32,912 bases of DNA from an uncultured Clostridia bacterium (lineage in GTDB: Bacteria > Bacillota > Clostridia > UMGS1883): contig CANQKL010000003.1 in assembly GCA_947624455.1 (NCBI GenBank), positions 1-32,912 of the forward strand. The letters run 5' to 3'. Each line of letters opens with the position of its first letter. Positions within the stretch are counted from its first letter, which is position 1. Both the position numbers and the translations under genes were made by a program. This document shows positions 1 through 32,912 of this stretch, one piece after another. Below the pieces are notes generated by a model. The model was not told where the DNA came from. It saw only the letters and a program-made list of their open reading frames with translations, and did no database searches.

Positions 1-2323
1 AACTCAGCCTCACATTTCCACCGAGCGGGCCTACTGGTTCACTCAGGCTTATAAAAAATACGAGGGCAGCGTTGATATCCCCGTTCTGCGGGCGCTGGCC
101 TTTAAAACCTATATGGAAAACCGCAGCCTTTGCATAAACGACGGCGAGCTTATAGTAGGGGAGAAGGGTACCGGCCCCCAGTGCGCACCTACCTTCCCCG
201 AGCTTTGCTGCCACACCCTCGAGGATCTTCAGGTCATGAACGACCGGGAGCTTATAAACTTTACGGTTGACGAGGAGACTCGGCGCGTACACGCCCAGGA
301 GATAATCCCCTATTGGGAGCATCGGAGCATCCGCGAAAAGATAATGAGGTCTACCGACCAACAGTGGAAGGATTGCTACGCTGCGGGTATGTTCACTGAA
401 TTTATGGAGCAGCGAGGCCCCGGCCATACCGGCGGCGGCAACGGGTTCTACCACAAGGGATTCAGCGACTACAAAAAGGATATCGCCAGAAAAATGGCGG
501 AATTGGACTTTACCAATGACCTCAGAGCCTATGACAAGAAGGCGGAGCTGGAGGCTATGGACATAGCCTGCGACGCCATCATAATCTATGGCCGCCGTTA
601 CAGCGCCTATGCCGCCGAGTTGGCTGCAAAGGAGACAGATCCCCAGAAAAAGGCCGATCTGACCCTCATTAGCGAAAACTGCGCCGTTGTGCCTGAGTTC
701 GCTCCCAGAACTTTCCATCAGGCCTTACAGATGTACTGGTTCGTGCATATCGGCGTTACCAGCGAAGTCAATCCGTGGGACGCTTTCACGCCCGGGCGTC
801 TTGACCAGCATACCTATCCTTTCTATAAAAAGGATGTGGAGGACGGCGTCATGAACTATGACAAGGCCCGTGAACTCATGGAGTGCCTGTGGATAAAGTT
901 CAACAATCAGCCCGCGCCTCCCAAGGTGGGAATAACGCTTAAGGAGAGCGGCACCTATACGGATTTCGCAAACCTTAACACCGGCGGCATCACTCCCGAC
1001 GGCAAGGACGGCGTGAACCCCGTGAGCTATATCATTCTTGACACCATGGATGAAATGAAGCTCCTCCAGCCCTCCAGCAACGTGCAGATATCTAAAAAGA
1101 CCCCCAAGGAATTTCTCCTCCGCGCCTGTGAGATTAGCCGTAAGGGCTGGGGCCAGCCCGCCTTTTATAACACCGAGGCGATTATTCAGGAGCTGCTCAA
1201 TGCCGGAAAGTCCATTGAGGACGCCCGCTGCGGCAGCGCAACCGGCTGTGTTGAGACTGGCTGTCTGGGCAAGGAGAGCTACGTACTCACCGGCTACTTC
1301 AACACTCCAAAGGTGCTGGAGATAACCCTTAACAACGGCTATGACAAATACACCGGCAAGCAGATCGGACTGGCCACTGGCTATGCCGGGGACTATAAGA
1401 GCTATGATGAGCTTTGGGCTGCCTTTGAAAAGCAGATGAACTATTTCATCGACATCAAGATCAGGGGCAACAATATAATTGAAAAGATCTATTCCGAGTA
1501 TATGCCCGTGCCTTTCCTCAGCGTAATTATGGATGACTGCATCGAAAAGGCCACCGACTACAACTGCGGCGGCGCCAGATATAACACCAACTACATTCAA
1601 GGCGTTGGCATAGGCACCATAACCGACAGCCTCAGCGCGATAAAGTACAACGTTTTTGATAATCATAACTTTACCATGGATCAGCTTAAGGCGGCTATTG
1701 ACGCCAACTTTGAAGGCTATGAGGATATTTATAACAAGGTGGCCAATCATTCTCCCAAGTACGGTAATGACGACGATTACGCCGACGCCATCATGCAGGA
1801 CGTGTTTAATGCCTATTACGCCGCCGTCACCGGCCGTCCCACTGTAAAGGGAGGCGTCTACCGTATAGATATGCTGCCCACGACCTGCCACGTATATTTT
1901 GGCGAGGTTTGCGGCGCTCTGCCCAACGGCCGTCTGGCTGGCAAGCCTGTATCTGAGGGCATTTCTCCCGAAAAGGGAGCCGACAGAAAGGGTCCCACAG
2001 CCGTTATCAACTCCTGCGCTAAGATGGATCATCTCAAGACCGGCGGCACCCTTCTCAACCAGAAGTTCACCCCCAAGGTCGTTGAGGGCCAGGAGGGCCT
2101 GGAAAATATGGCGGCTCTGATCCGTTCCTACTTTGCAATGGACGGCCATCACATCCAGTTCAACGTTATCGACCGGGCAACTCTGCTCGACGCTCAGGCT
2201 CATCCCGAGGAGTACAAGGATCTTATCGTTCGGGTCGCGGGCTACAGCGATCATTTCCGTAACCTGAGCAAGGCCCTTCAGGACGAAATAATCAACCGCA
2301 CCGAGCAGAGCTTCAGCTGCTAA
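1..2323 (+). CDS. hypD: Glycyl radical enzyme, trans-4-hydroxy-L-proline dehydratase type (5' end outside the window)
   Basis: Frame is open from nt 2 (TQPHISTERAYWFTQAYKKYEGSVDIPVLRALAF...), so M at 113 is internal. Cys loop GCVETG, glycyl radical motif IVRVAGYS, and motifs WDAFTPGR, ESGTYTDF and DMLPTTCH closely match C. difficile HypD as recalled. Confidence 0.88.
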   Translation, partial: TQPHISTERAYWFTQAYKKYEGSVDIPVLRALAFKTYMENRSLCINDGELIVGEKGTGPQCAPTFPELCCHTLEDLQVMNDRELINFTVDEETRRVHAQEIIPYWEHRSIREKIMRSTDQQWKDCYAAGMFTEFMEQRGPGHTGGGNGFYHKGFSDYKKDIARKMAELDFTNDLRAYDKKAELEAMDIACDAIIIYGRRYSAYAAELAAKETDPQKKADLTLISENCAVVPEFAPRTFHQALQMYWFVHIGVTSEVNPWDAFTPGRLDQHTYPFYKKDVEDGVMNYDKARELMECLWIKFNNQPAPPKVGITLKESGTYTDFANLNTGGITPDGKDGVNPVSYIILDTMDEMKLLQPSSNVQISKKTPKEFLLRACEISRKGWGQPAFYNTEAIIQELLNAGKSIEDARCGSATGCVETGCLGKESYVLTGYFNTPKVLEITLNNGYDKYTGKQIGLATGYAGDYKSYDELWAAFEKQMNYFIDIKIRGNNIIEKIYSEYMPVPFLSVIMDDCIEKATDYNCGGARYNTNYIQGVGIGTITDSLSAIKYNVFDNHNFTMDQLKAAIDANFEGYEDIYNKVANHSPKYGNDDDYADAIMQDVFNAYYAAVTGRPTVKGGVYRIDMLPTTCHVYFGEVCGALPNGRLAGKPVSEGISPEKGADRKGPTAVINSCAKMDHLKTGGTLLNQKFTPKVVEGQEGLENMAALIRSYFAMDGHHIQFNVIDRATLLDAQAHPEEYKDLIVRVAGYSDHFRNLSKALQDEIINRTEQSFSC

Positions 2324-2398
2324 GTTAAAATTTGGCAAAGTCCGTCAAATTCAGATTTTTTCCTACATTATAATTTTATAACAATACTGTAACAAGGC

Positions 2399-2427
2399 TT
2401 GACTTTTTTACAATTTTAGTGTAAGAT
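2399..2427 (+). promoter_or_regulatory. Sigma-A-type promoter for the small gene at 2476
   Basis: TTGACT (2399-2404), 17 nt, TAAGAT (2422-2427); RBS GAGGAGG at 2461-2467. Confidence 0.6.
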
Positions 2428-2475
2428 AAAGTGTAGGCAGAACGATGCCTAAATAAAGACGAGGAGGTTTTCAAA

Positions 2476-2727
2476 GTGGCAAAATTTGAAATCCACGATC
2501 TTGACGTGGCAGCTTTTGTGAAGGAGCTCAACAACTGCAAGGGCGAGGTCATAATGACCACTCCCGAGGGAGATTCCATCAATCTCCAGTCCGCTTTCTG
2601 CCGTGTGATCGGTATAATGAAGATCGTTGAGGGCGGTAAGCTCAGCAAGGCCACTATCGAGTGCAAGGATCCCGAGGATGAAAGCCGTATGTTTAAGCTC
2701 AATCTTTACGGCCACGCCGCCGAATGA
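2476..2727 (+). CDS. Small conserved hypothetical protein, possibly HPr-like fold (83 aa)
   Basis: GTG start with strong RBS, own promoter and downstream hairpin. FVKELNNCKGEVIMTTPEGDSINLQS resembles the HPr segment leading to Ser46; no clear His15 motif. Confidence 0.7.
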   Translation: MAKFEIHDLDVAAFVKELNNCKGEVIMTTPEGDSINLQSAFCRVIGIMKIVEGGKLSKATIECKDPEDESRMFKLNLYGHAAE

Positions 2728-2746
2728 TCCGATACTTAAATCAGGT

Positions 2747-2776
2747 AAGCGCCTGTGTCATTTGACACAGGCGCTT
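2747..2776. terminator. Perfect 14-bp hairpin, likely terminator
   Basis: AAGCGCCTGTGTCA-TT-TGACACAGGCGCTT about 20 nt after the stop at 2727; U-tract weak. Confidence 0.6.
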
Positions 2777-2814
2777 CAGTCTGCCAATAAATTCGCTATG
2801 TAACCTGGAGGCAC

Positions 2815-3296
2815 GGGGGCTGTCCAAAAAATCGTGCAGAACGGCATCGAAACAAGCGTTGCATCGCTTGTTCTGATTTCTTCAAAATCAGAACAATGGC
2901 TCGCGCCGCTGTTCCTCCTTTTCCCCACAAACAACTTCGTTGTTTGTGGGGCGTTGGCACATAAAACTCGCAAAAGGTTGTTAGTGAGCCAAAGCCGCAG
3001 CGAGGGCCGTTTTAGGCCCGAAGCAGGCGACGCGAACGTGACCTTTTGCGAAAAGGAGGAGCAAGCCTTCGCGCGACGACATTTTTTCGAAAGAAAAAAG
3101 CGTCGGAGCAAAGACAGGCTTTGCTCCGACGCCGCCGAGCGGTGATTTTCGTTCGTAGTCCAAGGGCATAAAATGAGAAAATTCGCTCGTAAGGGCGAAT
3201 TTTCTACATTAATACGTTATTTAATTGACTGCTTACATAATGCTATAATTTACCTTAAACGCCCTTGGACGATCTGCGCCATTTTTTACAGCCCCT
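2815..3296. mobile_element. Non-autonomous MITE-like palindromic element (~480 bp)
   Basis: Imperfect terminal inverted repeats GGGGCTGTccAAAAAATcgtGCAGA / TCTGCgccATTTTTTACAGCCCC; CAC on both flanks (2812-2814, 3297-3299); many internal hairpins; partial homologue at 23969-24102; no credible CDS. Confidence 0.65.
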
Positions 3297-3322
3297 CACA
3301 CAGGTAGTCTTGCTTTTGTCCC

Positions 3323-3352
3323 GTATAAAGCCGCTTCCCGCTGTGCATAATA
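3323..3352 (+). promoter_or_regulatory. Sigma-G/sigma-F-type forespore promoter of sigG
   Basis: GTATA (3323-3327), 18 nt, CATAATA (3346-3352); fits the sigma-G consensus GnATA-N18-CATnnTA. Confidence 0.7.
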
Positions 3353-3378
3353 ATGTCAGCAAGGGGGTATATGTTTTG

Positions 3379-4149
3379 ATGACAAGCAAGGTTGAGATAT
3401 GCGGAGTCAATACATCAAAGCTGCCGACGCTGACAGCGGAAGAAAAAAAGGAGCTTTTTCCCAAAATAAAGGCTGGCGATCGGACGGCCCGTGACAAGTT
3501 CATTAAGGGAAATCTGCGGCTGGTGCTTAGCATTATCGGTCGCTTCAATAACCGCGGCGAATATGTGGACGATTTGTTTCAGGTGGGCTGCGTGGGACTT
3601 ATCAAGGCTATCGACAATTTTGACCTGAGCCAGAACGTACAGTTTTCCACCTACGCCGTGCCTATGATAATCGGCGAGATACGCCGTTATCTGAGGGACA
3701 ACAATTCCGTACGGGTCAGCCGCTCGCTCCGGGATATAGCCTATAAAGCCCTGTGCGTCAAGGAAAAACTCATAAACCGTACCCAGCGGGAGCCGACCAT
3801 AGATGAAATAGCCAAAGAGCTGGATCTGCCAAAAACCGATGTTGTGATGGCTTTGGACGCGGTACAGGAGCCTATATCTCTGTTTGAGCCGGTTTATCAC
3901 GATGGGGGAGACACGGTTTTTGTCATGGATCAGGTCAGCGACGATAAAAACCTGGACGAAGTGTGGATAGAGCAGATATCGCTGAGAGAGGCGCTGAATA
4001 AGCTGCCAAAGAAGGAGCATACAATCATTGATCTAAGGTTTTTCAAGGGTAGGACTCAGACCGAGGTGGCGGGCGAGATAGGAATAAGCCAGGCCCAGGT
4101 CAGCCGCATTGAAAAGAGCGCAATAGAGCATCTGAGAAAAAGCCTGTAA
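3379..4149 (+). CDS. sigG: RNA polymerase sporulation sigma factor SigG
   Basis: N-terminus KVEICGVNTSKLP plus NLRLVLSIIGRFNNRGEYVDDLFQVGC and EIGISQAQVSRIEK are characteristic of SigG. RBS AAGGGGG at 3361; start is ATG 3379 (or TTG 3376), not 3265. Confidence 0.95.
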   Translation: MTSKVEICGVNTSKLPTLTAEEKKELFPKIKAGDRTARDKFIKGNLRLVLSIIGRFNNRGEYVDDLFQVGCVGLIKAIDNFDLSQNVQFSTYAVPMIIGEIRRYLRDNNSVRVSRSLRDIAYKALCVKEKLINRTQREPTIDEIAKELDLPKTDVVMALDAVQEPISLFEPVYHDGGDTVFVMDQVSDDKNLDEVWIEQISLREALNKLPKKEHTIIDLRFFKGRTQTEVAGEIGISQAQVSRIEKSAIEHLRKSL

Positions 4150-4260
4150 GAGGTCCTCATAAAAGGAATAACCGTGGCTTCCACGGTTATTCCAGAGCGC
4201 TGACCTTTATCAACGCTCTTCAAAGGGGAACCCGAACGGTTCCCCTTTGAGAAAACCTCT
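4149..4260. repeat. Tandem hairpin cluster downstream of sigG
   Basis: 13-bp stem 4165-4193, imperfect stem 4194-4219, 13-bp stem 4220-4250, enclosed by AGAGGT (4149-4154)/ACCTCT (4255-4260). Confidence 0.7.
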
Positions 4261-4291
4261 CCGCATCGGGCGCTTTCGCTTACGAAATATC

Positions 4292-5720
4292 GGCTCTATG
4301 TCAAGAATAGTGGTGTAAAATCCTGCAAAGAATTTACGAAACAGGTTTCGGCTCAAGCCGAGGCCTGTTTTTCATATGGATTATGCCACGCCTTGTTTGC
4401 TATCTTGCCAATAAAACATAAATAATATTCGATTTCGAAATCTCTTGAAGTTCCTGTAGCCATAAGCATTGCGTTTCAAGACCTTGATTTTGTTGTTGCA
4501 CCCTTCCGTAAAGCCGTTTGTGTACCCATATTTAAAGGAATTCAGTATACCTTTTCCCCAAGCGATAAACGTGTTTCCACAGTTTTCGTACTCAATTAGC
4601 CCACTGTTTTGCGCCTCAAGTATCCAAGCGCCCATGAGTTTGGCTGAACTTTCCGGCTCTTTTGCATCCAGAACTTCATAAAACCGCTCCTTTAGATGAT
4701 ACGCCTGACGAAGCTCGTGGGAGAGATACAGCATTGCCTCCACAAGTTCCCGCTCGTATTTCGTAAGTTTCCTCCCTCGCTTTGTGAGCAGCCTCTTAGA
4801 GTGTTTTAACAGCTTCCTGTACTTTCCCCCCAGCCGCTTTTGCTCCCTCTTCCTAACCGCCTCAAATGCCCATACGCACTGTCGGACAAAGTGATATTTG
4901 TCCACAATCTGTGCGGCGTTTTTGAAATAAGTATCAGCCAAATCGGCATAAGGTCTCCACATATCTGACACAAAAAACTTTACCTTATCCCGTTTTTCCT
5001 TGCCATATCCTCTCAAATACTCGATTAGGTGGCTGTTATTTCTGTCCGGCAGAATATCCAATACCCGTCCATGCGCCGGATCGGTAAGTATGCACTGGTA
5101 CTTATGAGTGCCGGTATTGCCTTTGAATTCATCTATGGCGAAAACCTCCGGAAGTCCGGTGGGATGGGGCATTTCCACCGCGTCGAATATCCTGATAACA
5201 GAGGAAATTGAAATACTATTATCCCTTGCCACGGAGGAGAAGGAACGTTCGTTGCTCAAAGCCTCAATAATCTTAGAGATAAAGCGCAGCGTCATTTGTC
5301 GGCGGCGGGCGACAAAGGTGTTTTTCTCGGGGAAGCACTTGCCGCAGCCGGTGCAGCGATATCTGCGGCGACGATAGGCCAGAGTGAGGCTGCGTCCGGC
5401 GACTGACAGATCCTTTATGTGACGGACGCGGTAGTCGTGGACACGGGAAGTCTTGCAGCCGCAGGCCGGGCAGATGTGTTCTGTTACGGGCATTTCTATA
5501 TGAACCGTCAACCTGTTTTCGGCGGTTTCAATATTTCTTACTATTACCCCTTGAAAATCGAGAATTTGTGTTGTATAATTATTGTTAGAGAGCATATTTG
5601 TTTCCTCCTGTCTGGATTTAGGGGTAAATTCATTATACAGGATTTTTTCCAAATATGCTCTCTCTTTTTTGCTTTTTTGAGAGACGGTTTTTGGGACACC
5701 ACTATTTATAGTATAGAACC
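4292..5720 (-). mobile_element. Complete ISL3-family insertion sequence (1429 bp)
   Basis: Ends GGCTCTATGTCAAGAATAGTGGTGT (4292) and reverse-complement GGTTCTATACTATAAATAGTGGTGT (5720); perfect 8-bp target duplication GAAATATC at 4284-4291 and 5721-5728. Confidence 0.95.
4381..5595 (-). CDS. ISL3 family transposase (404 aa)
   Basis: ATG at 5595 with AGGAGG RBS; zinc finger CPACG...YRCTGCGKCF; motifs AIDEF, VSDMW, IVDKYH and TNGFTEGCNNKIKVLKRNAYGYRNF. The ORF-track start at 5772 lies outside the element. Confidence 0.95.
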   Translation of the reverse strand: MLSNNNYTTQILDFQGVIVRNIETAENRLTVHIEMPVTEHICPACGCKTSRVHDYRVRHIKDLSVAGRSLTLAYRRRRYRCTGCGKCFPEKNTFVARRRQMTLRFISKIIEALSNERSFSSVARDNSISISSVIRIFDAVEMPHPTGLPEVFAIDEFKGNTGTHKYQCILTDPAHGRVLDILPDRNNSHLIEYLRGYGKEKRDKVKFFVSDMWRPYADLADTYFKNAAQIVDKYHFVRQCVWAFEAVRKREQKRLGGKYRKLLKHSKRLLTKRGRKLTKYERELVEAMLYLSHELRQAYHLKERFYEVLDAKEPESSAKLMGAWILEAQNSGLIEYENCGNTFIAWGKGILNSFKYGYTNGFTEGCNNKIKVLKRNAYGYRNFKRFRNRILFMFYWQDSKQGVA

Positions 5721-5733
5721 GAAATATCCCGAT

Positions 5734-5802
5734 TAAAGTATGAAATCCCGGGTACACGCCCCGGGATTTCATACTTTATATCGAAAGGGAACTCCCTTTC
5801 GA
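5734..5802. terminator. Two perfect hairpins, probable bidirectional terminator between convergent genes
   Basis: 19-bp stem TAAAGTATGAAATCCCGGG/CCCGGGATTTCATACTTTA (5734-5778) and 10-bp stem TCGAAAGGGA/TCCCTTTCGA (5781-5802). Confidence 0.6.
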
Positions 5803-5870
5803 GCTATTCCCCTGATTTAGAGGGTTATAATTATGATGCCTGTATGATGCCTGTTCTATTTTACCGTCCG

Positions 5871-7625
5871 TCAGGAGAGGTCGATAACTCCGACAGGCAC
5901 ATCTTCTTTGCCGACGGCGGGAGTATCGTTCCAAACAGTGGTTTCGGTTCCGTCTACCTCGGGGAAGTCAGCGTCGGAAAAGTCGGGAGAATCGTTCTCG
6001 TTGAGCTGAGAGGTCATGCCGTTTATTCCGGTAGGCTCCACGCTGTCATTGAGGGGCTTTACGTCCTCTCCGTAGCCGCCCAGTACTATGACGCCGTCGC
6101 CGTTGCCCTTGACGGTCACATTATGCACCAGTATATCGCTGTCGTCATAACCGTCCTTTACCGCCACGGCCCGAAGGATGCAGCTGTATTCTACCTGAAT
6201 GGAGGAACGGTATACCGTGCCGTAGGTTCTGGGATCGGAGCCGTCCAGCGTGTAGAAGATCGTTGCGCCGCTGGTGCTGGTGCGGAGAGTGACGCGGGTG
6301 TAGTCGGTGTATTTAGTGTCGCTGGCGGTGGGAGTAGCGACCTTGCTGTTGTAACTGAGGGTGTAGGTCTCGACCTCGCTGGGAGCATAGCCCTTCTTAG
6401 CGGCCATGATCTTAAGCACGCAGTTGTTGGGAATGGTTATAGAACTGCCGGAGCTGACCTTTTTGTCTTTAGTTGTGGGATCGTCGCCATCGGTAGTATA
6501 GTAAATGTAAGAGCCGGAGGTGCCGGTGAGCTTTACCTTTTTATTGGTGGTACTGTTATAAGACGTCACCAGAGTCATGGTAATGGGGAACCGGGCCGGT
6601 TCGCTATCCTCATAGCCGCTCTTAACAGCGATAGCGCGGATGTAGGTGGTGCCGGGCTGATCTATGATTATGCCGCTGCTGGTATACTTGTAGTCGTCGA
6701 TCGTGGGAGTGCCGCCGTCAATGGTATAGTAGATCGTTGCTCCGCTGGTGGCAGACCGGAGAGTGACCTTTATACCGCCGTCAACAGCGGTCTGGGTGGC
6801 GGTGACCTCGGCGCAGGTGGGGCCGTTGATCTCGGCGGTGTAGACCCTGCTGGGAGCGTAGCCGGGCTTGCAAACTATGAGCTTAAGGGTGCAGGCCTTA
6901 GTTATCCTGATGCCGCTGGAAGTGTACTTCTTACAGCTGCCGGAGGCCTTGGCCACAGGATCGGAGCCGTCGGTGGTGTAATAGTAGGTGCAGTTACTGG
7001 AAGGCCCGCTGAGCTTCACGGTTGTGGTGCTGCCTGAAACGGTAGTGCGGGCGTCGGGCTTGCCGGTAAACTGGGGAATGTCCACATAGGCCACGGCCAC
7101 AGGGCTGTTCTGGTAGCTGCTGCGAACGGCTATGGCTTTTATGTAGCAGCTCTCACTTACCACGATGCCGCTGCTGGAGTATCTCTTGTCCGAGGTGGTG
7201 GGAGTGGAGCCGTCTGTCGTGTAATATATGGTGGAGCCGGAGGAGGTGATAGTCACCTTTTTGCCCCCGTCAACGTTGGTGGACTTAAAGGTGGGCGTGG
7301 CGGCCCGGGCCTTAGTCACGGTAACGGTGTAGTAGCCGACGGGACTGTATTCCCCGCCGTCGTAAGCCACGGCTCTTACCTCACAGGAGGAGGTGACCTT
7401 CACCGAGCTGGAATATTTCTTGCTGGAGGTGGTGGGGTCGCTGCCGTTGGTAGTGTAGTAAATTTTTGCGCCCTTAGAATCGCTTCTGAGGGTAAAGGTG
7501 GCGCTGCCGGTAGTGGTAGTCACAGAGATGTTGGGGGTTGAAACCGAGCTGTCTTCTGCCAAGGCGCAGACTGGCAATGCCAGTACCGTGACGGCAAAAA
7601 CAGCGGCGATCAGCTTTTTGATCAT
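5871..7625 (-). CDS. Secreted protein with six tandem CHB_HEX_C_1/Fn3_assoc-like repeats and an acidic tail
   Basis: Signal peptide MIKKLIAAVFAVTVLALPVCALA; six copies of (I/Y)(Y/F)YTx(D/N)GxxP, each followed by a strand motif such as IKAIAV; Asp/Glu-rich C-terminus; purine-rich RBS. Confidence 0.85.
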   Translation of the reverse strand: MIKKLIAAVFAVTVLALPVCALAEDSSVSTPNISVTTTTGSATFTLRSDSKGAKIYYTTNGSDPTTSSKKYSSSVKVTSSCEVRAVAYDGGEYSPVGYYTVTVTKARAATPTFKSTNVDGGKKVTITSSGSTIYYTTDGSTPTTSDKRYSSSGIVVSESCYIKAIAVRSSYQNSPVAVAYVDIPQFTGKPDARTTVSGSTTTVKLSGPSSNCTYYYTTDGSDPVAKASGSCKKYTSSGIRITKACTLKLIVCKPGYAPSRVYTAEINGPTCAEVTATQTAVDGGIKVTLRSATSGATIYYTIDGGTPTIDDYKYTSSGIIIDQPGTTYIRAIAVKSGYEDSEPARFPITMTLVTSYNSTTNKKVKLTGTSGSYIYYTTDGDDPTTKDKKVSSGSSITIPNNCVLKIMAAKKGYAPSEVETYTLSYNSKVATPTASDTKYTDYTRVTLRTSTSGATIFYTLDGSDPRTYGTVYRSSIQVEYSCILRAVAVKDGYDDSDILVHNVTVKGNGDGVIVLGGYGEDVKPLNDSVEPTGINGMTSQLNENDSPDFSDADFPEVDGTETTVWNDTPAVGKEDVPVGVIDLS

Positions 7626-7692
7626 ATTCCTTCTCTCCTTAAAACAAAGTTATTTCAGGCTGCAACTACAACCTGTAGTATTATATATGTTA

Positions 7693-7721
7693 AGTATAAC
7701 ACAATTTGTTGGAAAATGGAA
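7693..7721 (-). promoter_or_regulatory. Sigma-A-type promoter for the repeat protein
   Basis: Minus strand reads TTCCAT, 17 nt, TATACT with extended TG (TGtTATACT). Confidence 0.6.
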
Positions 7722-7758
7722 GAGCTTTTTTTAATTGTAACTGTATTTTAAACTATAA

Positions 7759-7775
7759 TTTACAATTTGGTAACA
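7759..7775 (-). promoter_or_regulatory. WalR-type direct-repeat box
   Basis: Minus strand TGTTAC-CAAAT-TGTAAA, a full match to TGTWAH-N5-TGTWAH. Confidence 0.55.
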
Positions 7776-7809
7776 AATCCTGGGACAAAAATAAAGTTGA
7801 CATTTTCCA

Positions 7810-7838
7810 TTGACTAAACTCGAAAATTGTGATATAAT
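7810..7838 (+). promoter_or_regulatory. Strong sigma-A promoter for the activator/dehydratase genes
   Basis: TTGACT (7810-7815), 17 nt, TATAAT (7833-7838), extended TG at 7830-7831. Confidence 0.75.
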
Positions 7839-7933
7839 GCAAAGTGATATATAATGTTTCAGGGTGATATAAGTCAGGAAAAGAACAGTGTTTTTATGGC
7901 TTTTATTCCCAATAAAAGGCATAAGGTGATAAG

Positions 7934-10831
7934 ATGCTTAAAATCGGCGTTGACGTCGGCAGCACAACTCTCAAGTGCGTTGTGCTGGACGAGAGCGACA
8001 GAATAGTTTACAAGGAGTATAACCGCCACTACAGCATGATAGTTGAAAAGACCGCAGAGCTGTTGGAGCGGGTGCGCGATATGTTCCCGGGAGACAGGGA
8101 AATGGGGCTGGCTGTTTCGGGCAGCGCGGGCATGGGAATGGCCGAGCGCGTCGGCCTCTCCTTCGTGCAGGAGGTCTATGCCACCCGCATTGCGGTAAAG
8201 AGGGCTGTGCCGGAGGCCGACGCCGTCATCGAGCTTGGGGGCGAGGACGCCAAGATCCTTTTCCTCAAGGGCGGGCTGGAGGTTCGCATGAACGGCAGCT
8301 GCGCCGGGGGAACAGGGGCCTTTATAGACCAGATGGCCACCCTTCTCGCCCTAAGTCCCTCAGACATGAACGAATACGCCAAAAAATACGAAAAAATATA
8401 CACTATTGCCTCTCGCTGCGGAGTTTTCGCCAAGAGCGACGTTCAGCCTCTGCTTAACCAGGGGGCAAAAAAGGAGGATATCTCCGCCAGTATTTTTGCC
8501 GCCGTGGTCAATCAGACCATCGCCGGTCTGGCCCAAGGGCGGGAAATCGGAGGCACGGTGGTATATCTGGGCGGGCCGCTGACCTTCATGGATCAGCTGA
8601 GAGCCGCCTTTGACAGGCAGCTTGGGCTTGAGGGGATCTGCCCCGAGAACTCCCTGTATTTTGTGGCGATGGGCGCGGCCCTGTCGCCTACGGTCAAGGC
8701 CGTCGATCTGGCCGCGACCGTAGAAAACGTGAAAAAACACTCCTCCACCGGAGAATATCGCAGCTGTCCGCCGCTGTTTAGGGACGAGGCTGAGTACGAG
8801 GTCTTTCGCGCCCGCCATGGCGCGGCGGCAATTCCGATGACCGACAATCCCGACCCCAAGGAGGCGTACCTTGGTGTGGACGCGGGCAGCACCACGCTCA
8901 AGGCCGTGGTGCTGGACGAAAACGGGGACATAATCCACGCCGACTATATGCCAAACAGCGGAAACCCCATTCCGCTGCTCAGGGACTTTCTGATGAAATT
9001 TCACGAGAAATACCCGAGGGTAAAGATAAGGGCCTCCGCCTCCACCGGTTATGGTGAGGAGATAACCAAAAACGCCTTTGGCTTTGACATGGGGCTTGTG
9101 GAGACTATGGCTCATTTTACCGCCGCGAAAAAGTTTGACCCCGATGTGGACTTCATCATCGACATCGGCGGCCAGGACATAAAATGCTTTAAGATACGGG
9201 GCGGAGCCATCGACAATATCTTCCTCAACGAAGCCTGCTCCTCGGGCTGCGGCTCATTTTTGCAGACCTTTGCGGGAGCTTTGGGCTACAGCATAAGCGA
9301 ATTTGCCCAAAAGGGGATCATGGCGGATAAGCCGGTGGACTTGGGTTCCCGCTGTACGGTGTTTATGAATTCCTCGGTCAAGCAGGCTCAAAAGGATGGG
9401 GCCGGCATAGAGAATATCTCCGCCGGACTCAGCATCAGCGTGGTCAAAAACGCCATATACAAGGTCATACGCGCCGTCAACGCGGACAGCCTTGGCAAAA
9501 ACATCGTGGTTCAGGGAGGCACCTTCCTGAACGACGCTGTGCTGCGGGCCTTTGAAATGGAGCTGGGCAGAGAGGTTGTCCGGCCAAACATCGCCGGTCT
9601 TATGGGCGCTTACGGGGCGGCCCTTTACGCGAAGGCCAACGCGCCCGAGACTTCGACGACCATCACTCCCGAGGGCCTCTGGGACTTTAAGCACGAGATC
9701 AGTTCGGTTACCTGCAACGGCTGTACGAACCACTGCCGTCTGACCGTAAACAGCTTTGGCGGCGGACGGCGGTTCATCGCCGGCAACCGCTGCGAAAAGC
9801 CCTTGAAAACTAAGAACAGTGGGGAAAAGCTTGATCTCTTTGAGTACAACCGCTCGCTCCTCGCGGCCTATGGGCCGAAGGACGGATCAAGGGGAACTAT
9901 AGGCATACCCATGGGTCTCAATATGTGGGAGCTGTACCCATTTTGGCACACATTTTTCACCAATCTGGGCTTTAAGGTCGTCCCGTCGCCCTCCAGCGAC
10001 AGGAGCCTGTACCTGTCCGGTCAGCACACTATCCCCTCGGATACGGTGTGCTTCCCGGCAAAGCTGGTACACGGCCACATCGACGCTCTTTTGAATATGG
10101 GAGTGGACGCTATATTTTACCCCTGTATGTCATATAATTTTGATGAGGGACTGTCCAGCAATCACTACAACTGTCCCGTGGTGGCCTACTATCCCGAGGT
10201 CATTCGGGCCAACGTCACCAATATGGGCAAAACCAGGTTCATCTATGACTATGTCGGCCTTCACCGGCCCAGAGATTTCGTAAAGTCCGTACATAAGATA
10301 CTTCTCCGGGAGTTCGGGGACTTTAGCCTTAAAGAGGTGCGCCGGGCTGCGGACGCGGCCTACGCCGAGTACCGCGCCCACATGGGCCGCATCGCCGCCA
10401 AGGGGCAAGAGTTTTTGAAACTGGCACGGGAGCGGAAGATGCCCGTAATAGTTCTCTGCGGCCGACCCTATCACCTTGACCCGGAGGTCAGTCACGGCAT
10501 CGACAAGCTTATATGCGACCTTGGGGCCGCCGTCATAACCGAGGACAGCGTCAGCCCCCTTGTGGAACCCTTTGAAACTCACGTCCTTAACCAGTGGACC
10601 TACCACGCCAGGCTTTACGCCGCCGCCAAGTGGGCGGCGGAGCAGGGCAACGATGTGAACGTGGTACAGCTTGTGTCCTTTGGCTGCGGAGTTGACGCCA
10701 TAACCGGCGACGAGGTTCGCCGCATCACCGAGGAAAAAGGCAAGATATACACCCAGATAAAGATCGACGAGATAACCAACCTCGGCACGGTCAAGATACG
10801 GCTGAGGAGCCTGTTCGCCGCCCTGCGGTGA
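7934..10831 (+). CDS. 2-hydroxyacyl-CoA dehydratase activator-like protein (two BadF/BcrA-type ASKHA ATPase domains plus DUF2229-like region)
   Basis: Twice-repeated G(V)DxGSTTxK and (E/D)xGG(E/Q)DxK motifs; Fe-S cysteines CAGGTG/SRCGVF and CSSGCG/SRCTVF; CNGCTNHC; TVCFPAK. Confidence 0.9.
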   Translation: MLKIGVDVGSTTLKCVVLDESDRIVYKEYNRHYSMIVEKTAELLERVRDMFPGDREMGLAVSGSAGMGMAERVGLSFVQEVYATRIAVKRAVPEADAVIELGGEDAKILFLKGGLEVRMNGSCAGGTGAFIDQMATLLALSPSDMNEYAKKYEKIYTIASRCGVFAKSDVQPLLNQGAKKEDISASIFAAVVNQTIAGLAQGREIGGTVVYLGGPLTFMDQLRAAFDRQLGLEGICPENSLYFVAMGAALSPTVKAVDLAATVENVKKHSSTGEYRSCPPLFRDEAEYEVFRARHGAAAIPMTDNPDPKEAYLGVDAGSTTLKAVVLDENGDIIHADYMPNSGNPIPLLRDFLMKFHEKYPRVKIRASASTGYGEEITKNAFGFDMGLVETMAHFTAAKKFDPDVDFIIDIGGQDIKCFKIRGGAIDNIFLNEACSSGCGSFLQTFAGALGYSISEFAQKGIMADKPVDLGSRCTVFMNSSVKQAQKDGAGIENISAGLSISVVKNAIYKVIRAVNADSLGKNIVVQGGTFLNDAVLRAFEMELGREVVRPNIAGLMGAYGAALYAKANAPETSTTITPEGLWDFKHEISSVTCNGCTNHCRLTVNSFGGGRRFIAGNRCEKPLKTKNSGEKLDLFEYNRSLLAAYGPKDGSRGTIGIPMGLNMWELYPFWHTFFTNLGFKVVPSPSSDRSLYLSGQHTIPSDTVCFPAKLVHGHIDALLNMGVDAIFYPCMSYNFDEGLSSNHYNCPVVAYYPEVIRANVTNMGKTRFIYDYVGLHRPRDFVKSVHKILLREFGDFSLKEVRRAADAAYAEYRAHMGRIAAKGQEFLKLARERKMPVIVLCGRPYHLDPEVSHGIDKLICDLGAAVITEDSVSPLVEPFETHVLNQWTYHARLYAAAKWAAEQGNDVNVVQLVSFGCGVDAITGDEVRRITEEKGKIYTQIKIDEITNLGTVKIRLRSLFAALR

Positions 10832-10967
10832 CAGGGGCAACGGGAAATGCGGCGGCTTTGAGACGGGCCGCCCTGAGCCGGATAGTGACTTGGCTTGAAA
10901 ATATTTTCCAGTACTTCATTTCCCGTCCCAATTTCCAACTCTCGAAAGTTCCTTACAGGAGGCGCCT

Positions 10968-12287
10968 ATGGAAAGAACCCTGTTCACGAAAGAAATGAAG
11001 GATGCGGGCTACACCATCCTCATTCCCGATATGTGTCACATACACTTTAAGATAATAAAAGAGATAATGCACAACTACGGCTATAACGCCGAAATACTGT
11101 ATAACACAGGCCAGGGCGTGGTGGACGAGGGATTGAAGCACGTCCACAACGACACCTGTTATCCGGCGCTTCTGGTGATCGGTCAAATGATAGACGCTTT
11201 AAAGAGCGGCAAATACGACATTCACAAGGTGGCGCTGCTCCTGCCTCAGACCGGCGGGGGCTGCCGGGCTTCCAACTACATATCTCTGCTGCGTAAGGCT
11301 CTCACGGCCATGGATTGGGGCTTCATTCCCATTATATCCCTTAATTTCAGCGGACTGGAAAAGTCGCCGGGCTTTAAGCTCACCGTCCCCTTTATCCGCC
11401 AGCTTCTGGCGGCGGTGGTCTACGGCGATCTGCTGATGCTGCTGGACAATCAGGTCAAGCCTTATGAAATAAACCGGGGCGACAGCGCCGCCTGCGTGGA
11501 AATGTGGGTGGAAAGGCTGGGCCGCACCTTCCGGGAAAATAAGGGCTTGTCCGCCAGGGAACGCCGGGCCGCCCTCAAGGCCATCGTGGACAGCTTCGCC
11601 CGTATACCCATGAAGAAAGAAAAGAAAATTAAGGTCGGCATAGTGGGAGAAATATACGTAAAATACGCGCCTCTTGGAAATAATAATCTGGAAGACTTCC
11701 TTTATGAGCAGGGCTGCGAGGTAATGCTGGGCGGGCTTATCGACTTTGCCCTCTATTGTACGGACACGCCCATCGACACAATAAATATTTACGGCGGCAA
11801 CGCCCTTCTCAAGGACGGCTACCGTCTGGCGGAAAGCTATCTTTCGTCTTTGAAGGACGAGATGATAGAGGCGGTGAAGCAAAACAGCGATTTTACCCCG
11901 CCTTCCTCCTTCAAACACCTTAAGAGCAAGGCCGACGGCGTGATAGGCACCGGCTGCAAAATGGGGGAGGGCTGGCTCCTGACGGCGGAAATAATGGAGC
12001 TGGTGGAGCTGGGCTATTCTAACGTCATCTGCGCCCAGCCCTTCGGCTGCCTGCCCAATCACATTGTGGGCAAGGGCATGATCCACAAGATAAAGGGCAT
12101 CGCTCCCAGCGCCAACATCGTACCCATAGACTATGACCCAGGCGCCACAAGGGTAAATCAGGAAAACCGCATTAAGCTGATGCTGGCCGTTGCCCAGGAG
12201 GAGCTGGACGGCGACGGCGGCGACAAAATTTATGATGAAAGCAAATCGGGGATCGGCAGCGAGAAGTTAGTAATGAGTAACGAGTAA
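10968..12287 (+). CDS. 2-hydroxyacyl-CoA dehydratase (HGD-D-like) component
   Basis: NDTCYPA, QTGGGCRASNY, VGIVGEIY, GEGW and QPFGCLPNH motifs; AGGAGG RBS. Confidence 0.85.
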   Translation: MERTLFTKEMKDAGYTILIPDMCHIHFKIIKEIMHNYGYNAEILYNTGQGVVDEGLKHVHNDTCYPALLVIGQMIDALKSGKYDIHKVALLLPQTGGGCRASNYISLLRKALTAMDWGFIPIISLNFSGLEKSPGFKLTVPFIRQLLAAVVYGDLLMLLDNQVKPYEINRGDSAACVEMWVERLGRTFRENKGLSARERRAALKAIVDSFARIPMKKEKKIKVGIVGEIYVKYAPLGNNNLEDFLYEQGCEVMLGGLIDFALYCTDTPIDTINIYGGNALLKDGYRLAESYLSSLKDEMIEAVKQNSDFTPPSSFKHLKSKADGVIGTGCKMGEGWLLTAEIMELVELGYSNVICAQPFGCLPNHIVGKGMIHKIKGIAPSANIVPIDYDPGATRVNQENRIKLMLAVAQEELDGDGGDKIYDESKSGIGSEKLVMSNE

Positions 12288-12459
12288 TAAATTTCAGCGC
12301 GGACTTGTTCTTGTTACGACGCCCTTGGATTTGATGGGGCCGTTTCGGCGTCAAAACGGTACTCTTTTAAAGAAAATTATCGCGCCAATAACGCCGCAAG
12401 GGCGTTTATACAGTTCTGGAGCTGTGAAAAAAGCTTCAGCGACAGGGAGGAATACGAAA

Positions 12460-13143
12460 ATGGAAAAAACGATACTCATTGTTGACGACGAGGCTCCTAT
12501 CGTGGATATGCTAAAGTTCAATCTGGCCAAGGCGGGCTACAAGACTATGGCCGCCTATGACGGACGGACGGGGCTTGAACTGGCCACAACGAAGAAGCCG
12601 GATCTGATATTGCTTGACGTTATGCTGCCCAAGATGGACGGCTTTGAGGTCTGCCGCAAAATTAGAGAGGCGGACAGGGACGTACCCATTCTCATGCTCA
12701 CCGCCAGGGAGGAGGAGATAGATAAGGTCTTTGGCCTGGAATCCGGAGCCGACGACTATATCACAAAGCCCTTCTCCATACGCGAATTGATGGCCCGGGT
12801 AAAGGCCAACCTCCGCCGCGGGGCCGAACCCTCCGACGCGAGGATAATAAGCATAGATTCCCTTGAAATAAACACCGGACTGTACGAGGTGAAAAAGAAC
12901 GGCGTTCCTGTGGAACTCACGCTTCGTGAATTTGAGCTGCTCAAATTCCTGGCCAGTCAGCCGGGACGCATTTTTTCCCGCGAAATGCTGCTGGAAAAGG
13001 TCTGGGGATACGAGTATTTTGGAGATGTGCGGACAGTGGACGTGACTGTGCGCCGTCTCCGCGAAAAGGTGGAGGACAATCCCGCCGCGCCTGAGCGCAT
13101 AATGACCAAGCGCGGAGTGGGGTACTACTATAACAAGGATTAA
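12460..13143 (+). CDS. walR: OmpR-family response regulator, WalR/YycF-like
   Basis: ATG 12460 after GGGAGG; ILIVDDE, DLILLDVMLP, GADDYITKPF and the WalR-like VWGYEYFGDVRTVDVTVRRLREKVED; context with kinase, yycH and yycI. Confidence 0.82.
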   Translation: MEKTILIVDDEAPIVDMLKFNLAKAGYKTMAAYDGRTGLELATTKKPDLILLDVMLPKMDGFEVCRKIREADRDVPILMLTAREEEIDKVFGLESGADDYITKPFSIRELMARVKANLRRGAEPSDARIISIDSLEINTGLYEVKKNGVPVELTLREFELLKFLASQPGRIFSREMLLEKVWGYEYFGDVRTVDVTVRRLREKVEDNPAAPERIMTKRGVGYYYNKD

Positions 13144-13177
13144 ATAGCAAAGATTAAAGCACAGGGCGGCGCGGAAG

Positions 13178-14956
13178 ATGTTCAAAAGTATCCAATGGAA
13201 AATAATAGCGATATTTCTCCTGCTTACCATTTCGGTCATGATAGTGGTAGGCACATTTCTCCTGCAAAATATTTCCACCTATTATTTGGAGGACTTTCGC
13301 ACTACCATGTCCGAGCAGGTGTTCAGCAGCCGTATGATAAACGACCTTACCGTGGCCGCCGGCAGGGAGGAGCCGGTGGCTGAGATGAAGTCGATTTTGG
13401 ACGTGTTCTCCCTGAGAATGGGGATCGACTCCTACCGTAACTACTACATTCTGGACGGCAAAAACTGCCGCGTCCTTGACCGCAGCGACCCCCAGGGAGG
13501 GGCCTTCTCCACCACGCCCAATATCGTCACCGCCATGGCGGGCATGACCGGCGACAATATCGACCGAGATACGGAATATATGGACTACGCGGTACCCATC
13601 ATGCCCGACGGACAGGTGGAGTACATAATCAGCGTTCGGGACACTAAGGAGGAGGTCTACGAGGTCACACGCAATATCTTTGTCAACATTCTCTGGGCCA
13701 TACTGTTCGGCCTGCTCATCAGCCTTGTGCTAGGCTTTGTGCTTTCTCGGACCATAATTGCACCTATCCTGACCCTTCAGTATAGGGCCGAGGCCATGGC
13801 CGAGGGCGATTTCAACCACAGGATAGAGGTTCAGTCCAGGGACGAGATAGGCCGCCTGACGATGGCGTTCAACACTATGGCCGCCCAGATCGAAACCAAT
13901 ATGGAGGACATAGCCGCCGAAAAAAATAAGGTGGAGACCGTGCTGCTGCACATGACCGACGCTATAATCGCCTTTGAGAGCAGCACTGGCAGGGTAATTC
14001 ACGAAAATCCCGCCTGCGTCAACGTTTTGGGCGACTGTGCCGACAGAACCTTTGACGAAATATTTGACGGCCAGCTGCGGCTTGACGTAAACATGAGCCG
14101 GGTCCTCAACCTGGAGGAGGGCCAGTCTATGGAGTTCGACGCGGAGATAGAGGGCAAAAACTACCGAGTTTGTTTTGTACCCTTTAACGCTGAGAATGTG
14201 TTCTCCTCGGGAGTGGTCGTGGTGTTCAGGGACGTGACCCGACAGTTGAAGCTGGAACGGTCCCGACGGGAATTTGTCGCCAACGTGTCCCACGAGCTGC
14301 GCACGCCCCTTACCACTGTTAAGGGCTATGCCGAGACTATAATTGATATGGAGGAGGACGAGGGCCGCGGCGACGGCCCTACGGCTGGCTTTGCCAAGGT
14401 CATCGACAACGAGGCGGATCGCATGACGCGCCTGGTCAAGGACCTTTTAACACTGTCCCAGCTGGACAGCGAAAAGCAGCAGCTCAACTGCACCTCCTTC
14501 GACCTTATGGAGCTGACCGAAAGCGTCACCCAAAAGTTGACGATGAACGCCCGATCTCACGGCCATACCCTCAGCTTTATCCCTCGTAGCGCCCCCTTCT
14601 CCTTCTTCGGGGACAGGGACAGGATAGAGCAGGTCATCACCAACATCGTTTCAAACGCCGTCAAGTACACTCCCGACGGCGGCAAGATAGATGTGGAATG
14701 TGGCAACGACGGACAAAACGCGCTCATACCCCGGGAGGATCTGCCCCACATTTTCGAGCGTTTTTATCGGGTGGACAAGGCCCGCAGCCGTCAGAGCGGC
14801 GGTACAGGGCTGGGGTTAGCCATTGCCCGGGAGATAGCTCAGCGTCACGGGGGCGACATATCCATAGAAAGCCATATGCCCGAGGGAACTCAGGTGTCCA
14901 TAGTCCTGCCCATGTACCGGGAAAACCCCGAGGCGGAGAGGCCGATAGTGGTCTGA
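13178..14956 (+). CDS. walK: Membrane sensor histidine kinase, WalK/YycG-like; G1 box absent
   Basis: Two TM segments, HAMP (SRDEIGRLTMAFNTMA), PAS, H box FVANVSHELRTPLT, N box NIVSNAVKYT, F box IFERFYRVD, G2 GGTGLGLAI; no DxGxG between N and F boxes. Confidence 0.85.
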   Translation: MFKSIQWKIIAIFLLLTISVMIVVGTFLLQNISTYYLEDFRTTMSEQVFSSRMINDLTVAAGREEPVAEMKSILDVFSLRMGIDSYRNYYILDGKNCRVLDRSDPQGGAFSTTPNIVTAMAGMTGDNIDRDTEYMDYAVPIMPDGQVEYIISVRDTKEEVYEVTRNIFVNILWAILFGLLISLVLGFVLSRTIIAPILTLQYRAEAMAEGDFNHRIEVQSRDEIGRLTMAFNTMAAQIETNMEDIAAEKNKVETVLLHMTDAIIAFESSTGRVIHENPACVNVLGDCADRTFDEIFDGQLRLDVNMSRVLNLEEGQSMEFDAEIEGKNYRVCFVPFNAENVFSSGVVVVFRDVTRQLKLERSRREFVANVSHELRTPLTTVKGYAETIIDMEEDEGRGDGPTAGFAKVIDNEADRMTRLVKDLLTLSQLDSEKQQLNCTSFDLMELTESVTQKLTMNARSHGHTLSFIPRSAPFSFFGDRDRIEQVITNIVSNAVKYTPDGGKIDVECGNDGQNALIPREDLPHIFERFYRVDKARSRQSGGTGLGLAIAREIAQRHGGDISIESHMPEGTQVSIVLPMYRENPEAERPIVV

Positions 14957-15063
14957 TAGCGGCTGGGATGGGCAGAGGTGGCCAGAAACTCCCAATTTGC
15001 GGTAAAAATCCCCTCCCAGGCAGGAACCCCTCGCATGGTAAAATATGGTAAAAGTCCGACGAC

Positions 15064-15118
15064 TGTAAACAACAATTAACGTGGATGTAATTGTTTTGTA
15101 ACATAACTGGTGTATAAT
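15064..15118 (+). promoter_or_regulatory. WalR box array and -10 element for the gene at 15157
   Basis: TGTAAT-TGTTT-TGTAAC (15086-15102), further in-register half-sites TGTAAA (15064) and degenerate ATTAAC (15075); TATAAT at 15113-15118 without a good -35. Confidence 0.7.
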
Positions 15119-15156
15119 TAGCATAGGTAAAAAAGATTAGAACGGATGTGTGTGAC

Positions 15157-15627
15157 ATGAAGTATATAGGGGCGACCTTAGCCGCTATACTGGTCATGCT
15201 TTCCGGGCTGAACGTTTATGCGGCCCACCCGAACTCCATCGGGGCAGCGGAAAGCAGCACCGCTTCAGATTTAATAGTGGTCAAAAAACCGGAGACTAAC
15301 AATTCCGCTACGACTAAAACCACCTACGGCATTACCGGTACGGGTAAGAACGGCGTGAGCGTTGCCTATTACAAGTACGACGGGAGCGGTTACAGCGCTA
15401 TACTGAACAGCGATGGGGCCGCGTCTCAGACCAAAATAGGCGCGGCGGGGGTTTTTTATAAGCAGATGAGCCTCTCCGAGGGACACAATAAATTTGCGGT
15501 GAGAGCTGAGTATAAAGGCCTCAGTCAGGTGATATACCTGGATATAAACCTCCTTAAACGGGAGGTTCTGGACAACGTGAACAGCTTTACCTATGATGTG
15601 CAGTCTATCTTTACCGGATGGATTTAA
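15157..15627 (+). CDS. Secreted hypothetical protein, beta-rich, possibly Ig-like (156 aa)
   Basis: Signal peptide MKYIGATLAAILVMLSGLNVYA; GVFYKQMSLSEGHNKFAVRAE resembles Ig-like LxxGxNxIxVxA strands. Confidence 0.8.
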   Translation: MKYIGATLAAILVMLSGLNVYAAHPNSIGAAESSTASDLIVVKKPETNNSATTKTTYGITGTGKNGVSVAYYKYDGSGYSAILNSDGAASQTKIGAAGVFYKQMSLSEGHNKFAVRAEYKGLSQVIYLDINLLKREVLDNVNSFTYDVQSIFTGWI

Positions 15628-15665
15628 CGGTCAGCGTACATATTTAAATTAACAGGCACAAAGAC

Positions 15666-15687
15666 GGGGGCGGGTTACTTCGCCCCC
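15666..15687 (+). terminator. GC-rich hairpin after the inserted gene
   Basis: GGGGGCG...CGCCCCC stem; poor U-tract. Confidence 0.4.
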
Positions 15688-15814
15688 AAATTTTATAACA
15701 ACAGGCGGTCGGTAATGAGAATTAGTATAAAGGCGGAGTTTTCCTCTTGCCGCCCGATTGACGCTATTATTTGCAAATTTGAGGGCGCAATTTGCCAGAA
15801 AGGACGGTGAGACT

Positions 15815-17257
15815 GTGTTCAAGGAACGGATAAAGACCTCGATAATCATACTCCTTTTCATCAATTTAATAGCTCTCACCTGTCAGCTCTGGTTTGGGGG
15901 CGGTTTGCTCAAGGAGGAGATATCGGACTTCGCGAGGGGGCTGCCCTTGGTGGAAAAGCTCTTTCCAAAGGACGAAATATCCATTCCCAGAGATATGCTG
16001 AGCCGTCCCAGGCGAATCCTTATCAACGACGGTTCCTTGTGGATAGCCTATTACAACACGGACGTGGCCTTTTCACCCATTGAAAACCGCACCAGCCAGA
16101 TCATTCAGGCCTTTTTGCGCGGCGAGACGGCGGACAGTAAGCCGGTCTCCTTTAGGGAGTGGCAGGCCGCGCTGGAAAACGTGAGCATCTATGTTGAGCT
16201 GCCCATAGCTTACGCTACGGAAATGCTCTGCTCGGTCATGGGCGTCGACGCTCAGGCCGCGCCAGGGGATATTTCAACGATAAGGGATTTTATTATCCTG
16301 CCCTCCACCGAGGAAACGGGGGTATTTCTCCTGGTTCGGGACGCCTATGACAACGACAACGCCCGAATATACCAGTTCCCCCTGGGCAGCTTCAGCCTTC
16401 CGGCCAGCGACCTTTCCATCTACACCGAGAACAACGCCGACTACTACGAGCCAGCATTTAGCACTGGGGTGGAGCCGGAAGGGGTATCCCTGGATCCTAT
16501 GGTCTTGTTCTTTGACAGCCGGCCCTCCACCGCCGACCTCATCCCCGGCAATCCCATTGCCGACCCTGAGGCGGCGCAGAAGGTGCTGAGCGGGTTTTTC
16601 ACCAATGTGGACACCGCCGGAAGGTACGACGACGGCGGGGTGAGCGTGTTTGTCGAAAATTACGGCGACGCCCGCGTTTACCCGGGCGGACTCTTTGAAT
16701 ACAGAGCCGTGGAGGAGGACAAGGGCGTTAAAATAACCGAGAGCTATTCTTCCTACTACGAAACGGTCAACTCCGCCATCAGCTTTGCCGAGGAGCTGTG
16801 GAGCCAGGTCGGCAACGGGCCGCTCTCGGTTCTGGTCAGCAGCGACCTGACCCAGGAGAGCGGCAGGATACATCTGACCATGGACTATTATCAGGACGGA
16901 CGCCCTGTGGCTGTGGAACTGACCGGCAGAGGATTTGAACGCCTGGGCCATGGCATAGAAATGGATATAGTCGAAGGCCGCATAGTCTCCTACCGCCAGT
17001 TGTTCCGCAGTTACCAAACGGGCGGGACCTCGGTCCTCAACGGAGATTTTGTGGGGGCGCTGGATCATTTTGCCAACGATTTCTCCGCCAGGCCCCAGCC
17101 CGTGATAACCGATATATACATAGGTTATATTGATCGGGGCGGGACGGACAGTCTAAAGGCCTGCTGGCTGGCGGAGCTGTCCGGGGAGGATCGGGTATAC
17201 GACTATACCGGCGAGACTCAGGAACCCGCCGCCGAGGCTGGGGAGGTGAGCCAATGA
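15815..17257 (+). CDS. yycH: YycH (WalH)-like membrane-anchored two-component regulator
   Basis: GTG 15815 after AAGGACGGTGA; KERIKTSIIILLFINLIALTCQLWF matches the YycH-type TM anchor; large extracytoplasmic domain; overlaps next gene at ATGA. Confidence 0.7.
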   Translation: MFKERIKTSIIILLFINLIALTCQLWFGGGLLKEEISDFARGLPLVEKLFPKDEISIPRDMLSRPRRILINDGSLWIAYYNTDVAFSPIENRTSQIIQAFLRGETADSKPVSFREWQAALENVSIYVELPIAYATEMLCSVMGVDAQAAPGDISTIRDFIILPSTEETGVFLLVRDAYDNDNARIYQFPLGSFSLPASDLSIYTENNADYYEPAFSTGVEPEGVSLDPMVLFFDSRPSTADLIPGNPIADPEAAQKVLSGFFTNVDTAGRYDDGGVSVFVENYGDARVYPGGLFEYRAVEEDKGVKITESYSSYYETVNSAISFAEELWSQVGNGPLSVLVSSDLTQESGRIHLTMDYYQDGRPVAVELTGRGFERLGHGIEMDIVEGRIVSYRQLFRSYQTGGTSVLNGDFVGALDHFANDFSARPQPVITDIYIGYIDRGGTDSLKACWLAELSGEDRVYDYTGETQEPAAEAGEVSQ

Positions 17258-18009
17258 GGTGGTCTTTGGTAAAAAATCTTTTGCTGGGGCTTTTGCTGGT
17301 GATGAACCTGTATATGCTGGGCGTGTCGTTCGCCAAGCGGCTGAGCAGCGAAAAAATACCTCCGCTGGTGGCCGCCTCCGCGGTGGAGGCTCTGGAAAAC
17401 AGCGGCATAAGCTGCGATCCCGGTCTGTTCCCGGACAGGTATCTGACGGTCAGAACCTTTAATGTCAGCTTCCCCACGCCGATGGAGCTGTCGCGTATGT
17501 TCTTCGGCGAACAGTTGGCCTTTCAAACCGAGGAGCGGACTCTTATCGCCCGCCAAGACGGGGCCGAACTGAGGGTCGAGGACGAAGGTTTCAGCTATAG
17601 CAGCGGTGAGGCGGCTTCGTCCGCCAACGAAAAGCAGCTGCGCCGGGCCCTTAAGGAGCTGGGATTGGATATGAGCCGGGCCAGATATGCGCGGGACGGG
17701 TCGTTTGCCTGCTATTTTGACGGGCGGCCGGTTTTTGGTATGTATATCCGGGCCTCGCTGGACGCCGACGGCCAACTGGCGCGGGTGGAGGCCCGGTGGC
17801 CCCTAAAGGGCTACACCGGAGACCGCAGGAGCGGGGTGAGCATAATCGACTTTATCCCCGATATCCTCAGCCGTTTTCCCGAGGGAGGGACAGTGACCGG
17901 CCTTGAGGCGGGCTATTTGGCTGTCCGCAACGAAAACACTGACATTTACTCCTTTGTACCCGCTTGGCGCATCACAATGGAGGACGGAAAAACGGAAGTG
18001 TTCAGCTAA
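17254..18009 (+). CDS. yycI: YycI (WalI)-like regulator
   Basis: N-terminal MRWSLVKNLLLGLLLVMNLYML and C-terminal LEAGY...FVPAWRI match the YycI pattern; translationally coupled to yycH. Confidence 0.72.
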   Translation: MRWSLVKNLLLGLLLVMNLYMLGVSFAKRLSSEKIPPLVAASAVEALENSGISCDPGLFPDRYLTVRTFNVSFPTPMELSRMFFGEQLAFQTEERTLIARQDGAELRVEDEGFSYSSGEAASSANEKQLRRALKELGLDMSRARYARDGSFACYFDGRPVFGMYIRASLDADGQLARVEARWPLKGYTGDRRSGVSIIDFIPDILSRFPEGGTVTGLEAGYLAVRNENTDIYSFVPAWRITMEDGKTEVFS

Positions 18010-18108
18010 CGGGTCGTTATGACAGGGTCAATTCGCGGGGCGCGGCGATCCGGTTCGCCTTAAAATATGACTTCCAGGCGTTTATTCGTTGGCCCCTCGG
18101 CCGACTCC

Positions 18109-18531
18109 TCACTCCACGCTGACCTTTTCCCCTCCGCAGCGGCGCAGGCGTCGGACAGTGGCGCCGGTCAGATCCTCGTCCATGCTGACAGTGAACAGCC
18201 AGCGGCGGTCAGGCTCCCGGTTGGAGGACTCAAAGTCTATAAAGCCGCCGACTATGGCCCCTACTACCGTTCCGCTCACCAGCCCCGCTACCGGCCCTAT
18301 GCCTGTGGCAAAGCCGATGTTGTCGAGCATGGCGGCCCCAAGCCCTAAAAGCGTGCCAGCCGCCGCGCCTACGGCCATGCCCGAGAGGGTGTTTTTCCCC
18401 GCGAAGGAGGAGGGTACCTCGGCGCGGCAGACCCTGATCTTGTCGGCTTGGGCTCCGTTTTCCCGGGCCGCCTCCGAAGCGGCCTCAAGCTCCTCGGCTG
18501 TGTCGAAGAGGGCGGTTATGGTTTTTTCCAC
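18109..18531 (-). CDS. Small glycine-zipper membrane protein, general-stress-protein-like
   Basis: GTG start with AAAGGAG RBS; TITALFD..E..AA N-terminus and GMAVGAAAGTLLGLGA...GPVAGLVSGTVVGAIVGG zipper. Confidence 0.75.
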   Translation of the reverse strand: MEKTITALFDTAEELEAASEAARENGAQADKIRVCRAEVPSSFAGKNTLSGMAVGAAAGTLLGLGAAMLDNIGFATGIGPVAGLVSGTVVGAIVGGFIDFESSNREPDRRWLFTVSMDEDLTGATVRRLRRCGGEKVSVE

Positions 18532-18564
18532 GGTTTTTCAGCTCCTTTCATTTATGTCTGCAAA

Positions 18565-18594
18565 TAGTATTTTTCAAGACGCGAAAAAATATTC
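18565..18594 (-). promoter_or_regulatory. Candidate sigma-G/F promoter for the glycine-zipper gene
   Basis: Minus strand GAATA, 18 nt, AATACTA. Confidence 0.45.
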
Positions 18595-18607
18595 TCGAGG
18601 TGGTAAC

Positions 18608-19198
18608 GTGAACAAAAAATTTATCCTTATATTGACGGCGGCTTTGATGGCATCCATGCTTGGCGGCTGCGGCGGTGAAGATAAAAAAACCGAAGAAATG
18701 CCCGAAAACATAATCTCATACAAGGAGAAGGACGGCAAAGACCTAGTGCCGGTCGCCGAGACCGAGGTGGTTGGGGAGGAAGCCGTCGTTGATCCCAACG
18801 CCATGGAGCTGCCCGGAGAGGATGAGCTTGGAGAATATGAGGAGATCTTCATGGAGGGCGACATAATAAACGAAACCACCGTGGGCGGCTGGGTAGTGGC
18901 GGTCAGCCAAAAGGATATCACGGTAAACACATACAATGAGCTTACCACTTATGTCTACGAGGAGAACGCCCGCAACACGGGTATCCGCCTAAAGCCCGGC
19001 GACGCGGTCGTCGTGAGCTTCCGCGAGGGAGAGGACGGCGTTATGTACGCCAACAATATCGGCCGCGTCCGCACGGAGGACGAACCCCTCACAAGGGATG
19101 AGATCGAGTCCATGTACAAGCAGGCGAACGGCGATGAAGGCGGCGCCGCTGTTGACGCCGCCGCGGAAACGGAGGACGGTAATGGCAGAGAGGAATGA
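18608..19198 (+). CDS. Acidic lipoprotein of unknown function (196 aa)
   Basis: GTG 18608 after GAGGTGG; signal peptide II with lipobox MLGGC; GWVVAV...LKPGDAVVVSF suggests an OB-like barrel. ORF-track start 18089 is over-extended. Confidence 0.8.
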   Translation: MNKKFILILTAALMASMLGGCGGEDKKTEEMPENIISYKEKDGKDLVPVAETEVVGEEAVVDPNAMELPGEDELGEYEEIFMEGDIINETTVGGWVVAVSQKDITVNTYNELTTYVYEENARNTGIRLKPGDAVVVSFREGEDGVMYANNIGRVRTEDEPLTRDEIESMYKQANGDEGGAAVDAAAETEDGNGREE

Positions 19199-20498
19199 GC
19201 GGGTAAATGTCATAGGCGGCGGCTTGGCGGGCTGCGAGGCAGCTTGGCAGCTGGCCAGGCGGGGAGTGGGAGTGCGGCTCTTCGATATGAAGCCCCATCG
19301 CTTTTCGCCCGCCCATTCCGACCCCAACCTCTGTGAGCTGGTCTGCTCAAATTCCCTCAAGGGCGCGGGCCTTGACAATGCCTGCGGCCTGCTCAAGGAG
19401 GAAATGCGCCGGCTTGACAGCCTGGTTATATCCTGCGCCGACCGGACAAGAGTGCCAGCCGGCGGAGCCTTGGCTGTGGACAGGGAAGCCTTTGCCGCCC
19501 TGGTCACCCAAAGTCTCAGGGAGCTTCCCCAGGTGGAGATTGTTTCCGAAACCGTTGAGGAGCTGCCCGAGGGAATAAGTATTATCGCCACCGGGCCGCT
19601 GACCTCCGGAGGCATGAACGGCGTCATCGCCGGTCTTACCGGCGGCGGGGGCCTGCACTTTTACGACGCCGCGGCTCCGGTCATAACCGCCGACAGCATC
19701 AACATGGAAAAAACATACCTTGCCGCCCGTTACGGTAAAGGTACGCCGGATTATATAAACTGCCCCATGGAAAGGGACGAGTATGACGCTTTCTGGGAGG
19801 CTTTGGTAACGGCGGAGAAGGCTCCCCTCCACGAAAATGTGGAAAAGCCCAATGTCTTTGAGGGCTGTATGCCCGTGGAGATTATGGCCGCCAGGGGACG
19901 GGACACCTTGCGCTTCGGCCCGCTGAAGCCCAAGGGCCTGCGAGACCCCAGGACCGGGCTTACGCCCTGGGCCGTCCTTCAGCTGCGGCGGGACAACGCT
20001 CAGGGAACCCTTTATAACATGGTGGGCTTTCAGACCAATTTGAAATTTGGGGAACAAAAGAGAGTATTCTCCATGATACCCGGCTTGGAAAACGCGGAGT
20101 TTGTCCGTTACGGTGTCATGCACCGCAATACCTACATCGACTCGCCCCGGCTGCTGAACCGGGATTACAGCCTTCGCTCGCGGCCCGAGATCTTTTTTGC
20201 CGGGCAGATCACCGGCGTGGAGGGCTATGTGGAATCCGCCGCGTCGGGCCTGCTGGCTGGGGTGAACGCCGCCGCCCGGCTGAGGGGAGAACCGCCCCTG
20301 ATACTGCCGCCGTCCACTTGCGCCGGAGCCTTGACCGCCTATATTACGGATGAGGAAGTGAAAAACTTTCAGCCCATGAACGCCAACTTCGGCATAATCC
20401 AGTGGGAACATATCAAAATTAAGAATAAAAAGGAAAGATATGAACATATTTCCGCACACGCTTTGGAGGATTTGGCAAATTGCACAAAAAAATCATAA
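19182..20498 (+). CDS. trmFO: Folate/FAD-dependent tRNA (uracil-54) methyltransferase TrmFO
   Basis: ATG 19182 after GGAGG; VIGGGLAGCEAAWQLA, ELVCSNS, FEGCMPVE, LRFGPLKPKGL, FAGQITGVEGYVES, FQPMNANFG. Confidence 0.96.
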   Translation: MAERNERVNVIGGGLAGCEAAWQLARRGVGVRLFDMKPHRFSPAHSDPNLCELVCSNSLKGAGLDNACGLLKEEMRRLDSLVISCADRTRVPAGGALAVDREAFAALVTQSLRELPQVEIVSETVEELPEGISIIATGPLTSGGMNGVIAGLTGGGGLHFYDAAAPVITADSINMEKTYLAARYGKGTPDYINCPMERDEYDAFWEALVTAEKAPLHENVEKPNVFEGCMPVEIMAARGRDTLRFGPLKPKGLRDPRTGLTPWAVLQLRRDNAQGTLYNMVGFQTNLKFGEQKRVFSMIPGLENAEFVRYGVMHRNTYIDSPRLLNRDYSLRSRPEIFFAGQITGVEGYVESAASGLLAGVNAAARLRGEPPLILPPSTCAGALTAYITDEEVKNFQPMNANFGIIQWEHIKIKNKKERYEHISAHALEDLANCTKKS

Positions 20499-20539
20499 AA
20501 AATTAAGCATTTCGGCGAAAAGAAATTTTGATTTTGTTA

Positions 20540-20568
20540 TTGATTATTTTTAAATAAAATGTTAAAAT
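20540..20568 (+). promoter_or_regulatory. Sigma-A-type promoter for the glycoside hydrolase
   Basis: TTGATT (20540-20545), 17 nt, TAAAAT (20563-20568) with extended TG; RBS AAGGAGG downstream. Confidence 0.55.
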
Positions 20569-20604
20569 ATATTTAACGATTAAAATTCAAGGAGGACAAC
20601 GAAC

Positions 20605-23600
20605 ATGAAAAAGTTAAACCTTCGTGCGTTGGCCGCCGGGCTTGCCACTTCGGTGGCTATGACATGCCTGAGCGGCGTTCCCGCGTTTGCGGCGGCGCAG
20701 AAAGTTGGCGATGCGGCGCAGGCCGTTATGCCCACCCGTGCCCAGGCTGTCGAGGCGCTGGAGCGGGCCAATGATAAGTGGATAACCAGCAATGGTCACG
20801 GCCGTTCTTTCTGGGATAACGCGGCTTACCATGTTGGTAATATGGAAGCTTATTTTACCACAGGTATCGAGCTTTACCGTAACTATTCCGAGGCTTGGGC
20901 GATCCAGAATAACTGGAAGGGCGCTACAAGCAATAACAAGAACGCCTGGAAGGGCAACGCCTCCAACGGCGGCTATGGCGAGGGACAGGACTGGGTTCTG
21001 TTCGGCGACTGGCAGATCTGCTTCCAGACCTATATCGACCTTTACAATGACGAAGTGATGGCTTCTAAGAACACCATCAAGGACGAGGGTAAGGTCGCCC
21101 GCGCTATTGAGGTCATGAGCTATCAGGCTTCTCGTTCCGAGACTGACTGGTGGTGGTGGGCCGACTCCCTGTTCATGGCAATGCCCATCATGAGCAAGCT
21201 CTATGTTCTCACCGGCGACTATAAGTACCTTGACAAGCAGTACGAATGGTTCAAGTGGGCTGCCGAGGACGTTGAAGGCGGCACCAAGGACGGTATGTGG
21301 GATGCGGAGGAACAGTTGTTCCACCGTGACGGCAAGTACATATATCCCGACCACAAGACGGACAGCGGCAAGAAGGATTTCTGGGCACGCGGTTCCGGCT
21401 GGGTATTCGCAGGTCTTGCCCGCGTTCTCTCTGATATGCCTACCGACTATCAGCACAGAGATTACTTCCTTGATAAGTATACTCAGATGGCTCAGGGCGT
21501 GGCCCGTAACCAGCAGAAGGAGGGCTTCTGGTCCCGTTCTATAATCGACCGCGCTTATGCCGACGGTTTTGAGTCCAGCGGTACGTCCTTCTTCACCTAT
21601 GGCCTTGCTTGGGGCATCAACAGCGGCTATCTTGACCGCAATACCTATCTCGACACCGCTCTCAAGGGCTGGTACTTCCTGTACAACACCGCCCTTCAGG
21701 CCGACGGCACCGTAGGCTATGTTCAGCCCATCGGCGAGAACCCCCGTCAGTCCCTTAATATCGGCGGCGGCAACACCGCTAACTTCGGCGTGGGCGCTTT
21801 CCTGCTTGCGGCCTGCGAAATTTCCAAGCTGGCTGGCGGCGTTTACGGCGACCAGACCAATAACAACGACATTTATCCCTACATAATGAGAAAACTCGTT
21901 GGCAAGTATGTTATCGAGGTAAATACCGCTCACTTCTATCACGATGGCGTCATCAATCACCACGATGAAAGCAACCACAATATGCAGACATACGTTAAGG
22001 ATGGCACTACCATGCTTCCCGTTATCGCCATCAAGAACTATATGACTGACTGCGACGTTACCGAGGATGGCGACACCGTTTACGTAACCCGCGACATCAA
22101 GAACGGCAGCAACACCACCAGAAAGACGGTTGTCTTTAATATGGGAAGCGCCAACTACACTGTTGACGGAGCAGCCGGAGTTCTGCCCACCGCCGCCGAG
22201 CGTAAAGACGGCTATGCCTGCGTTCCTGTTCGTCAGGTAATGGAGGGTCTTGGCTACAAGATCTGGTACAGCGCTTACAGCGGTACCAGCAATTATGTCG
22301 CCAACAACCCCATGGACGCTCTTATAGTAATTTCCGAGAAGGCCGATCCCTTCTTTGACTGTGATTCCAACGCTGTTGAGATGCTGCGCTGGATGCTTGA
22401 GGTAAATCACCACTATCCCGAACGTGTTCAGAGTCCTAAGCCCTATACGGTTGAGAAGCCTATGCAGGCCGCTACCGAGGCTTACGGCACTCAGATACCC
22501 CTGACTACTTCCATGCTTTCCGCCAGCGCTACTCCCGAGGCGGCTAACCATGTTGGTCAGACCATCGACAACAATGTTGAGACTCGCTGGGCCGCTCAGG
22601 GCAAGCAGTACATGACTATAGACCTTGGCGTTCCCATGCAGATCTCCTGCGTAGGCGTGCGCATGATGCGCTACACCGACAGCCGCGTTATCAACTACGG
22701 CGTGTCCATTTCCTCTGACAACACCAACTGGACCAGCGTGTTCAACGGCACCAGCGTTCCTAACGGCGCCACCTGGGAGTTCCCCAAGGTTGACGGCAAG
22801 GTTGCCCGTTATGTCCGCATCAACGTAAACGGTTCCTCCACTAATGATTGGGCCAGCGTGGCCGATGTGGCCGTATTCCAGGGCGACGCCAACTCCCCCA
22901 AGGCTTCCGGCGTTTCCGGCAGCTCCGCTGGCGGAGTTGTCACCCAGGGCGTAACCAATAGCGCTTCCGGCACCAAGGTAACTCTTAACTCCGGTATGCT
23001 CAGGGCCAGCGCCGAGCCTCAGAGTGAGAATCCCGCTTCCGCCATTGTTGACGGCAATCCCAATACTTACTGGGCCGTTGAGGGCAGCGCTAACATCGTT
23101 ATCGACCTTGGCAGCGCTCAGACGATTGGCACGGTAGGCGTACAGATGAGAAACTACAGCAGCGAGGCTCCCAACAGAACTCTGCCTTACACAGTTTCCG
23201 TATCTGCCGACGGCTCCAGCTATACCTCTGTCGCTTCCAAGACCAGCCCCGCTGGCGGCGGAGTGATGGAATCCATTACGGTTGGTCAGAACGCAAGATA
23301 TGTAAAGATCGATGTAAACGGCTCTAATGAGGGCCAGTGGGCTAGTGTGGCCGAGGTCGAGGTATACGGTGGCACAGTTTCCGGCGGCAGCGCCGGCGGA
23401 GCCTTTGTGTCCGGTCTTTCCTCCACATCCACTAAGCCTGTTGGCAATCGGATAAATTCCAAGTCCGCTGCGGCTCTCATCATCGCCGACACTAAGTTCC
23501 CCGCCTCCGCCGCTATTGACGGCGATAAAAATACTGCCTGGAAGGGTCTTGCTAACCAGAGCATCGTTGTAGAGGCCGCCGCTGAAAAGACCATTACAAG

Positions 23601-23805
23601 TATTGGTATTCGCGGTCAGGAGAACGATATCACCTATTCTGTATCCGTATCTTCCGATGGCAGCGCCTGGACTGCTGTTTACAGCGGCAGCGCGGCCGCC
23701 GGAGCTACAACTTATCATCCCTGCCAGGTAAAGGGCAAGTATGTCATGGTTACCCTTCTTACCGAGGGCAAGGTAGCCGAGGTAGAAATTTACGGCGCTG
23801 AATAA
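20605..23805 (+). CDS. Secreted modular GH105/GH88 unsaturated uronyl hydrolase with copper-amine-oxidase-N (stalk) domain and three F5/8C (CBM32) modules
   Basis: Signal peptide; WWWADSLFMAMP, FWARGSGW, FESSGTSFF; KDGTTMLPV...KDGYACVPVRQVMEGLGYKIWY stalk; three repeats of D(N/G)xxxTxW...SxDxxxWT...YVxI...EVEVY joined by G/S linkers. Confidence 0.88.
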   Translation: MKKLNLRALAAGLATSVAMTCLSGVPAFAAAQKVGDAAQAVMPTRAQAVEALERANDKWITSNGHGRSFWDNAAYHVGNMEAYFTTGIELYRNYSEAWAIQNNWKGATSNNKNAWKGNASNGGYGEGQDWVLFGDWQICFQTYIDLYNDEVMASKNTIKDEGKVARAIEVMSYQASRSETDWWWWADSLFMAMPIMSKLYVLTGDYKYLDKQYEWFKWAAEDVEGGTKDGMWDAEEQLFHRDGKYIYPDHKTDSGKKDFWARGSGWVFAGLARVLSDMPTDYQHRDYFLDKYTQMAQGVARNQQKEGFWSRSIIDRAYADGFESSGTSFFTYGLAWGINSGYLDRNTYLDTALKGWYFLYNTALQADGTVGYVQPIGENPRQSLNIGGGNTANFGVGAFLLAACEISKLAGGVYGDQTNNNDIYPYIMRKLVGKYVIEVNTAHFYHDGVINHHDESNHNMQTYVKDGTTMLPVIAIKNYMTDCDVTEDGDTVYVTRDIKNGSNTTRKTVVFNMGSANYTVDGAAGVLPTAAERKDGYACVPVRQVMEGLGYKIWYSAYSGTSNYVANNPMDALIVISEKADPFFDCDSNAVEMLRWMLEVNHHYPERVQSPKPYTVEKPMQAATEAYGTQIPLTTSMLSASATPEAANHVGQTIDNNVETRWAAQGKQYMTIDLGVPMQISCVGVRMMRYTDSRVINYGVSISSDNTNWTSVFNGTSVPNGATWEFPKVDGKVARYVRINVNGSSTNDWASVADVAVFQGDANSPKASGVSGSSAGGVVTQGVTNSASGTKVTLNSGMLRASAEPQSENPASAIVDGNPNTYWAVEGSANIVIDLGSAQTIGTVGVQMRNYSSEAPNRTLPYTVSVSADGSSYTSVASKTSPAGGGVMESITVGQNARYVKIDVNGSNEGQWASVAEVEVYGGTVSGGSAGGAFVSGLSSTSTKPVGNRINSKSAAALIIADTKFPASAAIDGDKNTAWKGLANQSIVVEAAAEKTITSIGIRGQENDITYSVSVSSDGSAWTAVYSGSAAAGATTYHPCQVKGKYVMVTLLTEGKVAEVEIYGAE

Positions 23806-23833
23806 GCGGCTTAAAGCTGAATAAGCAAAGGTC

Positions 23834-23861
23834 ACGGCCTCCGCTTTGCGGAGGCCGTTTT
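23834..23861 (+). terminator. Rho-independent terminator
   Basis: ACGGCCTCCGC-TTT-GCGGAGGCCGT followed by TTT. Confidence 0.8.
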
Positions 23862-23968
23862 GCTGCCGATAAAGCTGTCGAATTGCTAAACTCAAAAATT
23901 TGATTTTATCGACGGGTTTAACAACACATAAATTTGGCTTAAATAAAGGATTTCAGTAAAAACGGGGT

Positions 23969-24102
23969 CCCCGCAAAACGGCGAAGCCGATTTTGTGGGG
24001 AAAAGGAGTCGCAGCGAGGTGAGCTGTGTTTCGATTTTTCAAATCGAAACAAGCGATGCCGAGCTTGCGACGACGCAGATCTGCGCCATTTTTTTACAGC
24101 CC
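23969..24102. repeat. Partial second copy of the 2815-3296 repeat family
   Basis: Aligns by eye with the reverse complement of ~2817-2951 and shares GATCTGCGCCATTTTTT(T)ACAGCCC with the end at ~3271-3294. Confidence 0.75.
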
Positions 24103-24131
24103 TGTTCACAATTATTTCAGAATTATACCGA

Positions 24132-24160
24132 TTGACATTTGCGAAAATATGTGTTATTAT
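24132..24160 (+). promoter_or_regulatory. Sigma-A promoter for the SLH protein
   Basis: TTGACA (24132-24137), 17 nt, TATTAT (24155-24160) with extended TG. Confidence 0.7.
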
Positions 24161-24200
24161 AATATCGTGACTGAACATTTTTTAGGAAGGAAGATAACCG

Positions 24201-25610
24201 ATGAAAAAGAAGATACTGGCCCTTGTATTGGCCCTTACTTTGGCCCTGTGTGCCATACCCTCGGCCTACGCCTACTCTGTCCGGGAGGCGTATATGGATT
24301 TTGCCGCTCAGTACCCCGGCTTTATCAACGATGTTGTGGATCAGGGCGTGAGCGAGAGCGTAATACTTGAATTCCTGCGCGATGTACAGAATTACCTTTA
24401 TCAGGTGAATCGCATCGAAAAAATCAACGACGGCAATTTCGACGACATACTTATCGAGGCCATCAAAACGGTCAGCAATTCTAGCAAGTTTGCCGACCTC
24501 CAAAATGCCTTGTACAACGCCTATCCCGACGCGGCCTATGAGGCGGTGATCCACGGTAGGATACACGAGGATTTCATACCCATATATAACTCGATCAAAT
24601 CAATGATCTTTGAACACGATATGCTGGCCGAAATGGATACCGGAAAAGACGACCCCGTTGATGTTGCCATAACTGAAATAGGCGAGCCGAAGGATGTTGA
24701 AGTCGAGCGGGGCGGCAGCTACACCCTTGACGGTTCTGTCAGCGCTGAAACCGAAACCGGCGTTTCCATAAAACTGGAAGTGGAGTGGACAAATGAGCCT
24801 TCTACATCCAAGGTGGGCGTATTTACCGCGGAAGGTCAGGTCAAAATACCCTCTGGCTACGTGCTGGCGGACGGCCTCGACGCCAATGTGTCCGCTATGG
24901 TTACGGTCGTTGAGTCTGAAAACAACGACAATGACGACAAAAAGCCCAATACCGGCAATGAAAATACCGGAACCAGCGGCAACGACGTACAGACGCCAGG
25001 CGAAAACGAAACCGTAAAGCACATTTACAGCTTCTCTGACGTGGACGAAAAGACGGAGCTTGGCAAGGCTGTTTACGCTCTTTCCGACATCGGCATCATT
25101 AACGGTTATGTGGACGGCACCTTTAAGGCTGAAAACAAGATCCGCCGCGACGAGTTCGCGAAGATCATGGTCACCGCTATGGATAATCTGGACATAAACG
25201 CCGTGGCAAGCTTTACCGACGTTCCCAACACTCCCGACAACTGGGCGTATATCTTCATCGCCTCCGCCGAAAAGGCCGGCCTTATTAACGGCAAGGGCGA
25301 CGGAACCTTTGGCCCTGGGCTGAATATCCGCCGGGACGAGGTGATGGCGATAATCTACCGTGCCATTGAGGGCAAGAAAGCCTTTGCCCAGAATGAGGTT
25401 CTCGTTCCCAAATTCAGCGATGACGCCGCCGTTGCCGATTGGGCGCGGATGCCTGTATATATGCTGGCCCAGAACGGCATTGTTTCAGGTGTGAAAACTG
25501 TGGTGAACGGAGCCGAGATCAATAATATAGATCCTCTCAGCGACGCCACCCGTGGTCAGTGTGTCATAATGGTTTACAATGCCTTGAAGATGATGGGTAA
25601 GATAAAGTGA
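24201..25610 (+). CDS. Secreted S-layer homology (SLH x3) protein with unknown N-terminal helical domain and an Ig-like (Big_4-like) domain
   Basis: Signal peptide; LEVEW...TSKVGVFTAEGQV Ig motif; N/D/T-rich linker; three SLH repeats (GIINGYVDGTF...IRRDE, GLINGKGDGTF...IRRDE, GIVSG...ATRGQ). Confidence 0.9.
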   Translation: MKKKILALVLALTLALCAIPSAYAYSVREAYMDFAAQYPGFINDVVDQGVSESVILEFLRDVQNYLYQVNRIEKINDGNFDDILIEAIKTVSNSSKFADLQNALYNAYPDAAYEAVIHGRIHEDFIPIYNSIKSMIFEHDMLAEMDTGKDDPVDVAITEIGEPKDVEVERGGSYTLDGSVSAETETGVSIKLEVEWTNEPSTSKVGVFTAEGQVKIPSGYVLADGLDANVSAMVTVVESENNDNDDKKPNTGNENTGTSGNDVQTPGENETVKHIYSFSDVDEKTELGKAVYALSDIGIINGYVDGTFKAENKIRRDEFAKIMVTAMDNLDINAVASFTDVPNTPDNWAYIFIASAEKAGLINGKGDGTFGPGLNIRRDEVMAIIYRAIEGKKAFAQNEVLVPKFSDDAAVADWARMPVYMLAQNGIVSGVKTVVNGAEINNIDPLSDATRGQCVIMVYNALKMMGKIK

Positions 25611-25649
25611 ACCCTGTGTTCAATCAAATTATGCGGTTATAGCAAAACG

Positions 25650-25674
25650 AAAAAGAGCCAGTTGGCTCTTTTTT
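25650..25674. terminator. Bidirectional-type intrinsic terminator
   Basis: AAAAAGAGCCA-GT-TGGCTCTTTTTT. Confidence 0.75.
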
Positions 25675-25708
25675 GTTTATTTTTATTGATAAATTTATTA
25701 AAAAACTA

Positions 25709-25737
25709 TTTACAAATCAAAAAACTTGGTGTACAAT
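25709..25737 (+). promoter_or_regulatory. Sigma-A promoter for glyQS
   Basis: TTTACA (25709-25714), 17 nt, TACAAT (25732-25737); a second TATAAT at 25748-25753. Confidence 0.55.
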
Positions 25738-25776
25738 GTTATTAGGTATAATTATGCGTGAAAGGATTTGTAGCCA

Positions 25777-27168
25777 ATGAGAAATGAAGATAAGACAATG
25801 GATAAAATCGTCGCCCTGTGCAAGGGCAGGGGCTATGTATACCCCGGCAGCGAGATTTACGGCGGCCTGTCCAACAGTTGGGATTACGGCCCCTTGGGCG
25901 TCGAATTTAAAAATAATGTAAAGCGCGCCTGGTGGAAAAAATTTGTCCAGGAAAGCCCCTACAATGTTGGGCTGGACAGCGCTATCCTGATGAATCCCGA
26001 GGTCTGGGTGGCCAGCGGTCATGTGGGCGGCTTCAGCGATCCGCTGATGGATTGTAAGGATTGCAAGACCCGCCACCGGGCCGATAAGCTCATCGAGGAT
26101 TTTTGCCATGAGAGAGGCGAAAATATCGTTGTTGACGGCTGGGACGACCGGAAAATGATGGACTTTATAAAGGAAAACAACATTCCCTGCCCCGACTGCG
26201 GCAGCCATAACTTTACCGACATCCGCAAGTTCAACCTGATGTTCAAGACCTTCCAGGGCGTGACCGAGGACGCTAAAAATGAACTCTACCTCCGTCCCGA
26301 GACCGCTCAGGGTATTTTTGTGAATTTCAAGAACATCGCCCGTACCACTCGCAAAAAAATTCCCTTCGGAGTGGGCCAGGTGGGCAAAAGCTTCCGCAAT
26401 GAGATAACGCCCGGCAACTTCATTTTCCGTATTCGTGAATTTGAGCAGATGGAGCTGGAATTTTTCTGTAAGCCCGGCACTGACATGGAATGGTTCGAGT
26501 TCTGGAGAGGTTACTGCCGCGACTTCCTGCTTTCTCTTGGAATGAAGGAGGAGAATATGCGCCTGCGCGACCACAGTCCCGAGGAGCTGTCCTTCTATTC
26601 CAAGGGTACCACGGATATTGAGTTCATGTTCCCCTTCGGCTGGGGCGAGCTTTGGGGCATCGCCGACCGCACCGACTACGACCTGACCCAGCATCAAAAT
26701 CACAGCGGCGAGTCTATGGAGTACATAGACCCCGTCACAAACGAGCGCTATGTGCCGTATGTCATCGAGCCTTCTTTGGGCGCGGACCGAGTAGCGCTGG
26801 CCTTCCTCTGCGACGCCTATGACGAGGAGGTCGTGGACGAAAAGGATACCCGTGTGGTACTTCGCCTTCACCCCGCTCTGGCTCCGGTCAAGGCGGCCGT
26901 GCTGCCCCTTAGCAAAAAGCTGGCCGAACCCGCTACCGAGCTGTTCCAGAAGCTTATCAAGAAATACCCCTGCGAATATGACGAGGCAGGCTCGATAGGC
27001 AAGCGCTACCGCCGTCAGGACGAGATAGGGACTCCGGTGTGCATAACCGTGGATTTCGATACCCTGGAGGACGGCTGCGTTACCGTCCGCGACCGTGACA
27101 CCATGGAGCAAAAACGCATCCGCATGGACGAGATCGAAACGCACTTGGATAAACTGCTTGAGTTTTGA
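25777..27168 (+). CDS. glyQS: Glycine--tRNA ligase, homodimeric (alpha2) class II type
   Basis: SEIYGG...[66 protein letters not shown]. Confidence 0.97.
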
Positions 27169-27213
27169 TTTTAACAATATAAGAAATAACAATGGAAGAA
27201 ATGGGGAAAGGAA

Positions 27214-27960
27214 ATGAAGTGTATCGTTCTTGCGGCAGGCTATGCTACGCGCCTGTACCCGCTGACGGAAAATTATCCTAAGCCTCTCTTAGAGGTCAAC
27301 GGGATGAGCATATTGGATCATCTGTTGAGGGATATCGACAAGCTGGAAGAAGTGGACGGCCACGTTATAGTTTCAAATCACCGATACTATCAGCGGTTTG
27401 TGGAGTGGAAGGATAAGAATACGGCGATCAAAAAACCCATTGAAATACTGGACGACGGCAGTATGTCCAACGAGACTCGGTTAGGCGCGGTAAAGGATAT
27501 CCAGTTCGCCATAGAAAGCCTGAACATCGACGAGGATGTTCTGATTATTGCCGGTGATAACCTTATTGATTTTTCCTTTAGGCAATTTGTTGACTTTGCC
27601 GAGTCTCACAATGCTTCGGCTGTCATGGTCAACTATGAGGAGAGCTTGGAGGAGCTTCGCCGCTGCGGAGTCATGATACCCGATGAAAACATGAAGATAG
27701 TTTCCATGGAGGAAAAGCCTCGAGAGCCAAAGAGCAACTGGTGCGTGGGTCCCTTCTACTTTTACAGGAGGGAGGATCTGCACTATGTGGCGAAGGGCAT
27801 AGCGGAGGGCTGCGGCACCGACGCGCCCGGCAGCTTTGTCTGCTACCTCTGTGAGCATACTCCAGTTTACGCCTATGAGATGCCCGGCCAACGCTATGAT
27901 ATTGGGGATCTGGAGAGCTATAAAAAGGTGCAGAAAATATATAAGTATAAGCCGGAATGA
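27214..27960 (+). CDS. Sugar-phosphate nucleotidyltransferase (NTP_transferase family)
   Basis: LAAGYATRLYPLT..PKPLL, IIAGDN, EEKP and RYDIG motifs; substrate cannot be assigned. Confidence 0.9.
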   Translation: MKCIVLAAGYATRLYPLTENYPKPLLEVNGMSILDHLLRDIDKLEEVDGHVIVSNHRYYQRFVEWKDKNTAIKKPIEILDDGSMSNETRLGAVKDIQFAIESLNIDEDVLIIAGDNLIDFSFRQFVDFAESHNASAVMVNYEESLEELRRCGVMIPDENMKIVSMEEKPREPKSNWCVGPFYFYRREDLHYVAKGIAEGCGTDAPGSFVCYLCEHTPVYAYEMPGQRYDIGDLESYKKVQKIYKYKPE

Positions 27961-28032
27961 GGCGCGGCCCGTTACCCCTCAAACGCACGTAATTTAGATT
28001 TTAATAAAACCACTAAACAGGAGGAATGAAAA

Positions 28033-31000
28033 ATGGGACTTTCACGAGTACTGGCAATGGTTGTAACGCTGACGATGGTATTCACCGTGCTGGCGGTTTT
28101 CCCTATGGGAGCCAGCGCCACGAGCATGACCGACGCCGCGTTTTTTGCCAAGCTTAATTACGACGCTTACCCTGAACTCGGCTTGGTAAAGGCGGCCGTG
28201 GACAGGAAGGATTACGACAAGGCAAAGGCAGAACTGCTCAAATACCTCAAGGCCCGCCACGCCGATGGAAAAATCACCGGCAACGGCGTTACCGAGGCTG
28301 ACGAGAACTACGGCATGGCCGTGCTGCCCATGAGGAATATCCTCACCGGCCCCTATGAGTTCGATATGTGGCAGGCGGAGTTCACCGTAACAGACAAAAA
28401 CTTTAAAGATTACAGCATTGACGTTACCGACCGTGTGCGGCACGAGCTTGCCAACGGCGCGGTGAGCTTTATGCTCATGGCCGGTAACAAGCAGCGTTAT
28501 CCCGTTATCGTCAAGTCCAAGGAGGCTGGCGACGCCGGCCCCAGGCTGGTAGTCAAGCTTAGCGATGGAACTGATGAGACGATAGGCGCGGATCAGGATA
28601 CATATATCAGCTCCAAGGACACTAAGACCGATTACGGCGCGGCCGCCGAGCTGTACGTCAAGGAGGACGCCGACAACGGCAATAACTCCACCGGCGAAAA
28701 CACCCGCCGCGCCTACATGAACTTTTCCCTGGGCAAGGTTGCCAACAAGGAAATAACCAGCGCCGCCCTTGTTGTCAACGCCGCCTATGCCAACGACTGC
28801 GCCACCGGCCCCAAGGACGTGCTTGTTATAAACATAGGCGACACCACCTGGAACGAGTCTAAGCATACCTGGGACGCCATAAAGGGAAACATATACTCCT
28901 ATGAAAACCTGGACGAACCCATTTGGAACGCCAACGCTCCCAATGCCGACAGCGAGTATCACAACGTTACAAGCCGCTTCTGGTTCGGCAAGCCAATGGC
29001 CTATGAGTACCTGTCTTACCTTAAGATGGGGGAGAAGGCATATAACGACTCTCACCCCTATCATGAGCAGTACCCCGGCGATGAGTTTGGCCCCAAGCTG
29101 GTTGACCTGATGAACGCATTCGCCACCCAGATGAATTACGGCTGGACCCGTACTCTTGAGACTGGCGAGCGTCTGAACCGCTGGGTTGACATAGTTGACG
29201 CCTTTTTGGGTACCAATGTGTTCGACGATAAGCTGGACGAGTTAGTGAACATACTCTCCTTTATGTGGGGCGACTGCAACTACCTGAACGGCCTCGACAT
29301 AACCAGCGACGGCCCGTGGTGGAGCAACTGGAAGCTTGTGGCCAACGCCGGTTTCTTCAAGGCTGTGGAGTTCCTGCCAGAGCTGAAGGATCACGACGCC
29401 TTCCGCGAAAGGGTGGAGGGGAACGTTGAATACACCATGGACTTCCTCTTTAACGACGACATGAGCTTTAAGGAGGCGGGTCCCTCCTACGGCGAATGGT
29501 GCATGAAGCTCTATGGCGACTGCCTCATCGCCGCTGAAAAGTCCGACAATCCCGTGAGCGCATCCTTCAAAACAAAGCTCATTTACGCCGCCCGCAACGC
29601 CGCTCAGAGCTTTTTCCCCGACGGCTGGGATTCCAACGTTGGCGACTCCAACTACCGGGATAAGATGTCCGAGTTCAAGCTGATAGCCGAATATCTTGAT
29701 GACCCCATGCTTGACGCTTACGTAAATGGCGACGGCGCTTATGAGGGCGAAAAGTCCGTCCTTTACAACGACGTCAACTCCGTATATATGCGCACCAGTT
29801 GGGATCCCAAAGAGACTACATACGTGTCCTTCTCGAACAACCCCAACGACGGTCACGCCCATCCCGACTCCAATCAGGTGCTGATGTACGCCTACGGCAA
29901 GCCCCTGCTTGTGGACAGCGGACGCTATGGCTACGCCAACCCCAACAACTCCATTTATACCGAGCTGCGCTATGCCAGCGCCCACAACACCGTCGAGGCC
30001 GAGGGCGTGAGCATGGGCGGCAACAACAACTATCATTCCAGTTCCGCCGAAAAGATAAGTTCCTACGCGGACAACGACCTGTTCACCTTTGCCGCCAGCA
30101 CTCAGCACGGCTATCCCAACACCAAGCACACCCGCAACGTTCTGTTCCTTAAGCGCTTGGGCGGCGGAGTTACTTTTGTGACCGACTATGTGGACGGCAA
30201 TAAGGCCGATCAGGTTTATCGTCAGAACTGGCACTTCATGCCCTCCAGCAACGCCGCAGTTGGCACGGACGGACACAGCGTTTCCACCAACTTTGCGGGC
30301 GAGGCCAACGTTGACCTTTACAACGCCGACGCCGACGCGTCGACCGAGATAAAGGACGGATATTTCAGCGCGGACTACGGCCTTGTGGCTAACAGTAAGT
30401 ACGGCTCCTTTAAAAAGACCGGCGAGGACGTGAAGTTCGGCACCGTTATCGTTCCTCGCAGGGCTGGCGAGGCGGCAAAAAATATTACTGTAACCGATAA
30501 GGCCAAGGATAACAACAGCTCCGCCGTTTCCATGACAACTCCGCTTCGCGGTAGCGACAGCAGGAAATTTGATTATACCGTATATGTAAAGAACAATGCC
30601 AACGCCGACGGCGCTTTCGGCGAGTACAAGACAGACGCCAAGGCGGCCATTGTGATGGACGGCATAAACGGCGAGGAAGGTACTCAAGCTGGCCCCGTTC
30701 AATACGGCATTGTAAATGGCAAGACCCTTACAAAGAACGGTCAGGTCATTATAGAATCCTCTGCGGAGCTGAACTCCATAGGCGTTGAGCAGACCGGCCC
30801 TACCAGTCCGGGCTTAGACATAACCGGTGAAAACCTCGCCCCTAATACGGATAAGACTAAGGCCATTAAAATTTACGCTGGCGGCGCTGTCGAATCCGTC
30901 ACTCTCAACGGCGAGAACATAAAATTTGAACAGGACGGGGACTATGTTTACGCCGTTGGCGTGGGCAGCGTCACCACCGTTGATGAGACCGTTATTTCCG

Positions 31001-32912
31001 CTGATAAGGACGGCTTTGTGGCCTACAAGGACAATAAAGAGACAAATGAAGGCAAAACAGACAGGGGTATTATCCAAGCCGCGATTTCCGACTGGGCGGC
31101 AAGAAATGCCTATGCGGCTTTTGATTTGGAAAAATACTCAGTCGATGATTTTGACAAGGCAGTTCTCCGCATGGTAGTAACAGAGGCCGCGAGCGGAGGA
31201 AATATACATTTCTACTGGATGGATTATGGCACATGGACAAGGGACAACTTGCAATTCGTTGTTAACACTGGCAAAATGCCAACATTTAAAAATAGCGGAG
31301 AGATAAAGGACGGAGAAGCATCGTTTAAAGGATATCCGTATCGTTTGCAAGCTAATGTCGGTGGTCTTAAAGTGGGTGATACACTTGAAGTGGATATCAC
31401 AGATTCTCTTAAGGGATATCTTACCAATGGTAATAACGTAAATCCCAGCCTTAGCAAAAAATTTACTTTGGCAATGTTAAGTCAGACCGGCAGCACGAAG
31501 TTCGCCTCCCTTGAGAACGGCACATATCCCGGCCCCGCCATCGTTCTCTCCACCTCCACGACCGAGGGCGAGAAGAGGGAAACAAAGGTCACGGTTAAAT
31601 TCCTTGACGACAAGAATAACGAGATCAAGAACGCCGAAACCGTTACCTCCGGCCTACAAAACGGCAAGCTCTACACCTACGACGCCCCCGAGACGGTAGT
31701 TTACAACGGTGTTACCTACTACCTTGACAAGGCCGATTCAAGCCTGAGCGTGATGATAACCGAGGGCGAAGCCTACGACCTCACCGCCAAGTATGTGCCT
31801 GCCGCCGAGGTCAAGGTGCGGTTCACCCACAACGGCGAACCCGTTGCCGATGACGACAGCGTATACGTGATGCCCGGCTCGACCTACACCTTCGCGCCCG
31901 AGACGGTCTATACCTTTGACGGACAGACGTATTTGACTGATACGGAGCGTTCAACTCTCGCCGTCAAGGCCGCTTCCGATACCGAAAACGCAATAGTTGT
32001 CGCTCTTGCCGAAATCCAGCTTGGTGAAAACATAATTAAAAACGGCAGCTTTGAAACTGATACCGACGGCTGGACTTCCTACAATAACGGGATAAAGGCC
32101 CTCGGCTCCAACTGGGCGCGGTCAAAGGATTACGCCAAGGACGGCAGTTATTCGCTGCACGTAAATCAGAGCCAGGAGAATACATGGACGGGTTCTAACG
32201 ACGACAACAACCTCCAGACATACTTTAAGCTCGAGCCTAACAAGAAGTATCTGCTCACCTTCAGTGAGTATTGGACGCAGGCTGTGAGCAGCTCAAATTC
32301 CGGACACATGAACGCCGCAACGGTATCGGCGGGCTACGGAACATCCAACCACAAGCCCGCGGCCGGAGGCTGGTCCTCCTGGGACACTGGCGGAGTGAAC
32401 AGAACCTTAGCCCGCGAGGCCAATAAGTGGCTGACCTACGCGTATCTGCTTGACACTTCCAACGCGGATGTTGTCAACGCGGCGGAAATTTATGCCACAA
32501 TAGCTTACTCCATGAACCAATGCACGTCTCTCTACATTGACGACTTCTCGCTGTGCGAGATCGTCGATTCCGAGATAAAGACTGCCCAGATCACCGTCCG
32601 CTATGTGGATGAAAAGGGCGAGGAGCTGGCCGCCGCTGAGAGCTTCACCGCCAGAGTGGGCGACAGCTATGACGCTGAGCCGTATGTTATTGACGCGCTC
32701 CACCGGAACAAGACTGTCTACGCCTTTGACTCCGGCGCCACCGGCGAAATTACCGGCGAAGTTACCGGCGATAAGCAGATCGACATGGTCTACTCATCAG
32801 CGGCATATGACGGCGTTCTTCTGGATCTGAGCTTTGACGGCGCCGACAGCGGCTTTGCCGGAGGCGAGGGTACAGCCCGTTACCGCGGCAAGTCGCCCGT
32901 CTTCGCTGCGGG
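28033..32912 (+). CDS. Giant secreted modular heparinase II/III-like polysaccharide lyase (DNRLRE-like x2, MucBP-like repeats, CBM_4_9-like domain); 3' end outside the window
   Basis: AGGAGG RBS, ATG 28033, signal peptide MGLSRVLAMVVTLTMVFTVLAVFPMGASA; frame runs off the window (>1620 codons), hence missing from the ORF track. Motifs LNYDAYPELGLVKAAV..DYDKAKAELLKY, RTLETGER, EAGPSY, GHAHPD...KPLLVDSGRYGY, AHNTV; TVKFLDD and TVRYVDE MucBP-like starts; NIIKNGSFE...GW. Confidence 0.88.
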   Translation, partial: MGLSRVLAMVVTLTMVFTVLAVFPMGASATSMTDAAFFAKLNYDAYPELGLVKAAVDRKDYDKAKAELLKYLKARHADGKITGNGVTEADENYGMAVLPMRNILTGPYEFDMWQAEFTVTDKNFKDYSIDVTDRVRHELANGAVSFMLMAGNKQRYPVIVKSKEAGDAGPRLVVKLSDGTDETIGADQDTYISSKDTKTDYGAAAELYVKEDADNGNNSTGENTRRAYMNFSLGKVANKEITSAALVVNAAYANDCATGPKDVLVINIGDTTWNESKHTWDAIKGNIYSYENLDEPIWNANAPNADSEYHNVTSRFWFGKPMAYEYLSYLKMGEKAYNDSHPYHEQYPGDEFGPKLVDLMNAFATQMNYGWTRTLETGERLNRWVDIVDAFLGTNVFDDKLDELVNILSFMWGDCNYLNGLDITSDGPWWSNWKLVANAGFFKAVEFLPELKDHDAFRERVEGNVEYTMDFLFNDDMSFKEAGPSYGEWCMKLYGDCLIAAEKSDNPVSASFKTKLIYAARNAAQSFFPDGWDSNVGDSNYRDKMSEFKLIAEYLDDPMLDAYVNGDGAYEGEKSVLYNDVNSVYMRTSWDPKETTYVSFSNNPNDGHAHPDSNQVLMYAYGKPLLVDSGRYGYANPNNSIYTELRYASAHNTVEAEGVSMGGNNNYHSSSAEKISSYADNDLFTFAASTQHGYPNTKHTRNVLFLKRLGGGVTFVTDYVDGNKADQVYRQNWHFMPSSNAAVGTDGHSVSTNFAGEANVDLYNADADASTEIKDGYFSADYGLVANSKYGSFKKTGEDVKFGTVIVPRRAGEAAKNITVTDKAKDNNSSAVSMTTPLRGSDSRKFDYTVYVKNNANADGAFGEYKTDAKAAIVMDGINGEEGTQAGPVQYGIVNGKTLTKNGQVIIESSAELNSIGVEQTGPTSPGLDITGENLAPNTDKTKAIKIYAGGAVESVTLNGENIKFEQDGDYVYAVGVGSVTTVDETVISADKDGFVAYKDNKETNEGKTDRGIIQAAISDWAARNAYAAFDLEKYSVDDFDKAVLRMVVTEAASGGNIHFYWMDYGTWTRDNLQFVVNTGKMPTFKNSGEIKDGEASFKGYPYRLQANVGGLKVGDTLEVDITDSLKGYLTNGNNVNPSLSKKFTLAMLSQTGSTKFASLENGTYPGPAIVLSTSTTEGEKRETKVTVKFLDDKNNEIKNAETVTSGLQNGKLYTYDAPETVVYNGVTYYLDKADSSLSVMITEGEAYDLTAKYVPAAEVKVRFTHNGEPVADDDSVYVMPGSTYTFAPETVYTFDGQTYLTDTERSTLAVKAASDTENAIVVALAEIQLGENIIKNGSFETDTDGWTSYNNGIKALGSNWARSKDYAKDGSYSLHVNQSQENTWTGSNDDNNLQTYFKLEPNKKYLLTFSEYWTQAVSSSNSGHMNAATVSAGYGTSNHKPAAGGWSSWDTGGVNRTLAREANKWLTYAYLLDTSNADVVNAAEIYATIAYSMNQCTSLYIDDFSLCEIVDSEIKTAQITVRYVDEKGEELAAAESFTARVGDSYDAEPYVIDALHRNKTVYAFDSGATGEITGEVTGDKQIDMVYSSAAYDGVLLDLSFDGADSGFAGGEGTARYRGKSPVFAA

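Follow-up and report, generated by a model that had tools for sequence, protein, structure and literature searches.

The stretch of DNA analysed in this study, hereafter the window, comprises 32,912 nucleotides of contig CANQKL010000003.1 (assembly GCA_947624455.1, an uncultured Clostridia bacterium). It carries a two-component gene pair on the + strand, in which the open reading frame (ORF) of a sensor histidine kinase begins 35 nt 3' of that of its neighbouring response regulator. The regulator likely starts at the ATG at 12460, which lies within a listed ORF of 12325-13143. The features of the pair and of two ORFs downstream are given below.

12460..13143, + strand: OmpR-family response regulator, best match YycF/WalR (Pfam Response_reg 112.2 bits, Trans_reg_C 99.8 bits)
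13178..14956, + strand: WalK-like sensor histidine kinase ORF, 592 aa, with a 27-nt in-frame deletion (best NCBIfam match HK_WalK; best solved relative VicK, 4i5s)
13739..13894, + strand: HAMP domain, kinase residues 188-239 (Pfam PF00672, 60.9 bits)
13907..14266, + strand: cytoplasmic PAS-like region, residues 244-363 (phmmer against the S. aureus WalK PAS structure 4mn5, E 7.8e-6)
14261..14473, + strand: HisKA/DHp domain, residues 362-432 (Pfam PF00512, 67.9 bits, cut-off 26.9)
14291-14293, + strand: phospho-accepting His372 of the H box, with Glu373 and Thr376 intact
14609..14914, + strand: HATPase_c catalytic domain, residues 478-579 (Pfam PF02518, 86.9 bits, cut-off 26.4)
14654-14668, + strand: N box, N493-A-V-K-Y497, aligning to VicK and WalK
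14725..14729, + strand: deletion junction CATAC, the sole remaining copy of the microhomology (27-column DNA gap in the window; public-run contig X2)
14753-14764, + strand: F box, F526-E-R-F529, aligning to VicK and WalK
14801-14815, + strand: G2 box, G542-T-G-L-G546, aligning to VicK and WalK
15758-17257, + strand: ORF of 499 aa with a hydrophobic N-terminal segment by eye, in the position where YycH/YycI-type genes would be
17254-18009, + strand: ORF of 251 aa with a hydrophobic N-terminal segment by eye, overlapping the 499-aa ORF by 4 nt

The kinase and its gene neighbourhood

Both domains of a class I histidine kinase (HisKA and HATPase_c) exceeded the Pfam gathering scores, and no Pfam PAS domain was matched in the kinase at E <= 0.01. 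In an alignment of 81 sequences, the columns of the H box (S371-H-E-L-R-T-P377) were invariant, and those of the H, N, F and G2 boxes as a group were invariant or nearly so. This agrees with the earlier note on this DNA, which had called these four boxes intact, as do the alignments with VicK and WalK. The G1 box (DxGxG) is absent from the kinase of the window, and a 9-residue gap takes its place in the alignments with solved kinases and with orthologues.

The best NCBIfam family of the kinase was HK_WalK (NF033092), at 434.1 bits and below the cut-off of 725, with residues 1-579 aligned to profile positions 1-594; the score against NCBIfam VicK was 234.5 bits (cut-off 680). We infer that the 9-residue gap explains only a small part of the shortfall in the WalK score. 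The best family of the regulator was resp_reg_YycF, at 321.2 bits and just under the cut-off of 340. The name "WalK-like" given to the kinase by the earlier note is fair as a description of the best match, but the curated cut-off for WalK is missed.

Neither the 499-aa nor the 251-aa ORF matched a Pfam or NCBIfam family at E <= 0.01, and phmmer searches for sequence relatives in the PDB returned chance-level matches only (E >= 0.45). When the search was opened to E <= 10, the 251-aa ORF gave a faint match to Pfam YycI (E 0.18, 11.8 bits). By eye the products of both ORFs look anchored in the membrane, and they may be divergent YycH/YycI-type accessory proteins. No metallo-beta-lactamase gene of the WalJ type was present among the ORFs scanned around the kinase.

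Further observations were made on the neighbourhood. Four consecutive + strand ORFs 3' of the kinase have no convincing family (15148-15627, 15758-17257, 17254-18009 and 18089-19198), and the last of them is overlapped by about 100 nt by a GidA-family ORF at 19098-20498 (PF01134, 324.4 bits). The GidA match begins at residue 36, and this ORF probably starts at a point 3' of the listed ATG. At 20605-23805 lies a 1066-aa protein with a GH88 domain (unsaturated glucuronyl hydrolase), a copper-amine-oxidase-N1-like domain and three F5/8 type C carbohydrate-binding repeats, which is likely a secreted glycosaminoglycan- or mucin-related glycosidase. On the 5' side of the two-component pair, 7934-10831 encodes a 965-aa BcrAD_BadFG ATPase fused to DUF2229 (CoA-enzyme-activase type), and 10968-12287 is a 439-aa ORF that matches DUF2229 weakly.

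The 27-nt gap at the G1 box

The earlier note proposed that the kinase had undergone a clean in-frame loss of its G1 box at an ATA-CCC junction (14726-14731), with about 9 codons missing, plausibly by deletion between two Ile codons. The ORF and the alignments confirmed the loss and its junction, and a deletion between two Ile codons fits them. The kinase ORF at the junction region reads NAVKYTPDGGKIDVECGNDGQNALIPREDLPHIFERF, and the catalytic domain reads NAVKYTPDGGKIDVECGNDGQNALIPREDLPHIFERFYRVDKARSRQSGGTGLGLAIA. The junction codons are those of Ile517 (ATA, 14726-14728) and Pro518 (CCC, 14729-14731), so that the protein runs ...GQNALI-PREDLPHIF.... According to the protein and DNA alignments with orthologues, the segment missing from the window is exactly 9 codons (27 nt) encoding RVTDNGIGI, and it spans the latter half of a core beta-strand and all of the G1 box. 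The best solved relatives by phmmer were S. mutans VicK (4i5s, E 5.5e-58) and L. plantarum WalK (4u7n, E 1.2e-44); a 9-residue query gap lies opposite SISDQGLGI of VicK, and the same 9-residue gap was found at the equivalent stretch of L. plantarum WalK. In the intact allele of a strain about 99% identical to the window, ATA-C stands at both ends of the lost stretch. Within this microhomology ATAC is certain and the leading C is uncertain, which makes it 4 nt long, or 5 nt should the parent have carried C in place of the G of the X2 contig.

A best WalK-like orthologue was found in all 31 relatives' genomes searched. For the protein alignment, 19 orthologues were used (10 of the same genus, 8 of the same family and 1 of the same order), and those of 11 other relatives were left out. 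Aligning the orthologues of related genomes, as the earlier note had suggested, confined the loss to the window: the segment [IL]-R/x-V-x-D-N/x-G-[IM]-G-I, lying between ...NAL and PRED..., was present in 19 of the 19, and the 9 gap columns fell in the window alone. The DNA alignment gave the same picture, with the 27 nt present in 10/10 same-genus sequences and the gap only in the window. In a collection with one genome per species (GTDB representatives), 77 loci were found and all 74 that reach the site were intact, 71 by a regular expression for a 48-residue N-box-to-F-box span with DxGxG and three (L036, L086 and L093) by eye, while L046, L047 and L085 end at a contig end before the site and so fall outside the count of 74; some of these loci come from the same genomes as the 31 searched for orthologues, and the two sets are not independent. 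The D, G, G and I of DxGxGI were invariant in the intact orthologues (80/80).

In a protein database of 5.8 billion clusters, the protein of the window formed a singleton cluster with one member on one contig. Among the best 120 matches listed, which include the window, the other 119 were all intact, with the 48-residue span and DxGxG; the span from the Asn box to the Phe box was 39 residues in the window only. Because every other listed match has the span of 48 and the window alone has 39, the missing segment is not a chance pattern. The closest of the listed matches (P0002) has the segment, and 555 of its 602 aligned positions are shared with the protein of the window. A degenerate-codon pattern for the deleted junction had 0 matches in the species-representative genomes, a scan outside which the window's own record may lie. 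In a metagenome contig collection there were 0 matches both for this pattern and for a gapped pattern covering both alleles, and this search had no power, as even the intact form of the genus was absent from it. Judged from these comparisons, the gap is private to this assembly.

Apart from the gap, 3 substitutions are private to the kinase of the window, counted over the columns on which all 10 genus-level orthologues agree. The corresponding numbers for the others range from 0 to 14, and since 3 falls within this range, the rest of the kinase gives no signal of decay or relaxed selection. Such an absence is expected for a very recent event.

Studies of the L. plantarum WalK-nucleotide structure have shown that the G1 residue Asp542 hydrogen-bonds the adenine N6 and that the adenine ring is sandwiched by Tyr518 of the N box and Ile547 of G1 (PMC5633905). 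Because the G1 Asp, which contacts adenine, is missing together with its loop, the protein of the window should not bind ATP. If real, it should thus also be unable to autophosphorylate. The earlier note had predicted a kinase-dead product, and the deduction behind it, that ATP would not be bound, is sound on established knowledge of the Bergerat fold, in which the G1 Asp binds adenine (PMC5633905).

The effect on the fold was illustrated with AlphaFold2. The DHp-CA region of the closest species-level orthologue, modelled with an 80-sequence alignment, had a mean pLDDT of 83.0, and its beta-strand 156-163 (fragment numbering) leads into D163-x-G165-x-G167-I168. With the same alignment, the DHp-CA fragment of the window had a mean pLDDT of 70.9, the strand was cut to 156-158, and pLDDT was below 50 over residues 160-185 (26 residues), from the junction through the F box and lid; AlphaFold is no predictor of stability, and the models only illustrate the loss of a core element. 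In HisKA kinases, an acidic residue acts in the kinase reaction and a Thr/Asn in the phosphatase reaction (PMC3510030). Because His372, Glu373 and Thr376 of the DHp domain remain, the protein could conceivably act as a phosphatase or a scaffold. Any residual WalR~P phosphatase or scaffold activity would require that the protein stays stable despite its damaged catalytic domain.

Strain types and the origin of the deleted form

Nine public runs contained part of the window, and the contigs of four of them (X1-X4) were compared with it over 13600-15600; this evidence consists of assembled contigs at a depth of about 3-6, not of raw reads. Runs labelled as rabbit gut metagenome contain near-identical contigs. 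X1 and X2 represent a second strain type, because they share a set of variants, and X3 represents the strain type of the window, because over its five listed pieces (903 nt) it matches the window with 0 other letters. The identity of the X3 pieces elsewhere also indicates that the assembly is not generally error-prone. At 15022, in the intergenic stretch between the kinase stop (14956) and the start of the next ORF (15148), X1 and X2 have one extra G and X3 agrees with the window; this is strain-type variation in a non-coding stretch, and it helps to separate the two strain types.

The sole contig that bridges the junction is record 11 of X2 (376 nt, depth 4.15), which covers 14444-14792 with 4 mismatches in 349 nt. 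It has 27 extra letters behind 14724 and a C>G change at 14725, and it reads in frame A-L-I-R-V-T-D-N-G-I-G-I-P. This translation contains a complete G1 box, and the strain it comes from is about 99% identical to the window. The deleted junction was seen in none of the contigs of X1-X4 listed over 13600-15600. No listed contig of X1, X3 or X4 lies across 14724, and X3 is without cover over 14337-14738. In X1, the bin depths were 3.55 and then 2.73, with depth 0 at 14724, which suggests a contig ending near the junction, and nothing was concluded from it. An extra stretch of about 27 bp encoding DxGxG, which the earlier note named as evidence against its reading, was found in one public-run contig, but that contig comes from a slightly different strain and not from the window's own. 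The caveat of the same note that an assembly error or a minority allele might be involved is upheld.

The source genome assembly consists of 251 contigs and is 91% complete. Within it, no second contig with an intact allele was found, the protein search giving paralogues of <=49% identity only, and the codon pattern for VTDNGIGIP had 0 matches.

Other possible inputs to the WalR-like regulator were found in the same genome. Further intact HisKA kinases, each beside its own regulator, are encoded there, among them a PhoR/PnpS-like pair (contig 109) and a second pair (contig 87), and also a PASTA Ser/Thr kinase of the PrkC/StkP type (G000:C122:942-2621, a 682-aa frame with Pkinase at 189.7 bits and three PASTA repeats). 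PASTA kinases phosphorylate WalR in Bacillus and Staphylococcus. That the other HisKA kinases or the PASTA kinase serve as alternative inputs to the regulator is speculative. A search of this genome for acetate kinase, which would supply acetyl phosphate, gave no match; at 91% completeness this is no evidence that the gene is absent. Another observation in the same genome concerns a 140-aa frame (G000:C211:1500-1841, L026), in which a stretch 49% identical to the catalytic domain of the kinase (residues 479-584) contains one TAA. This may be a histidine-kinase gene that has been broken or cut short.

We believed, with about even confidence, that the deleted form is a real, dominant and recent loss-of-kinase allele that arose through a 27-bp slippage deletion in an otherwise canonical WalK-like kinase. 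On this reading, the gene is otherwise that of a canonical WalK-like bifunctional sensor kinase with a membrane anchor, HAMP, PAS-like, HisKA and HATPase_c regions, beside the YycF/WalR-like regulator. In the lineage or the molecules from which the assembly was made, the 27 bp would have been lost between two ATAC microhomologies 27 nt apart, which is a signature of replication slippage. The loss would have occurred very recently and would be private to the strain type of the window, and its product would neither bind ATP nor autophosphorylate. The 3 private substitutions, the otherwise perfect motifs and the intact gene of the near-identical strain imply that the event is either very recent or never took place in the organism. 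Against a real allele stands the lack of any independent contig with the deleted junction, the only bridging contig being intact. A null allele as the dominant genotype is also less likely a priori, because all relatives have conserved the gene and C. difficile depends on its wal operon for viability (PMC9210968). In streptococci, however, WalK can be disrupted and WalR cannot (PMC9087282), for which reason a viable kinase-dead strain is conceivable.

The deleted form might instead be unrepresentative. It could stem from a local assembly error in a MAG of low coverage, from a library molecule that was chimeric or had slipped, or from an allele carried by a minority, while the dominant genotype has its G1 box intact. 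This is a serious possibility that we would place a little short of even. It accords with the singleton protein on one contig, with the intactness of all relatives, with the 27 nt carried by the only junction-bridging contig in four runs, and with a catalytic domain that is otherwise perfectly conserved, as expected for a gene functional in vivo. The genome is a 251-contig assembly at 91% completeness, the run contigs of the window's strain type have a depth of only about 3-6, and if the source data were equally shallow, a few aberrant molecules could decide the consensus. However, a De Bruijn collapse needs repeats of at least k-1, and the repeat of 4-5 nt at this site is far below the k-mers of assemblers, so that graph collapse cannot create the junction and some sequenced molecules should carry it. 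The deletion is in frame and flanked by microhomology, like real slippage deletions; the bridging contig belongs to the other strain type, as shown by the variants it has in common with X1; and the genome has no second contig bearing the intact allele.

The earlier note also named a pseudokinase, phosphatase-only or scaffold product, with WalR in need of another phospho-donor. As an evolved state, this would be a functional WalK repurposed in that way and kept by selection. The retention of His372, Glu373, Thr376 and all the other boxes, among them the conserved Thr/Asn that acts as the phosphatase residue in HisKA kinases (PMC3510030), is compatible with it, as are the streptococcal WalK that can be disrupted while WalR cannot (PMC9087282) and the other intact HisKA kinases and the PASTA kinase of this genome, which could in principle feed WalR. 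We nevertheless consider such an evolved pseudokinase very improbable, and a reading of this kind is not supported. The loss occurs in 0/19 orthologues, 0/74 species-level relatives and 0/119 other listed database matches, with 0 matches in the scan of species-representative genomes; the rest of the catalytic domain shows no decay, and the kinase has no compensating changes. Because a strain about 99% identical is still intact, selection has had no time to maintain a pseudokinase. Part of the core beta-strand is gone as well, and the confidence of the model is lost over 26 residues.

A fuller version of the recent-deletion reading would hold that a free-living rabbit-gut strain truly has the G1-less allele as its dominant genotype and can dispense with WalK autokinase activity, that the protein is a WalR~P phosphatase or scaffold or is inert, and that the regulator is driven otherwise, by cross-talk from another HisKA kinase or from the PASTA kinase. 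We regard this full set of propositions as rather unlikely. If it is real, the allele would be a natural experiment, in which a gut anaerobe survives with a kinase-dead copy of a two-component sensor, and it would bear on the need for WalK kinase activity, as opposed to WalR itself, outside model organisms. Several Bacillota cannot live without this sensor, which is being pursued as a target for antibiotics. The main value of the finding at present is cautionary: a clean in-frame loss of a catalytic motif that occurs in one MAG, but in none of its relatives and not in a near-identical strain, needs read-level support before it is read as an evolved pseudokinase.

Comparison with known systems

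The kinase resembles WalK/YycG/VicK of Bacillota (4i5s; 4u7n/4u7o) in its nearly full-length best match, in its HAMP, PAS-like, HisKA and HATPase_c regions and in the adjacent YycF-like regulator, and it has nearly the same H, N, F and G2 boxes as VicK. Unlike these kinases, it scores below the curated cut-offs, and its G1 box and the preceding half-strand are missing in the window. It is also comparable with WalRK of C. difficile as a clostridial wal-type system. Studies have shown that the walA-walR-walK-truA2 operon of C. difficile is essential for viability and envelope biogenesis (PMC9210968). WalK of C. difficile is described there as having no intracellular PAS domain and as having the lipoprotein gene walA upstream (PMC9210968), whereas the kinase of the window has a PAS-like region and its upstream genes are of the CoA-enzyme-activase type.

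Histidine kinases without autokinase activity are known in other bacteria. For example, DivL of Caulobacter is a histidine-kinase scaffold of this kind (PMC4211667, PMC5361649), and like DivL, the protein of the window could still bind a response regulator. In contrast, the degeneracy of DivL is conserved lineage-wide and has a known signalling role, whereas the loss described here is private and absent from a strain about 99% identical.

Spontaneous walK alleles of staphylococci, such as those with reduced glycopeptide susceptibility, are natural point or small in-frame changes that lower WalRK signalling. Clinical walK mutations are also cited in the introduction of PMC9087282. No complete loss of the G1 box in WalK was reported in the titles and abstract openings of the papers listed on the WalK G1 box. 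The staphylococcal alleles are mostly missense changes in a viable hypomorph, whereas the G1 box is lost completely here. On the comparative evidence, the deleted form is a private, very recent lesion or an artefact of a single MAG rather than a new kind of WalK.
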